The notes under the pieces are model-generated. The model saw nothing but the letters and a program-made list of their open reading frames with translations, made no database searches and was not told where the DNA came from. A DNA stretch of 64,000 nt from Chitinivibrionales bacterium (lineage in GTDB: Bacteria > Fibrobacterota > Chitinivibrionia > Chitinivibrionales > WJKA01), in contig JBBRUX010000017.1 of the NCBI GenBank assembly GCA_038247415.1, positions 1 through 64,000 on the forward strand. Direction: 5' to 3'. Shown here in pieces: positions 1 through 64,000 of the stretch. Made by a program: the position numbers and the translations under genes. Every line of letters begins with the position of its first letter. Within the stretch, counting starts at the first letter, position 1.

Positions 1-705
1 CACGGCAGAAAAAGATTCTATATTCATGGTGGTAAAGAAGAAGGTTCTGCTCATGGAATAGATTTGACAAGCAAGATAAAAGAGTTTGTCGATGAGTTTA
101 ACAAATGTGGGAAGAGTCTGGTGCTGGTGGTAAGGGGCGGCACGGTATTGGTTGACGAAAGTGGTTCACTTATTACTTCAGCGCAGCTTGAAGCGATATA
201 CGGTTCCGCCTATAAGGCTTCAATTGCAACCTTTATCAAACCACTGAACGATGCGATGAAGAAATACGAGATCAATACACCGTTGCGAATCGCCCATTTT
301 ATTGCGCAAGTAGGGCATGAAAGCATGTGCTTCAAATACACCGAAGAAATTGCAAGTGGGGTGGCATACGAAGGACGGCTGGATCTTGGAAACACGCAGG
401 CAGGCGATGGCAAGAGATTTAAGGGTCGTGGATTGATTCAATTGACAGGAAGAGCCAATTATACGGAATACAGCAAAGAAAACGGGAAGGACTACTCAAC
501 AGAAAATAATCCAGGCTTGATTTCGACACAGCCGATGTTGGCATGTGATGTTGCTGGATGGTTCTGGAGGAGAAATGATCTGAATAGTCATGCTGACAAA
601 GACGACGTAACCAAGATAACGAAAGTGATTAATGGTGGTTTGAACGGTTTTGATGACCGGAAACGCATTCTTAAAGCAGCAAAAGGGGTATTCGATGTCA
701 AATAA
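1..705 (+). CDS. GH19 (lysozyme-like) peptidoglycan hydrolase with an upstream Tlde1/DUF2778-like domain remnant; 5'-truncated by the window
   Basis: Frame is open from base 1 (HGRKRFYIHGGKEEGSAHGIDL...), so the ORF-track start at 64 is not the true start. GH19 motifs HFIAQVGHES, YTEE, FKGRGLIQLTG and INGGLNG are present. Confidence 0.85.
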   Translation, partial: HGRKRFYIHGGKEEGSAHGIDLTSKIKEFVDEFNKCGKSLVLVVRGGTVLVDESGSLITSAQLEAIYGSAYKASIATFIKPLNDAMKKYEINTPLRIAHFIAQVGHESMCFKYTEEIASGVAYEGRLDLGNTQAGDGKRFKGRGLIQLTGRANYTEYSKENGKDYSTENNPGLISTQPMLACDVAGWFWRRNDLNSHADKDDVTKITKVINGGLNGFDDRKRILKAAKGVFDVK

Positions 706-1423
706 TAATTCGTTTAGCATTCTCAGAAGACCGGTGACTTTCAATCTCCTGTTGGTTGGCATTTTGGCTGTCTTGCTAAACCTTTATTGTCAAGGTTCGG
801 CTAAATATAATGTCAATAAGAATACGAAGAGAGAGTGCTTTGTTAAATTTAATCAATTGATAGATGGTTCGCAGTACGAATTTTGTATTACTCGTGTGAA
901 ACATGGCGAGGAATATTTGTATGATAGTGTTTTCTATAAGAATCGCACCGATACTGCTACACAAGGCTCATTCGGCGTTAGCAGTGAGTTGGACGCCAAT
1001 TCAACTGTGCCGAATTGGAACTTCCAAGATATCAATTTCGATGGGTCGGTTGATTTTTGCTTTTATTCGTTGAGAGGAACAGCAAATATGACTGGCCAAT
1101 ATTGGCTTTACAGTAAGAACGGGATATTCAGGTACCTTGGAAAATACCCCGCTTTGGTTCCTGATAGTAGAAGCAAGCTAATCTGCTCTTATGAACGCGG
1201 CGACTATGCAGGTGGTGAATATGAGAGCAAGGAATACTTTTTTGATAGGGATAGCTTGGTGGAGTGCCGGACTTTGTCGCAGAAGTTTAATGCAACGGTT
1301 GGAGACACTACGTTTTTTATTCTTATGGAAACCGCCCGGCCACCGTGCGGCATAATTGACAGGAAAGCACGGGTCAAGATGTTTCAGTTGGGTGATTCAA
1401 CCGTCATTGACACTGTTCGTTAA
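695..1423 (+). CDS. XAC2610-like periplasmic protein, putative immunity protein of the GH19 enzyme
   Basis: ATG at 695 overlaps the GH19 stop. N-terminal hydrophobic signal/TM segment, plus a DINFDGSVDF loop followed by GTAN...YWLY. Confidence 0.6.
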   Translation: MSNNNSFSILRRPVTFNLLLVGILAVLLNLYCQGSAKYNVNKNTKRECFVKFNQLIDGSQYEFCITRVKHGEEYLYDSVFYKNRTDTATQGSFGVSSELDANSTVPNWNFQDINFDGSVDFCFYSLRGTANMTGQYWLYSKNGIFRYLGKYPALVPDSRSKLICSYERGDYAGGEYESKEYFFDRDSLVECRTLSQKFNATVGDTTFFILMETARPPCGIIDRKARVKMFQLGDSTVIDTVR

Positions 1424-1457
1424 TAACACACACAGCCCAACGTGGAAAGAAAAACAG

Positions 1458-1889
1458 CTACCCCAACCTAGCCCCGCTCCACGTTTCAACCACAATTGCC
1501 CCACGCGCCACGAGCTTGACTTTGAATTTAAAAACGTCCTTGTCATGCTGAATACAAAACACCACGCACTCAAGAAACGCGCCTTTGCGGTTCAAGTGCC
1601 ATCCGGCAACCTTGACATCCTTGACCCATGAGCCGGAATACTTGATATAATCGCTGAGTGCCTTGCCGATTTCCTTTACATTCAAAGGAACTTCGACATA
1701 AGTATCGAAAAACAGGAGCTTGCCATAGAACAGCGGATTATTCGGGTCGTCATCGAGGGTGTTGTTGAGTTTTCGCTGCAAATAACCCTGCGCAGAATAG
1801 AATGAATGAAGAGGGCGTGGTACTTCCTCCAGTTCTACACCATTCAAGAAGTGCCCTAACAGGCAGTCGAGAAGCCACGCACGAGACAT
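1458..1889 (-). CDS. Hypothetical protein, weakly TssE/gp25 baseplate-like
   Basis: 143 aa. The pattern LLDCLLG...YLQRKLNN...YG...IGKALSDYI...VKDVKV echoes TssE (LLDRL..L..LLN..YG..I...I...EPRL..V.V) but is divergent. Confidence 0.35.
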   Translation of the reverse strand: MSRAWLLDCLLGHFLNGVELEEVPRPLHSFYSAQGYLQRKLNNTLDDDPNNPLFYGKLLFFDTYVEVPLNVKEIGKALSDYIKYSGSWVKDVKVAGWHLNRKGAFLECVVFCIQHDKDVFKFKVKLVARGAIVVETWSGARLG

Positions 1890-2370
1890 TGCAATTATCC
1901 TTGGTTTGAAAATCGGAATTGTTTAAAATACTTTGCCCGCATTAATTTTAGGTGCAGATACTATTTTCTCTCTACACTACACATAAAAATATCTCATTGA
2001 CCATTTTATGAAACATTCCCAATACCTTACAGAAATAAAAGCATGAATGAGAGTTGGCGCTTGAAAACCAGAACTAGGTCTTTATCAAAATTAATTTCTT
2101 TTGTAAATCAAGAACCTTACCGTCAACACTCAACCTCATGTTATGCATTTTCTTGCTGCACTGTATCTCCCTCACCTGCTCGGGCACACTTTACGCCCAA
2201 CCTGCTGGCGGCACTATGCCCTGCCAGAATATTGTCACAATGGGAGATACTTTTTGGAGCATACCATTATTGTTGACAACGGTGGTGAGATAGAAATGCA
2301 GAATTGCATTGTTGCGGGTTCCAATAGTGGAAATAGGTGCATTGCAATGACAAATGCGTAACCTGAAATA

Positions 2371-3300
2371 CTACACTCGCTCGTACCAATAGGCAAAAAG
2401 ATCGGCCATGGTTTGTGACAGTGGAATGGCAGGCTTCCACCCTGTATCGGCGAATAATTTGGCGGGATTTCCTCGGGATATTCTCCTGATTTCGCCGGCA
2501 CGCAGTCGTTCGGGTTTAACGGCATGAGTAATTGTCAAAGGGCAGTTTTCTGAAAGAGTCGATAGTATCCATCGTAATGACGTCGTGGTGCCACTGCAAA
2601 CATTGTAGATCTGATTCTTTGTGCCATTTGTAACAATCGTATAATACGCCTCAACAACATCGCGTACATCTAAAAAATCTATTTCCTGATCTAAATCGCC
2701 AACCTGAATTTCCGGTTTTTGTAAACCTTTGGCAACAAGGGCGCACTGGTAGGCCCAATCGGAACATACAAAACGGTTGGATTGCCCAGGGCCTGTATGA
2801 TTAAATGAACGTGAATGTCGTATGTCAATGTCGAATTGTCGCGAATATTGTTGACCTATAAGCTCTGCTGCATATTTTGAAATCCCATAAAAATCGATGG
2901 GCCTACAAACGGTCGATTCATCGATAGACGATTCTCCTCCAGTAAGACCATATTCCTTAAGCGATCCTATCATGAGCGTAATTGCACCTGGTACTGCTTT
3001 TTTGACAGCATCTAAAAGGGAAGCTGCACCCATGACGGTAATATCAATTGAAAATTTAGGAGTGCTGGCATTATCGGGAACAAAACTAAGGCCTGCCAGA
3101 TGAAAAATGTAATCTGGTTGAATGTCGCTTAAAATGGCACAAAGTTGCTCTGAATCTCTCATGTCAACTTTATAATATTTGTCGGCATGTGCGCACGTTT
3201 CAGCTTGGTCGATTCCACTGACCTCGTGCCCTTTGGTTTTGAGATACTGTGTGAGATGATTGCCTACGAAACCATGAATGCCTGTAATAAAAGATTTCAC
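2371..3300 (-). CDS. NDP-sugar SDR (GDP-mannose 4,6-dehydratase / GDP-4-dehydro-6-deoxymannose reductase family)
   Basis: Motifs GIHGFVG, HLAG, YGISK, RSFNHTGPGQ and DFLDVRDVV; GTG start. Confidence 0.85.
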   Translation of the reverse strand: MKSFITGIHGFVGNHLTQYLKTKGHEVSGIDQAETCAHADKYYKVDMRDSEQLCAILSDIQPDYIFHLAGLSFVPDNASTPKFSIDITVMGAASLLDAVKKAVPGAITLMIGSLKEYGLTGGESSIDESTVCRPIDFYGISKYAAELIGQQYSRQFDIDIRHSRSFNHTGPGQSNRFVCSDWAYQCALVAKGLQKPEIQVGDLDQEIDFLDVRDVVEAYYTIVTNGTKNQIYNVCSGTTTSLRWILSTLSENCPLTITHAVKPERLRAGEIRRISRGNPAKLFADTGWKPAIPLSQTMADLFAYWYERV

Positions 3301-3378
3301 TACGTACCTCTACTAAGGTGTGCATCATGCAGAGAAGATGCTCAATAAAAAATGATGGTGTATATTCATCCCAAACAA

Positions 3379-4284
3379 TCAAAATAAACTCTGGCGGCAT
3401 ATTTCGAGAACACTTTTTATGGATATCATTTTCATTGTGTGCGCTGCACGAGGTGAAGAGCTATCCTTGAGAGCCTCATCTGCTTGAACAATAGTAACGG
3501 CATTCCCGCAGGGCGAAAATTGCAGTGCATTAGAAGGGCCAAAAAGAACAGTGCTGGGCAATCCCAAAGCTGCCGCAAGGTGCGCTATCCCAGAGTCATT
3601 ACCGATATAAAGTCGAGCTTGCACAAGAGAACTGGCAAGTTCCCAAAGATCAAGGTCGCACAAAATTATATCGCTATTTGGCAACCGCTCTACAAGTGAT
3701 TCTTCGGCATATCCAATAACCCATGAAATGGGGGAGTTTATACGTAGCTGTTGAGCGAGATCGAGAAAGCGATTGAGTGGCCAATTTTTTTTAAGGCTGC
3801 CAGAACCTGGGTGTATGGCTATGGGTGCATTGCGCGGTTGAGTTGCACCTGCAATCGAAATAAGAGGATACGCGATAGGAGTATCCTGCACGTTGAAAAA
3901 ATGTGCAAGGGCAGCGCGATGATAACGATATACAAGTATGTCTTTTGTAGGGAATGGCGCATGCGCAAAGGTGACAGGAATATATTTCTTGACGTTACTT
4001 ACAAATAGAGAGTCTGGTTCGGTAAAGATAATCGCTTGGTCAAAGTTCATTAAAAAAGCACCTATTGCATCGCTGGGGATTTCTTGAAACAAACTGGAAA
4101 ACAGTCTCTCATTAAAATTGTAGGCGTTTTGAATAATTCCAGTTTTGCATAAAAAAGTACCAAATGCTCCCTGTCCTAAAAAAGTATATGTACACGAAGA
4201 AAAGTTAGATCGATGCACGTTGAGCGCCGGAAGGATCCCAAGGCAGTCTCCCAATGCTCCGGCATGAAAAATTAGGACGCGCAT
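3379..4284 (-). CDS. Glycosyltransferase family 9 (heptosyltransferase-like)
   Basis: Motifs GALGD, IHPGSG..KNWP, GNDSGIAHLAAA and LFGP. Confidence 0.9.
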   Translation of the reverse strand: MRVLIFHAGALGDCLGILPALNVHRSNFSSCTYTFLGQGAFGTFLCKTGIIQNAYNFNERLFSSLFQEIPSDAIGAFLMNFDQAIIFTEPDSLFVSNVKKYIPVTFAHAPFPTKDILVYRYHRAALAHFFNVQDTPIAYPLISIAGATQPRNAPIAIHPGSGSLKKNWPLNRFLDLAQQLRINSPISWVIGYAEESLVERLPNSDIILCDLDLWELASSLVQARLYIGNDSGIAHLAAALGLPSTVLFGPSNALQFSPCGNAVTIVQADEALKDSSSPRAAHTMKMISIKSVLEICRQSLF

Positions 4285-5270
4285 AATTTTTGAAAGTATG
4301 TTTTTTCGGATTCAAGGGTAATCCCCGAAAGCGCTTCTAATCGTGAAATCCGATCAAGCATTTTTGTGGCCATCTCATTGTTTTTAAGAACATTGAGGGA
4401 ATTTGTTGTATGCTGCATGCTCGCATGAATAGGAGCAAGCTCAAGCATGAAGTATTGATGTTTTTTGCTTATGCAGGATGCTACAAATATATCCCAGATA
4501 TACTCGATTGCATTAACGCTCGGGTGTACCATGTCGGTATCATAAAAGCGATAATCTCTTAATTCGTCAAGGAGAATCTCATAGGCAGGAAAATAGAAGA
4601 TAGTAGGGAACTGTTGCATGAGCTGATAAATAAGATTGGTACAACGCCCTTTACTGACAGAATTTTCAAAAGGTGTATCACGCAGGTGGCGCACGGGGCT
4701 TACTGTCATGATAATAGATAGATGTGGGTGCTGCTGCAAAAGGGAATCTATGAGTGCACTCCATCTTTCAATCAACATACTGTCATCAAGAAGTATTCTT
4801 TCGAAATCTGATGATGGCAGAGTGTGACAATTTGCGGCGATGGCTTTTGTTTTTTTATGCAAATAGGCATAGGCAGTTCCTACTGTAATTATCAGCATGC
4901 CATGATCCTGAATTTGAGCCATTCCCTCATGCAAACAGGTGTTCATTTTTTTAAGGCAGGCATCTATCGAAGTATCATTGAAGAAACTGTGATGTGCGAG
5001 GCTTTTGTATAGGGCGTTGTGCAGGAAAATGTCCTGGGCAACAAATTCTTTGCGTGCGATAAGTCGATCGAGTAGATCGGCTATTGATGCGGGGTTAAAT
5101 AAAATGCCGGAAGGATTATGTACTATTGAGCAATGGTTATCTGCCAATTGATGTGCTATGGTGTTTGCAAAACAAGACCCAATCGATAGAATGGGTGTGG
5201 TTGACTCGATGGCAAACGAAGCTTGTGCAGTGGAAACAGGAGTACGGAATCGGAATTCACCGGAGGCCAT
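4272..5270 (-). CDS. GSCFA domain protein (SGNH-like)
   Basis: Motifs IGSCFA, TVSPVRH and YFPAYEI..DELRDYRFY..DMVHPS. Confidence 0.9.
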   Translation of the reverse strand: MASGEFRFRTPVSTAQASFAIESTTPILSIGSCFANTIAHQLADNHCSIVHNPSGILFNPASIADLLDRLIARKEFVAQDIFLHNALYKSLAHHSFFNDTSIDACLKKMNTCLHEGMAQIQDHGMLIITVGTAYAYLHKKTKAIAANCHTLPSSDFERILLDDSMLIERWSALIDSLLQQHPHLSIIMTVSPVRHLRDTPFENSVSKGRCTNLIYQLMQQFPTIFYFPAYEILLDELRDYRFYDTDMVHPSVNAIEYIWDIFVASCISKKHQYFMLELAPIHASMQHTTNSLNVLKNNEMATKMLDRISRLEALSGITLESEKTYFQKLCAS

Positions 5271-5272
5271 AA

Positions 5273-7327
5273 TTAATCGAGCCCGATAGTATTCTTACCA
5301 TCCATAATCACCAGACCTTTAAAAAATTCTGAAGCTGAACCAGCTGCTTTAAATGGCCGGGGAGATTTGCCTGTCCCAACGTAAAAACCTACTTGATAAA
5401 GAATATCTCCCTTAGTTGCTTCCTGGGATTCTACGCGCACGGCGAGCATGTCGAGCCGACAGTTTTGCCAATAGGGGGGCGCGTTTCTTTCACCACCGGG
5501 TAAATAAATGAGCCCCTTGGTTCGGCCCCATACAAATTGGAAGAGAAGATTGTTTTCTACACTTGCCCAAAATGCTGGGCAACTCACTTCACGGTGTTTT
5601 GTATCGCTCTGAACAAATGTTTCTCGTAAAGATCCGCTGTTAAACGAAAGCTTGTAACCACTCCAATGATCATTGACAAGGTAAAGAGGAGAGAGATATT
5701 GCTCATTGAAAAAGAGATTTTGCTCGGCTACAATCTGATCAAAAACAAGAATTCCTTCATCTCCCCAGCTTAAAACGCGCACATCCCGGCGCAAAAGCTT
5801 TGCGCCCGATCGATCGCGGTAGATAATCCGACCATAGGTATCAAACCCATCTTTAATAAATCGATCCTGATGAAAGGCAACCTCGGATTGCTTTACCTCA
5901 TTGCGCACACTGGGGATTCCCAGAAGCGATGCTTTACATGATGCTATGAGTTCGGGATTGTCGTGAACGCTTAAATTGATAAGCGGGTGGTTGCCCAGGG
6001 CCTTCCACGCTACGCTGCGCGTGGTGCGGGTGTTACGCCGGTAGCAGACTTGCACATAAGGATAAATTCGCCGGGTATCAACCGCGCTTTCGATTTGCCC
6101 AGATGAATAAAATCTGAATTCTTTTTGAAAGGGCAGAATTGCAAGCATCGCCAGTTCGAATCCTACTTGACTTTGGTACAGCAGTTCCCAGCCTTCGTAC
6201 ACGGGCTCAAAACCAAGCACCCATTGCCCTGTTTTTTTAGGATTTGTAGTAACCAGTCCTTCCATCCACGAGAGAAGCCTGCTTGTCATACGTAAAGCAC
6301 GAGGATCGTTGTTCCATAACCCCCATGCAAGCGCAAAGGGCCGCGGTATAAACATGGGGAGGTCGTGCCCACCTGGTTCGTATATCATACCAGTTGGTAA
6401 ACAAAATCTCAGCAGCACATCATGGGTATCCTGATGATGTTTGCGGCGTAGAAATTCGGGTGGTTCTTTTTCTGCCATCGAATAAGCAGCCATCGATAAT
6501 ACAACCCACATGCCATAGGTTAAAATTCCCGGCTGAAAAAAGCCGTGATTCTCTGCTGTCATATCAGGAAAGAGCGTGGTGGTAGAAGTTTCCTTGGCTA
6601 CCGAGGACCCATAATATTCTGTGTGGTCGCCTTTATCCAGGACCGTCGAGGCCGTATTGAGAGAAAACTTACGCAATGCGCATTCCCAGTCTTTATAATT
6701 GGGATGATTTGGCAGGAGATTAACTGCCCAGGCAAGCACGAGGGTATCCTGGGCATTTTCTTCGAGCTTTGTGTCGATTTCACATCCATTAGGCGGGCGA
6801 ACATTAATAAATCTATCTGCTTCAAATGCGAGTATGTCAAGAACTTGGTCGAAGAGATCCGGAGCAATTACTTCTTTGGACAAAAAGGCAGCTAATGCGA
6901 GTTGGGCAGTCCAAAGGCTGGATCGCCAGTTTTCTCCCCATCGTTTACGTTTAAGAAAACCTTCAACATCGTGATTGCCGCACAGGTGTGTTGCACAGGC
7001 CCACGCTATGCCTTTTTGCAAAAGCGTTGCACCTTCGTCGCGCGTAATAATGCCATGTGCAATATCGAACGAATCGGCGTAGAGGTAACTTGCCAAGATG
7101 CAAAGGCATTGCACATGAGGACGAATGACATATTCGATAACCGGCGACGAGCTTTCCACATGCGCCATATTAAAGCTTGCGGGATTGACATTTCCAAAAA
7201 TTCCGTATTCGGGTCCTAAATCGTGCCACGAATTGAGATAATAAGGAAGTGAGTGCGAGAGGAGTCGGAAGACTGTTGACGAATCGAGTTCTTCGTTAAA
7301 ATAGAGAACCTGGGTTTTGCTATTCAT
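5273..7327 (-). CDS. Hypothetical 684 aa protein, possibly heparinase II/III-like lyase fold
   Basis: Long ORF in an operon. Helical N-half and beta-rich C-half, an ENHGFF motif, and no signal peptide. Confidence 0.45.
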   Translation of the reverse strand: MNSKTQVLYFNEELDSSTVFRLLSHSLPYYLNSWHDLGPEYGIFGNVNPASFNMAHVESSSPVIEYVIRPHVQCLCILASYLYADSFDIAHGIITRDEGATLLQKGIAWACATHLCGNHDVEGFLKRKRWGENWRSSLWTAQLALAAFLSKEVIAPDLFDQVLDILAFEADRFINVRPPNGCEIDTKLEENAQDTLVLAWAVNLLPNHPNYKDWECALRKFSLNTASTVLDKGDHTEYYGSSVAKETSTTTLFPDMTAENHGFFQPGILTYGMWVVLSMAAYSMAEKEPPEFLRRKHHQDTHDVLLRFCLPTGMIYEPGGHDLPMFIPRPFALAWGLWNNDPRALRMTSRLLSWMEGLVTTNPKKTGQWVLGFEPVYEGWELLYQSQVGFELAMLAILPFQKEFRFYSSGQIESAVDTRRIYPYVQVCYRRNTRTTRSVAWKALGNHPLINLSVHDNPELIASCKASLLGIPSVRNEVKQSEVAFHQDRFIKDGFDTYGRIIYRDRSGAKLLRRDVRVLSWGDEGILVFDQIVAEQNLFFNEQYLSPLYLVNDHWSGYKLSFNSGSLRETFVQSDTKHREVSCPAFWASVENNLLFQFVWGRTKGLIYLPGGERNAPPYWQNCRLDMLAVRVESQEATKGDILYQVGFYVGTGKSPRPFKAAGSASEFFKGLVIMDGKNTIGLD

Positions 7328-7554
7328 GATTCAAGAGGGTGTTCCATGGGGTAGATGGTAATGGTGCCGGATGCAGCAGCCTGCAGACATTTTTTTGCAA
7401 ATTCTCGTGCGGTATTAGAATCGTACAAAACTAGAAAACGATCACCAAAAAAGCGAGGAATTCGGTCGCCCGAGAGCCAGTCGCTATGTGCTTCGACCAT
7501 GGATTGTAAAAATGCAGGATCGTCGCTGCTGCTGCCAATTCCGATATAGGCCAT
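7324..7554 (-). CDS. Small hypothetical protein
   Basis: 76 aa ORF with an ATGA overlap onto the downstream gene. Confidence 0.65.
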   Translation of the reverse strand: MAYIGIGSSSDDPAFLQSMVEAHSDWLSGDRIPRFFGDRFLVLYDSNTAREFAKKCLQAAASGTITIYPMEHPLES

Positions 7555-7703
7555 TGCAAAAATGCTTTCGAAAAACTTTTAAATATTAAGTAGTTCTAAG
7601 AAATTAATTCAAAAGCAGATCAATCGAAAGGCAGAAAGAGGGATAGTCCTGTATCGCGGGGCATAAAATTTTCGAGCCAGGAAAGCACAATGTTAGATTT
7701 GAG

Positions 7704-8273
7704 CTAAATCTTCTTATTATTAGAAGTATTAGTAGATCTCGCTTTTTGCTCAAATGCACTTTCGGTTCCAAAGATTTGGATAATTGGATCGATTTTAAAC
7801 CGCAAGAGTTCAGGTTCTAACGCATGTGCCGGATCGAGAATTGCTGCATAATGTCCTAAATCGGTGAATGTACGATAGAAATTGAGAAGTATCTCAGCGC
7901 ACACCTGATCCAGTGCCTTGGTTTCTTTTAGTCGTATTGCTAAAGCTTTGATATTTGAGCTGTTTATTTTTTCAAATTCGGCTTTAAGCACATCCTGATG
8001 CTCTAAAATTGCATACCCAGCGAGGTCGATAATGTGAAAATGCGTTTTTGATGATATGAAAAGATCAAGATAGGTATCTTTTACACCTTGTTCTCTAGAT
8101 CGGTCGATTGTATCACCGGCGGGTTTTCCCGTTATGCGGGCTACTATGCTTTGAACAGTTTCCAAGGGTAGCTTAAGTGTCGCCGCGATAAGGGGATTAG
8201 CTACATTTTTTTTAGCAAGACGATAAATCCTATGGTACATCTCGGCAGAAATTTCGTTAGATTTAGAACCCAT
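7704..8273 (-). CDS. Protein with N-terminal HTH-like segment and C-terminal STAS-like domain
   Basis: IAATLKLPLETVQSIV is HTH-like. IIDLAG...LAIRLKETKALD...IQIF follows the STAS pattern. Confidence 0.55.
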   Translation of the reverse strand: MGSKSNEISAEMYHRIYRLAKKNVANPLIAATLKLPLETVQSIVARITGKPAGDTIDRSREQGVKDTYLDLFISSKTHFHIIDLAGYAILEHQDVLKAEFEKINSSNIKALAIRLKETKALDQVCAEILLNFYRTFTDLGHYAAILDPAHALEPELLRFKIDPIIQIFGTESAFEQKARSTNTSNNKKI

Positions 8274-8413
8274 AGCGCCTACATGCTTCCTGAATCGAAG
8301 AAAGAGCTACTAATAAATAGTATCTAATTAGCCTTTTTATCGTATCTTGAAGGATAAAGAAAGTCAAGAATACACTCTAAAAATTTAAATTACTCTGAAA
8401 TGCACTTATACCG

Positions 8414-8442
8414 TTGACATTTTTTCAACGTGCTATTATTTT
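8414..8442 (+). promoter_or_regulatory. Sigma70-type promoter of tRNA-Asn
   Basis: TTGACA (8414-8419), 17-bp spacer, TATTTT (8437-8442). Confidence 0.65.
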
Positions 8443-8479
8443 TATCAAGCTCTTTATCGATTTGATTCGCCGAATTTAC

Positions 8480-8555
8480 TGCTCAGTAGCTCAGTCGGCA
8501 GAGCAAGTGGCTGTTAACCACTGGGTCGGGGGTTCAAATCCCTCCTGAGCAGCCA
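8480..8555 (+). tRNA. tRNA-Asn(GTT)
   Basis: Acceptor stem TGCTCAG/CTGAGCA, anticodon arm GTGG-CTGTTAA-CCAC, T-loop GTTCAAATC, encoded CCA; 76 nt. Confidence 0.97.
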
Positions 8556-8559
8556 TTCT

Positions 8560-8599
8560 AAAAAGCCTTTTTTTCATACGTGAAAAAAAGGCTTTTTTT
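8560..8599 (+). terminator. Intrinsic terminator, probably bidirectional
   Basis: AAAAAGCCTTTTTTTCA-tacg-TGAAAAAAAGGCTTTTT perfect hairpin with a T-tract. Confidence 0.85.
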
Positions 8600-8817
8600 A
8601 TCTTCATAAGCCCCTGCCACATTTGAAGTTGCATTTTAGCTCTCTGCTAATATATTCTCTATACCTTTTTGGTTTAAATTGATTATATTAATTTTAGCGT
8701 GTTGATTGTAGTCATTATTTTTTGTTGTAGTGCGCAGTTTATGTTTCTTTGTAAAGTATCTGAACCTAAAGAGTAACGATAGTTTTGATTTGATCCGTAG
8801 AATTGAGGATCCGATTG

Positions 8818-9651
8818 ATGAAAAAAATTCTTTTTTCCCGCTTACTGAGTCGATTTAATAGTAGTATGCTGGGCATTGTTTTCGTATGTAACGCCCTTGT
8901 AGCTGCAACCTATCTCAATGTTCCATCCAAAGATTACCCTACAATCAATAGCGCGCTTGCGAAGGCACAAGTAGCCGATACCGTCATACTCGATGACGGA
9001 GTATATCATGAGCGGATACTCATCGATGCAGGACTTTGTGTGATGGCACGTAATCCACATAAAGCTATTATCGATGGTGGAGGTCGAGGGACTGTTGTTG
9101 CCATGAATGATGATTCTCGGCTCTTATCGGTTGTGGTAAAAAATGGCACTATTGGCGTTTTTACGCGCGCACGCAATGTTTTTATTTCGGATTGCTATAT
9201 CCTCAATAATTACATGACCGGCATAATGTTCGTTCGTCAAATGCCAACAATAGTAGAAAATGTGATTGCTTTTAATGCCGGCAGTGGCATTCAAACCTGG
9301 GATGTAAAAGGCTCGGGTGAGTCGTTGCATCATAATACTATTGCCTATAATCAAAATCATGGCATTTCTCTTGGCGGACAATCTACGTTTAAGATCGAAT
9401 ACAATATTATTGCGTTCAATAAAAATATGGCGATTAAAACATGGGGAAATTCAGGCAAGGTCGAGATTGTCAACAATAATTTTTACGATAATCTTATGCA
9501 AGATCTGCCTGCTAACAATGCTTCCTACGACCCTGTCTTCAAATCCCCACGAATACACCTTAATTTCAGGGTAACAAGCAAGGATGCATGCAAAAATTGT
9601 GACAGCGATAAAGGGTATGGGGTTCAAAGCCTTCTGCCGGGCTCTTTTTGA
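8818..9651 (+). CDS. Secreted right-handed parallel beta-helix (NosD/pectin-lyase-like) protein
   Basis: Signal peptide, VPSKDYPTINSAL..GVYHE start motif, and repeated N.IA.N...GI units. Confidence 0.8.
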   Translation: MKKILFSRLLSRFNSSMLGIVFVCNALVAATYLNVPSKDYPTINSALAKAQVADTVILDDGVYHERILIDAGLCVMARNPHKAIIDGGGRGTVVAMNDDSRLLSVVVKNGTIGVFTRARNVFISDCYILNNYMTGIMFVRQMPTIVENVIAFNAGSGIQTWDVKGSGESLHHNTIAYNQNHGISLGGQSTFKIEYNIIAFNKNMAIKTWGNSGKVEIVNNNFYDNLMQDLPANNASYDPVFKSPRIHLNFRVTSKDACKNCDSDKGYGVQSLLPGSF

Positions 9652-9727
9652 GTTTTGCAGGACTCAAAGAATTTATTGTTTGAAGAAATGCTTAGATCAT
9701 AAATGTATTTGTAAACGGGAGGGTAAG

Positions 9728-12391
9728 ATGATGACCTCACCACGAAATAACACCAGTGCTTTTTTTGTGTGGCTTTGTATGGCAATCATGGTTTTTGGAT
9801 GTGCCTCTACAGCAGTATCGCAAACTAGTCGTTGCGAATTTGGCTTTACTGGATGCTTAAGCGACTTTAATGGTAAAACACTTGTGGTGTCGGATGATAT
9901 TGTAGCGCTTACTGCGAAGGTGAAGTCGTGTACGCCAACTAAGACAACGGGGGATACGAGTTCGCCACCTGCAGTGATGTTTGTTATCGACCATTCCGGA
10001 AGCATGAGTTGGGCAGCCAACCCTAATGATCGCAATGGTGCTCGATTTATTGTTGCAAGTGGATTGGTTGATTCAATTTATAAGGTTTCGCCTGCTGCTG
10101 AAGTCGGTCTTGTTGTATTTAGAGAAATGCTCTATTTTGATACGTCAAAAACAAACCCAGATTTTTTTTACAGGAAGTTTTTTATTCCGCTCAATAATGC
10201 GCCTTCGCCGATAAGTCAATCGTACCTAATGCTCCTTAAATTGGACAGTACTTATGCGACATCATTGGGCAATAAGTTAGGACTAGATATTGTCAAGGAG
10301 GTGCTTAAAACCAAAATTACTAATTCAAATGGAGCATCGTATACGGATTTGATTTACAAACCAAGCTTTACTACTGCTGGCGGTACCAATATAACGGTTG
10401 CTTTTGACGCAGCCAAACAAGGTTTTAAACAAACAACAATCAAAAAAGAAAGACAATTTATTGTATTTATATCAGATGGTGAAGCGAAAGCCCCGTCTGA
10501 TAATAATGAGCGCCTAAGATTTCTCAAAGGGGATACTACCCCAACAACGTACACAGTCTTTTTCTCGCCCGATTCAACTCCGTCTGACACCTTAAAGATT
10601 ATGACTCAAAATATTCGTACTAATGGCTACAGCACTACAAATGATTCAAGCAAGATATTTGCTCTTAAAGTTACCGATACCAAATCTCTTATGATTCTCA
10701 TGATGAATTCAATCATGAAAACGGTACTTTCTGTATCCTATGGCAAAGCAAACCAGATGCAAATCAATACCATAATTTCGTCAACAACTCAGGATAGTTT
10801 CTTTCTATTTCAGAACCGGTATCCGCTCAATGCAGATACAACACGGCTCAAGTTTCTGGTTAATTACTCCTATTTCGACTCAACCCGCATGAAACAGATA
10901 GACACCTTTGCAACAACAAATATTCTTGTGAAGCGTCAACCAGGCGCAGCGCTTGATCCCGGCATTTCTAAAAGCTGTTGGGGTCTTCCTACCCTCGACA
11001 TTTATTATCGGGATCAGCCCATTGTAGGGCCAATATACGAAACAATGGACACTCTCGAATACCGGTTCTCTTCGGGTTTATCAACTCTGAATGCTGCTTC
11101 GCTAATAGTAACTACTCAGGTAAGTCAGGATACCGAAAATGTTGGCCTCGTTAAAAATGGATCGTATTGGTCAATCGTCATGCCTCGTTCAATAAATTCA
11201 TTTTCTACCAAGGGCGATAAAAAGATTCAGAATGCGATGACCGATAGCATTGTTTGCGTTTATCGGAATCCTCTCTTGCCGCTTGATACAATACGTATTG
11301 CAAAACCATTTCGAATCTCTAAAGCAATTCATATTCAAAATGCAACGATATTCGATAAAAATGCTGATGGTTATTTTGATAGTATCTTTGTGTCAATGTC
11401 TGGAATCTTTGATGCCGCGGATATCGACCGTGTGAAATCAGGAATTCAGCTTCCGGCTGGACTTGGACTCACTTTAAAAACGTTGACAATAAGTGGTAAT
11501 GGTCTAGGGCTTTCGGTACGTGCTGCACAACGAAACACCAAGGTTTCAATCTCCGATAAGATTGCATTTTCTGGCTTTGGAGATCCGCTACCCCATGGGG
11601 GGCTTCTTATTGATACAAGCGTAACGCTCATAGATAAAGCTGCGCCGGTAATACTGCGTGCACGCGTTCTTGACGATGGATCGGTAGGGGATACTTTGGT
11701 TATTGTGTTTACCGAAAAAACCAATGGCTCATTTACGGCCGAACCATTTAAATTTATGGATACCTCAAAGACTTTGTATTCCGTATTTATTTCGTCTGCG
11801 TCGGGAACCGATTCTTGCAGATTCGTTATACAGTCGATTTCTCAGGGCAAAATAAACATCCAAAGAGGGGATTCCATTTGGATTAATCCAGCGGGCGCTG
11901 TAACCGATACGGCTGGTGTTATTCAAATAAATCCTGACAATCGAAAAGTTGTGCTGACTGTGGATCTCAAACCTTATTCGGTAAGAATACAGACAAGCAA
12001 TAATCCCTTTAATGCAAATGCTATCGAAACACCAATCTTTGTCAAGGATGTTATTGATCGCATCAAGCAGGCCGATCCGTCCGTTATCGTACCTCGAAAT
12101 GGTATTGCACTGCGTGTGGCGCCAGATTCTGCCAAGGTAGATCCTGTAACACTGCGAAACATAACTCGGCTTGAGGGGTATGTGTCGATATTTGATGTAG
12201 TTCAAAACGTAATTCTTAAGAAAACTAAATGTACTTTTGTTGCAGATCGCAAAGAGCTCTTATATGTATGGGATGGTCGCAATACACAAGGGCGTCTTGT
12301 AGCAAACGGAACATATTATGCGGTACTTGAGGTGTCGGGAGATCAGGGATATAAAACCCGTCAGATCAAGGCATTGGGAATCAAACGATAA
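9728..12391 (+). CDS. Secreted vWA-domain protein with C-terminal FlgD-Ig-like/CTD domain
   Basis: GGAGG RBS before 9728, signal peptide, MIDAS FVIDHSGSM..GGTN..ISDGE, and C-terminal WDGRNTQGRLVANGTY. Confidence 0.8.
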   Translation: MMTSPRNNTSAFFVWLCMAIMVFGCASTAVSQTSRCEFGFTGCLSDFNGKTLVVSDDIVALTAKVKSCTPTKTTGDTSSPPAVMFVIDHSGSMSWAANPNDRNGARFIVASGLVDSIYKVSPAAEVGLVVFREMLYFDTSKTNPDFFYRKFFIPLNNAPSPISQSYLMLLKLDSTYATSLGNKLGLDIVKEVLKTKITNSNGASYTDLIYKPSFTTAGGTNITVAFDAAKQGFKQTTIKKERQFIVFISDGEAKAPSDNNERLRFLKGDTTPTTYTVFFSPDSTPSDTLKIMTQNIRTNGYSTTNDSSKIFALKVTDTKSLMILMMNSIMKTVLSVSYGKANQMQINTIISSTTQDSFFLFQNRYPLNADTTRLKFLVNYSYFDSTRMKQIDTFATTNILVKRQPGAALDPGISKSCWGLPTLDIYYRDQPIVGPIYETMDTLEYRFSSGLSTLNAASLIVTTQVSQDTENVGLVKNGSYWSIVMPRSINSFSTKGDKKIQNAMTDSIVCVYRNPLLPLDTIRIAKPFRISKAIHIQNATIFDKNADGYFDSIFVSMSGIFDAADIDRVKSGIQLPAGLGLTLKTLTISGNGLGLSVRAAQRNTKVSISDKIAFSGFGDPLPHGGLLIDTSVTLIDKAAPVILRARVLDDGSVGDTLVIVFTEKTNGSFTAEPFKFMDTSKTLYSVFISSASGTDSCRFVIQSISQGKINIQRGDSIWINPAGAVTDTAGVIQINPDNRKVVLTVDLKPYSVRIQTSNNPFNANAIETPIFVKDVIDRIKQADPSVIVPRNGIALRVAPDSAKVDPVTLRNITRLEGYVSIFDVVQNVILKKTKCTFVADRKELLYVWDGRNTQGRLVANGTYYAVLEVSGDQGYKTRQIKALGIKR

Positions 12392-12452
12392 GTGGATTGA
12401 CACACTCAGAAAAGTGTAGGTACTTTGAAAACTGGATTGGGGTGTTAGATTA

Positions 12453-14786
12453 ATGAAGAGATATAGTAAATCAACAACGTGGGTCTCTAAGGCTATCCAA
12501 AAAGCATGCGTAATGCTAATGCTTGTGTACACTATCCTGTGTACTAATGGGTTTGCAGCGGGTACTCCGGGCGAGGTTCTACTCTCCGATCAGTGGCGAA
12601 GTTTGTACGCCTATTATTCGCCTCTTACCAATCCGGCATTCATGACCGAGCGCATGTATACGGAGGCTCGCTTTGTAGCATACTTACCGCATGAGGCCAT
12701 GGGCACTGTATTTGAAGCCGGGCTTATTGTTCCTCTTGGTCTTTATCAATCGGCTGGTGGTACGTGGGTTGGTCAACAAGATGCGAAAGTTGTCGATGAT
12801 ATTTTTCAAACGAGTCATCAGTTTTCATCAAATAACTTCACATTGTCATATGCGATTAATCCGTGGGATCGTTTAAGTTTTGGTGCAAATATTAATATTT
12901 CCCAACAAAATATATTCGATTCAACAGGAACCTACGGCTACGGTATCGATGGCGGACTAAGTTATCATTTACTTAACCCATTTTGGGGGAAGAATGTTTT
13001 TGGGATAACCTACCTTAATTTACTTGGGCAACAACAGGCATTTGTAACCACTATTTCCAAATCTGACCCGCTCTACATTCCACAGGAATCTGGTTTTGCT
13101 TCTCAGCTCAAAATTTTTCATCATATCGAGGTTAAGGAAGGTGTTTTCGAAAACAATATTCAATTCTCTCTTACCGATTTTACTGCCCCTGCAGCAGTTT
13201 TTAAAAATGGGGCAAAATCCCCATGGGCTTTGGCTGAACATGTCATATTTCGATTCGCTCGAATTTTTTCGTTTCATGCAATTGCTGGATTAGAAAATGC
13301 TGCTTTTTCGTATGCTGGTGTTGGTCTCGGATTTAATTTTCCAACGCTTTCTGATGGACGCGACCTTGAAGCCATGTATCAATTTCGCAATGCTGCCAAT
13401 ACAGAGCTTGCTCAATCCAGCTCTATTTATGCGCGCGCTCAAATGGGACCACATCGAGAAGAAGTGTATGCGCACCGCATGGCTTCGCAAATGGATGCAA
13501 CGCCGGCCGACCTTTACAACAAGGCATTGACTTTGTATAGCGCACAAAAATATTGGGATGCCTTTTTTATATTTAATCGTATTATTCGTCAATTTCCAGA
13601 TTTCTTTAAAAACGATTGGGTGAGCTACTATTCTCATAGCTGTCAAGAAAAACTCGACATGAGGAAAATTGCTTCGGCGGGCTATGCAGAAGTAATCAAT
13701 GGCTATCAAAGCAGTACGGTTATGCCCTATGCAGCACTAGGTGCGCTACGAATTGCGTATCGGGAAGGTGATAACGAAGCAATAGACAATCAGTTTAAGA
13801 CGCTCTTCCAGATTACCGTTCCGGATAGTTTGCGATTTCATGCTGCCTACATCATGGGTCAAACCTATATGAATCAGCAGTATTATTCTCGCGCAGTTCA
13901 AATGTTCATGCTTATTCCTCCACAACATCCAGTGTTCCTTTTTGCGCAGCATTCGATGGCCGTTGCAGCAATGAACAATGGAAATAAAGAGGAGGCACGG
14001 CGATCCTTGGAAAACTGCGCTGGACATCTTAATGAGCCCGGTCAAACGATCGATCAAAAAGAGATAATTAACCGGTCACTGGTATTGCTTGGATATCTTT
14101 TTTACGAAAATGGATTCATGAGCAAGGCTGTTACGGCACTACGGCTTGTTCCTATTACGAGCTATTACTATGAAGATGCATTGCTTGGGCTCGGTTGGGC
14201 TGCGCTTAAATCTGCTCAGTGGACCGATTGCGTTGCTGCCGCAAAATCTTTGCAGCGGGTATCTCAGCGTCCACTGGTGATTGCTGATGGCATTTTGCTT
14301 GAGGCATACTCGGCCTCGGTCAATAACGACTGGGTTAATTCTGTTGCCCTGCTGCGTAATGGCCAAAAGCTTCTTGAAACTGCAAATATGCCCAGTGATG
14401 ATTCACTTGCTGCAAAGAGAAGAACCTACGTTGATGACCGGTTTACCTATGATAAGTTTAGCAGGGATGTATTAGACGTGTCTCGCGCTTCGGTGACAAG
14501 CACTAGTCCGGCTCTAATCGATAGCTTGCATCAGGCTCAAATTGAAATGAAAAAAACACTTTCTAAATTTACAACCTACGCCGATGAATTTGAACGTACA
14601 CGTCTTTTTAATCGCACTCTTGCCGATGTAAAGCAAGATATTAACTATGCCCTCATAATTGCCGAAAGAAAAACGTCAACAACAAAGAGCGATAAAGAAG
14701 GTGATGCCACAGCTAAAGAGCAGCAGAATGTAGATAAAGAGATCGAAAAAGTGCAGAAGCAGATGCAAGATCTTAAGAGTAAATAA
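12453..14786 (+). CDS. Outer-membrane beta-barrel (PorV/FadL-like) fused to TPR repeats and a coiled-coil tail
   Basis: Signal peptide, NPAF motif, amphipathic strands (LSYA, LSFGANI, YGIDGGLSY), then TPR helices. Confidence 0.55.
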   Translation: MKRYSKSTTWVSKAIQKACVMLMLVYTILCTNGFAAGTPGEVLLSDQWRSLYAYYSPLTNPAFMTERMYTEARFVAYLPHEAMGTVFEAGLIVPLGLYQSAGGTWVGQQDAKVVDDIFQTSHQFSSNNFTLSYAINPWDRLSFGANINISQQNIFDSTGTYGYGIDGGLSYHLLNPFWGKNVFGITYLNLLGQQQAFVTTISKSDPLYIPQESGFASQLKIFHHIEVKEGVFENNIQFSLTDFTAPAAVFKNGAKSPWALAEHVIFRFARIFSFHAIAGLENAAFSYAGVGLGFNFPTLSDGRDLEAMYQFRNAANTELAQSSSIYARAQMGPHREEVYAHRMASQMDATPADLYNKALTLYSAQKYWDAFFIFNRIIRQFPDFFKNDWVSYYSHSCQEKLDMRKIASAGYAEVINGYQSSTVMPYAALGALRIAYREGDNEAIDNQFKTLFQITVPDSLRFHAAYIMGQTYMNQQYYSRAVQMFMLIPPQHPVFLFAQHSMAVAAMNNGNKEEARRSLENCAGHLNEPGQTIDQKEIINRSLVLLGYLFYENGFMSKAVTALRLVPITSYYYEDALLGLGWAALKSAQWTDCVAAAKSLQRVSQRPLVIADGILLEAYSASVNNDWVNSVALLRNGQKLLETANMPSDDSLAAKRRTYVDDRFTYDKFSRDVLDVSRASVTSTSPALIDSLHQAQIEMKKTLSKFTTYADEFERTRLFNRTLADVKQDINYALIIAERKTSTTKSDKEGDATAKEQQNVDKEIEKVQKQMQDLKSK

Positions 14787-14858
14787 CGAGATAGGTCTCT
14801 GGGATCGATTCTCGCTTTGAACGGCGTGCGGGATACTAATGCATGCAAGATTATTACG

Positions 14859-15979
14859 CTAGAGCTGGAATTTGTTCATTGAGCTATTGAGGCTTTCAGA
14901 AAGAGATCGAAGCGCGACAGCATTCTCAGATGTATAGGATGCATCTTTTCGGGTACTTTCTACAACTGTTTCGATATTGCTTATGGTTGTAAGGACTTGC
15001 ATACTTTTCTGAGACATTTCCGTAAGTCCAGTTGCCAAGGCGCTTGCAGAGTCGCTGGCGCGTTGCACCGAAGAATTAATTTCGCCTATTGTAGCAGATT
15101 GTTCTTCAATTGCCGATGAATTCGTTCGAGAAATAGATGCAAATTGGTCTATTGAATTGCGAATTGAATCTACCCCGCTCACAGCCATTTTAACCTGATT
15201 TTGCATTGCACTAATCTTCTGCTGAATTTGTTTTGCTGCGTCGGTGCTTTGGGTTGCCAATGCTTTAACCTCTGCTGCAACAACAGCAAATCCTCTTCCC
15301 GCCTCTCCAGCCGATGTCGCTTCGATAGTTGCATTGAGTGATAGAAGTCGTGTTTTGCTTGCTATTTCATTCATGAGCTTTAAAATCGACCCAATTTCAT
15401 GAGATGCTATCTCAAGTTTTGCCATATTGTCGGTAACCGCTGCAACGCTATTTGCACTTTCTTGGGCCATGTGTGCTTCGGTAACGCAGTTTTGTGCGAT
15501 TTCGGAGATGCTTTTTTTCATTTCGTCGAGTGCATTTGAAAAGGAGGTGGTCATCTGTGAGACCTGCTGCGCTTCTGAGGTTAATGTCAGCGCAAGTTCG
15601 TGCGCATCGTTGCCCGCCGAAGAAATAATGCCGGTTCCTGACGAAAGGGTATGCGCATCGGTAGTTAGCTGGGCCGAGATGCTTTGCATTGAGTCTGCTG
15701 ATTTGTCTTAAGATCTGCTCCGGCTTTTTCGGGTGATAATCCAGCAAATGCGAGTGAAACTGCCTTAAATAAGGAGGCTTGCGTTTGTCCGAGCGTAAAG
15801 GTAACTTCTGCCAGATCGCGTGATTCAAGAAGTGCTTGCTGATACTCTTTTTGAAGAGTCTGCTGCCCTATAACACGGACGATCATTACACAACCACTTG
15901 CGATAAGCACTGTGGTAATGATAATAGACGGCATTACAAGTTTGATCAGAAGCTTTTGTTTTAAATACCATTTATACAT
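14859..15979 (-). pseudogene. Methyl-accepting chemotaxis protein, split and internally deleted
   Basis: 15665-15979 encodes TM1 plus the start of a sensor domain. 14859-15689, in another frame, encodes the signalling domain (LLSLNATIEATSAGEAGRGFAVVAAEVK). TM2 and HAMP are missing. Confidence 0.7.
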
Positions 15980-15981
15980 AC

Positions 15982-16449
15982 TTATTTTTTTTCGCTATAA
16001 ATACCGCATGCGACAAACATATCCTTGCCCGGAACCCTCGTAAAGAATGAAGTTTTTGGCTCAATTTTTTTAGATTCTGGATTTTGGAAGAGATAATCTA
16101 CTGAACCAGTTCCTTTTGTTTTAGCGAGATTTACCATTTCTTCGATATATTTTTTCCCATTTACATCTGCTACATCGATGCGATTTTTCCCAACGAGCTT
16201 TGGCTTTTGCCCGTGTGCCAAACATACACCACTAAAATCGTAGACGAATACATAGAGCTCGCCCTTAACAAATTCGCCGGTGGTATCCATGAAAGCAGGA
16301 AAAGCTTTTTCAACACCGTTTGTTTTTATATAGGTTATTGCTTTCGAAATCATCGCGGTTGCATCATCTTTAGTTGGGGCTGTTGCAAAAATCAGTGCGC
16401 TCGAAGCTAAAATGATGCTACCAACTGCTGCCTGCTTTAAAAAAGACAT
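15982..16449 (-). CDS. Stand-alone periplasmic single Cache domain protein
   Basis: GGAGG RBS before ATG 16449, signal peptide, and YVFVYD..G..LAHG..P.LVGKN..D..D.NGK motif. Confidence 0.9.
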   Translation of the reverse strand: MSFLKQAAVGSIILASSALIFATAPTKDDATAMISKAITYIKTNGVEKAFPAFMDTTGEFVKGELYVFVYDFSGVCLAHGQKPKLVGKNRIDVADVNGKKYIEEMVNLAKTKGTGSVDYLFQNPESKKIEPKTSFFTRVPGKDMFVACGIYSEKK

Positions 16450-16712
16450 AGAAAACCTCCCGGAATAAAGAAAAAGTAAAGAATTCAAAGCCTAAATTAT
16501 TTTTTACCTATGTATATGAAGCTTCCAGATAAAGAACAAAAAGTTATTATACCATAAGAAACTATCGTACTGCAACAAATATGGTTTGGAGCAATCGCCC
16601 CAAAAAGAGCTCGTAACCTATCTCGGTTGCCCAATATTGAAGAAAGCAAAGGCAAAACGTATATTTTCTATCCCTTATTTTTACTAATATATCAGAGAAA
16701 GAGCTCTCTACT

Positions 16713-17009
16713 ATGACTCCAGAGATGCTGAGTTACATTGATCGACGCAAGGCGATTGTACAAAAATTCAAAGAAGAGCTCATTAAAAGGCTTAATTTGC
16801 CGTATACTCCGGCAGATCTCCACGAAGATGTATCGCTTCTGGGGGCGGGGCTTGGGCTCGATTCCCTAGACGCTCTCGAAATTGTATTATGTGTTGAAAG
16901 TTGTTTCGGGGTAAAAATCCCCGACCAAAATATCTCTATTTTGCGTTCCATCAACACTATTGTCGATTTTGTGATAGAAACGCAAGATGCCAAAGGAGGT
17001 ACCCAATGA
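16713..17009 (+). CDS. Acyl carrier protein
   Basis: GLGLDSLDALEI phosphopantetheine site. Confidence 0.92.
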   Translation: MTPEMLSYIDRRKAIVQKFKEELIKRLNLPYTPADLHEDVSLLGAGLGLDSLDALEIVLCVESCFGVKIPDQNISILRSINTIVDFVIETQDAKGGTQ

Positions 17010-18115
17010 GAGTCTCGCTCTTACACGAAATGTTGGCACACAAAGGGGCAACATGTGAGAACCGGTATGGGGTCGAAATCGTTTCGAAGTTTACCGAGTT
17101 GTCAACCGAATATCATTTTGTTCGCGATACCATAGGGCTTACCGATTTTTCTCATATGCAGCGGTATTCTATACCCGAGGCAACTGCTGTAGATTTTTTT
17201 GATACGCTCGTGGCTGGAGCAGTGATTCGTACCCGATTTGGAAGAATGCTCCATACTTTTATAGCCGATGAGTCCGGTACTATACTTGCAGATTGTTTTG
17301 TGGCAAATAATGATGATGAATATATTCTTTTATGCGAAAGTATTGTCGATGATGTCGCAATGGCAGAGATTATGCATAAGCATGGGGGAGCACAGGAGGG
17401 GTTAGTCGATCTTTCTGCTGATACGGTATTGCTGAGTCTTGATGGCTTTTCTGCCTGGAAAGTTGTCAAGGAATTATTTGGTACCGATGTTCTTGGATTG
17501 CCCTACCTTTCGGTTGAAAATTATACTTACGAGAACGAAAAAATCCGTTTGTTTCGCACGGGGAAGACATCTGAATTTGGCTATCTTCTTATGGCCCCAA
17601 AAGCTATTGCAATAAAACTAACCGAGCATATTCTTGCCGAAGTCGAAAAGCATAAAGGCGGATTGTGTGGCTTGACTGTGCACGATACGCTTCGCCTCGA
17701 AGGACGTTTTTTTAATATCTTTGCAGAGGGCGTACGAGTGGGCGATCCACTTGTTTTGGGGTTGCAATGGATGATCGATTTTGACAAGAGTGCCTTTATT
17801 GGACGTCAAGCTATCATCGATCGAAGAGAAAAAGGCTTGACAAAAAAAATTATTGGCATTAAATCTGCTGCAGCCTCCGATCGCTGTGCGGTATCAGATT
17901 CAGTATGGGATAATGAAAAAGAAGTTGCATCCGTTGTGGCAACCTGTTTTTCCGAAGTTCTTGATAGATGCGTAGGACTTGCGGTGTTTCCGGCCGACAT
18001 TGCCTATTCCGGATTATCGTTTCACTTAAAAAGCGTTTCGGGTCCTACACTACACACCATTTCAATGCCTCCAATTATGCCAAAAAGTTTATCTCTTAAA
18101 TTGGATGAAATGTAA
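17006..18115 (+). CDS. Aminomethyltransferase (GcvT-like) family protein
   Basis: ATGA overlap with the ACP gene. Motifs DFSHM, RTGKTSEFGY, DTLRLEG and FIGRQA. Confidence 0.85.
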   Translation: MRVSLLHEMLAHKGATCENRYGVEIVSKFTELSTEYHFVRDTIGLTDFSHMQRYSIPEATAVDFFDTLVAGAVIRTRFGRMLHTFIADESGTILADCFVANNDDEYILLCESIVDDVAMAEIMHKHGGAQEGLVDLSADTVLLSLDGFSAWKVVKELFGTDVLGLPYLSVENYTYENEKIRLFRTGKTSEFGYLLMAPKAIAIKLTEHILAEVEKHKGGLCGLTVHDTLRLEGRFFNIFAEGVRVGDPLVLGLQWMIDFDKSAFIGRQAIIDRREKGLTKKIIGIKSAAASDRCAVSDSVWDNEKEVASVVATCFSEVLDRCVGLAVFPADIAYSGLSFHLKSVSGPTLHTISMPPIMPKSLSLKLDEM

Positions 18116-18884
18116 CATGACTGTTGCTGTTCAGGATGTTGATTCCCGCGCACTCTCGGGCAAAATTGCACTTATTACAGGCGGATCTCGCGGGATTGGG
18201 GCAGCAATTGTAGAGCGTTTTTGTGCGCTTGGTGCAATAGTTTACTTTACGTATCGTCGTGATGCCGATGCTGCCACGGCATTGGCGAATAAGACTGGCG
18301 CACACGCATGTTGCTGCTCGCAAAATGACGACCCTGCTATCGAAGCGCTTATTGCCACACTCCTTGATGCGCATCAAAAAATTGATATTCTTGTCAATAA
18401 TGCGGGTATTACAGACGACCAATTTCTCATGCTCATGCCGCCATCTTCGTGGGACACGGTACTAGATACTAATTTAAATGGTGCCTTTCGTTTTTGTAAA
18501 CATACAAGTCGGCCTATGATTCAAAATAAGAGTGGCTGCATTATTAATATGTCGTCGGTTTCGGCCCTGGTTGGCATTGGAGGGCAAACTAATTACGCAG
18601 CATCTAAAGGTGCGCTTTTGGCGTTCACTCGTTCATTGGCTGCAGAACTTGGTCCACGCGGTATTAGAGTCAATGCAATTGTTCCAGGATTTATCGAAAC
18701 CGAAATGACCGCAAAAATGTCCCGTCAAATTAAGCAGCAGAATAAAGAACGAATAGTGCTTAAACGATTTGGGACTGCCTACGAAGTTGCTGATGTTGCT
18801 GTTTTTTTGGTTTCGGATGCTGCAACTTATATTGTCGGTCAATCCATTGTGGTTGATGGCGGACTTTCCTCGACCGTGATATGA
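18105..18884 (+). CDS. fabG: 3-oxoacyl-ACP reductase (FabG-like)
   Basis: Motifs TGGSRGIG, NNAG, YAASK and PGFIET. The start may be ATG 18117. Confidence 0.88.
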   Translation: MKCNMTVAVQDVDSRALSGKIALITGGSRGIGAAIVERFCALGAIVYFTYRRDADAATALANKTGAHACCCSQNDDPAIEALIATLLDAHQKIDILVNNAGITDDQFLMLMPPSSWDTVLDTNLNGAFRFCKHTSRPMIQNKSGCIINMSSVSALVGIGGQTNYAASKGALLAFTRSLAAELGPRGIRVNAIVPGFIETEMTAKMSRQIKQQNKERIVLKRFGTAYEVADVAVFLVSDAATYIVGQSIVVDGGLSSTVI

Positions 18885-19822
18885 CCTGTACCATAGCCGG
18901 ACTTTTTCCAGGACAAGGCGGTATTGCGGTAGGCGATGCTAAAGTCATTCTCGAAGCAAGCGAATATACCAGATTTCTTTTTGAAAAAGCCTCCCAGTAT
19001 TGCAATACCGATCTTGTAGAACTTTCTACGCACGGCCCCGAAAAAACACTCCTCCTTTCACGCACTGTTCAACCTGTTATTGTTGCGCTTTCATTAGGGT
19101 TGCTCTATGAATTTAGAGCTCACAAGGGGGAATTGTCGGTTGTTGTTGGTCATTCTTTAGGTGAGATTTCGGCACTTGCAGCAAGTGGCGTAATATCGGA
19201 CGATAAAGCTCTTGTGTATGCTATCGAGCGTGGAATTCGCATGGATGAAGCCGCTTCGACCTGTGGAGGAGGCGGGATGAGAGCTGTGGTTTTTACTCCT
19301 CTTGAGAACGTACGAAATCTTATTGCCGAACTTTTCGAAACCTACCCCATCTATTTAGCTAATGTAAACGCACCAGAACATTGCGTCGTATCAGGAACGC
19401 ACGAATCCCTTGCTGTTTTTGCAAAGCTCCTCAAAGAACGAGGCCTTGGTAAATGTCAACCTGTTAGGGTGCGTGGGCCGTGGCATACCCCCTTAATGAT
19501 ACAGGCACGGCAATCCTATGCCCGTTGGGTAGAACATGAAACATTTGCTGCTCCCCGCATTCCCCTTATCCTTAACGAAAACGGGAGCGTCTTGACAGAT
19601 GCTCATGAGATCAAGCAATCACATATTAATCAGTTAGTTAATCCCGTCCAGTGGCAAGCGTGCATGACAACGCTCATCGAATTAAATCCACTGATGCTTG
19701 TGGAGTTTGGTCCTGGGCGGATGCTTACAGGACTTGCTCGTGTCAATGGCTTTAAGCGAGGATCGGTTGTGGTATCGGGTGCAACAGTATCCTCGATTAT
19801 TGTTGCTTTAAACAATACGTAG
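18881..19822 (+). CDS. fabD: ACP S-malonyl/acyltransferase (FabD-like)
   Basis: Motifs FPGQG, GHSLGE, GPWHTP and EFGPG; ATGA overlap. Confidence 0.85.
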   Translation: MTCTIAGLFPGQGGIAVGDAKVILEASEYTRFLFEKASQYCNTDLVELSTHGPEKTLLLSRTVQPVIVALSLGLLYEFRAHKGELSVVVGHSLGEISALAASGVISDDKALVYAIERGIRMDEAASTCGGGGMRAVVFTPLENVRNLIAELFETYPIYLANVNAPEHCVVSGTHESLAVFAKLLKERGLGKCQPVRVRGPWHTPLMIQARQSYARWVEHETFAAPRIPLILNENGSVLTDAHEIKQSHINQLVNPVQWQACMTTLIELNPLMLVEFGPGRMLTGLARVNGFKRGSVVVSGATVSSIIVALNNT

Positions 19823-19994
19823 TGTCAAACGCTTGCATTGCTTTTTTCCTTCAACCAGTTTCTACGTTGCGGTTGCATGGATCATACAAAATCGCTATAT
19901 TACTTAGACGCTTCCCTGCTATAAAATTTTAGAACTGAAATAGCTTGTTACCTTATTTACTAGGTTTCTTTTGAGACCCAAGGGACTATTCTGC

Positions 19995-21728
19995 ATGATT
20001 CATCGAAAAATAAGAATAATTTCGCAGGTGTTCTTTCTCTTTCTTTTCTTTGGCACTTTCTTTTTATTGACTACCTATAGCAACGCAGTATCGTTTAAGA
20101 GTGCATGGTTTTTGCAATTAAACCCCTTAACGTCCCTCTGCGTTATGATTGCTGCGCGATCGATGGTTTGGCCGCTTCTTATCGGGAGTGCGCTTGTGTT
20201 TACGCTTACCCTCATTTTTGGTCGTTTTTTTTGTGGTTTCATCTGCCCACTGGGAACACTTATAGATGCAAGTGACAAATATCTTTTCGGGCATACCCCG
20301 CCCTTTAAAGCGCAAGTTCTCCCGAGTAAATTAATCCGAGTAAAATATCTTCTCTTGATTGCACTTGGTGTTCTGGCTCTTTTTTCCTCTCTTGTTCCGC
20401 TCTTTTTCGATCCGATTTCTTTGTTAACGCGCATTGCTACTATAATTCTTGTTCCCTTATTTTCTATTGTGCGAGCCGACAGCACTGCATTTTTGCAGCA
20501 GATTTCTTCTGGTGCTCTCAGTTTCCCTGCCTTTAAGGTTCCTCTTTATTATGCAATAGGCGAAGCCCTTATTCTTGTTGCCCTTATTTTTTTTGGGGCC
20601 TTGTGGGCACCTCGTTTTTATTGTCGGGTTCTATGTCCAAGCGGTGCTTTTTTTGGGATCGTTGGTCGCTTTGCACTTTTTCACCGGCGCTCACATGCTG
20701 CAACGTGTCATTCCTGCGGTTTGTGTGCAAAATTGTGTCCAACCAATGCAATTATTAATAAGAACGGCGATACAACAATTCAGAGCGAATGTATTGTGTG
20801 CGGAGTCTGCACCTCAAAAAAACATGTTGCGTGCAATCGATTTGTTTTTGGGAAGCCTTCACTCGCTTTTGTTAAAGGTCCCGACCTTTCTCGTCGTAGT
20901 CTTGTTGCGGGTGCCGGCATTGGTGCGCTTTTGGTGCCACTCGTTCGAGCAGATGCACTTGTCAAGCAAGATGGGCAGGGGAGGCTTATACGGCCGCCTG
21001 GTGCAATCGAAGAAATTGATTTTGTCAAGAAGTGTATTGGGTGCGGTGCGTGCTATAAAGTATGTCCCACAAATGCCATTCAACCATGCACTTTTTTGGA
21101 TGGCGCACTACGGCAGTTTTCCCCAAAAATTGTTCCGCGTATCGGCGGATGCGAAGAAAAATGTTTTGCATGCGGACATGTGTGTCCAACAGGTGCTTTA
21201 CGGCCGCTTGTGTACGAGAGTAAAAAGTATGCGAAAATAGGAACTGCTGTTATTCATCGGCAAAAGTGTCTTGCATGGTCTCAAAAACGCGAATGCCTTG
21301 TGTGTGATGAAACGTGTCCGTATAATGCCATTGAGGCGAGTGTACAGGAAACTACCAAAGGTCCTTTTAAAGTACCAATTGTCTACGAAAGTCTTTGCAC
21401 TGGTTGCGGAATGTGCGAAATGCATTGTCCTATCAAAGGGGATGGTGCAATAGTAGTATATAAATTTGGAGAAAATAGGCTATCCAAAGGTGAGTATCTT
21501 ACGCAGTGGCAGAAGAAGAGCTTTGATGAGCAACGTCAGAAATCTGACAGCAAAGGGATGATGGGAACTGCATCTTCATCGTCTGCAGATACACCTCTCA
21601 CGGGTTTCGAAAATACCGGATTTGTATCACAATCGTCAGGTTCTGAATTAGTTGACACAGCAAAGTTTGCTCCGCAGAATACAAAAAGCACCTCTTCTGG
21701 GAGTGCTCTTCCTGCAGGATTTGAATAG
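19995..21728 (+). CDS. Membrane polyferredoxin (NapH/MauN-like fused to NapG/MauM-like)
   Basis: TM helices with GRFFCGFICP and RFYCRVLCP, multiple CxxCxxCxxxCP motifs, and IRPPGA. Confidence 0.88.
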   Translation: MIHRKIRIISQVFFLFLFFGTFFLLTTYSNAVSFKSAWFLQLNPLTSLCVMIAARSMVWPLLIGSALVFTLTLIFGRFFCGFICPLGTLIDASDKYLFGHTPPFKAQVLPSKLIRVKYLLLIALGVLALFSSLVPLFFDPISLLTRIATIILVPLFSIVRADSTAFLQQISSGALSFPAFKVPLYYAIGEALILVALIFFGALWAPRFYCRVLCPSGAFFGIVGRFALFHRRSHAATCHSCGLCAKLCPTNAIINKNGDTTIQSECIVCGVCTSKKHVACNRFVFGKPSLAFVKGPDLSRRSLVAGAGIGALLVPLVRADALVKQDGQGRLIRPPGAIEEIDFVKKCIGCGACYKVCPTNAIQPCTFLDGALRQFSPKIVPRIGGCEEKCFACGHVCPTGALRPLVYESKKYAKIGTAVIHRQKCLAWSQKRECLVCDETCPYNAIEASVQETTKGPFKVPIVYESLCTGCGMCEMHCPIKGDGAIVVYKFGENRLSKGEYLTQWQKKSFDEQRQKSDSKGMMGTASSSSADTPLTGFENTGFVSQSSGSELVDTAKFAPQNTKSTSSGSALPAGFE

Positions 21729-21755
21729 TTTTTTACCGATAAAACGGGGGTTGCC

Positions 21756-22664
21756 ATGGATCTATCTCGTCGTGAATTTGTTAAATCTTCTGCAGTTGCA
21801 TCATTGCTTGCAGTGCCGGTAGTAGCTCTTGATCAAGCAGCATCTGCAAAAAGTGAAGTTTTTGTGGGAAAAGGAAATGCAGAGATTGTCATTCCAAAGA
21901 TACTTGCGAAAATGGGTGGGATAGGGCGTTTTGTAAAGCCTGGAAGTCGCGTTGTTATTAAGCCGAATATGAGTTTTGCTAATCCACCCGAATGGGGAAC
22001 GACAACCTCCCCAGAAGTTGTGGCAATACTCGCAAAGCTCTGTTTAGATGCTGGTGCTAAGCGGGTTATTGTATGTGATAATACCTTGCGTGATCCACAA
22101 ATTTGTAAAGCGCAAACTGGCATTGGGGCGGCACTCAAAGATCTCAAGGGTGTGGTTATCTTTACGCCACAACAGGTGGATTCTTTTTATGAGGAAAAGA
22201 GTCATCCTAAGGCTTTGGAGCTTACTCGTACCGAAGTGGTTAAAGAAGTACTTGCCGCCGATGCTCTTATTTGTCTTCCTGCTGCTAAATCTCACTCTGC
22301 GGGAGGCGTATCTTTTGGCATTAAGGGCTTAATGGGTCTGGTTAAAAATCGTGGGCGTTTTCACTCCGAAATGGATTTACACAAAGCAATTGCGGAACAG
22401 CTTTACTATATGACTCCCACGCTCACACTTATCGATGCAACACGTGCGCTGCTTGACAATGGCCCTGCTGGTCCTGGCAAGGTTGTTACTCTTAATACCT
22501 ATGTGGCGGGAACCGATCCTGTAGCTACCGACAGCTTTGGCGTTTCTCTTGCGCCCTGGTATGGGAGAAGTTTTGATGGCAAACAGGTAACGCATCTTCA
22601 GCATGCGAGCGCACTTGGTTTTGGAAATGTAGATTCGGCAAAAATTTCGGAAATTACTGTGTAA
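21756..22664 (+). CDS. DUF362 family protein with Tat signal
   Basis: SRREFVK twin-arginine signal; VVIKPN, KSH and DPVATD motifs. Confidence 0.88.
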   Translation: MDLSRREFVKSSAVASLLAVPVVALDQAASAKSEVFVGKGNAEIVIPKILAKMGGIGRFVKPGSRVVIKPNMSFANPPEWGTTTSPEVVAILAKLCLDAGAKRVIVCDNTLRDPQICKAQTGIGAALKDLKGVVIFTPQQVDSFYEEKSHPKALELTRTEVVKEVLAADALICLPAAKSHSAGGVSFGIKGLMGLVKNRGRFHSEMDLHKAIAEQLYYMTPTLTLIDATRALLDNGPAGPGKVVTLNTYVAGTDPVATDSFGVSLAPWYGRSFDGKQVTHLQHASALGFGNVDSAKISEITV

Positions 22665-22744
22665 TAGGTGAGCAGACGTAGAGTAGCAGCAATCACTGTG
22701 GTATAGCTGTGAAGGCATTTCCAAAGTGATTGCAGTGTAGCGTT

Positions 22745-23413
22745 TTATATGTTGAGAATTCCCCGAATTATTCCCAGGTACTCTTCTCGCCGCGTATCGA
22801 AGTCAACAGGCTTTTGGAAAAATTCAAAGAAACGGTTCTGTCGAAGCGTTCTGTAAAGAAGATTGTTGTCGTTTTCTGGATTGCCTGTAATCAGAATAAA
22901 AGCCATAGAGGGAACGAGTTTTTTTACTTCGGTGCAGAGCTCGTTGCCTCGCATTCCCGGCATTACTTCATCGGTAATAACTAAGCCCACTTCGGGGGTT
23001 TCCTTGATAAATGCAAGCGCTTCAAAGGGATTGGTGAATGTTTGCAGCTTAAAATATTTGCTGAATTTGCGTTTGAAAACAAAGATGTTTTGTTCTTCAT
23101 CGTCAACGTATACAACAATGGGTTGCTTGAGTGAATGTGGCTTTTGAGCCTTGAGCATATGGTCGATAATATCCCCAATGGTTAGGGTATTAAACCGTTC
23201 GGGTACCAGCATGCTCTCCATTTCTAGAGATGGAATTTTAAGTCGAATTTCGAGGTCGCGTATTATTTCTCCAAAAGTAGCGATATCCACTCCATACGCC
23301 TGAAGTTGCTTCGTTGGCTCGGCTATTTCTTCGAAATGTATAATCTCATCGTTTCTATCGATGATACGTTCAGCGGCTGCACGGAGCAGATTGTAAGCAG
23401 AGGTCTTATCCAT
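22745..23413 (-). CDS. Response regulator: degenerate ACP-like N-domain plus receiver domain
   Basis: ATG 23413 overlaps the upstream stop. N-half LQAYGVDIATFGEIIRDLE..LKI..TIGDIID; receiver with VDDE, ITDEVMP, ITG and QKP. Confidence 0.8.
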   Translation of the reverse strand: MDKTSAYNLLRAAAERIIDRNDEIIHFEEIAEPTKQLQAYGVDIATFGEIIRDLEIRLKIPSLEMESMLVPERFNTLTIGDIIDHMLKAQKPHSLKQPIVVYVDDEEQNIFVFKRKFSKYFKLQTFTNPFEALAFIKETPEVGLVITDEVMPGMRGNELCTEVKKLVPSMAFILITGNPENDNNLLYRTLRQNRFFEFFQKPVDFDTRREEYLGIIRGILNI

Positions 23414-24614
23414 TGGAACCTTTCTTGCCAGGAAACCGTGATTCGAGGCCAAATTTTTTAAGCGCAGCAATAATTTCTGCACCTATTAAATCAATATCGT
23501 TTTCGGAGAGATCGGAATACAAAGAAAATCTGAGTAAACTTGATCCCGACGGAACTGCAGGCGGGAGAAATACCGCTGTAAGAATATTTTTTTCGAGCAG
23601 TTCGCCATACATGAGGCATGCGTCATCTGTCCCTTTAAATCGCAGAGAAACAATCTGGCATTCGCTTGGACCAGTATCAATATTTTGTGCTGTCAAAAGC
23701 TCTCGTAAACGCTTGGCCATTGCATGAACATGAGCTGCACGATGTGGCTCTCGCTCAATAATTGCAAGTGCTGCACTATTTCCAGCAGAATTTGCAGGAG
23801 GAGGAGCAGAACTAAAAATGCTTGGTCGCATCCAGAACGGTAGCGCTTGCCCAGCATACTTGGAAGTTATGATGAGTCCTCCGCTACCACCTAATGCTTT
23901 GGCTAAACTGACGGTTCGGTAATGGATCGCGCTTTCGAGCCCTAATGCTACTGCAAGCCCTCCGCCATGTTCGCCGATCATGCCAAAACTATGAGCTTCG
24001 TCAAGAACCAAAACACAATTATTTTTTTGCGCTATGTCAGCGTACTGCTCAAGGGGAGAAACTGCTCCGCTTGTGCTGTAGTATGAGTCTATAATGACTA
24101 TCCCCGGCCCGTAGGATTCAATGAAGCTCTCCAAAGCCTTTGGGCGGTTGTGACGAATAGGGACTATGCGACCTGCAGAAAGGCGGCCGCCATCCCAGAG
24201 TGAAGCATGTGCTGCCATGTCAATGTAAATGGGTGTGTCTTCGGTGGCAAGGGAACTGATCAGGCCGACATTTGCCGACCAGCCGCTGGTTGTGATCTGG
24301 ATTCCATCGGGTCCGTCGACTTTTGATACGCGTGCTACACGTTCGCGAAATTCAGAATGGTAATCGTGTGCACCACCATAGGTCATGGATGCCATAGCAC
24401 CAGAGCCTGTTTTTTCGGTTGCTGCATTTTTTGCAGCAATAACTTCTGGGTGTGCAGATAAACGCAAATAGTTGTTTTGATGACACGTAAAGTACCCTTT
24501 GATGTCTGCATCGGGCGGAGGATCAAAAGGAAAAACCACCAGGGCGTTTTTTGATACGTAGAATTCATCGATACGTTTGCTGAGCCAATCGGGCATTGTG
24601 GGAACGTTATTCAT
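23406..24614 (-). CDS. cqsA: CqsA/LqsA-type PLP-dependent autoinducer synthase (AONS family)
   Basis: MPDWLSKRIDEF N-terminus, SGWSANVGL, YIDMAAHASLWDG, GPGIVIIDSYYSTSG, DEAHS and SLAK are CqsA-clade variants of the AONS motifs. Confidence 0.78.
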   Translation of the reverse strand: MNNVPTMPDWLSKRIDEFYVSKNALVVFPFDPPPDADIKGYFTCHQNNYLRLSAHPEVIAAKNAATEKTGSGAMASMTYGGAHDYHSEFRERVARVSKVDGPDGIQITTSGWSANVGLISSLATEDTPIYIDMAAHASLWDGGRLSAGRIVPIRHNRPKALESFIESYGPGIVIIDSYYSTSGAVSPLEQYADIAQKNNCVLVLDEAHSFGMIGEHGGGLAVALGLESAIHYRTVSLAKALGGSGGLIITSKYAGQALPFWMRPSIFSSAPPPANSAGNSAALAIIEREPHRAAHVHAMAKRLRELLTAQNIDTGPSECQIVSLRFKGTDDACLMYGELLEKNILTAVFLPPAVPSGSSLLRFSLYSDLSENDIDLIGAEIIAALKKFGLESRFPGKKGSNG

Positions 24615-24648
24615 CGAGCTGCCTTTTTGTATACTTAAAGAGTATTGA

Positions 24649-25710
24649 TTAATAGTAATTTTTTAAATCGGTTCGGCGATTCCATTGACCGGTGACCATT
24701 AATTTGATACGGACCATCCACACGATTGCATCGCGCATGCCTAAACGATGGGCTGCATAGCGCATTGCTTTGAATGCACCATTGAGCCGATAATTTTTAA
24801 AGGGGCCTTTTCTTTTAATGTCTTGTTGAACAAAGAGTGGTGTATCGTATTGTATATCGTTGAGGTTGATATGATAAGTAAACCGCCCCTCTGTACGGGC
24901 CGCATCAACAGATTTTTTATGGCGCGCCGTACTTGCAGGAGTCACTACCATTGCGAGCGCGTAATCCCCACTAATAGCACCACTTGGGCAATCCATCGAG
25001 CATCGAAAGCAGAAAATGCACGGTGACTGAATGCGTGGTGGGTTAGAAAGCGGATCGATACCGCCAACAGGACAAATTTTAGCGCAGATTCCGCATGTGG
25101 TGCATCGATTAGCATCGATATGTAAAGGAGGAAGCATTGCGCGTAACGTCTTAGGTTGATACAGATCGAGTTCTTTAAAAACCCATCGTTCCTCTTTTGG
25201 CAAAGGAGCCGGTTGCACCGAGGGAATGTCTTCTCCAGCACGGGCCCGTAGAGTCAAACGAGCGATACTTTTCCCAAACTCAGTGGATTCTTCGAGATCC
25301 AAAGTGTCGGGGTGTCCTGTGGTGAGGGTAGGATACGGATAATACGGGAGTCTTCCGTCGGCATAGCAATGATGACATCCTAACACTGTAGCAGCTTTAT
25401 TTTTAAGAGAAAGAGTGATTGACTGAAGAGCAGTTGCCGGAATGGTTCCATGGGAGACAAAGGCAAACCAGAGAGCCCCATTTTGAGCAGGGAGTGCATT
25501 GATAAAATCGGTTACATTAAAAGGAATCTGATAATAAAAAACGGGTGATCCAATACCAATGACATCGTAGGATGCTAGTAACGTTGTGTCGATCGTGTGC
25601 ATTTCAAAAAGGTCGACAGGAAGACCCGCGGCTTGAATTCCTGTTGCAATTGCCTGGGCAACTTTTTTAGTTCCGCCAGTTTGCGAAAAGTAAATTATTG
25701 CACATTTCAT
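24649..25710 (-). CDS. EFR1-type flavodoxin + 2x[4Fe-4S] ferredoxin fusion
   Basis: YFSQTGGT flavodoxin motif; CTTCGICAKICP and CIFCFRCSMDCP; ATGA overlap at 25707-25710. Confidence 0.88.
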   Translation of the reverse strand: MKCAIIYFSQTGGTKKVAQAIATGIQAAGLPVDLFEMHTIDTTLLASYDVIGIGSPVFYYQIPFNVTDFINALPAQNGALWFAFVSHGTIPATALQSITLSLKNKAATVLGCHHCYADGRLPYYPYPTLTTGHPDTLDLEESTEFGKSIARLTLRARAGEDIPSVQPAPLPKEERWVFKELDLYQPKTLRAMLPPLHIDANRCTTCGICAKICPVGGIDPLSNPPRIQSPCIFCFRCSMDCPSGAISGDYALAMVVTPASTARHKKSVDAARTEGRFTYHINLNDIQYDTPLFVQQDIKRKGPFKNYRLNGAFKAMRYAAHRLGMRDAIVWMVRIKLMVTGQWNRRTDLKNYY

Positions 25711-27236
25711 GTGGGAGTATCTTTCATCTGACTTTTGATGTTGCACTGTTTGAGAATAGCTTCTGCCGACCAATAGGCAGACATGCCAACACCCGAGATC
25801 CCTGCACCTGGGCTAACCCACGCACTTGTAAAATATAAAGCATGCTTTTTAAGATGAAAGGGAAATCGGTTTAGCCCGCCTTGAGAAATTCGCTGACATG
25901 CCCCATATACTGCACCTTCGGGATTATTGCTATAGCGTTGCATTGTTTTTGGTGTGCTGATGTCAGCTACATCAATATGGTTTGTAAACCCTGGAAAGTG
26001 CTTTTCAACCTTGGCAATAAGTATGTCTGCTACCCGTTTCTTTTCGGCATTGTATGCAGCTTTGTCGGTAATTGCATTCCAGTAGGGTATCCGATCCACA
26101 GTGCAGATCGCGAGAACCGATTTGCCCTCTGGTGCAAGCGAATGGTCGAGGTTATACGATATGAGTGCTATACCTCTTTTGTCAAAATCAACGAGTTTTC
26201 CATCTGTTTTTGTCTCACTAATGTCGTCAAGTTCATTCAGAAAATAGCAATATTCATTGATCCCGAGCGATTTTGCATCAACATTCAAACCAATATATAC
26301 CGAGAACATTGAAGTGGAAATATGTGTCCTTGATGCTTTTTTCTGAATGCGAGCAGATACTGCCTTTGTGTTAATCAGTCCAGAAAAGAGCTCTGTTATT
26401 GGGCCATTGTAAACAACGGCATCGGCAGGGATGTGGTTGGTATCGATGCTTACACCGCATGCTTTTTTGCCTTTGAAGTCGATATGGTTAACACGAGAAT
26501 TTGTATGAATTTCGCCATTGTTTTCGGTTATAATAGTTCCAAGTGCTTTTGCAAGTTCGTGCGAAGTTCCAGAAATCCAGTACGCTTCGTTAAGAAATAC
26601 ATGGGTAGGCGCAGCAAAAAAAGGAACATTGAGATTTCTGACATCATCGGCAAAGTAATAGTAAAGCTGCCCGAGAATAGTACGCACTTTGTTATTGGCG
26701 ATAGTTCCCCAAATGAGATCGTGCACAGTTTTATAGGAATACATCATCAGGGTTGGCATTTTAAAAGGTGCCTTGAGTAGTTCAAATCCTTTTGCATCCG
26801 AAAACCAGTCGAGTTCCGAAGATATTTTTTCGAGCACGGTAAAAAAGGTTGTTATCCCTTTTTGTTCTTCGGGAAATTGGTTTACAAGCTGGGCACAAAG
26901 TTCTTTTGAGGAATGGGGCAGGGTGAATTTAAAATCGCCTGTGATGGAGGTATACGGGGATTTGATAGGAAGCAAGGTGATACGTTCTTGCAATTTCAAA
27001 TAGCGAAAATAACGCGCTTTAAGTTTGTCGTTGAGAAAACCGTTAAGCTCGTGCAAAGATCCTTCCATTAAATAGTCTTTTCGTTTCCACGAAGTAGCAA
27101 AACCCCCAATTTTTGGAAGCGCTTCAAAAATATGAACTTTGACGCCATGCTTCGCGAGCATTGCACCACAAAAGAGACCGCCTAAACCGCCGCCAACAAT
27201 TGCAACAGTGGGTGGATTTGATCCTTGGGTTTTCAT
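25707..27236 (-). CDS. Phytoene desaturase / retinol saturase-like FAD oxidoreductase
   Basis: Motifs GGGLGG..E..IGG, STPKT..RY..NPEGAVYG and PGAGISGV. Confidence 0.88.
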   Translation of the reverse strand: MKTQGSNPPTVAIVGGGLGGLFCGAMLAKHGVKVHIFEALPKIGGFATSWKRKDYLMEGSLHELNGFLNDKLKARYFRYLKLQERITLLPIKSPYTSITGDFKFTLPHSSKELCAQLVNQFPEEQKGITTFFTVLEKISSELDWFSDAKGFELLKAPFKMPTLMMYSYKTVHDLIWGTIANNKVRTILGQLYYYFADDVRNLNVPFFAAPTHVFLNEAYWISGTSHELAKALGTIITENNGEIHTNSRVNHIDFKGKKACGVSIDTNHIPADAVVYNGPITELFSGLINTKAVSARIQKKASRTHISTSMFSVYIGLNVDAKSLGINEYCYFLNELDDISETKTDGKLVDFDKRGIALISYNLDHSLAPEGKSVLAICTVDRIPYWNAITDKAAYNAEKKRVADILIAKVEKHFPGFTNHIDVADISTPKTMQRYSNNPEGAVYGACQRISQGGLNRFPFHLKKHALYFTSAWVSPGAGISGVGMSAYWSAEAILKQCNIKSQMKDTPT

Positions 27237-27518
27237 ATTTCCTTAAATTATGGGTCGAAGAATTTATAAATGGCATTGAAAAGATAATCATTAATTGCCC
27301 AATTGGCAAAAAAAACATTTAACCTCGTATGTTCATAAACTTAGCATAAAGGGAATATACGCTGATACATAATGGTAACTGATTGATTCTTGATTCCTTG
27401 CGTTTAAGCTGGGTGTTCCTATCGCGATTAAACTCTTCAAATCTTGGTATTAGGGACGGTTTTTTGCAGGCAATCACAATTTAGGCAGAGAGGGTGATTA
27501 TTTATTATTTTAGAACCC

Positions 27519-28490
27519 ATGTCTACTGTTGCCGAATTTGCAGCGCGCCTTCATCGTGCTCATCCATCTACCTTGCAAAGAACTCATATTCCTGCCATAT
27601 ATCAGGGGCGCGTTGAGAAGCTCTACGATATCAGGGCAATAATTTTTGATGTATATGGCACGCTTGTCGATTATTGGCAGCCGCATTTTGCCGATCCTAC
27701 CATTAAAGAAGCTGCTCTGCTTAAGGCCTGTGATGCTACAATTAATCACTTTGGCTTGGAACCTTTTTTTGAAACCATGAATTCCGATGATACCCCAGCC
27801 AAAACACTTTTTGACTTATATCATGGGCTGATTGCTTTCTCGCACGATAAGGCTCGCGTAAAAGGAATCGAATATCCCGAAGTTATCATCGAAGAAATCT
27901 GGATGCTTATTATCCTTATGCTTCGCCGGCACGGGTTCGATCCCGCAAGCCTGCACTATGGCACTGAGCGTGATTTAGCGAAATGCCTGGCCTATTACTA
28001 TAACTCTAAGGCTTTAGGGAGAGGCTTCTTTCCCTCGGTAGTCCCTGCTCTTGACGCACTCAAGGCTCAAAACTTTCGCCTTGGCATTGTATCGAATGCT
28101 CAATTTTATACCCCAATCGATCTGAGTCTGTTTGTTCGCGATCAAGCACCAGAGGCATACGAAGATTATCTGGAACTCATTGAACCGGATCTTGCCATTT
28201 TTTCCTATGTAGAAGGTACTGCAAAACCCGGTCAAAAACTATTTCGTAAATTATACGATGCTCTGTATGAATATGATATTCTACCTGAGCAAACAGTGTT
28301 TGTTGGCAACGACTTATTGCTTGATATTGCGGCAGCTCGCGAAGCAGGCATGAAAACCGCCCTTTTTTGTGGTGATCAGGAATCCCTCTTTGCCCACGAT
28401 CTTGCTCATGTCGAAATCCCCGATATCGTTTTTTCTGATTTTGCAGACTTGCCATCTAAGATTTCTTTTTATCAACCCGAAAGGAGCTGA
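27519..28490 (+). CDS. HAD family hydrolase
   Basis: Motifs FDVYGTL, VSNAQ, KP and VGNDLLLDI. Confidence 0.88.
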   Translation: MSTVAEFAARLHRAHPSTLQRTHIPAIYQGRVEKLYDIRAIIFDVYGTLVDYWQPHFADPTIKEAALLKACDATINHFGLEPFFETMNSDDTPAKTLFDLYHGLIAFSHDKARVKGIEYPEVIIEEIWMLIILMLRRHGFDPASLHYGTERDLAKCLAYYYNSKALGRGFFPSVVPALDALKAQNFRLGIVSNAQFYTPIDLSLFVRDQAPEAYEDYLELIEPDLAIFSYVEGTAKPGQKLFRKLYDALYEYDILPEQTVFVGNDLLLDIAAAREAGMKTALFCGDQESLFAHDLAHVEIPDIVFSDFADLPSKISFYQPERS

Positions 28491-28494
28491 TTTC

Positions 28495-31400
28495 GTGCGT
28501 ATTTTTCGCAATACCATTATCATCATTGGTAGTTTTTGGTCATGCCTTTGCGCAATGACATTTGCCGTTGATTCTCTTATGTCGGTAGATGCAATACCTG
28601 CTGCTGTTCTTCGTGTTGCAGAAGAAGCCTACAATCTCAATAAAAAAGGGATAGATGCCCTCACCGCAAACGATTTGCCGGTTGCACAGGAATCATTCGA
28701 AAAAGCAATGTCAATACTTCCGGGGTATACCGACGCAGAGAATAATCTGGGTGTTACCTGGTTTCGCAGGGGCAATATGGGCAAAGCAGAGCAGATTTGG
28801 GCAAATTTAACAAACGCTAATCCTCATTACACCCTGGGTTTTCATAATAGAGGAGTAGCCGCTTTTTACGAAAGAAGCTACGATGTAGCGCAATCCTTTT
28901 TTGATAAGGCCCTTGGCCTCAATAAACAATTTATAGATTCTTATGTGTATAGTGGGCGGGTTTCCTTGGCCTTGGGTAATACCTCCCAAGCGCTCGAAAA
29001 ATTTAAACGGGCCATTGCCATTAATCCTAAGCATCCGGGCGCATTTGGATATTATGCCTATGCGCTTGTTGCCGCAAAAGATACCGTTAAAGCTATAGCA
29101 CTTTTACGCGAACGCCCCGATCATACGGGGGCATTAGAAATGCTCGGAACCATTTTGGCTGCCAAGGGTGATGTCAAGGAAGCAACTGAGGTGTTGCGAA
29201 AGGCTGTTAATCGTGGGGCGTCGGCCGAAACATACCTAACACTTGCAACCGTATTGCTCGATGCGCATGATTGTTCGCAAGCACTTGCCATGGTAAAGGA
29301 ATATTTTGCACATGCGCCGGTTCCTTCTGCATCGGCATATATAAATGCTTCGGTTGCTGCAGGCGAGTGTAAAGAGAATGCACTGGCAGAATCGTATCTC
29401 ACCGAAGGCGTAAAGCGGTTTCCTACCGATCCATTTATTCGCTATAACCTCGGAAAATTGTATTTCATTCGTAATGCTCTCGATGCTGCCGAATCGCAAT
29501 GGAAAGTTCTCTCCGACTCGATGTACGATCCAGAGCTTTATTATCTGCGATCAACAATTGCTGTTGCCCACAATAGGTTGACCGATGCAGAAACCATGGT
29601 TCGAAAGTCTATTAGGTTAGATAAATCGTCTAAATCACTTCTTTTGCTGGGTAACATTCTTATAGCGCAAAACAAGAAAGATGCGGGAAAAGAAGCCTTT
29701 AAAGAAGTTCTTGCCCTCGATCCTTCTAATGGTAATGCAACCCTTAATCTTGCACTGCTGGATAAAGGCGGTGCCAATGCCGAATCGGCGCTTCTCAAAG
29801 CAAAAGCGGATCTTGCATCGTGCAGCGGTAGTTGTGGGCGTCAAGCATTAACACTCTCTATCCTGTATGCGTATCAAAAAAAGTATCCAGAGGCCATCGC
29901 CACACTCGAAAAAATACCTGTTAAAGAACGGAATGTATCGGTATGTAAAGCATTAGGCGTTTACTATAAAGAAGCAGGGCAATGGGCTAATGCCATAGCA
30001 ACGCTAGAAAAAGCCCGCATCGATGGTGGCATTAAAGATGCATCGCTTTTGTTTGACCTGGCAAGTTTGTATAGCACCACGGGCCACTACGAACGGGCCA
30101 TCGACCTTTTTGGTATGGTAGAAAAAGATCCGGGCATCGAATCTTATAAGCTCCAGTATTCCTGGGGGTATGCGATTCTGCAACAAGGAAGGCTCGATGA
30201 GGCTCTGATGCATCTGGAGAAAAGTCTAAAAAGTAAAGAAACACCCAGTGCATTGGGTCTTGTGGCGTATATCTATAATAAGCAAGGCAATGCAGCAAAA
30301 GCATCGGAATTGTGGCAGAAAAACCTGAGGGACGACCCCGATAACTCTGTTGTTCTTGTCAACCTTGGGCTTGCGCAGCAACAGAGTGGTAAGCTTAGCG
30401 AAGCGCTCGATTATTTTAAAAAAGCAGCACAAGCAAAAAATGCAGATGCTGCGGTGTATATCAATATTGGTTCGGTGCTCGATCTTATGGGAAAAAATGC
30501 CGATGCAGCAAAAGCCTACGAGAAAGCACTTGTGTCAAGTCGTCGAGATTGTGCAGCGTATAACCTATATGTGCATTCTGTAAAGAATTCAGATAAATCA
30601 ATGCAAGCTTCCATGCAAAAGATCCTTACTGCAGAATTCCCAAAATCGCTTTATGCCTCACGTATTGCTGCAGAATCTGCAATCGAGCGTGGGGATACTG
30701 CCGCAGCACAAGCAGCGCTTATGCGTATTCCCGATAAAGAAAAAGACGATGCCGATTGGTTACTCTTGGCGCGTATCGCTGCAGAATCGGGAGACGATGC
30801 AAAAGCGCAGGAAATACTAAATACCGTGTCAACAGATAGCGATGTCGCACGCGAAAAGAATCGGCTCTTGGGTCAAGCAGCGTTTACCGCTAAAAAATAC
30901 GGGGATGCCTTTAAAATATGGAGCGCCAATCCCGATACGAGTATTGCAATTCGCTTTAATATGTGTGTTGCTGCTCTCAATGCCACCATGCCCGATTCAG
31001 CACGTTTTTATACAAAAAAGTTGCTTGCCGAAAAGGGCCTCTCTGGCGATATCATTCAAAAGCTCTATCAGATTTCACTCAATGCTTCTACACTGCTTAA
31101 AGATTGGGTTGCTGTTGCAGAAGTGTCACAGGATATTGTTAAGCAGACTCCACGTAATGCGACTGCATGGTACAATGGGGCAGTTGCCTATTACAATCTT
31201 GGAAATGTAGAAAAGTCGTATGAGATGTACACTCGTGCTCAATCGATAGATTCTAAAATTGTCAATAAAGATATAGAAAATAGGTATGCTGCATCGCGTA
31301 AACCGACTACCGAAATTCGCGACACCGTAGCCGATCCATTCGATATCGATTACAATAAAGCAGTTTCATTGCAGAGCTTAGGAAAGAACAAAGCTGCACT

Positions 31401-31680
31401 AGCGCTCTATAAGAAAATTGTTGCGGCATCACCAACCTATTTTAGGGCTTGGAATAATATTGGGGCAATCTACGCGGCAGAAGGTAAGCTAGAAGAGGCT
31501 GTGGAGTGCTATTTGAAGGCTTTGGCGCAAACCCACGAATTGCCTGAAGCTTATGCAAATCTTGCGCTTGTCTATGTAGCGCTTGGGCAAAAAGATGATG
31601 CTCGTAAATGTATTGCCGATGGTTTACAGTATAATCCAGGCAACGAAGTGCTGGTAAAAGTTTCTAAGATGGTAGAGTAA
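28495..31680 (+). CDS. Large secreted TPR-repeat protein
   Basis: AGGAG RBS then GTG 28495, signal peptide, and many TPR units (AENNLG, AWNNIGAIY, AYANLA). Confidence 0.88.
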   Translation: MRIFRNTIIIIGSFWSCLCAMTFAVDSLMSVDAIPAAVLRVAEEAYNLNKKGIDALTANDLPVAQESFEKAMSILPGYTDAENNLGVTWFRRGNMGKAEQIWANLTNANPHYTLGFHNRGVAAFYERSYDVAQSFFDKALGLNKQFIDSYVYSGRVSLALGNTSQALEKFKRAIAINPKHPGAFGYYAYALVAAKDTVKAIALLRERPDHTGALEMLGTILAAKGDVKEATEVLRKAVNRGASAETYLTLATVLLDAHDCSQALAMVKEYFAHAPVPSASAYINASVAAGECKENALAESYLTEGVKRFPTDPFIRYNLGKLYFIRNALDAAESQWKVLSDSMYDPELYYLRSTIAVAHNRLTDAETMVRKSIRLDKSSKSLLLLGNILIAQNKKDAGKEAFKEVLALDPSNGNATLNLALLDKGGANAESALLKAKADLASCSGSCGRQALTLSILYAYQKKYPEAIATLEKIPVKERNVSVCKALGVYYKEAGQWANAIATLEKARIDGGIKDASLLFDLASLYSTTGHYERAIDLFGMVEKDPGIESYKLQYSWGYAILQQGRLDEALMHLEKSLKSKETPSALGLVAYIYNKQGNAAKASELWQKNLRDDPDNSVVLVNLGLAQQQSGKLSEALDYFKKAAQAKNADAAVYINIGSVLDLMGKNADAAKAYEKALVSSRRDCAAYNLYVHSVKNSDKSMQASMQKILTAEFPKSLYASRIAAESAIERGDTAAAQAALMRIPDKEKDDADWLLLARIAAESGDDAKAQEILNTVSTDSDVAREKNRLLGQAAFTAKKYGDAFKIWSANPDTSIAIRFNMCVAALNATMPDSARFYTKKLLAEKGLSGDIIQKLYQISLNASTLLKDWVAVAEVSQDIVKQTPRNATAWYNGAVAYYNLGNVEKSYEMYTRAQSIDSKIVNKDIENRYAASRKPTTEIRDTVADPFDIDYNKAVSLQSLGKNKAALALYKKIVAASPTYFRAWNNIGAIYAAEGKLEEAVECYLKALAQTHELPEAYANLALVYVALGQKDDARKCIADGLQYNPGNEVLVKVSKMVE

Positions 31681-31700
31681 CGAAGCTTAAAAAAATGTAA

Positions 31701-31786
31701 TGCCCGGGGCCGGAATCGAACCGGCACGGCAGTTTCCCGCCAAGGGATTTTAAGTCCCTAGTGTCTACCTATTCCACCACCCGGGC
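31701..31786 (-). tRNA. tRNA-Leu(TAA)
   Basis: Acceptor stem GCCCGGG/CCCGGGC-A, anticodon arm AGGGA-CTTAAAA-TCCCT, long variable arm, GGTTCGATTCC; CCA is not encoded. Confidence 0.95.
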
Positions 31787-31853
31787 ATTCTTTTAAAGGT
31801 CAGAGAACTTTAAAAGTGTCTTTAAAATGTGTCAGGGGCCGAATAAAATCAAG

Positions 31854-31900
31854 AAAAAAGCCTGTCTGCAAGGGTAAAACATTGCAAACAGGCTTTTTTT
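31854..31900 (-). terminator. Intrinsic terminator downstream of flgM, probably bidirectional
   Basis: AAAAAAGCCTGT.TGCAA...TTGCA.ACAGGCTTTTTT. Confidence 0.8.
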
Positions 31901-31923
31901 GTTGAAATTGGATACCTAATAAG

Positions 31924-32220
31924 CTAGAGTATTCCTGCTCCGTGCATTTTTTCTAACGCATTATCAAATCGAACCGCAATAGGATAATCATTGTTTTTGA
32001 TTCGTTCGCGTATTTTGTCCACGAGTTCTATTCTTACCTCGGGGAGTGCCTTTATGGTGTCTGAAACCTTTTGAACACTCTGCGAGGATGACGAAATCTC
32101 TACCGATTCCGAAGATTTGCCCGTTTGAGCTGGTCGGGGAGTCCCCGATGCACTCTTAGCGGGCGGTGCCTCAAAGGCCTTCTGGAGCCGATAGCTCTGG
32201 GTCATGAATTGTATATTCAT
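31924..32220 (-). CDS. flgM: Anti-sigma28 factor FlgM
   Basis: ESVEISS...LPEVRIELVDKIRERIKNNDY, and a sigma28 promoter upstream. Confidence 0.85.
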   Translation of the reverse strand: MNIQFMTQSYRLQKAFEAPPAKSASGTPRPAQTGKSSESVEISSSSQSVQKVSDTIKALPEVRIELVDKIRERIKNNDYPIAVRFDNALEKMHGAGIL

Positions 32221-32253
32221 AGCGACCACCCTGTTAAAGTGAAAAAGGGGTTC

Positions 32254-32328
32254 TCTTCCGTCCCTGGAAGATGCATCCGTCCCTGGAGTAGTCCCCCGCA
32301 AAAGCAGCTCCATCCTTGGAGTGGGACT
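32254..32328 (-). promoter_or_regulatory. Structured flgM leader with three GGA-loop hairpins (putative CsrA sites)
   Basis: Hairpins CTCCA-AGGA-TGGAG, TCC-AGGGAC-GGA and TCTTCC-AGGGAC-GGAAGA, with an AGTCCC/GGGACT stem enclosing the first. Confidence 0.6.
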
Positions 32329-32347
32329 GCTATCTAGTACATTCTAA

Positions 32348-32375
32348 GTATCGGTATATGTGTAGTCTTTCTTTA
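32348..32375 (-). promoter_or_regulatory. Sigma28 (FliA) promoter of flgM
   Basis: TAAA-N16-ACCGATAC. Confidence 0.7.
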
Positions 32376-32466
32376 ATTATTAATTGAGAGGGTAATATAA
32401 GAATGAATGCGTAAAATTTTGGGCGTATCGGGTTTGCCTTGATCACTAAGCAATGGTAAAATAAGA

Positions 32467-32618
32467 TTTTGGGCATTCCGGTTTCACCGTCGCCCCTCTT
32501 TACGGACTCTGGCTTTGCCAGCCGGTCTTTCATGCCATGCGGCACAATGTGCCTGAGGCATTCAAGACTGAAAGCTTCACTCCGTTTCGCTTTCGCCCTC
32601 CAGTCCTGGCTAATGCTC
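32467..32618 (+). repeat. Highly structured intergenic element A
   Basis: Starts TTTTGGGCATT and ends AATGCTC. Internal hairpins CTGGC/GCCAG, GTCTT..ATGCC..GGCAC/GTGCC..GGCAT..AAGAC, and GAAAGC/GCTTTC. Confidence 0.5.
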
Positions 32619-32634
32619 TTGACATGAAAGGGGC

Positions 32635-32724
32635 CTGAACATGATTACAAGGATTATGCGATTACCATGATTAATTCGGACAGAAATCAAGATCATCAAG
32701 GTAATCATGTGAATCAAGGTTCAG
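32635..32724. repeat. GATT/AATC periodic palindromic element
   Basis: CTGAAC...GTTCAG ends, four GATT at 8-9 nt spacing mirrored by AATC units, and an ACATGATTAC/GTAATCATGT inverted 10-mer. Confidence 0.6.
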
Positions 32725-32733
32725 ACAATTGAC

Positions 32734-32920
32734 TTTTGCGCCAGGCAGAACTGAAAGGTGTCGCCGTATGCGACAGTGCCCACTAAAAGCTTTGTCGCTT
32801 TGGACAAAGCGCTTTAATGGTGGCACCAAGGGCGATTGCCCGCGCCTGTAAGGAGGGCCGGTACCGCAGATAGGCTCCCAGATGCTTACCCTGCTTAATT
32901 CCTAAGCTTGGCGCCCAAAA
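32734..32920 (-). repeat. Highly structured intergenic element B
   Basis: On the minus strand it starts TTTTGGGCGCCAAG and ends CCTGGCGCAAAA. Hairpins TGTCGC/GCGACA, GCTTTGTC/GACAAAGC and GGGC/GCCC. Confidence 0.5.
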
Positions 32921-33069
32921 TCAGCATTTAGAATTGGTTTATTAGCTCAAGGTACCCTGAATCAAGATTTTAGCAGTCCAAGCTCAATAATAGTTTCTTT
33001 TCTGAGTTCTACGGTGTATTTTAAGCACTACTAAATTACTGAGAGAACTACTTAATTAAGGGAGAAAAT

Positions 33070-33591
33070 ATGAATCTTGATGATGCCATCCGTAAAGTTC
33101 CCGATTTTCCTAAGCCCGGGATCCTTTTCTATGATGTGACCTCCATTTTTACCAACCCGCCAGCATTTCAGTTTGCAATTGACGAAATGATGAGACTTTA
33201 CGAAGCGGAGAAGGTTGATGGTGTGATTGCAATCGAAAGTAGAGGGTTTTTATTGGGATCATGCTTTGCATATAAACGCGGAGTCCCCTTGGTTTTGGCT
33301 CGGAAAAAAGGGAAGCTGCCGGGCAAAACTATTACTCGAAGCTATGCGCTTGAATATGGTGAAGCAACGCTTGAGATTCATACCGCCGATATGCCAGCAG
33401 GGAAGCGATGGCTTATTATTGACGACTTAATTGCTACCGGCGGTACTATTGAGGCTGTTGCAGGGCTTATTGAATCTCAAGGTTCTTCTGTTGCGGGCGT
33501 TTTTGGTGTAATCGGATTGCCTTTCTTGCACTATGGTAAAAAAATTGGCAAGTATAATCCCAAAACCCTGATCGATTATCACGCTGAATAA
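33070..33591 (+). CDS. apt: Adenine phosphoribosyltransferase
   Basis: Motifs PDFPKPGILF, ESRGF, RKKGKLP, YALEYG and IIDDLIATGGT. Confidence 0.97.
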   Translation: MNLDDAIRKVPDFPKPGILFYDVTSIFTNPPAFQFAIDEMMRLYEAEKVDGVIAIESRGFLLGSCFAYKRGVPLVLARKKGKLPGKTITRSYALEYGEATLEIHTADMPAGKRWLIIDDLIATGGTIEAVAGLIESQGSSVAGVFGVIGLPFLHYGKKIGKYNPKTLIDYHAE

Positions 33592-33611
33592 GTACTTTTA
33601 AGGTATACGTA

Positions 33612-34982
33612 ATGCAATCTGTTAAAGAAATTCTCGCAACAGCCCTTCTTGGTAGCGTTGTAACTGCAACGGGGTGGGTCAAAACACGGCGTGATGTCAA
33701 GTCATGTTCTTTTATAGAGTTGTCGGATGGAACATCTTTGGGTGGATTGCAGGCCGTGCTCGACTCGGGCATGGAAGGATATAAAGAGATTATCGAAAAG
33801 CTTACTACAGGTTCCAGTGTGCGGATTGAGGGCACTATTGTGGCTTCTCTTGCATCGGGGCAAAGAATAGAGCTTTCTGCTGTGTCTGTTTATATCTATT
33901 CGGTGTGTCCACCTGAGTATCCTTTGCAGAAAAAGCAGCACTCTTTTGAATTCTTGCGCGAGATTGCACATTTGCGTCCGCGCACCAATTCGATTGGGGC
34001 GGTTTTGCGCATTCGCAGCGTACTTTCTTTTGCCGTGCATCGTTTTTTTCAGGACCGTGGGTTCCAGTATGTTCATACGCCAATTATAAGCACATCCGAT
34101 TGTGAAGGTGCTGGTAAACAATTTACCGTTACGACATACGATGCTCTCGGTTTTTCACCCAAAGAATCGTATGCAGATGATTTTTTTGGGGGTCACGCGC
34201 ATTTAACGGTATCTGGTCAGCTTGAAGGTGAAATTTGCGCTTTGGCCTTGCGAAATATTTATACGTTTGGTCCTACCTTTCGTGCCGAGCTTTCTAATAC
34301 TGCCCGACATTTGGCTGAATTCTGGATGATTGAGCCAGAAATGGCTTTTTGCGAATTGGTAGACGATATGAATTGTGCAGAAGCGTTTGTGCGGTTTTGT
34401 GTTGGCGAAGTTTTGGCGCAGTGTCCTGACGAAATAGCATTCTTTACAAAACGCATCGATTCTGGATTAACAGAAAGACTCGAGGCTCTTGTCAAAACTT
34501 CTTTTGAGAGAATTTCGTATACCGATGCCATGATTATTCTAGAAAAAAATAATGCGCATTTCGAATATCCTGTCAGTTTTGGTTCAGATATTCAGTCGGA
34601 GCATGAACGTTATCTGGTTGAGGAAGTTTTTAAAAAGCCAACGATCGTTTACAATTATCCCTCTGAAATAAAAGCTTTTTACATGAAGGCAAATGACGAT
34701 GGAAAGACTGTGCGGGCGATGGATCTTTTAGTTCCACGAATAGGGGAGCTTATTGGTGGAAGCGAACGCGAAGATAGACATGATGTTCTCAAAGACAAGA
34801 TACTTGCTATGGGCTTAAACCCAGAGGATTATTGGTGGTATCTTGACTTAAGAAAATACGGAAGCGTACCCCATGCCGGGTTTGGGCTCGGATTCGAACG
34901 TCTCATGCTTCTTGTTACGGGTATGCTCAATATCCGCGATGTCATTCCCTTTCCCAGGTACCCTGGAAACGCCGCATTTTAG
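33612..34982 (+). CDS. asnS: Asparagine--tRNA ligase
   Basis: Motifs HLTVSGQL, FGPTFRAE, RHLAEFWMIEPE and PHAGFGLGFER. Confidence 0.97.
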   Translation: MQSVKEILATALLGSVVTATGWVKTRRDVKSCSFIELSDGTSLGGLQAVLDSGMEGYKEIIEKLTTGSSVRIEGTIVASLASGQRIELSAVSVYIYSVCPPEYPLQKKQHSFEFLREIAHLRPRTNSIGAVLRIRSVLSFAVHRFFQDRGFQYVHTPIISTSDCEGAGKQFTVTTYDALGFSPKESYADDFFGGHAHLTVSGQLEGEICALALRNIYTFGPTFRAELSNTARHLAEFWMIEPEMAFCELVDDMNCAEAFVRFCVGEVLAQCPDEIAFFTKRIDSGLTERLEALVKTSFERISYTDAMIILEKNNAHFEYPVSFGSDIQSEHERYLVEEVFKKPTIVYNYPSEIKAFYMKANDDGKTVRAMDLLVPRIGELIGGSEREDRHDVLKDKILAMGLNPEDYWWYLDLRKYGSVPHAGFGLGFERLMLLVTGMLNIRDVIPFPRYPGNAAF

Positions 34983-35014
34983 CTCATGCGCCGCATGTAG
35001 TGCAGCGCATGAGT
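34982..35014. terminator. Hairpin between convergent genes
   Basis: GCTCATGCGC...GCGCATGAGT. Confidence 0.5.
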
Positions 35015-35037
35015 GTCTTTTCTGGTGCACTCTCTTC

Positions 35038-37149
35038 TTAGCGGTTTTTGGCCTGTGTTCCATCAAAGTAAACCCCGTCGGGGATCATGGTTGGATCGTT
35101 TAAGGATACTCTTGACCGAGCTTGTTTGTTAATGGGTACTACGCGACCCGCAGCATTAACAGTGAGGTTTGTCGCACCGGTAAGCCTGCTGGCGGGTGTT
35201 ACCAGAGGTGTATGCCAATCTGATATGCTCGTTGGAGCGCCACGAAATCCACTATACATGCCACAGTTCCATCGCTCAAACCCATCAGTTGCATTAGTGA
35301 GACTAAGGGAACGGGTGGTATCTGATCTGATTTCTGTAATTTTCACCTCAGTGGTTTGTTTTTGCGGAGTGTATTCCCGCATGGTAGTAAATGAACACTC
35401 TGCATCTTTTGTGTAAAAAATGGGCCTTGTGTCAAGTGGATCCGTCCCGGTACCAAAGTAAAAAAATCCAAGCGTTTCAGTTTTTCCTTTGTTAATAGTC
35501 TTGCACATGATCCCATCACCTTCACTTTTGCGTCCTAAAATCCAGACATTTGCACCACTATTATATACAATGCCATCCACATAGGATCCTTCGGGGTTGA
35601 GCTGCCGTGCCCAAAGATTTTGGCCCGCTGTACTCATATGAATCCACCCAGAAAAATCTGTTACAAAAATATCGCCGGTGCCTCTGCCGAGAATGGAGCC
35701 TTCGCCACTTTCAAAGATCATTGTTTTACTTGTGGAACGATTTTCGTAGCCCATGAGGTTGCTACCAAAAACATGTAACCCTTGAAATTTGACAATGGGG
35801 GCAGAATTGTTGTCAACCACAAATCGTCCCATGGTTGCAGGGTACGCTGCTGGGCTCGATCCACTTATAAGTCTTGGAAAACCCAGGCCAATAATGTGTC
35901 GGACGGATCCTTTAACAAGGACTGTTCCATTGATATTATAGAGAGGATCTCCAGCAGCTCCCCTTACGTAAACTGTTGTTTTTCCAGCAGCAGCGGCCTT
36001 GTCGATTGCATCCTGAAATGCTTTGGTGTCATCGACATTGTCGCCGGCCTTGGCACCAAAATCGTTGACACATACCCATTTGGCAAGGTCTGTTTCCCAG
36101 GGTACTTCGGGCTCCGACTTAATAGGTAAATCAAGCGATCGCGAAGGAGTATACGGAAAAAGAATGGTATCTTTGTGAGTACTATACAAGGGAATTGTAG
36201 GCCCGGCAAATTCGCGCGTTCCATCCCAGAGTATGCCCCGCAAAGCCTGTGCATACCCTTGGGTCTTTACGTTACGGGCAAATATCACGCCTCTGTTGAG
36301 GATCCCGCATTCTGTAGACGAGGTAGTTGTAAACGAAGAATTGATAAGAGTTACTAGTCCGCACCATTGTTGTTCGTTGGGGGGAAAGGTAATTTCCATG
36401 CCAATGCGACAATTGGTAACGACAAGACTTTCGGCTGCCAAAACATTAGCGCTTACGCGAAGCCCCATAGAATCGCAATCGCGAATAGTAACGCGCGAAA
36501 GTGTTTGCCCCCAGAGCCAAGACGAATAAATTCCAAAATCAAAACCATCTATTTCTACATCTTGAATAAGGTTAGGGCCATTGTAAGCATTCTCGCTCAC
36601 GATTCCATACTTGCCCACTTTATTGCCTATGATACGAATATTTTTAAGAATACCTGCGTTATCTGAGAAAAAATTGATACCACTTACACCGGGGTTGTTT
36701 CCAATATTTACGGTAAAATTATGAAACGTTCTCATGAACCAGTCGGCACTTCCAGGGAGCGTAGAAAAGCATCTAATGACCGAGCCGGTATCGGGCGCTG
36801 CATCATCAAGCTTGATTATTACACTATCACGCTGTTCTCCATATACAAAAGGGCCAATGCCATTTCCGCCGCCGCCATAGTTTACAATAAGAGATTTTGT
36901 AACCATGTAGGTTCCTTTAGGAATGTAAACTACTTTCATGGGTGATGCTGGAGGAGAGCAACTTGCATTGAAAGCATCTTGCAGAATTTTGGTATCATCG
37001 GTGACGCCATCCCCCTTTGCTCCCATGGTTTTGACATTAACAACCATTGCATCATTGGGGAAAACTAAATGTGGAGGTTTTCGTACGGCAAATGTTACGA
37101 AGGAGAGGCTTATAATTAGGAGCAATGCTTTTGTTGCATCGAATTTCAT
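35038..37149 (-). CDS. Secreted GH55/pectate-lyase-3-like double beta-helix protein
   Basis: Signal peptide and two GAKGDG..DDT-type motifs (GAKGDGVTDDT, GAKAGDNVDDT). Confidence 0.8.
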   Translation of the reverse strand: MKFDATKALLLIISLSFVTFAVRKPPHLVFPNDAMVVNVKTMGAKGDGVTDDTKILQDAFNASCSPPASPMKVVYIPKGTYMVTKSLIVNYGGGGNGIGPFVYGEQRDSVIIKLDDAAPDTGSVIRCFSTLPGSADWFMRTFHNFTVNIGNNPGVSGINFFSDNAGILKNIRIIGNKVGKYGIVSENAYNGPNLIQDVEIDGFDFGIYSSWLWGQTLSRVTIRDCDSMGLRVSANVLAAESLVVTNCRIGMEITFPPNEQQWCGLVTLINSSFTTTSSTECGILNRGVIFARNVKTQGYAQALRGILWDGTREFAGPTIPLYSTHKDTILFPYTPSRSLDLPIKSEPEVPWETDLAKWVCVNDFGAKAGDNVDDTKAFQDAIDKAAAAGKTTVYVRGAAGDPLYNINGTVLVKGSVRHIIGLGFPRLISGSSPAAYPATMGRFVVDNNSAPIVKFQGLHVFGSNLMGYENRSTSKTMIFESGEGSILGRGTGDIFVTDFSGWIHMSTAGQNLWARQLNPEGSYVDGIVYNSGANVWILGRKSEGDGIMCKTINKGKTETLGFFYFGTGTDPLDTRPIFYTKDAECSFTTMREYTPQKQTTEVKITEIRSDTTRSLSLTNATDGFERWNCGMYSGFRGAPTSISDWHTPLVTPASRLTGATNLTVNAAGRVVPINKQARSRVSLNDPTMIPDGVYFDGTQAKNR

Positions 37150-37303
37150 AAATAGCGCCCTCCTTAAAGTTAAACGTTTAAATAAAACCTAAAATTGATA
37201 TTTTTGGCTGTTCTAAGGTTCAATATAACCAAATTAAACCGATAATGCTGTAATTATGCCAAAATGGGGCGGTGGGCTTTTAAAAAAATGTTGAAATAAT
37301 TCT

Positions 37304-38215
37304 TCAACGAGGTGTTTTATAATCCACAAATTCTCTAAATCGGTGGTGAAACCATCCAAACCAATGTTCTGGATACTGCCGTATCCATTCTGAAATAATG
37401 CGGTTATGCTCAGCCTGATAAGCATCGAGATAGGCATCGTGATTATCGCGCGATACACCGAGGTCGGCGGTTGTTTGGAGAAAAATTTCGTACGATCCTT
37501 TTTCGTTGAGAATTGCATAGGTGGGAAGAATCCCACAATCAGTTTTAAGAAGAAGCCCCGCAACCGTTCGAATCGTATTTGCTTGTTTGCCAAGGAATGG
37601 CGCCATGGTACCTTGTTGCGCCGAATGTTGATCGATGAGGAGTGCCACCATCCCATTTCGCTTGAGCGCCGATAACGCTTTGCGCAATGCTTGATGCTGG
37701 TAAATGGTTTCTATTCCGGTTGCGGCTCTTTTTTTGCTGAGCCAACTCTCTACAACGCGATTACGCATGGGTTTTGCAAGAACGCTTAAATTGCTAATTT
37801 TAGATCCGTAAATTGCTGCAAGCATTTCCCAATTTCCAAAATGTGCCAAAAGCACAATAATGCCTTTGCCTCGTGTAAAGAGCGAATCAACAATTTCAAA
37901 ATTATGCGTTACATAGGGAGGGAGGTTGTGCGATGGCCGTAAGAAGTCACTGCCATATCTACCAACAGTTTTATACAGCTTTTTTATAATGAGAATTTGT
38001 TCTTTTTCTGTCCAGAATCCCGTGTATCGTATGTTAATTTCAGCAACCGAGCGCTCTATACGAAGGTGATACAAGAGCATGCCGAAAAGACCCCCAAGCC
38101 AGAGCGTAAGCTTTCGGGGAAGAATACCCAGAACTGCTTGAACACAGAGCAACAGAACGTATTCTATCCGATGGAGAATAGGCTTGCTGGTTTGTATCAC
38201 GGCTTTCGTTCCCAT
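37304..38215 (-). CDS. Lipid A secondary acyltransferase (LpxL/HtrB family)
   Basis: Motifs HFGNWE, LLIDQ, PFLG and YPEHWF..H.RF. Confidence 0.88.
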   Translation of the reverse strand: MGTKAVIQTSKPILHRIEYVLLLCVQAVLGILPRKLTLWLGGLFGMLLYHLRIERSVAEINIRYTGFWTEKEQILIIKKLYKTVGRYGSDFLRPSHNLPPYVTHNFEIVDSLFTRGKGIIVLLAHFGNWEMLAAIYGSKISNLSVLAKPMRNRVVESWLSKKRAATGIETIYQHQALRKALSALKRNGMVALLIDQHSAQQGTMAPFLGKQANTIRTVAGLLLKTDCGILPTYAILNEKGSYEIFLQTTADLGVSRDNHDAYLDAYQAEHNRIISEWIRQYPEHWFGWFHHRFREFVDYKTPR

Positions 38216-40854
38216 TTGATTTCGGGTATCTTTTTGATATTGACAAGAAAGTTATAGCCGGGGTTAAATCCCGATGGACGCCAATTAAAGCGCAAATCCC
38301 AACATTCGAGATCGCAATAGAAATCTATCGAATGCCCAACAAGTTGATTGGTGGTAAAGTTATAATAGCTGTTCCAGGAAGCTGTCCAGTTACGCGCAAA
38401 ACTTATGTTTGCCGATGTAGAGAGTTGATAATTCTGGGTTGTAATAAAAGGGGCGGTTCTGCTTGTTCGGGATTGCGAAAAACTATACGATGGCCGGAGT
38501 GAAAGCTGCCATGTCTGTTTCCCTGCTTTTGCATAGCGCAGTGGATCGGATTCACCTTTAAAACCAGAATACGTAAGAAGGTCTCCGTCCCAAAGGTTTC
38601 CGGTTGCGTTCATATTGATTTGCGGATTAAGATTTACGCTGTAGTAATTTAGCCCAGGAATATCAAATACTTCGTTTGTTTTGTCGGCGTAAACCCAGAA
38701 CGCAGAACTAACGCTTATTGCAAGGAATTGATTTGCTGTAGAACCACTCAGGCTCAGGTCAGAAAATCCTTTGCGTCCTTTTTCTACATCGCACGAGATG
38801 CCAGCCGAGGCATCGAGTATATGAAATTTGCTCTCAACAGGTTTTATGGAATCTCCCTTGGTAAGCATTTTTCCATCGAAACTATTATTGAGCGAAAAAG
38901 ACACAACCTGGGATTGTTTGAGTTGCCCAAATGTGGAAATGCCAACATCAAAAAATCTTTTGTCAAGATTTGCAGTACTCATTGGAGTAAAGGTGTAGTT
39001 GATAGATGGAGATAATGTGTGTCGCAGTCCAACAAAATTTAAAATGTGCACAGGCCAGATTCCATACAGCGTTGTTGCCATGGAGAATCCGCCATTCCAG
39101 GTTGCATCCGCTGCGCCAGAGTTATGGCTGGCGTAGATTTTGGTCGAATCTTTTTTAATCGAATCGTTATTGGCCACCACGAAAAAGGTATCGATAAATC
39201 CATTACGGTTTATTTGGGTAAAGGTATCGCGGATGCTGTATTGTTTAAGGCCGGTGTCTGAAATTGCAGATTGTGCAAGCGTATCAATGAGTGTGTCATT
39301 GGCAATGAGGAAATTTGAGGCGAGGGTATCCTTGTAAGCATCGACCCCATACATTCTAATGTTAATATTTGGGCTTATAGAAATATATTTGAAGAGCTTG
39401 GCATTATAGGAAAGCGATGCGTTTTGCTGCATTCCTGCATGTGTCCATTCGACCTCGTTAATCGCAAGCGCTTTTGGGCGTTTAATATGTCGAACAATCC
39501 CATTGACATTGTAATTGTAATACACTTTTTCGTACCATGCAGGCTCTCCGGTGTCTGGATCCACAGATTGATCTCTATTTGACTGACGCGAATAAAGTGG
39601 CCGTGAGGGCAAACTAAAGGAGATTGACGGCAGGTCGTCGGTTATGTCGTTTGTGGTTAAGTTGTGTGTTCGGTTGGCGGTGGCAGAGATACTGGAGTTG
39701 ATTTTGTCGAGCCGTTTTGAAAGACTCATATTTGCTGAAACTTGTTGATTGAGGAGATCTTCGGAACGATCCGAATTTTTAAGATAGAATTGCTGGCTAC
39801 TCACAAGCGTGCCTCTTCCGCTTAACATAAACGAACGATCCGGGAGGAGGGTTTGGGTATGATTGTAATCCAGGGCGTAGAGTTGGGTCTGCCTGCTAAA
39901 ATCACCGGCAAAGGAATAGCGCGCAGAAATACTACCCGAAAGCCAATAGCGGAGCGCATAATTTGAAGACGCCGACATCATATAATCTTTAAATTCTGCA
40001 ATACGCGAAGACACTCTAAAGTCGAGATAATCGTTGATTGCCCAATAATAGCCAATATTTTCGAGGTAGCCGCCTGCTTGGGGCTGGCCACCAAAGCTTG
40101 GGGTGAGCCATCCACTCGTGCGTTTTCGATCCAGCGGGAGGATAAAAAATGGAACAGTCGCAATGGGAACGCCGCCAATGTTAAAAACTGCAGGGCGGGC
40201 AATTGCTTTATCGGAAGGAAGAACTTTTATATCTTTGGCATAAAAATAATAGTGCGGATCGTTCGGGTACGCGCAGGTAGTATAGTCTCCATCAACACAG
40301 TAAAAATTGTTGTCGGGAGATTTGATAATGGCAGCGGCATTAAGGTACGCATCATCCATGCGGGTAGTCGAATATTTGAGCACGCCTCGTTTTGTATTAA
40401 TATTGTAAACCATGAATTCGCCAACGGTCGTATCGGATCCTTCGATAAGTTGTGGTGAACCCACAGCAGTAAACTGATCGTTGTCTATTGTGTAGGTGAT
40501 AGTGTCGGCGATAAGGGTCATATTTTGATATTGAACGTGGGCATTTCCTTTAAGATAGAGAATCTTTTCGTTTACCAAATAATCGATTTCGTCGGCTTGG
40601 TATTGGACACTATCGCTCTCTTTGTTCTTGCTTGCTTGTGTGGTATCGCCAAGAATGGGGCTATCGGATTGCGCTGTTTTTAGGATCGCGCCTTTTTTTA
40701 GCGGCTTAGCGAAGGACTTCGATGAACTATCCAATGCGAGTGATGTCTGGGCTCCATAGAGTAGAGAAGCGCTCAAAATGAGGAGAAGTCCAAGCGTGCT
40801 CTTAAGGGAAATGGGGGAGTGCGGTAAGAAGTTCTTTGAAAGTGTGATATGCAT
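38197..40854 (-). CDS. lptD: LPS assembly protein LptD-like
   Basis: OstA-like N-domain, YTTC..PHYY, SGWLTPSFG, and a C-terminal barrel DLECW..RFNW. Confidence 0.82.
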   Translation of the reverse strand: MHITLSKNFLPHSPISLKSTLGLLLILSASLLYGAQTSLALDSSSKSFAKPLKKGAILKTAQSDSPILGDTTQASKNKESDSVQYQADEIDYLVNEKILYLKGNAHVQYQNMTLIADTITYTIDNDQFTAVGSPQLIEGSDTTVGEFMVYNINTKRGVLKYSTTRMDDAYLNAAAIIKSPDNNFYCVDGDYTTCAYPNDPHYYFYAKDIKVLPSDKAIARPAVFNIGGVPIATVPFFILPLDRKRTSGWLTPSFGGQPQAGGYLENIGYYWAINDYLDFRVSSRIAEFKDYMMSASSNYALRYWLSGSISARYSFAGDFSRQTQLYALDYNHTQTLLPDRSFMLSGRGTLVSSQQFYLKNSDRSEDLLNQQVSANMSLSKRLDKINSSISATANRTHNLTTNDITDDLPSISFSLPSRPLYSRQSNRDQSVDPDTGEPAWYEKVYYNYNVNGIVRHIKRPKALAINEVEWTHAGMQQNASLSYNAKLFKYISISPNINIRMYGVDAYKDTLASNFLIANDTLIDTLAQSAISDTGLKQYSIRDTFTQINRNGFIDTFFVVANNDSIKKDSTKIYASHNSGAADATWNGGFSMATTLYGIWPVHILNFVGLRHTLSPSINYTFTPMSTANLDKRFFDVGISTFGQLKQSQVVSFSLNNSFDGKMLTKGDSIKPVESKFHILDASAGISCDVEKGRKGFSDLSLSGSTANQFLAISVSSAFWVYADKTNEVFDIPGLNYYSVNLNPQINMNATGNLWDGDLLTYSGFKGESDPLRYAKAGKQTWQLSLRPSYSFSQSRTSRTAPFITTQNYQLSTSANISFARNWTASWNSYYNFTTNQLVGHSIDFYCDLECWDLRFNWRPSGFNPGYNFLVNIKKIPEIKWERKP

Positions 40855-41077
40855 ATCTATTTAAAATAAGACGTTACAATTCTGGATGGGGGCTTAAAAT
40901 GCGCGGTTTAAAACCAAGTAAAATTACATTCTACCTAGACTCTATACAATATATTGGTAGGCTGGTCAAATCCTCTTTGAGCTGTGTTTTTTGCATTGAG
41001 TGTCACAATTAATCATTTTAAACCACCATCGAGTTTTGGTGGCAAGAATATATACATTATATGTAGCGGAGATTATT

Positions 41078-41683
41078 ATGGGAGCAGTTCCAATTATTCG
41101 TGCCTTGGTGAGTGTATCCGATAAGAGCGGAATTGTTGATTTTGCTCGGGCATTGTCGGGATGTGGTATCGAAATTCTATCAACAGGCGGAACATCAAAG
41201 CTCTTAATCGATAATAGCATTCCAGTGCGGTCCGTAGATTCGTATACAGGGTTTCCTGAAATTATGGATGGCCGTGTAAAGACGCTTCATCCTAAAGTGC
41301 ACGGAGGAATCCTGGCAATCCGTGACAAGGATACTCATGTTCAGCAGATGGTTGCAAATAATATTGAGCCTATAGATCTTGTCATTATTAATTTATATCC
41401 TTTTAAAGAGACAATTAGTCGACCCGATGTAACTATCGAAGAGGCTATCGAAAATATTGATATTGGTGGGCCAGCCATGATTCGAAGCGCTGCTAAAAAC
41501 AATGCATTCGTAACCGTTGTGGTCGATGCGCTCGATTATCCTGGAATCCTTGGCGAACTTAAAGATTCCCGAATGGTTTCTGAAGCGACACGCAAAAGGC
41601 TTGCGGCAAAGGCATTTGCTCATACCGCGGCTTACGATACCATGATAGCAGGATACCTATCCGAAAAATTTATGGGTGCATAA
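41078..41683 (+). CDS. purH: IMP cyclohydrolase (N-terminal half of PurH only)
   Basis: Motifs [27 protein letters not shown] and ENIDIGGP. Stops after [10 protein letters not shown] at 201 aa. Confidence 0.85.
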
Positions 41684-41777
41684 GCAATTCTTTTTCTTGA
41701 TGATGGCTTTGAACAGTGTTACTATAACTCGGTATACAGCGATATGATGATTTTTTAAACGAAGGCAAGCAGACATT

Positions 41778-44036
41778 ATGGCTAAAAATCTTGTGATTGT
41801 GGAGTCTCCGGCAAAATGTCGGACAATTTCTAAATATCTGGGATCCAATTATACCGTTAAAGCAACCATGGGACATATCATCGATCTCCCCGAAAAGGAA
41901 CTCGGTGTCGATCTCGAAAATGACTTTAAGCCCAAATATACTGTATCAAAAGGAAAGCGTCGTGTTGTCGCATCTCTCAAAGAAGAGGCGGCCAAAGCCG
42001 ATATGGTCTATCTGGCACCCGACCCTGACCGCGAAGGAGAAGCAATTGCCTGGCATGTTGCAGAAACAATTTCAAAAGTAAACAGCAATATCAAAAGGGT
42101 TTACTTTAACGAAATCACAAAAAAAGCTGTTTTAGCAGCGCTTGAGAATCCTGGCGAATTGGAAATGAACAAGGTTAATGCTCAGCAGGCGCGCCGTATT
42201 CTCGATCGTATCGTGGGTTATCAGGTTTCTCCGTTCTTGTGGAGAACCGTGTTTCGAGGACTTTCTGCCGGTCGTGTCCAGAGTGTCGCGCTTCGTCTTA
42301 TTTGCGAACGCGATGATGCAATTCATGCATTTAAGCAAGAAGAGTACTGGACTATCGAGGCGATGCTTGCCAACAAGGGTATCAACTTTCGTGCGAACCT
42401 TGTGCAAATCGATGGCAAGAAAGCAGAAATTCCTAATCAAGATCGGGCCACAGCGCTGCTCGATCGTCTTGCAGGTGCAACGTATACTGTCAAGGATGTG
42501 CAAAAGACAGAAAAAGAGCGTAAACCGTATGCTCCGTTTATCACCAGTACATTGCAGCAAGAATCGGTTAAAAAATTAGGTTTTTCAGCAGCTAAAACAA
42601 TGATGGTTGCACAGCAGCTGTACGAAGGTCTTGAGCTTGGTGAGCTTGGTACTACAGGTCTAATTACCTATATGCGTACCGACTCTACCCGCATCTCCGA
42701 CGAAGCGCTTGTAGCGGCACGGGCTCTTGTGATCGAACAATATTCCGAGCTTCATTTGCCCGAAAAACCTCGCATCTATAGCAAAAGCAAAAATGCACAA
42801 GATGCTCATGAAGCAATTCGCCCCGCTCAGGTAACAGCCGAGTTTTCTCCTGCACGCGTCAAGAAATATCTGACCATAGATCAATTTAAACTCTATGATC
42901 TTATCTGGAAACGTTTTCTCGCTTCACAAATGGCAAATGCTGTGTTTAACATGACACGTATTGATATGGATGCGAATGGGTGTACGTTTCGTGCTAATGG
43001 CCAGATCATGAAATTTGATGGCTTTTTGGCACTCTACGATGAAACAGTAGAAGAAAAACCCGAAAGTGATGACGAATCGGATAACCGTTTGCCAGATATC
43101 GATAATGGTGTAGTGTGCGATTTTAAAAAGCTCGAAGATAAACAGCATTTTACCCAGCCTCCACCGCGCTACACCGAAGCCTCTCTTGTTAAGGAACTCG
43201 AGGATAAGGGCATCGGACGTCCAAGCACCTATGCGCAAATTATTGATACGCTTAAGAATCGCAAGTATGTAACCGTAGAAAATAAACGGTTTTTTCCTAC
43301 CGAAGTCGGTATTATGGTTAAAACTATCCTTGTTCAGGAATTTCCCGATATCTTTGATGTTGGATTTACTGCTGCAATGGAACTTAATCTCGATAAGGTT
43401 GAAGCTGGTGAAGCTGATTGGGTGAAAACGCTGCGCGATTTCTTTGAGCCGTTCCAAAAAGGCATGGAAAAAGCCAAAGATCATATTGCCGATTTGCGGG
43501 CCCAAAATCAGGAAGTAACCGATCGTGAATGTCCCGAATGCAAAAAGTTCCCACTTGTTGTCAAGTGGAGTCGTAACGGTAAATTTTATGCGTGTCAAGG
43601 GTTTCCAGCATGCCGTTATACCGAACCACTCGAAAAAGCAAAGCCAGCGGCAAGTAATGAAGTATGCGATAAGTGCGGGGCTCCCATGGTAGTTCTTGAG
43701 ATGCGGGGTAACCGGTTTTTAGGATGCTCACGGTATCCAGAATGTCGCAGCACCCGTTCGTTCTCAACCGGAGTAGCCTGCCCAACGCCAGACTGCAAAG
43801 GTTCTCTTATTGAACGGCGCACAAAACGTAATAAAACCTTTTTTGGCTGTAGTTCGTATCCTGGCTGTACCTTTGCAACATGGGATAAACCAATTCCTCA
43901 AAAATGTGATGCGTGTAATTACCCATTGCTTATTGAAAAGGATACAAAGCGCAAAGGTATCTATCGGATGTGTCCGCAGTGCAAGGCAGAATATCCTGTG
44001 CCTGTCGTGGGTGTACAGGATCCCGCTGTTGTGTAG
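41778..44036 (+). CDS. topA: DNA topoisomerase I
   Basis: Motifs IVESPAK, DPDREGE, SAGRVQS and ITYMRTDS, with C-terminal Zn ribbons. Confidence 0.98.
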   Translation: MAKNLVIVESPAKCRTISKYLGSNYTVKATMGHIIDLPEKELGVDLENDFKPKYTVSKGKRRVVASLKEEAAKADMVYLAPDPDREGEAIAWHVAETISKVNSNIKRVYFNEITKKAVLAALENPGELEMNKVNAQQARRILDRIVGYQVSPFLWRTVFRGLSAGRVQSVALRLICERDDAIHAFKQEEYWTIEAMLANKGINFRANLVQIDGKKAEIPNQDRATALLDRLAGATYTVKDVQKTEKERKPYAPFITSTLQQESVKKLGFSAAKTMMVAQQLYEGLELGELGTTGLITYMRTDSTRISDEALVAARALVIEQYSELHLPEKPRIYSKSKNAQDAHEAIRPAQVTAEFSPARVKKYLTIDQFKLYDLIWKRFLASQMANAVFNMTRIDMDANGCTFRANGQIMKFDGFLALYDETVEEKPESDDESDNRLPDIDNGVVCDFKKLEDKQHFTQPPPRYTEASLVKELEDKGIGRPSTYAQIIDTLKNRKYVTVENKRFFPTEVGIMVKTILVQEFPDIFDVGFTAAMELNLDKVEAGEADWVKTLRDFFEPFQKGMEKAKDHIADLRAQNQEVTDRECPECKKFPLVVKWSRNGKFYACQGFPACRYTEPLEKAKPAASNEVCDKCGAPMVVLEMRGNRFLGCSRYPECRSTRSFSTGVACPTPDCKGSLIERRTKRNKTFFGCSSYPGCTFATWDKPIPQKCDACNYPLLIEKDTKRKGIYRMCPQCKAEYPVPVVGVQDPAVV

Positions 44037-44048
44037 CTTGTATACAGC

Positions 44049-45392
44049 ATGAGCACGAAGGCTCACTCGGTTGCAATTGTTGGCGCAGGTCTCGCTGGCA
44101 GTGAGGCAGCGCTTGTGCTCGCTTTCTCAGGCATTCCTGTATCTATTTACGAAATGCGACCAGATCGAATGACCCCTGCACACCAGACTGCACATGCTGC
44201 AGAGCTGGTGTGCTCAAATTCGCTTAAAACAGATAAACTCCCCTCAGCACATGGGCTTTTAAAAGCAGAATTGCAGCGTTTGAATTCGCCGCTTCTTGCC
44301 ATGGCATTGGCACAACGAATCCCCGCCGGTGCTGCCCTGGCCGTTGATCGCGACTGCTTTGGCGCTACGGTGACCCAGGCCTTAATGGCTACAGCAGGGA
44401 TAGCGTTTCATCGTCAAGAGATTACAACGTGTAACGATATTCCACTCCCTGCCATACTTGCTTCTGGACCACTCACCTCCGATGCATTGGCCGATTCTCT
44501 TATGCAGTTTTGTGGCACACAGCATCTTCATTTTTACGATGCTATTGCGCCCATTATTAGCGCCGATTCGGTTGATATGAATATCGCCTTTAGTGCAAGT
44601 CGATGGGAAAAAGGCGAACCCGATTATATCAATTGTCCATTTACAAAAGATGAGTATGAACGTTTTTTTACTGCGCTTACCACGGCAGATAAAACCCACC
44701 GCCGCCCGTTCGAAGATGAACGCTATTTTGAGGCGTGTTTGCCGGTTGAAGAAATTGCCGCGAGGGGAGAAAAATCTTTGGCATTTGGCCCTATGCGCCC
44801 GGTTGGGCTTATTGATCCGCGTACGGGCAGAAGACCATACGCAGTGTGTCAATTGCGACGCGAGACTGCCAATGGTGAAAGTTATAATCTGGTGGGTTTT
44901 CAAACGCGCTTGGCCTGGAAAGATCAGCAAGAAGTATTTCGTCTTATTCCAGGTTTGGCTGCGGCTGATTTTGAACGGTTCGGTTCAATTCATCGCAATA
45001 CCTATATAGATTCCCCACGTTTGCTTTCACCCTTGCTCGAATTTAAAAATGTGCCCGGCATGAGAATCGCGGGGCAGCTCTGTGGCAACGAGGGATATAC
45101 CGAATCGATTGCAACGGGCCACCTTGCCGCACTCTTTACTCTTGCTTCACTGAAAGGTGTTGAAATACCCCCTCCTCCCGTGCAATCCGCGCTTGGAGCT
45201 CTTTTAGCACACGTTACACAATCTGCTACGGAACCATTTGCACCATCGGGTGTCAATTTTAGTTTGTTTCCATCGCTTGATATTCCTACAAAACCCAAAA
45301 TGTCAAAAGAGAATAAAAAGCAGCTTTATTGCACACGAGCGCTAGAGCAGCTCGAGCTCTGGATTCAGAACATTCAACAGATCTGCGGGTAA
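44049..45392 (+). CDS. trmFO: tRNA m5U54 methyltransferase TrmFO
   Basis: Motifs GAGLAGSEAA, ELVCSNS, FEACLPVE, HRNTY and EGYTES. Confidence 0.95.
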   Translation: MSTKAHSVAIVGAGLAGSEAALVLAFSGIPVSIYEMRPDRMTPAHQTAHAAELVCSNSLKTDKLPSAHGLLKAELQRLNSPLLAMALAQRIPAGAALAVDRDCFGATVTQALMATAGIAFHRQEITTCNDIPLPAILASGPLTSDALADSLMQFCGTQHLHFYDAIAPIISADSVDMNIAFSASRWEKGEPDYINCPFTKDEYERFFTALTTADKTHRRPFEDERYFEACLPVEEIAARGEKSLAFGPMRPVGLIDPRTGRRPYAVCQLRRETANGESYNLVGFQTRLAWKDQQEVFRLIPGLAAADFERFGSIHRNTYIDSPRLLSPLLEFKNVPGMRIAGQLCGNEGYTESIATGHLAALFTLASLKGVEIPPPPVQSALGALLAHVTQSATEPFAPSGVNFSLFPSLDIPTKPKMSKENKKQLYCTRALEQLELWIQNIQQICG

Positions 45393-45478
45393 TGCGGTTA
45401 TATTTACCGTAGCACAGAGCCCCAAATGCTATTTTTAAGCCCACAATTACGATTAAGCTACTCTTTTAAAGGAAATTT

Positions 45479-46468
45479 ATGATAGCGGTAGGACTTCTTT
45501 CTGGCGGGCTCGATAGCACTATGGCCGCAAAAATGATGATAGATCAGGGTTTTACAGTGCATGCAGTCAATTTTGTTTCGCCGTTTTGCACCTGTACACC
45601 AAAAAGCGCTGGTTGTTCTGCCGTGGTTACTGCTGTAAAACAATTAGGGGGCATTCATTTAGAACGCATTGTTTTGGGTGATGAATACCTCGAAATGGTC
45701 AAGGCGCCTAAGCATGGGCACGGGCGTGGTCTTAACCCTTGTATCGATTGTCGCATTATGAAATTGCGGCGAGCAGGGGAGTATATGAAATCTGTTGGAG
45801 GAGAATTTCTCTTTACCGGTGAAGTTCTTGGTCAACGTCCAATGTCTCAGCATCGTAGGGCATTAGAAATCATCGAAGATGAGTCGGGCTTTAAAGGCTA
45901 CGTGCTCCGTCCTCTTTCTGCACAATTTCTTGAACCTACTCTTCCCGAACTAAAAGGAATTGTTGATAGAAATAAGCTCTTAGATATAGCGGGTCGTTCA
46001 CGTAAAGTTCAGCTTTCATATGCTGTTGAAAATGATATTACCGAATATCAATGTGCAGGGGGAGGTTGTTTACTCACCGATAGCACTTTTGCAGGTAGGC
46101 TTAAAGAGTATCTTGCAATTACAGAAAAACCTTCTCGCAATGATATGCCTCTATTGCGTATAGGACGGCATATTGCTCTAGATAATGGAGAAAAGGCTGT
46201 TGTCGCCCGCACCGAAGAAGAAGGCGAAAAACTGATCCGTATTTTTTCCAATAAAGGGACACTCCTGCTCCCTCTCGAATTTTCTGGGCCTATTGTCTAC
46301 CTTACGGGCTCAGATATACAAAGAGGAATTCAACTCCTAGTGAGCTATACCAACAGAGATATTCCCGACAATGCGCGAATATTGGTTAAAGATGGATTAA
46401 AAGAATATGAGGTTGCTCGCGCCCAGTGGCCAGAGCCTTCGGTGCGACCAGCTCCTGTTGAAAGTTGA
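45479..46468 (+). CDS. ThiI-like PP-loop tRNA sulfurtransferase
   Basis: Motifs SGGLDS, PCIDCR, GEVLGQRPMSQ and GGGCLLTD. Confidence 0.8.
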   Translation: MIAVGLLSGGLDSTMAAKMMIDQGFTVHAVNFVSPFCTCTPKSAGCSAVVTAVKQLGGIHLERIVLGDEYLEMVKAPKHGHGRGLNPCIDCRIMKLRRAGEYMKSVGGEFLFTGEVLGQRPMSQHRRALEIIEDESGFKGYVLRPLSAQFLEPTLPELKGIVDRNKLLDIAGRSRKVQLSYAVENDITEYQCAGGGCLLTDSTFAGRLKEYLAITEKPSRNDMPLLRIGRHIALDNGEKAVVARTEEEGEKLIRIFSNKGTLLLPLEFSGPIVYLTGSDIQRGIQLLVSYTNRDIPDNARILVKDGLKEYEVARAQWPEPSVRPAPVES

Positions 46469-46550
46469 TTTTATGAGATCCTCCTTGGTTTTTCAATGAG
46501 GATTATAGTTTTAGCAGGCGATATACATGTGTTTATGGTAAGGGTGTATA

Positions 46551-48575
46551 ATGATGTTTATGAATATCAGAACAAGCTTAAGCGCTTTAATAGTTTTTCT
46601 GTGTATACAAACTGCCTCTCTAGGAATCAATCTACCAACCGATTGCATGACAAGCGTTAAAGATGCAAAGTATGGCGCTCAAGGTGATGGCAAAACCGAT
46701 GACACGAAGGCGCTTATCGCAGCCTTTTGTGATGGTCGCAGCAAAGCAGATGCTGCATCAAAGCCAGATTTTTATTCACCCTACCCTAAGTCTATCTATC
46801 TGCCTGCTGGAACATATCTGGTAAGTGATTCTTTATCCTGGATTGGATGTGCAATGACGTTCCAGGGAGCAGGCGTGGGATCAACGGTAATCAAGCTTGT
46901 TGACTATTGTGCTAAATTTGCTAATTCCGCTCAACCGAAAGCGGTATTTGTTTCCCCCAATGGAAATTATTCGTTTCGTCAAAATTTTTATGATCTCACG
47001 ATACATACCGGAATCGGAAACTCAGGAGCAATAGGCTTAGATTATATTGCAAATAATGTAGGATCTGTCAATAATGTTACCATTGTTTCTGGCGACAGGA
47101 AAGGTGTAGCAGGAATTGACATGAGTCGGTCGTGGCCTGGGCCGTGCCTTATTCGTAATGTCAAAATTACAGGCTTCGATTATGGCATTCGCGTTGGCTG
47201 TACCGAGTATGGTCCAACATTTGAATCGATCGAATGTGTTAACCAAAATACGGCTGGTTTTTTTAACAATGGCAATATTTGTTCAATTCATGGGTTTAAA
47301 AGCACCAATGCTGTTCCTGCTATTCTCAATAAAGTAGGACATGTTATTGTTATCGATGCATCATGTACGGGTGGAGGGGCCACTGCTGCTGCTATTGACA
47401 ATGGTGGGAATCTTTACGCGCGCAATGTTTCGACATCAGGCTATCAGTCTGCATTACGTACGAAAAAGGTAATGACTCCTCAAACGAGCATTCAGGAATT
47501 TATTTCAGATACCGTGGTATCGCTTTTCCCATCTCCAAAACGTTCTCTCGGTTTGCCAATCCTTGCAATCCCGCCCACGGTTGATGATCCTGTTTCTAAG
47601 TGGGGAAAGATTGTTATGCCAGGGTACTATGGAGATTCGCATACTTGGCAGGATACGTTTAATTCGGGAAAGTCGACAATCTATTTCCCTGCAGGAATTT
47701 TTCTGTGCAGCCTTTCGATTACTGTCCCCGCAACCGTTAAAAGAATTATTGGCTTTAATTCGCAAATGAACCGGTATAACGAGTCATCTCCCATTGCATT
47801 GAATCTTAAAGTAAGTTCATCAAGTACCGAACCGCTTATCATAGAGCGCTTTAATGGCGGGTTGTCAATAGAGCATACGAGTAACCGCACTATTGTTGTG
47901 TCAAATTCCGATGTCACGTATAAGGCAAAAGCAGGGGCGGGTAATGTTTTCTTCAATGATGTTGGGGGCGATAGTTTTGTGTTTTATCCCAATCAGAATA
48001 TTTATGCCCGGCAACTTAATTCAGAAGGCGATAACGTCCATATTGTAAATAAAGGGGCAAATCTTTGGATCCTTGGTATTAAGACCGAAGGCAAGGGAAT
48101 GGTAGTTCAGACAACTAACAAGGGGTGTACCGAAGTTCTTGGAACCCTTTTGTATCCGGTCAAGACATTTACGGCAGCAGATGCCCCTGCATTCGAATGC
48201 ATTGATGCTAATATGTCGCTTATTTATAGATTGGCAACGTATATTAATAATGGTATATACCCTAAACAAATCATAGAAACTCGCGCAGGCCTCACTAAAA
48301 CGTTTTCTTCAAATCCAAATATGTTTTATGAAATGGGACTCTTTTCAGGATTTGATAGCACAAAAATGAGTATCACGCCAGGAGTGCCAAAATCTTTGCC
48401 GTTTGTGCGTATACAACGCACTTCTTTGATGCCGGTTATGGCACCATCGATCATCAGTAAAGATGAGCGGTATCTGGTTAGTGGGCGTAAAGTAGTATCT
48501 GTCCGAAAGGGTGTTGTATCTGTAAAGCAGAAGGCTTCAAGTGGTATGTATGTTATGCCACAAGAGAAAAAATAA
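46551..48575 (+). CDS. Secreted GH55/pectate-lyase-3-like beta-helix protein (paralog of 35038-37149)
   Basis: Signal peptide; YGAQGDGKTDDT, IYLPAGTY, ARQLNSE and NLWILGIKTEG. Confidence 0.8.
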   Translation: MMFMNIRTSLSALIVFLCIQTASLGINLPTDCMTSVKDAKYGAQGDGKTDDTKALIAAFCDGRSKADAASKPDFYSPYPKSIYLPAGTYLVSDSLSWIGCAMTFQGAGVGSTVIKLVDYCAKFANSAQPKAVFVSPNGNYSFRQNFYDLTIHTGIGNSGAIGLDYIANNVGSVNNVTIVSGDRKGVAGIDMSRSWPGPCLIRNVKITGFDYGIRVGCTEYGPTFESIECVNQNTAGFFNNGNICSIHGFKSTNAVPAILNKVGHVIVIDASCTGGGATAAAIDNGGNLYARNVSTSGYQSALRTKKVMTPQTSIQEFISDTVVSLFPSPKRSLGLPILAIPPTVDDPVSKWGKIVMPGYYGDSHTWQDTFNSGKSTIYFPAGIFLCSLSITVPATVKRIIGFNSQMNRYNESSPIALNLKVSSSSTEPLIIERFNGGLSIEHTSNRTIVVSNSDVTYKAKAGAGNVFFNDVGGDSFVFYPNQNIYARQLNSEGDNVHIVNKGANLWILGIKTEGKGMVVQTTNKGCTEVLGTLLYPVKTFTAADAPAFECIDANMSLIYRLATYINNGIYPKQIIETRAGLTKTFSSNPNMFYEMGLFSGFDSTKMSITPGVPKSLPFVRIQRTSLMPVMAPSIISKDERYLVSGRKVVSVRKGVVSVKQKASSGMYVMPQEKK

Positions 48576-48590
48576 ATATTAGTGCAGATG

Positions 48591-49205
48591 CTAGGGCTTG
48601 GGAGAGGATACTTCCGCTTTCACGACCAAGGTACGCATAGAGAGCAAGTGCCCCGATTTGATTCTGCAGGTATAGGTACCGCCCGGCACCATCTTTCCGT
48701 TATTATCCTGTGCGTTCCACAAAAAAGTTCTCATTCCGCTGGCTCTGGTTCTATCGATAGCGGTTTTTACGAGCTTGTCGCGATCGTTGTAGATATTTAT
48801 TTCTACAATATCGTGAATGGGAAACATGTACTTGATAGTTAAATTACCTTTAGAGCTATCTGCTTCGGTAGAAAGGTTATACAATGCTACATTGACAAAT
48901 AAATTAGTAGTTCCAACCTCGCTTTGCGACGCAAGAATGGCTTTTTTCATCTGTCGCAGATAGTGTGAGGCATCTATCTTTAAAAAATAGGTGCCCGGAG
49001 AAAGTGTATCTGTTTTGTAAATGCCCAAGTCGTTGGTGACTACAGTAACCCCTTTTTCCATAATGCGGACATTGGCTCCTTGGATAGGAACACCGGTAAT
49101 AGCATCGGTGATGGTTCCTGAAATGGTTTGTGCCGAAACTACGCAGGGTAGCGCGACCATAGCAAGTGTTATCGAAATGTGTTTTGCAAAACTAGCGTGT
49201 TTCAT
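48591..49205 (-). CDS. Secreted carboxypeptidase-regulatory-like domain + FlgD-Ig protein
   Basis: ISGTITDAITGVPIQGANV and WNAQDNNGKMVPGGTY. Confidence 0.8.
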   Translation of the reverse strand: MKHASFAKHISITLAMVALPCVVSAQTISGTITDAITGVPIQGANVRIMEKGVTVVTNDLGIYKTDTLSPGTYFLKIDASHYLRQMKKAILASQSEVGTTNLFVNVALYNLSTEADSSKGNLTIKYMFPIHDIVEINIYNDRDKLVKTAIDRTRASGMRTFLWNAQDNNGKMVPGGTYTCRIKSGHLLSMRTLVVKAEVSSPKP

Positions 49206-49241
49206 GTTGTTTCCTTTGTCTGTCGTAGCAGTGCGTGCAGC

Positions 49242-49841
49242 TTAAGCACTGTGGGTACAATTTCGATGTGCTGTCAATAATCGTTGAACCATAGTAATCC
49301 CCGCAAGGACCGACAACGCTGCCAAACCATACAGCATATATTGTTTTCCTATGAGGAGCAAAAGACACAACGCAATGATTCTTTCGGGGCGCTGCATGAA
49401 ACCTTTATTACAGGTAACACCCGCCCCTTCGCATCGGGCTTTGATATAGCTTACCATTACTGAAAGCGAAAGTGCAATAAAGGAGATGGTTACCCCATAT
49501 ACCTGAGTGGTTTGTGTTGTGCACAGCAGGTAATACCATATCAGGCCGCCAAACCAGGCAATCTCGGTTACCCGATCGCACACCGAATCTAAAATTGATC
49601 CAAATTTAGTTTTTTGATCGTATTCACGTGCGAGCACGCCATCAAGGCCATCAAAAAGAGACCCGATCACAACAAAGGCCATGCCAGTTTTCCATCGGCC
49701 TGTGGCGATCCATGGTGCCGCTAGAATAGAAATCCCGGTCCCCACAAGCGTTACCCCATTGGGAGTTAAACCCATTGCATGGAGGATCTTTGCAACCGGC
49801 CGTAGAGTTGCATTATAGAGCGGCTTAAGATTTTCAATCAT
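49242..49841 (-). CDS. CDP-alcohol phosphatidyltransferase
   Basis: TPNGVT and the signature DGLDGVLAR...[11 protein letters not shown]. Confidence 0.92.
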
Positions 49842-49926
49842 GATGGTATCTTTCTTTGACTTGGGTATTTCAAAAATATATATTACTAGACTGTGTTTAT
49901 TTAGAATTTTCCTTCAGGAGGATATC

Positions 49927-50109
49927 ATGTCGAGAGTTTGTGAAATCTGCGGAAAACATCCCCAGACCGGTAATACCATCAGCCATGCACATAATGTTAA
50001 CAAACGCAAGTTTAATCCAAACATTCGTAATGTTAAAACCAAGGTGAGCGGCAATACGGTAACTACTAAAGTTTGTATGAAGTGCCTAAAGGCAACAGCC
50101 GTTATTTAA
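49927..50109 (+). CDS. rpmB: 50S ribosomal protein L28 (Zn-binding form)
   Basis: [19 protein letters not shown]...GN.ISHAH...VCMKCLK. Confidence 0.95.
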
Positions 50110-50141
50110 TAGATTGTTTCGCTTAAGAGCATTACAATTTT

Positions 50142-50173
50142 AAGGCGATCTTCCGAAGGGATGATCGCCTTTT
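50142..50173 (+). terminator. Intrinsic terminator after rpmB
   Basis: AAGGCGATC...GATCGCCTTTT. Confidence 0.75.
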
Positions 50174-50219
50174 GTATTATTCTCTCCCATGTATCTGTTG
50201 GCGCCCGGTATTTGTAGTA

Positions 50220-51080
50220 TCAATGCATCCCAAAAAGTGCTAAAATGCTTCTTCTGGAAATATTTGCTTGTGCAATCATTGCAGTAATCGATTGACTGCG
50301 GATATCTGCAGAGGTGTAGGCGGTCATCTCCTCTGCATCGTTGATATCGCTTATCGAGGAATCGACGCTCTTGATATTTTGAACAATCGTGTCGAGAACA
50401 TTAGCCTGTGACTGCATCGAATTGACATACCCGCTTGCTTTTGACATTACCCCTTGTCCCCAGCTGGTTGCAGTAGCAACGGCGGTTGTTGCGCCGGCGA
50501 TATCGCGGGTACCTGCAGAACTGATATCTACCGCTTGAAGTGGGGTAATAATATCAGCCGTTGTCGCATAATATGTTCCTACCCCTTTTGTTATTCTCAT
50601 GTCAATACTCATGGTGGCAGATGCGTCGGGGTTTAAGTTAAAGGATATTACTTCAGAACCATCTGTGGCAGGCTTTAAAAGAGCTTTTCCCTGAAACACC
50701 GTTGTGTTAACAATGTTTTGAAGGGTTGTTACATGCTGCTGAAACTCTGAATTGTATGCATCTTGCAATGAGTGGTCGGTAGTCTGGTTTGAGAGATTGA
50801 CAAGATCGTTCAACCTGCTTATTTCTTTATAAGCATCTCCCGATGCGGTGCTGGCAACCTCCAATCCGCCGCTCCACGTTGTTAAATTGGTCTTGATATT
50901 TGCATAATCTCTTTCTTGCGTTTTGTAATTGGCGCTTCGAATAAATCCTACGAGATCGTCGCTGGGGGATTGAAATTTTTTTCCTGTGGCAAGCCGTTGA
51001 TACGATCCTGCGAGGGATTGATTGTTTTGTTGATAGAGCGATGAAAGCTTGTACATGGTAGCAGAAAATGATGAGATCAT
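50220..51080 (-). CDS. Divergent flagellin
   Basis: QRLATGKKFQSPSDD N-terminus, S.ISDINDAEEM...AMIAQAN C-terminus, and a sigma28 promoter. Confidence 0.85.
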   Translation of the reverse strand: MISSFSATMYKLSSLYQQNNQSLAGSYQRLATGKKFQSPSDDLVGFIRSANYKTQERDYANIKTNLTTWSGGLEVASTASGDAYKEISRLNDLVNLSNQTTDHSLQDAYNSEFQQHVTTLQNIVNTTVFQGKALLKPATDGSEVISFNLNPDASATMSIDMRITKGVGTYYATTADIITPLQAVDISSAGTRDIAGATTAVATATSWGQGVMSKASGYVNSMQSQANVLDTIVQNIKSVDSSISDINDAEEMTAYTSADIRSQSITAMIAQANISRRSILALFGMH

Positions 51081-51212
51081 AAGACACCTCCCTTGTTAAT
51101 AGCTTCTGGGCATTGATACACCCGCTTCCCCTCGTGTGCGTCAATGGGAGCCTATGCATATGGTGATATGCAGTAATACCATGATAATTATGGTATAATA
51201 GCTCCAATTTTA

Positions 51213-51239
51213 GTATCGGCATTTTTCTAAGAAACTTTA
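51213..51239 (-). promoter_or_regulatory. Sigma28 promoter of flagellin
   Basis: TAAA(GTTT)-N15-GCCGATAC, near consensus. Confidence 0.85.
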
Positions 51240-51288
51240 ATTTTTTTTAATTTAAAACAGAGTGCTTATAATGCAGGGGGCAAAGGCG

Positions 51289-52050
51289 CTAGATTTTTCC
51301 GAGGGATGCGTCGGGTACCCAGCCACTAACGCCATTTTCCAGGCTTACCAGAGACCAATTATCGAGGCTTTGACGAATGCGAAATTTGGTGCCCTCATGC
51401 GCAGAAAAGAGTACAATGGTTCCGCTCGGCTGATTTTTGGCATCAACCGTTGGAGCAAGAACTATTGCTTCGTGGATGGTTTCGGAAGAATAAAGCTTAG
51501 CTCCTGCAGATATTCCTATAGGTAGAATAAGAAATCCTAGAATCGCTATACCATATATAAACCAGAGGCGCATGTGTCTGCCTGCAAAAAGAAGCATGCT
51601 CGCAAACGCTAAAACCAAAGTCCAGAGAATAAGCAGCACCCAAAGCTCTCTGTTGAGTGGCAGTAGGTTATGGGCTCTGGAGAGGATTGCTGCCAGAAAT
51701 CCTTGTGGCGCCATAACAATGGCATCGATTTGCCGAGATTTGAGAAATGTTACATTTGCTTTGATGTCGGGGTCGGAAGGTGAAAAGGTCATTGCCTTTT
51801 CGTAGGAGAGCCGAGCCATACCAATGTTATTGGCCCGGAAATAAGCATTGCCGAGATTGTAATAGATATCGCCATTTTCTGTTCCCGTTTCAATAACCCC
51901 ACGATAGCACGAAATTGCGCTATCAAAAGAACCTTGTTCATAAAAACGTGCTGCTTTCTGCATTGCAAAATTGGCTGAACTTGCAGATGTCTGCGCAGTT
52001 CCTATAAGCATACAACTAAAAATAAGATGAGCAATCGTTACTAATTTCAT
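51289..52050 (-). CDS. batE: BatE (TPR + TM + SH3)
   Basis: YYNLGNAYF TPR, two TM helices, and HEGTK..W..GWV SH3; last gene of the bat operon. Confidence 0.85.
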   Translation of the reverse strand: MKLVTIAHLIFSCMLIGTAQTSASSANFAMQKAARFYEQGSFDSAISCYRGVIETGTENGDIYYNLGNAYFRANNIGMARLSYEKAMTFSPSDPDIKANVTFLKSRQIDAIVMAPQGFLAAILSRAHNLLPLNRELWVLLILWTLVLAFASMLLFAGRHMRLWFIYGIAILGFLILPIGISAGAKLYSSETIHEAIVLAPTVDAKNQPSGTIVLFSAHEGTKFRIRQSLDNWSLVSLENGVSGWVPDASLGKI

Positions 52051-53861
52051 GATTTTTTCGCCTTGCGCGCAGCTTGCTCGAGCGTGAGAAGAAGGTTTTT
52101 GGCTAAGACTATTATTTCACTTTGTGCGGTTTCTGTAAGAATTTCTCCCCCGAAACGGTAGCAATCTGTCTTGTTAAAAAAAGTGGTAAGCATATGCGAT
52201 GCATTCGTTTGAAGACCGTGCTGGATAAGGGATTCAACCAATTCATCCTGTGTTTTGCCCAGAGCTACAAAGCTAAATGTATTGGTTATGTATTCTTCGA
52301 GTAAAGCTGCTAGAAATCCTAAGAATACCAGATTGTCGTGGGACGGATTTTTGGTTTTTAAATGGGCATCAAGTTTTTTATTGGCAATAACAAAAGCTTT
52401 ACGCTTGAGCAATTTTGTTGGATCGGCGGCGTGTGATTGTTTCTGGATTTTATACACAAGGGCTGCAAAAAAGCCAAAGAGAGGAAAGGGGAATAAAAAC
52501 CATACGATAAGCGGCGGACGATTAGATTGAGGTCGAGATGAGCCAGGACTCTTGATATAGCGTATATCTCGCCCGCGTTCTAAAATTTCCGATTGATTAC
52601 GGGATGCATAGGCAGGCTCTATCCGTTTAGCTCCGCTTCCCTTGGTAACCATGAGATTGAGCGAATCGGTGCCGATGGTTTTATATACCCCAAGGGTTGG
52701 ATTGAAGTAGGTGAAGGTAAGTGGAGGGATAGTTAGTAGACCCTCTACCGAGGGAATAAGCAGATATTTAGAACTACGATGCGAAACTAGCCCATTGGCA
52801 GTAGTGTCGACGCCGTTTTGCTTTTCGGGTGGAAAAACTTCACAATTGGCAATTGAGGGGAATTTAAGGTCGTCGATATTGCCAAGTCTGGTATTTCCTT
52901 TAAGCGCTACTTTGATGGTGGCAGCATCTCCCTGAGCAACGGTTTTTGGGTCGATACTTGCATTCAACGTAAAGTCTCCTACGGCGCCATTAAAGTTGGC
53001 TGGTTGCGTGGGGAGTGCTTTAAGCGTTAGTGTAAGTGTATTTGATAAAGCAGATTTTGGGATCTGTTGCACACTACCTCCAAAAAAGTCATCGAAAAAA
53101 GGATCGCGCGAGCGCGATGCAACTCTTTGCTGCAAAACATACTCAAAAGGAATTGGTCCGATTGTGCTTGATCCAGGTTTAAGCGGGAAGAGGGCATAGC
53201 GAACTGCAAAAATGTGGTACATTTCGCCATCGATTCGTTCGGGCGCATCTTTGGGGATCTGGGAGAAGAGCCTGCTTACCGAAAAATCTGCCGCAAGTGA
53301 TTTTTCGAGTTTGTCAAAACAGGGCATGAAATTGTCAATAGAAAGTGGTATGGGGGCACCATTTTTAAGTGCTACAGAAAAAGTGAAAATGAGTTGTTCT
53401 CCAACATAGACGTCTTTACGAGGAACGCTCATACGAATGCGAACATCAGAATTTGCAATGGGTTCTTTAGTAACGGTTATGAGTACTGGTTGCGTTGAAT
53501 GGGTAGTCCCATCGAGGGTAAATGAAAGTGCTGGGAAAGTAAATTGACCAGTTTTTTTTGGGGCTATATAATAGTAAATCATGTAATTAATCTGATTAAT
53601 TTGGGTCATTTGGCCATTGATAATAGAAATAGAAGAGTTTTGAGATTGATTCTGGTTTGTACGCATTACCGTAAATAAATCCGTTGGTGGAATTTCGGGG
53701 ATTGGTACCTTTAATTGTTTGTTACTTTGGATACGTATCGTAATGAGGGCTTGTTCCCCCATGGTAATCACTGTGCGCTCTGCAGATGCGGATATCTCAG
53801 TTTCTCCATAGGAAATGGTAGCTAACACTAAAAGCATAAGGGAGAAAGTACGAAGTCGCAT
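52047..53861 (-). CDS. batD: BatD family protein
   Basis: True start ATG 53861 (MRLRTFSL signal peptide); VYVGEQ, FNGAVGDF, YFNP and DIRYIK. Confidence 0.85.
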   Translation of the reverse strand: MRLRTFSLMLLVLATISYGETEISASAERTVITMGEQALITIRIQSNKQLKVPIPEIPPTDLFTVMRTNQNQSQNSSISIINGQMTQINQINYMIYYYIAPKKTGQFTFPALSFTLDGTTHSTQPVLITVTKEPIANSDVRIRMSVPRKDVYVGEQLIFTFSVALKNGAPIPLSIDNFMPCFDKLEKSLAADFSVSRLFSQIPKDAPERIDGEMYHIFAVRYALFPLKPGSSTIGPIPFEYVLQQRVASRSRDPFFDDFFGGSVQQIPKSALSNTLTLTLKALPTQPANFNGAVGDFTLNASIDPKTVAQGDAATIKVALKGNTRLGNIDDLKFPSIANCEVFPPEKQNGVDTTANGLVSHRSSKYLLIPSVEGLLTIPPLTFTYFNPTLGVYKTIGTDSLNLMVTKGSGAKRIEPAYASRNQSEILERGRDIRYIKSPGSSRPQSNRPPLIVWFLFPFPLFGFFAALVYKIQKQSHAADPTKLLKRKAFVIANKKLDAHLKTKNPSHDNLVFLGFLAALLEEYITNTFSFVALGKTQDELVESLIQHGLQTNASHMLTTFFNKTDCYRFGGEILTETAQSEIIVLAKNLLLTLEQAARKAKKS

Positions 53862-53865
53862 CGAG

Positions 53866-54750
53866 CTACCAATCCTTTTCTGGAGTGCCACTCTGCGAAG
53901 CTTTAAGCTTTTGCTGCGGTTTATTAAGTTTGTCTTGATCGTCTGCAAATTGTTCGATGAGTCTTTTGGCCTCTTCTTTTTGTTTTTCTTGTGCTGGGTC
54001 AAGCTTGGATTGAGGCATTTGTTGCGATTGAGGATTTTTCTGATCCTGCTGATTTTGCTTATCGTCTTGTGGTTTGTTCTGATCCTGATTTTTTTGGTCG
54101 TCTTGCTTATTTTGATCTTGATTAGGTTTATTCTGATCTTTGTTTTGATCCTTATTGTTTTTATCAGATTGATTCTGATCTTTATTTTGATCTTTCTGAT
54201 CCTCGTTCTGGTCTTTTTTGTCATCTTTCTTTTGATCTTGCTTCTTCTGTTCCATGTTTTTAATTTGTTGTTGAGTCAATTGCACATTCCACTTGGCATC
54301 ACGATCAGAGGGCGAGGCATCCAGAGCTGTTATGTATTTGTCAAGGGCTTGTTTAAAAGTTTCCTGAGCTTTAGAAGGGTCGTCCTGCGATTGTTCTTGA
54401 GCCTGTCGGAACAGTGTGTTTGCTTGGTTATAAGCTGCAGAGCCTTTAAGTTTGCCTTTTGCATTTTTTTGTGCAGCTTCAAAAGATTCCGAGGCTTTAT
54501 CAAACTGCCCAAGTTTATAATGGGCGGATCCTTTGTTGAAAAGTAAAGCAGGATCGGATGGTGTTTGAAGAAGTGCTTCGTCGTAAAGTTTGAGCGCATT
54601 CGCATAATCGCCAGATTTCATAAGCGTATGAGCTTTTTCGTTGGTTGACCAGGTCTGATCGGCAAACGATAGCACTAGTGCACCGCTTACAAACAATATA
54701 CAAATCGTTCTGTAAAGCTTAAAAAAGGCTGTATGTAGGCGTGCGGTCAT
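53866..54750 (-). CDS. batC: BatC (TPR + Q/D/K/N-rich linker)
   Basis: TPR helices, KDQN-type low-complexity repeats, and a C-terminal KDW. Confidence 0.85.
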   Translation of the reverse strand: MTARLHTAFFKLYRTICILFVSGALVLSFADQTWSTNEKAHTLMKSGDYANALKLYDEALLQTPSDPALLFNKGSAHYKLGQFDKASESFEAAQKNAKGKLKGSAAYNQANTLFRQAQEQSQDDPSKAQETFKQALDKYITALDASPSDRDAKWNVQLTQQQIKNMEQKKQDQKKDDKKDQNEDQKDQNKDQNQSDKNNKDQNKDQNKPNQDQNKQDDQKNQDQNKPQDDKQNQQDQKNPQSQQMPQSKLDPAQEKQKEEAKRLIEQFADDQDKLNKPQQKLKASQSGTPEKDW

Positions 54751-54751
54751 G

Positions 54752-55756
54752 TTACAACTTCCTGGCCCAAAAAGTATGCGCTACAAAAAATTCGGCAATA
54801 AGGAGGATCATAGCGATGAACAAGAAAACCTGATATTGTTCTTCGAATGTGCTCATTGCATTGATGCCTAAATCCTTTTTTTCCATTTTCATGATTTCTG
54901 AATAGATAAGGGCGAGATCCAGATCTGTACCTGCATGAAAATAACGGCCATTACCAATGCGAGCTAAATCTTCTAGAATCTCAGGGTTGAGCTTAGAAAG
55001 AACAAGGTTCCCCGCATTATCTTTTTTGTAAATAACTGAGCCATTCCCCTTTTGTTCTGGTAGAGGAACGCCAGCGAGCGTACCAATACCAATGGTATAT
55101 ATTTTTGTCCCGTTTGCGGAAGCTTCTTTTGCGGCAGCAAGGGGATCGCCATCATGGTCTTCTCCATCGGAGATTATGATAAGCACTTTGTGTTTTTTTG
55201 TGGTGCTTGCAAAAGCTTTTTCAGATACATCGATAGCTGTTGCCAGTGCAGTTCCTGGAATGGGAATCCAATCGGGGGTAACCGCATCAAGAAACATTTT
55301 TGCTGCCCCGTAATCGAGTGTTAGTGGACATTGTACAAATGCATCACCTGCAAAAATCGTAAGACCTATGCGATCACCTTTTAATAGATCAAAAAATTTT
55401 GTTGTTTCGTAGCGTGCGCGTTCGAGACGGTTGGGCTTGATATCTTCTGCCAGCATGCTTTTTGAGATGTCGAGGCACACCATGATATCGATGCCTTTGC
55501 GCTCGAACATCTCCATTTTAAGGCCAAATCGTGGACGGGCCAGGGCGATAATTGCAAAGAGAATAAAAAGAAGAATAAGCGTCCATGAAATAATACGTCG
55601 TGTTGTCAAAGAAATAGTAGTGAGTTTTGACAAAAGGTTTGCGTGCGCAAACCCCTGATGCGATCGGGATAACCTTTGGTAAATGTAAATAAAGTACCCA
55701 ATCCCCAAGGGGAGTAAGAGCAGTAACCAGAGAAGATGTTGTGATCCAAAATTCAT
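54752..55756 (-). CDS. batB: BatB vWA protein
   Basis: ALARP, DISKSM.AEDIKPNRL and FAGDAFVQCPLTLDY. Confidence 0.9.
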   Translation of the reverse strand: MNFGSQHLLWLLLLLPLGIGYFIYIYQRLSRSHQGFAHANLLSKLTTISLTTRRIISWTLILLFILFAIIALARPRFGLKMEMFERKGIDIMVCLDISKSMLAEDIKPNRLERARYETTKFFDLLKGDRIGLTIFAGDAFVQCPLTLDYGAAKMFLDAVTPDWIPIPGTALATAIDVSEKAFASTTKKHKVLIIISDGEDHDGDPLAAAKEASANGTKIYTIGIGTLAGVPLPEQKGNGSVIYKKDNAGNLVLSKLNPEILEDLARIGNGRYFHAGTDLDLALIYSEIMKMEKKDLGINAMSTFEEQYQVFLFIAMILLIAEFFVAHTFWARKL

Positions 55757-55783
55757 ACTGTGCCAGTTTAAGTTGTTGGTTTA

Positions 55784-56791
55784 CTAAGGAATTCTTCTGA
55801 AAACTGATGTGCCCAGAATAATTTCTACAAACAATAGTGCTATACCTGCAAACAACCATACATAAAAGCGGTCTGAATACGTTGTATAGGATTTAGTTTT
55901 AATGACTGTTTTTTCGAGCTTGTCGATTGTGCTAAAAATTTCTTTGAGCGTTTCGGTATTTTGTGCTCTAAAAAAACGTCCTTTTGTTACCTGGGCTATA
56001 TCTGCCAGAAGCGGTTCGTCGATATCAGATTGCATCATCTGAATTTGAGTTCCCACAACCTGCCCTGTAAATTGGTTGATCATTTCCATAGGGTAGGGGA
56101 CTTGGCCTTCTTTACCAATGCCAATGGTGTAAATGCGTATCCCCAATTCTCCGGTAGCTTTCGCCGCTGCAAGGGGGGCAATATCACCAAAGTTATTTGC
56201 TCCATCGGTAAGCAGAATAATAATCTTGCTTTTTGCGCGTGAATCTTTGATGCGATTTGCGGCAGTTGCAATGGCAGTACCAATTGCCGTAGCATCGCCA
56301 AAATCTTCGAAATCTGTCTTTTCGATAAAGTCACTCAAGATGCCATAGTCGAGTGTGAGTGGGCATTTGGTATAGGCGCGTTTTGCGTAAATGACAAGTC
56401 CAATACGATCGTGGTTTCTCTTTTTGACAAATTCCTTGAGCGTTTCTTTTGCCACAAAGAGCCTGTTTTTTGGCTGGAAATCGAGGGCTTTCATGGAGAA
56501 TGATACGTCGGCAAGAAGCATTATATCAACGCCTTCGGTAGACACTTCGTCTTCCGATTGCCCAAATTGTGGCCGGGCAAGTGCAATGGCAAGGAGAATG
56601 ATGCCTATTATTCGTAGTGTGAAGAGACTGTGACGAAAACGAACCCTCCACGAAGGAGTAATTTTTTTAAATGGCGAAAGGTCGGAAAATATGAGTGCTG
56701 GTCGTGTTTTTGTGAGTGATCGGAGATACATCCACACCATGGGGACAATAACAATTAATAATAATAGGGCGTAGGGATCTTTTAATCTCAT
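55784..56791 (-). CDS. batA: BatA vWA protein
   Basis: ALARPQ, DVSFSM.ALDFQP, TAIG and LLTDG.NN.G. Confidence 0.9.
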   Translation of the reverse strand: MRLKDPYALLLLIVIVPMVWMYLRSLTKTRPALIFSDLSPFKKITPSWRVRFRHSLFTLRIIGIILLAIALARPQFGQSEDEVSTEGVDIMLLADVSFSMKALDFQPKNRLFVAKETLKEFVKKRNHDRIGLVIYAKRAYTKCPLTLDYGILSDFIEKTDFEDFGDATAIGTAIATAANRIKDSRAKSKIIILLTDGANNFGDIAPLAAAKATGELGIRIYTIGIGKEGQVPYPMEMINQFTGQVVGTQIQMMQSDIDEPLLADIAQVTKGRFFRAQNTETLKEIFSTIDKLEKTVIKTKSYTTYSDRFYVWLFAGIALLFVEIILGTSVFRRIP

Positions 56792-57834
56792 GGTTCTTTA
56801 CCAATCCCCGGTGATGCACCTGTGCTAGGAGCCGAAGATGCTGCGGCTCCTTTGTTTTGAGCTGCTGCGATAGGCGAGGGTCGCGTTGCATCAAAAAAAG
56901 CTCGGGCGTCACCAGAAAACCGTGTGAGTATTTCCATTGCGGGTATACTACGAGCAAACTTGACTGGATCGGTAGTTTTAAAAAACCATGAAAGGCGATT
57001 TTTTTCATCGGCAGGCAGTGGTGCAATTTCAATCCAACAAAGCATCTCTTCGGTAGTGTATTCTGAGGCGGGAATAGAAAAAGATCGTTCTATATACCGC
57101 TTGATAATATCGGAAACTGCAAATGTATATTCACGAATGAGCCCAATGCTAAGAAATCCCTTCGAGAGGAGTGTTTCTAATGCCAGAATCGCTTCTTCGT
57201 AGGGGGGAAGCAGCGCTGCTGCGGCGTTAACCATCTCGATTTTTTTCTTGCGCCTTGACCATAGAAAAAGAATTGCTGCAACACCAATGAAACCGCAGGT
57301 TATCCAGAGCCACCACAAAGGTGCTTTGCCGGCAGACTGCAAGGGCTTTAAATCTTTGATATCAACCGTATCGCCTGTTACTACCGAAGAAACTCGAATG
57401 GGGTATGCTTGTGAAAGGAGTGTATCGGTTGTTGCTTGTTTTGTTTGCAAAAAAGTGAGCGCCGGAATAGTGCATGGTTCTACAGTATACAGCGTTAAAA
57501 CATAGGTGTAGGTGAGGCTATCGGCATTTTTTAAACTCGTTTTTGTGGTGGACAAATCTTTGAGAGTAAATTTACCAATGCTTTTTTGAATGTCTGGCGG
57601 CGTAATGGTCGCATCTTGAGGAGCCAAAATAGAAATAGTGAGCGTTATTCGATCCCCTACAGTCATAGTGTCTGGATTGACGCTCGTATATACAATTGTT
57701 CCGAATGCAAATGCAGCCCCCATCAAGAGAATTCCAATAGTTCTGCAAGCAGTTCTGTTGATGTTACTACTCGTTTGGGGAGCTTGGTTACTCATGCACA
57801 TGGTTGCATTCTTGGCAGAAACAGGGTTATCCAT
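56788..57834 (-). CDS. Conserved membrane protein that normally precedes batA
   Basis: Ig-like domain, DIK..P, one TM helix, PYEEA, TTEE and D.VKFA. Exact start is uncertain. Confidence 0.75.
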   Translation of the reverse strand: MDNPVSAKNATMCMSNQAPQTSSNINRTACRTIGILLMGAAFAFGTIVYTSVNPDTMTVGDRITLTISILAPQDATITPPDIQKSIGKFTLKDLSTTKTSLKNADSLTYTYVLTLYTVEPCTIPALTFLQTKQATTDTLLSQAYPIRVSSVVTGDTVDIKDLKPLQSAGKAPLWWLWITCGFIGVAAILFLWSRRKKKIEMVNAAAALLPPYEEAILALETLLSKGFLSIGLIREYTFAVSDIIKRYIERSFSIPASEYTTEEMLCWIEIAPLPADEKNRLSWFFKTTDPVKFARSIPAMEILTRFSGDARAFFDATRPSPIAAAQNKGAAASSAPSTGASPGIGKEP

Positions 57835-58052
57835 CCGGCGTCCTTTATCATCAGCAAGGAGCTTATATTTGTATAATGCTAAACTTATCGAAATTTACTA
57901 CGCATCTGGTATAAAAATATTGTTTTTTTCAGATTCAGACACTGTACTGTGTAGCTTAAAATTTGATAAAATATAATTTCAGGTTAATATCTGTGTTGGC
58001 TTTATGCGGGTGATATTTCCTTCAAGGGCACACCATTGCGTATTTTAGAACT

Positions 58053-58532
58053 ATGGTGCGCCTCAATTTTTCATGGGTAATTCCTCATATGCTGGCGGGG
58101 TCTGCTGTTCCAGGAGGATTTGAATCTTCCGACGAACAAATGGTTCGCATCGATTTGAATTTTTTTAAATCTGAGGGTATCCATACTTTGGTCTCATTGC
58201 AGGAAATGGATCCTCTGTGGGGGGCATGGTGCGCCGCTGCTGGCATTCGATGGATACATTATCCCATCCCCGATTTTTCGACCCCATCCGATATCGCAAC
58301 ATTCGATACGCTGGTTCGTAGTCTCATAGAATCTCTTAACAATAAAGAACCAGTATGTGTTCATTGTCGCGCAGGAATTGGTAGAACCGGGATGCTACTT
58401 TCATGCATCATGGGAAAATTCCTGCTGCTTTCTCCTAAGGCTGCTATTGCAGCAGTTCGCGCAACACGCATGGCTCTTGATACCCCTTTGCAAGAAAAAT
58501 TTGTAGGGGAGTATCTTCGTGATCAATCTTGA
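58053..58532 (+). CDS. Dual-specificity protein phosphatase family
   Basis: NFSWV, PIPDF and the P-loop VHCRAGIGRTG. Confidence 0.9.
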   Translation: MVRLNFSWVIPHMLAGSAVPGGFESSDEQMVRIDLNFFKSEGIHTLVSLQEMDPLWGAWCAAAGIRWIHYPIPDFSTPSDIATFDTLVRSLIESLNNKEPVCVHCRAGIGRTGMLLSCIMGKFLLLSPKAAIAAVRATRMALDTPLQEKFVGEYLRDQS

Positions 58533-58547
58533 AAATAGGATAATGCT

Positions 58548-59714
58548 ATGACAACCGTTTTTGATATTCAAAAATTTTTAATTGCAGACGAAGAAAAACT
58601 GAGCAGGTTTGCACGAAAAAGCTCCGAATCGTTAGGACGTAAATTTCCGATACGCAAAGACCCTTTTAGGCTCGAATTTGCCCGCGATGAGACGAGAATT
58701 CTTCATTCACCCCCCTTTAGACGGCTTAAGCACAAAACTCAGGTATTTCTTTCTCCCAATAACGATCATATTTGCACACGCATGGAGCATGTTCTTCATG
58801 TGTCAAGTATTGCAGCCGTAATTGGCAGATGCCTTCACCTCAATATCGATCTTATTAATGCCATTGCAAAAGGACACGATCTTGGGCATCCTCCCTTTGG
58901 GCATGCAGGAGAGCGAAAGCTCGATTTAATTGTAAAAAAAGAGGGCGTTCCCGAAGGCTTCAAACACGAAATGCATGGACTGCGGGTCGTTGACAAACTC
59001 ACAAATTTTGGCGATGGACTTAATTTAACCTACGAAGTTCGCGATGGCATTATTACCCACTGTGGCGAGAAGTTTGAGCAATCTATTGTTCCCGATCGGC
59101 TCAGAGATCTATCCGAGCTTGAAACCATTGTCGATAGAACGTGGTATCCTGCAACGCTTGAAGGATGTCTTGTTCGCATGGTCGATAGAATTGCTTATTT
59201 GGGCAGAGATCTCGAAGATGGCATTAAAGCTGGATTTATAAAAAAAGTAAATATTCCCTCAAGTGTTGCCAAGGGGCTTGGAACCGAAAATGGCCATATT
59301 ATTGGGCGTTTTGTAAACGATACTATTGCACATAGTCTCGATGCTGACGCTATTTCAATGGGCGACGATATTTTTGAATTAATGCGGATTTTAAAAGATT
59401 TTAACTATCAATACATTTATACTAATCCCGAAGTTACCCAAAAGACCCTTAAATCAGATCGATTGTTAGAACTGATGTTTTACGAGCTTAAAGAGATTTA
59501 CGAAAAATCTGAACAAGGGCGCAATGTTTCTTTTGTGGCAAACCTTATTCGCGAAGCTCCCTCTATGCAGATATTTTTTGATTTTGCAAAAAATTCAAAC
59601 TATACCGAATGTACTGGTGTGTGGAGGATTATAACCGATTATATTGCGGGAATGACCGATCTTTTTGCACAAAGAACCGGGGCCGAACTTTTTCTCCCTA
59701 CCCCTGTTGTCTAA
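58548..59714 (+). CDS. dGTP triphosphohydrolase-like HD protein
   Basis: FRRLKHKTQVF, TRMEH, HDLGHPPFGHAGE and DYIAGMTD. Confidence 0.9.
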   Translation: MTTVFDIQKFLIADEEKLSRFARKSSESLGRKFPIRKDPFRLEFARDETRILHSPPFRRLKHKTQVFLSPNNDHICTRMEHVLHVSSIAAVIGRCLHLNIDLINAIAKGHDLGHPPFGHAGERKLDLIVKKEGVPEGFKHEMHGLRVVDKLTNFGDGLNLTYEVRDGIITHCGEKFEQSIVPDRLRDLSELETIVDRTWYPATLEGCLVRMVDRIAYLGRDLEDGIKAGFIKKVNIPSSVAKGLGTENGHIIGRFVNDTIAHSLDADAISMGDDIFELMRILKDFNYQYIYTNPEVTQKTLKSDRLLELMFYELKEIYEKSEQGRNVSFVANLIREAPSMQIFFDFAKNSNYTECTGVWRIITDYIAGMTDLFAQRTGAELFLPTPVV

Positions 59715-59786
59715 ATCGTATTTTGTATACACGCTGATGTTCATAGTCTGAAAAACCTTCATTTGTTAGCTTGAATAAGAGGTTTT

Positions 59787-60044
59787 ATGCCGGCCGAACG
59801 CCGCAACGCAGAAAAACGACCGTCAATTCTTATAGAATTATGGAATTCTTTTTGGGAACATCCCCATGAAACCTGCCCCCGGTGCGGTGGTAAACATGTT
59901 GAATTTTATGATCCTTTCTTCTTTTCGCCCGCGCGGACGCTCAAAGGACGACGTCGAATAAAATGTTGTGCGTGCAAATTTATATGGCGGCCCTCCAGCC
60001 GTGGCAAATCTTTTATTGAGTCGCTCAATCCCTTTAAAAATTGA
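59787..60044 (+). CDS. Small Zn-ribbon protein
   Basis: GAGG RBS; CPRC...C..C. Confidence 0.6.
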   Translation: MPAERRNAEKRPSILIELWNSFWEHPHETCPRCGGKHVEFYDPFFFSPARTLKGRRRIKCCACKFIWRPSSRGKSFIESLNPFKN

Positions 60045-60321
60045 GCTTCCTAAGATTGCCATCGCCTTCCTTGAATCGGATTCCTCGTTAGCTTTGGATG
60101 ATATAATAAATATTTCGATGTGTGATGGTTATCACATTTTTGTGCTGCGCCTTGTTATATTTTGATAGAGAGAAATACCTGCTCGTGTTGTGTTGGTCAA
60201 TGGCCGTCGCGGCGAGAGCGTAAACCTTTTTGTGGTATGGTGCACCGTGTTTGGAAATGTGATCGATTCCGAAAAATTTCTTACCTTCCCCTGCTGCGAA
60301 TTATGCGTACATGCGCCGTGC

Positions 60322-62427
60322 ATGAAATTAAGATTCGGTCCGATTCGCCCGCTCAAATTCTTATTAGTTCATCGCAGTCAGTTTTCTGCAGCTCGCATCG
60401 GGTGTCCTTTCTACGAATACGACAAAAACTCAATTGCACAACTTATTTCCACTATACCAACCATGCGGTTACGTCAAGTTTTCAGGAATGCTCTTGCGCT
60501 TCTTTCTGCTGCCGAGAAAAATAGGTTTGATAATGGGCAAAATCTGGTTAGTGAAGACGATCGCAATGGCGCAATAAGGTTTATTCAGGCACTTACAACA
60601 TCGGGAATTCTTGCAGTAATTCGCATCCCGCAATGGTATGAATCGGATCCTGCGATGCGTAAATGGCTCTCCATCTACCAGCGGATCGATCAAAAGAAAG
60701 AGCAACCATTGCGCGCTTTGGAATCAGCAGTTGAGGGTGTTGTAGAAAGTGCTGCGGCTGCAGCGCAAACATCGCTGCGGCCCTATATTGTTGCAAGCGC
60801 ATGGGTTCACGCTATCGCCGATGTTCTCCCGTTACGGCCCGACTTTGCAACCCTTGGAGACTCGGTAACACTTTCTGTTTCTACAAAAAATATCGATGAT
60901 GGTACCTATGTGCATTTCGATGTGTATGAGGGAGATCCTAAAAACGCTCAAATTGTAAAGACGATTGATGCTCTTGTACAGAGCAATAGTGCACAATGTA
61001 TCTACGATTTGGCACAGGATAATCCACCCTCAACCGTTTTGAAAATTCGTATCGATGATTCTGCCAACACTCATGACACGTGCGTTATAAGCGATGATGC
61101 TGGAAATATTCTCTCCGAGGCATCTTGTGGCAGTGCCCAAACAGATGAAAATGGGCGAGTGCTTACCGTAGAAAATGTTCCGCTGGGTAAACCTGTAATT
61201 GTTTCGATGCGCTGCGAATCGGATACTACACCCATAATTTCTAAGTGCGTGGTGGGAAAAATGGTTCCTCCGATCCTGCCTCTTGTCACCTTTGTTGTTC
61301 GTTGCGAAGAACTAACAAGCGGACGTCGATCGGTTCCGCTAAAAACTCCGCACGAGGCAGCCCGCATTGCTGCCGAAAAACAGGTTGCAGCCAACGCATC
61401 GGAGTCATCTGGCGCACCGGGCGATCTTGGGGGAACTTCATCTGCAGCCAGTTCAGCGCATGCCAAATCGATTGCTTCCTGCGCATGGACTTTTGCAGAT
61501 GGTGAGAATAGAGCACTGGCTGCAGGCGATGGGCTGATGCTTTCTTGTAAAGCCAATAACTTTTCAGATGGAGACGCTGTCCTGTTTGATATTGTCGATG
61601 CGAAAAATCCGAGTGCACCTATCGCTTCTTTGTCGGGGACAGTGGCGGCTGGGTATGCAAAGGTTCCTTGGGTTTTTGGCAATTCATCGCAGCAGCAGAA
61701 TGTCCGGCTTGTTTTTTCGGATCCAATTGTGGGCGATCAACAATCTCAAGACTCCTTTACTATTCTATGTGCAGATGGAACAACATCCGTTGCACTGTCG
61801 TTAGGGGATGCCAAACCTTCTGAATCTGGCATGAGCCTGGATATTGCATGTGGCACAGCACTTCCTTCACAATTACAGGTGTCTATTGGAACGCTGGGAA
61901 ACCTTGTGATAGGGTCGCTTGATACTGCTTCTACAGGCGAATCGTTACGATTTACAATATGTGCGTCTGCCGAGGCGTGTACCATGGTGCAATGCCAGGT
62001 GGTTGCAGGAAGCGCAGGAACTGTTTACAAAGAACCGTCTGCAGCTTCAACAACAACATCATCTTCACAGAATTCTGATTCTAGTTCTTCGAGCACTGCT
62101 TCAGAAGCTAATCCGCCACCAAAGGAAGCTGTGGCTGCAGCAGAAGTAGCTTCTTTACTTGCGGTTGGTGGCATAGTTGCAAGTGCTGCGCTTATTGAGG
62201 CTCTTAAAAAGAATACGGGCAGGGGAGTTCTTGTTACATCGCTTGCTGGAGGGGATGGCGCGGGAGACCATTTGTCTGTTAAAGCGTTAGGGTATACTAA
62301 AAAAATAACGCTCTCTGATGCAAAGCCTCTTGTGTATACAGATATTCCGAAATCCGGTTTAATAACTCTCGAAGTTTTGGATCGGGATGGTTTTACTTAT
62401 TCGATACCATTAAAGGCCAAAGCCTGA
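60322..62427 (+). CDS. Hypothetical protein with two repeated Ig-like modules and Ser/Ala linkers
   Basis: Internal repeat GD.V.LS...N..DG..V.FD. The start is uncertain (ORF is open from 60190). Confidence 0.6.
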   Translation: MKLRFGPIRPLKFLLVHRSQFSAARIGCPFYEYDKNSIAQLISTIPTMRLRQVFRNALALLSAAEKNRFDNGQNLVSEDDRNGAIRFIQALTTSGILAVIRIPQWYESDPAMRKWLSIYQRIDQKKEQPLRALESAVEGVVESAAAAAQTSLRPYIVASAWVHAIADVLPLRPDFATLGDSVTLSVSTKNIDDGTYVHFDVYEGDPKNAQIVKTIDALVQSNSAQCIYDLAQDNPPSTVLKIRIDDSANTHDTCVISDDAGNILSEASCGSAQTDENGRVLTVENVPLGKPVIVSMRCESDTTPIISKCVVGKMVPPILPLVTFVVRCEELTSGRRSVPLKTPHEAARIAAEKQVAANASESSGAPGDLGGTSSAASSAHAKSIASCAWTFADGENRALAAGDGLMLSCKANNFSDGDAVLFDIVDAKNPSAPIASLSGTVAAGYAKVPWVFGNSSQQQNVRLVFSDPIVGDQQSQDSFTILCADGTTSVALSLGDAKPSESGMSLDIACGTALPSQLQVSIGTLGNLVIGSLDTASTGESLRFTICASAEACTMVQCQVVAGSAGTVYKEPSAASTTTSSSQNSDSSSSSTASEANPPPKEAVAAAEVASLLAVGGIVASAALIEALKKNTGRGVLVTSLAGGDGAGDHLSVKALGYTKKITLSDAKPLVYTDIPKSGLITLEVLDRDGFTYSIPLKAKA

Positions 62428-62449
62428 TAGAATACCGAAAGGAAATTTC

Positions 62450-64000
62450 ATGGCAGAGTACACTGCGGTAAAAGGCGATACAATGAAGTCGATTGCGCAA
62501 CTCTTCTTTCTTTCCCAGAGCGTAGCCGAACAGTTGTGTAGTATCAATAATCTAACGGGAATTGATGCTCAAATATCTGAGGGAACCACAATCACGATTC
62601 CTCCCCGGCTCTATTCGGTTCTTTCGCAGCAACCGCAAGGCGATATTATGCTGATTTCACTTTCGACCCTTGTAAAGCAAGATGTGAGCTTTCCACCGGT
62701 TACCGATTCGCCTATGGTTTTCTATTCCCCTCGACAAGGGAAATATTTGGCCATTGGGCTTGATCATGCAACAAGTGAAATAACAACGCTTGTGCGCGAA
62801 GCTCAGCAAATTGTCAATATGGCAAAACGCATTGCAACAGCCTGGGCAAGGACAGATATCTTTGCACTTATCGACGATGCGAAAAAGGCCGGAGAAGAAT
62901 TAGTATCAATGCTTCCTGCCATTGCAAAAGACCCCAAATCTGCCTTGGAAGAACTTGTTGTGGTTAAAACGAATACGGGATGGGAAGAGCTTCCCCAACG
63001 TTTTTTTGTACGACCCGATAAACTCAGCGCGATTATTCCATCTCCCGCAGCCTGGAAAAGCACCGGCGATGCTCTCCTGCAAAAGATTTTATCAGAAATC
63101 CCAACAGCTCCTCCAGGATGTCAGGCAGCACTTACTGCGCTCTCGGCACTTACAGCAAATGTTGACGCATTGGGAAGTGCACCGCTGGATTGGAAATACG
63201 CTGCCGATACCGCAACTGCTGCTGCGAAAAATGCATTTGCGACAACCCCTGCCGCGGCATTTTTACGTTTTTTAACGTCTGCCGATCCGATGGCTTTACT
63301 TTCTGAACAAGCTAAAAAACTTCAATTTTCCAAAATTGGCAATTTAGACTTGTCACTTGCAAGCGGGTCGATTTCTGGAAAATGGGCGATTCCTAGTGAA
63401 AATGGTCTTAATATTTTTGAGGTTTTTGGGGCACCAGCAGATATGGTGTGTCGTATTCGCCTGGGACTTGAGCTTGCCGCCCATATTTATGCAGATGTCA
63501 AGATTGCTTCAATTGCTTCCTTGCCCAATCTCTCGCTTGTTTCTGGTTCTGCACCTACTGCATCGGGAACTGCAACGGCCAGCGCAACGGCCAACCTTGA
63601 TGCAGCAGTCGATATCACGGGAACAATCGATTGGAGTCCAGAATCCAGTGGCACGTTTCGCAATCTTGCCCTGGTTGATTTTGATGCATCGGTAGTTGCA
63701 AATGCCGATGCTAAAGTGGCCATATCTTTTAAGGATGCTAATGTTCGATGCAGTTTGCCAGCTGCAAAGATTAAAGGATTAGCCGGAAAAGGGTCTTTAG
63801 TTGTAGATGTCAAAACCGATGAAGCAATTCTCTTATTTGAGCATCTCTTTAATACGGTTATTAATCATTATAAAAAAATGGCAACCGATAAAGCGTCGGG
63901 CGTACTCAAGTTACTGGGGACTAATGCAGATTCTGCATTGTTAAATGCCCAGCATAGTGCAGAAGAAATTGCCAATGCTGCTGCTCAATTTATCAAATAT
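62450..64000 (+). CDS. Large LysM-domain protein, 3'-truncated by the window
   Basis: AAGGA RBS and ATG 62450. MAEYTAVKGDTMKSIAQLF..LCSINNL..EGTTITIP is a LysM domain. The frame is open to the window end, so it is absent from the ORF track. Confidence 0.8.
   Translation, partial: MAEYTAVKGDTMKSIAQLFFLSQSVAEQLCSINNLTGIDAQISEGTTITIPPRLYSVLSQQPQGDIMLISLSTLVKQDVSFPPVTDSPMVFYSPRQGKYLAIGLDHATSEITTLVREAQQIVNMAKRIATAWARTDIFALIDDAKKAGEELVSMLPAIAKDPKSALEELVVVKTNTGWEELPQRFFVRPDKLSAIIPSPAAWKSTGDALLQKILSEIPTAPPGCQAALTALSALTANVDALGSAPLDWKYAADTATAAAKNAFATTPAAAFLRFLTSADPMALLSEQAKKLQFSKIGNLDLSLASGSISGKWAIPSENGLNIFEVFGAPADMVCRIRLGLELAAHIYADVKIASIASLPNLSLVSGSAPTASGTATASATANLDAAVDITGTIDWSPESSGTFRNLALVDFDASVVANADAKVAISFKDANVRCSLPAAKIKGLAGKGSLVVDVKTDEAILLFEHLFNTVINHYKKMATDKASGVLKLLGTNADSALLNAQHSAEEIANAAAQFIKY

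Follow-up and report, generated by a model that had tools for sequence, protein, structure and literature searches.

The locus is best explained as a four-gene operon in a Fibrobacterota genome, whose functional core is its last two genes: a PLP-dependent alpha-oxoamine synthase (gene 3) and, overlapping it by 8 bp, a response regulator (gene 4). For this core, our best explanation, to which we give an even chance of being right, is that a kinase-controlled mimic of a carrier protein gates an aminoketone-lipid synthase. The pairing of these two proteins points to a new mechanism by which a two-component system could turn a lipid-signal enzyme on or off. A reading made earlier from the sequence alone had proposed a signal pathway in a non-proteobacterial host; the host is indeed from Fibrobacterota. 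A quorum-sensing role of the operon is plausible, while a new autoinducer produced through the two flavoenzymes is pure conjecture.

Organization of the locus

The window is the whole stretch of 64,000 nucleotides that was analysed. The features of the locus are as follows.

27237..27518 (-), upstream intergenic region: promoter-like hexamers (consensus matches only) and a ribosome-binding site, AAGGAAAT, ahead of gene 1
25707..27236 (-), gene 1 (P0001, 509 aa): divergent CrtI / carotenoid-isomerase / retinol-saturase-like FAD oxidoreductase, with a GGGLGG dinucleotide fold
24649..25710 (-), gene 2 (353 aa from the ATG at 25710): EFR1-family flavodoxin domain and 2x[4Fe-4S] ferredoxin domain; ATGA overlap with gene 1
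23406..24614 (-), gene 3 (P0003, 402 aa): PLP-dependent alpha-oxoamine synthase of a clade sister to CqsA/LqsA; H136, D205, H208 and K239 present
23123..23413 (-), gene 4, residues 1-97: predicted four-helix acyl-carrier-protein (ACP) fold; G41 and D43 kept, Ile44 at the place of the phosphopantetheine serine
22745..23119 (-), gene 4, residues 99-222 and stop codon: receiver domain with D104, D105, D148, T176 and K201

The four open reading frames (22745-27236) are co-oriented and tightly coupled, as the sequence-only reading had described, and their junctions were read directly. At the first one, ACTCCCACATGAAATGT, the TGA stop codon of gene 1 (25707-25709) and the ATG start codon of gene 2 (25708-25710) form an ATGA overlap, by which gene 2 is, to judge from the sequence, translationally coupled to gene 1. 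Gene 2 stops with TAA at 24649-24651 and gene 3 starts with ATG at 24614, leaving a 34-bp gap that contains AAAAAGG; the TAA of gene 3 (23406-23408) and the ATG of gene 4 (23411-23413) lie in the 8-bp overlap. Longer forms of genes 2 and 4, with TTG and GTG starts, were present in the open reading frame listing. Both appear unlikely, for gene 2 because the EFR1 model starts at residue 26 of the long form, and for gene 4 because all 27 of 27 aligned homologues start at the ATG. The domains assigned to the four products in the earlier reading were recovered: Amino_oxidase/CrtI-like, flavodoxin with 4Fe-4S (EFR1), Aminotran_1_2 with the alpha-hydroxyketone synthase model as best match, and receiver.

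Promoter-like sites, consensus matches only, were found in the 282-bp upstream gap. A HAD-hydrolase gene is divergent from this region. Only one terminator-like site was detected, a weak one within gene 2, and none was found between the four genes. Genes 1-2 and genes 3-4 could be two unrelated two-gene units, placed 34 bp apart by chance: genes overlap within each pair with a gap between the pairs, and the pairs occur together nowhere else among the loci examined. We consider this unlikely, given that both pairs are on one strand, that the gap has no terminator-like site and the interior of gene 2 only weak promoter-like matches, and that a paralogous locus of the same genome, on contig C5, likewise has two acyl-handling genes at the same upstream position.

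The synthase belongs to a sister clade of CqsA/LqsA

The best model for gene 3 was that of alpha-hydroxyketone synthase, NF005526, with 300.4 bits, which is under the NCBIfam cut-off of 428; the bioF model gave 234. With NF005526, the C5 paralogue scored 294.7 bits, and four more members of the same clade (P0005, P0014 and the synthases of loci L102 and L109) 288 to 316 bits. Compared with the sequences of solved structures, gene 3 scored 200 bits with CqsA, 152 with SPT and 138 with BioF. The four motifs pointed out in the earlier reading are present, and aligned with SGWNANVGL, IDFFAHMSLWEG, GPGIIVVDSIYST and SLAK of the solved Vibrio CqsA.

A careful synthase tree of 68 rows placed gene 3 in a clade of 31 rows (support 100/100). 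The side of the named AHK synthases (CqsA/LqsA-type, 19 rows) was also supported at 100/100, as was the split joining it to the gene 3 clade, and gene 3 lay outside the BioF, Kbl and SPT-like enzymes. This is the phylogeny that had been proposed as a check, and its joint split bears out the grouping of gene 3 with CqsA/LqsA rather than with BioF, Kbl or SPT. In the same tree, however, gene 3 was not within the clade of characterised CqsA/LqsA enzymes, but in a deep sister clade. To call it a CqsA-clade enzyme is therefore right as to nearest kin and motifs, but not as to the clade itself or the family score (300 compared to 428 bits).

H136, D205, H208 and K239 were invariant in 68 of 68 rows and aligned with those of solved CqsA. 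S236 was found in all 50 rows of the joint clade, and a threonine in the 18 of 18 remaining rows. By these comparisons, gene 3 encodes a PLP alpha-oxoamine synthase that is intact and looks active, within a clade that is a deep sister of CqsA/LqsA. By analogy with its family, it should convert an acyl thioester and an amino donor into a long-chain alpha-aminoketone or enaminone; the substrates of CqsA are acyl-CoA and SAM, according to PMC3376566.

The likeness to the Vibrio CqsA/CqsS (CAI-1) and Legionella LqsA/LqsS/LqsR systems thus covers the enzyme itself, a PLP alpha-oxoamine synthase whose catalytic residues are identical and whose motifs, SxxK and W140 among them, are shared; the closest relationship in HMM, PDB and tree comparisons; and the link of the synthase to two-component proteins. 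The differences, besides the sister clade and the score, are that the partner kinases here would be GAF proteins with two membrane helices rather than six-helix hybrids of the CqsS type, and that the regulator has an N-terminal output domain of predicted ACP fold and is encoded by a gene overlapping that of the synthase.

Genomic contexts in the gene 3 clade were mixed. In L109 and L111 the synthase adjoins a hybrid HisKA-HATPase-receiver kinase; the neighbours in other relatives include an SDR, a true ACP, a PigE-like aminotransferase, a ketosynthase and a fatty-acid desaturase. The clade is, on this genomic evidence, functionally mixed, and the chemistry of gene 3 cannot be read from clade membership, because some members are in apparent natural-product clusters (SDR, ACP, PigE-like). 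The CqsA/LqsA lineage would gain a well-supported sister clade, present in Fibrobacterota as well as in metagenomes from soil and peat, and found in at least three different genomic contexts; this is a warning against blanket annotation as 'CAI-1 autoinducer synthase', as found in one source.

A response regulator with a predicted carrier-protein fold

The receiver domain of gene 4 matched PF00072 (43.5 bits, cut-off 30.2). Its acidic pocket, phospho-acceptor aspartate, threonine and lysine (D104, D105, D148, T176, K201) did not vary in any of the 120 family members. The N-terminal domain was modelled with a pLDDT of 87, and VIA-align superposed it on AcpM over 81 of 82 residues (rmsd 2.0) with a Z of 10.6, which is below the level where helical bundles are safe from chance resemblance. 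Nearly all top Foldseek matches were carrier proteins, the best E-value being 0.088 and none reaching E <= 0.001, and a profile of the domain weakly reached NodF and PKS ACP domains. With PF00550 (PP-binding, gathering score 20.8 bits), no match was obtained for the window domain at E <= 1; the C5 paralogue reached 12.8 bits.

At the phosphopantetheine site, after G-x-D, serine was present in 2 of 120 family members and L, I or V in 104; the adjacent positions 45 and 46 were not conserved as S or T. The model points to an output domain of ACP fold in this response regulator, one unable to carry phosphopantetheine. The earlier idea of an ACP-mimic response regulator agrees well with this carrier fold, devoid of the serine in 118 of 120 members and fused to an intact receiver.

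The domain could instead be a working carrier, loaded at a non-canonical residue or non-covalently, which would hand an acyl group from a ligase to the synthase under receiver control. The serine kept in two members is in keeping with such a role, as are the JGI source label of one member ('CheY-like chemotaxis protein/acyl carrier protein', with PF00550 precomputed), the fatty-acyl-AMP-ligase-like (FAAL-like) enzyme at C5, since such ligases normally need a carrier, and the true ACPs that follow the synthase in soil relatives. The replacement of the serine in most members, the variable neighbouring positions and a window locus without a ligase nevertheless make it very improbable.

Among oxoamine synthases that take acyl-ACP, BioF uses pimeloyl-ACP, and bacterial serine palmitoyltransferases a dedicated ACP. 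Here too, an ACP-fold protein is encoded beside the synthase, with its ACP-fold domain predicted to dock at the substrate entrance (see below), and a true PP-binding ACP is found two genes downstream in soil relatives of gene 3; the carrier fold of gene 4 differs by its missing serine and its fusion to a receiver. CheY, CpdR and DivK are response regulators that bind a target protein rather than DNA. Gene 4 resembles them in having an intact receiver and no DNA-binding or enzymatic output domain, and its proposed action would likewise be phosphorylation-dependent protein binding. Unlike them, it has an additional N-terminal ACP-fold domain, the receiver being C-terminal, and its proposed target is a biosynthetic enzyme from an overlapping gene.

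Conservation of the synthase-regulator pair

What is conserved is the synthase together with the regulator, rather than the order of all four genes. Within Fibrobacterota, the pair was found again with three different synthase lineages, in many cases near GAF histidine kinases and class III cyclases; the second pair of this genome, on C5, is 52% identical to gene 3 and 53% to gene 4. Of the 34 regulator loci that we collected, 13 had a synthase of the CqsA-like kind and 10 a different oxoamine synthase (with one further case by Pfam), mostly directly upstream of the regulator. In the regulator tree, sequences clustered by the type of upstream synthase. No oxoamine synthase was found in 11 of the 34 loci; some are on short contigs, but L032, L039 and L043 span about 20 kb, so that the regulator has partners or roles besides these synthases. 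The same regulator family was also found behind SPT-like and PRK07505-like synthases, so that the common theme is control of oxoamine synthases rather than CAI-1-type chemistry. Overall, the module was present in 21 of 296 genomes of the phylum.

These loci bear on two alternatives. In the first, gene 3 is a classical CqsA-type quorum-sensing synthase, the flavoenzymes reduce or desaturate its product into a new secreted autoinducer, and the regulator is an ordinary downstream element not acting on the enzyme. This would fit with gene 3 being the closest kin of CqsA/LqsA among oxoamine synthases, with the hybrid kinases of L109 and L111, placed as cqsS is beside cqsA, with the tight coupling of all four genes, and with the later redox step that CAI-1 biosynthesis requires, according to PMC3376566. 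We regard it as unlikely, however: the flavoenzyme pair accompanies the synthase in a single locus, the C5 locus has a FAAL-like and a radical SAM enzyme at the same positions, the sensor region of the L109 kinase has no match in the genome, the regulator family also stands behind SPT-like synthases, which are not CqsA kin, and a serine-less ACP domain is given no reason.

In the second, the product is a structural or secondary-metabolite lipid (sphingoid-like base, aminolipid or alkaloid precursor), and the two-component parts only tune membrane or metabolite output, with no cell-to-cell signal. The coupling of the regulator to SPT-like enzymes argues for it (the L017 synthase scored 338 bits on the SPT model, and regulator-linked SPT-like enzymes grouped with SPT-like genes of relatives at 99/93), as do the lipid and natural-product genes near clade relatives and, at C5, a FeeM-type N-acyl amino acid synthase in addition to the FAAL-like ligase. 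Signalling genes are dense around the module, however, with GAF kinases in 13 of the 34 loci, class III cyclases in 13 and up to three regulator copies per locus, and so patchy a distribution would be unusual for a core membrane lipid. We find this alternative rather doubtful, if somewhat less so than the first.

A flavoenzyme pair peculiar to the window

Gene 1 matched Amino_oxidase (PF01593, 54.6 bits, cut-off 19.8) and CrtI-family models over its full length, in which it resembles the CrtI, CrtISO and retinol-saturase flavoenzymes. It differs from them in being far under every equivalog cut-off, with 112.9 bits for phytoene desaturase (CrtI, TIGR02734, subfamily cut-off 238) and 118 against 587 for carotenoid isomerase. 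No carotenoid genes were found in the window. Gene 2 passed the cut-off of the EFR1 family ferredoxin model (NF038196, 97.3 bits over residues 26-268, cut-off 75), as expected of an EFR1-type flavodoxin-ferredoxin, and matched Flavodoxin_5 and Fer4 domains too.

The four-gene order, whose conservation had been put forward as a check, was not retained: CrtI-like and EFR1 genes occurred in 1 of 34 regulator loci, the window alone. Gene 1 was thus not found beside other copies of the synthase-regulator pair in these loci, and its 11 closest homologues (42 to 55% identity) were on contigs that did not correspond, by their lengths, to any contig with a CqsA-like gene. Genes 1 and 2 are without supporting conservation at other loci. 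We know of no described pairing of a CrtI-like flavoenzyme with an EFR1 protein or an oxoamine synthase. The two genes may be an add-on to the window copy, a FAD enzyme with its own flavodoxin-ferredoxin electron supply, which would probably saturate or desaturate the acyl chain or enone product.

Predicted docking and proposed mechanism

A complex of the synthase dimer with regulator residues 1-97 was predicted with a score of 0.72, compared to 0.02 for the best of three controls, none of them a true ACP. Of 157 solved complexes, 116 reached this mark, as did 2 of 215 mismatched pairs; these counts hold only roughly here, since alignments of our own were used and a three-chain job is unlike the calibration. 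Runs agreed on at least 84% of contacts, with a partner pLDDT of at least 76. Regulator residues 43-48 and 66-76 were predicted to contact synthase residues 133, 137, 140, 144, 149-154 and 351-356, flanking the PLP-stacking H136. One of these synthase positions, 149, was basic in 31 of 31 rows of the gene 3 clade, compared to 6 of 19 canonical rows. The serine-less carrier domain is thus predicted to sit at the active-site entrance of the synthase. The pass may reflect a generic docking of any ACP fold, learned from many solved ACP-enzyme complexes.

Gating by a carrier mimic would then proceed as follows. The serine-less domain would dock on the synthase where acyl-ACP, or the pantetheine arm of acyl-CoA, enters. 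Residue 44 of the domain, which is hydrophobic, would be placed at the mouth of the tunnel; the predicted contacts do not show it inside. Phosphorylation of D148 would alter docking, and the activity of the synthase would thereby be gated or scaffolded. Should the docking model hold, the direct action of a pseudo-substrate carrier domain on a biosynthetic enzyme would be a new two-component output, and a natural case of ACP mimicry as a regulatory device.

More tentatively, and as a possibility that we would not favour, the whole family of about 220 residues could consist of carrier-mimicking response regulators, whose serine-less ACP domain plugs or unplugs the acyl tunnel of oxoamine synthases upon receiver phosphorylation. 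Along with GAF kinases and class III cyclases, these regulators would make up a circuit specific to Fibrobacterota, whose regulated product, a long-chain aminoketone or sphingoid-like lipid, is possibly a sensed signal as well, the window copy giving a redox-modified variant. The synthase-regulator pair offers a testable way into signalling or lipid regulation, both of them poorly known in this phylum.

Candidate kinases

No histidine-kinase domain was found among the open reading frames of at least 150 aa in the window, in agreement with the earlier remark that a CqsS/LqsS-type kinase was missing there, and none of the kinase-type matches in the genome (31 in one search, 57 in another) was on the window contig, C17. 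A genome-wide search for a CqsS-like kinase had also been suggested at that time. With the L109 hybrid kinase as query, residues 1-183, its N-terminal sensor region, were unmatched in the genome, 57 of 57 matches starting at residue 184 or later; candidate GAF kinases, on the other hand, were found beside the C5 pair and in relatives, including the same-order genomes G048 and G049. These candidates have a cytoplasmic N-terminal domain and two membrane helices. From their position beside the same pair, they are the likely kinases of the system, and the window copy, having no kinase of its own, would borrow those of C5, assuming cross-talk.

Structure of the operon

The region 22745-27236 had been read from the sequence as an operon of four co-oriented, tightly coupled genes. 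Four ORFs do lie there on the minus strand, and their junctions could be read directly:

Gene 1, minus strand, 509 aa: full-length but divergent flavoenzyme of the CrtI / carotenoid-isomerase / retinol-saturase group
25707-25710, minus strand: junction of gene 1 and gene 2 (EFR1 flavodoxin-ferredoxin), stop and start overlapping in ATGA
24649-24651 (TAA stop of gene 2) to 24614 (ATG start of gene 3, the synthase), minus strand: 34-bp spacer with AAAAAGG
23406-23408 (TAA stop of gene 3), minus strand: lies within the start of gene 4, whose ATG is at 23411-23413
Gene 4 (regulator), minus strand, 222 aa from the ATG: N-terminal 97 residues and a C-terminal receiver

Longer TTG or GTG starts are listed for genes 2 and 4, and relatives do not use them: the EFR1 model begins only at residue 26 of the long form of gene 2, and the ATG of gene 4 is the first codon in all 27 aligned homologues. 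Promoter-like hexamers are present within the 282-bp gap upstream of gene 1, and no terminator-like site was found between the four genes. The four genes have the structure of an operon.

Placement of the synthase

The best NCBIfam model for gene 3 (402 aa) is that of the alpha-hydroxyketone autoinducer synthase, at 300 bits, which is below the cut-off of 428 for that model; the bioF and SPT models gave 234 and 220 bits. Its nearest solved structure is Vibrio CqsA (200 bits, compared to 152 for SPT and 138 for BioF), and its closest synthase relative is the protein P0005 (58% identity). In the 40 nearest genomes there was no close CqsA-like gene: the best identity was 33%, and those matches were BioF- or SPT-like.

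A synthase tree was built from gene 3 with its paralogue, members of its clade found by protein search, translated synthases of related loci, 13 proteins named by their source as CqsA/LqsA-type, and E. coli BioF and Kbl. To these were added 12 oxoamine synthases of the source genome and its relatives, labelled by NCBIfam: two as BioF (L005 and L006, 446 and 428 bits, above the cut-off), one on contig C30 of the source genome and six others as BioF-like, and three as SPT-like (L004, L008 and L009, 600-607 bits for a cut-off of 640). The careful IQ-TREE run comprised 68 rows, L031 and L033 being excluded for one very long branch (5.19 changes per column) in a quick tree; that quick tree, of 70 rows, agrees with the careful one. 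Gene 3 falls in a clade of 31 rows (support 100/100), and the named synthases, together with six unnamed metagenome proteins, make up another of 19 rows (100/100). The split uniting both clades (50 rows) against all BioF, Kbl and SPT-like rows is again supported at 100/100. All 68 rows share the catalytic residues H136, D205, H208 and K239. S236 of the SxxK motif is found in 50 of the 50 joint-clade rows, the other 18 having T. Tree supports and residue patterns therefore agree in keeping gene 3 apart from BioF and SPT. Gene 3 encodes an oxoamine synthase that is intact and belongs to a deep sister clade of CqsA/LqsA, not to the characterised family itself.

This sister clade is heterogeneous in gene context. 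In the Fibrobacterota subclade, the synthase is accompanied by a regulator of the gene 4 type. In a second subclade, comprising the metagenome contigs L109, L110 and L111, two loci (L109 and L111) have the synthase followed directly by a convergent hybrid kinase of 603 aa (HisKA-HATPase-receiver), an arrangement that resembles cqsA/cqsS. The third arrangement occurs in soil and peat metagenome relatives of gene 3 (L102, L103 and L106, 42-47% identity), in the order synthase, SDR, true PP-binding ACP and 962-aa PigE-like aminotransferase, with ABC1 kinases or a fatty-acid desaturase upstream; this cluster resembles a natural-product or lipid pathway that is yet to be characterised. An SDR and a ketosynthase lie near the synthase of one further locus, L107.

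The conserved unit is synthase and regulator

Gene 1 scores 54.6 bits on PF01593 and 113 bits on the CrtI subfamily model, below its cut-off of 238; gene 2 passes the EFR1 flavodoxin-plus-ferredoxin model (97 bits for a cut-off of 75). The closest homologues of gene 1 are 11 proteins of 42-55% identity, two of them labelled Spirochaetota, and none is on a contig that matches in length any of those with CqsA-like genes. Conservation of the four-gene order, which the sequence-only reading had made a point to check, was not found by tblastn in 28 genome loci, 18 metagenome loci, nine loci of relatives and the genomes G048 and G049. CrtI-like and EFR1 genes accompany the regulator at one of 34 loci, that of the window.

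Among 296 genomes searched in the host phylum, Fibrobacterota, 21 encode the regulator, distributed as follows:

Occurrence of the regulator by family
Family f17: 17 of 32 genomes
Family f5: 2 of 46 genomes
Family f16: 1 of 1 genome
Family f13: 0 of 151 genomes
Other members of the window's own family: 0 of 6 genomes

The source genome has exactly two copies, each after a CqsA-like gene. The second pair, on contig C5, is 52% (synthase) and 53% (regulator) identical to genes 3 and 4; upstream, a FAAL-like ligase and an MSMEG_0568-type radical SAM protein stand in place of the flavoenzymes. The locus goes on with a class III cyclase, a FeeM-PilZ protein, a methyltransferase and then three kinase ORFs, which are the best matches of the source genome to the GAF kinase of L019, another regulator locus. 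Both f5 genomes, G048 and G049, have a CqsA-like gene that shares 59% identity with the C5 paralogue, a regulator and two GAF-type kinases in tandem.

Among the 34 regulator loci, which include the window and C5, a CqsA-like synthase is beside the regulator at 13, another oxoamine synthase at 10 (plus L031 by Pfam), a GAF kinase at 13 and a class III cyclase at 13; absences are weak evidence here because many contigs are short. These counts rest partly on an unpublished genome: G253, one of the 21 positive genomes, is so flagged, and L034 and L043 belong to it by their coordinates. The other synthases are of two sets, one SPT-like (L017, 338 bits on the SPT model, grouping with the SPT-like genes of relatives at 99/93) and one PRK07505-like (L031, 279 bits). 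In a tree of 36 regulators, the proteins cluster by kind of upstream synthase, a pattern that relatedness alone can give. The regulator is thus physically and recurrently linked to three synthase lineages and to GAF kinases. It follows from the locus survey that synthase and regulator are the conserved unit, often accompanied by kinases and a cyclase, the arrangement of all four genes being locus-specific.

A separate observation concerns seven regulators (L017, L019, L024, L028, L031, L033 and L034; SH-aLRT 99) that form a clade, are mostly about 233 aa long and have no synthase upstream. This subfamily adjoins a class III cyclase of 505-528 aa on the opposite strand (five loci scanned with Pfam: L017, L019, L031, L033 and L034), and the cyclase may be its partner.

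A carrier-like domain in the regulator

The gene 4 family counts at least 204 clusters at 90% identity, whose proteins are about 220-230 aa long and share 43-62% identity with the window protein. In the best 120 members, receiver residues D104, D105, D148, T176 and K201 are invariant, and the receiver has all the residues of phospho-chemistry.

The N-terminal domain had no Pfam match at E <= 1. Its predicted fold is confident (pLDDT 87 alone, 87.9 within the full protein), and Foldseek gave no match at E <= 0.001, the rows being nearly all acyl or peptidyl carrier proteins (best E 0.088, probability 0.99). VIA-align against AcpM gave Z 10.6 and an rmsd of 2.0 over 81 of 82 residues, lower rows also being carrier proteins; since helical domains with Z below about 13 can match by chance, the carrier-fold call rests on the near-uniform match list and the near-full-domain alignments. 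A PDB profile search returned weak rows only, among them NodF at full length (E 0.019); leucine-rich-repeat rows in that search were discarded as composition artefacts. Against 1.84 billion representatives, the profile of the domain had 37 matches at E <= 0.001. Some are members of the family or fragments, others are PKS proteins that carry several PP-binding domains, and a few are leucine-rich false positives.

Within the carrier motif, G41 is kept in 118 and D43 in 115 of the best 120 members. The serine expected after it occurs in only 2 of the 120, and 104 have L, I or V. By this evidence the domain has a carrier fold without its serine, so that 'ACP mimic', the term used in the sequence-only reading, is a fair description. 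No carrier-fold receiver protein was found in the open literature, and this regulator architecture may be new in itself.

Predicted docking and candidate kinases

A complex was predicted between the gene 3 dimer (31-row alignment) and regulator residues 1-97 (26-row alignment). It scored 0.72, compared to 0.02 for the best of three controls, none of them a true ACP. In the calibration of the method, 116 of the 157 solved complexes reached this mark, as did 2 of the 215 mismatched pairs; the set-up used here, with its own alignments and three chains, is unlike that calibration, and a pass can stem from the predictor remembering similar structures, solved ACP-enzyme complexes being numerous. The runs agree in at least 84% of contacts, with a partner pLDDT of at least 76. 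On the regulator side, the predicted interface comprises residues 43-48 (start of helix II, including the serine-equivalent Ile44) and 66-76 (helix III region); on the synthase side, it comprises residues 133, 137, 140, 144, 149-154 and 351-356, surrounding the PLP-stacking H136. As modelled, the interface is the one expected of a true ACP. A basic residue stands at position 149 in 31 of 31 sister-clade rows, compared to 6 of 19 canonical rows, which fits an ACP-docking patch and proves nothing.

The carrier-like domain would then bind the synthase at its acyl-entry site, and phosphorylation would modulate this binding. The kinases on C5 could serve both regulators. With one query sequence, no match to a CqsS-like sensor region was found in the source genome, and the sensor domain of the GAF kinase gave sub-threshold matches only (PF12625, E 2.9e-4; V4R, E 0.22). 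The best match on C5 to the 729-aa GAF kinase of L019 (L088:5334-7617) consists of two overlapping ORFs, one of 434 aa with the sensor part and one of 353 aa with the HATPase part. A frameshift or an assembly error may be the cause, or the split may be genuine.

Possible product and role

The synthase would make a long-chain aminoketone or enaminone, and the flavoenzyme pair encoded by genes 1 and 2 could reduce or desaturate the acyl chain or the product. That this product is a diffusible autoinducer is plausible, given that the neighbourhood is rich in signalling genes and that some clade members sit beside a hybrid kinase. It may also have a lipid or metabolite role: the same regulator is coupled to SPT-like enzymes, and other clade members have natural-product contexts. 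The locus is like CqsA/LqsA systems in one respect, an oxoamine synthase joined to two-component signalling, whereas three of their features are missing: the cut-off score, the clade membership and the CqsS-type kinase. A search of the open literature found no CqsA-like genes reported in Fibrobacterota, and no quorum-sensing literature naming Chitinispirillum or Chitinivibrio.

Other neighbours in the window and in relatives

A co-oriented cluster on the plus strand (16901-22664) converges on the operon. It encodes a GcvT-like aminomethyltransferase (134 bits, below cut-off), a FabG-like SDR, a FabD-like acyltransferase, a 585-aa NapH/NapG-like polyferredoxin and a DUF362 protein. A functional link of this cluster to the operon is possible, because the CAI-1 pathway requires an SDR after CqsA. 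On the minus strand, two neighbouring ORFs (14859-15689 and 15982-16488) contain an MCP signalling domain and a Cache sensor domain, and may be a split or frameshifted chemoreceptor.

On C5, a FeeM-type N-acyl amino acid synthase carries a fused PilZ domain (L015:15835-17028). Its gene has the cyclase of the paralogous locus on one side and, after it, the methyltransferase and then the kinases; the product looks like an acyl-amino-acid synthase that responds to c-di-GMP. Some 4 kb away from the paralogous locus, a 182-aa ORF (L015:4226-4774) covers no more than the C-terminal part of a reverse-transcriptase domain (RVT_1) and is probably what is left of a retroelement. Finally, a contig of a Fibrobacteres MAG that also has a regulator copy encodes an Arr-type rifampin ADP-ribosyltransferase domain (L039:4769-5209, 161 bits).
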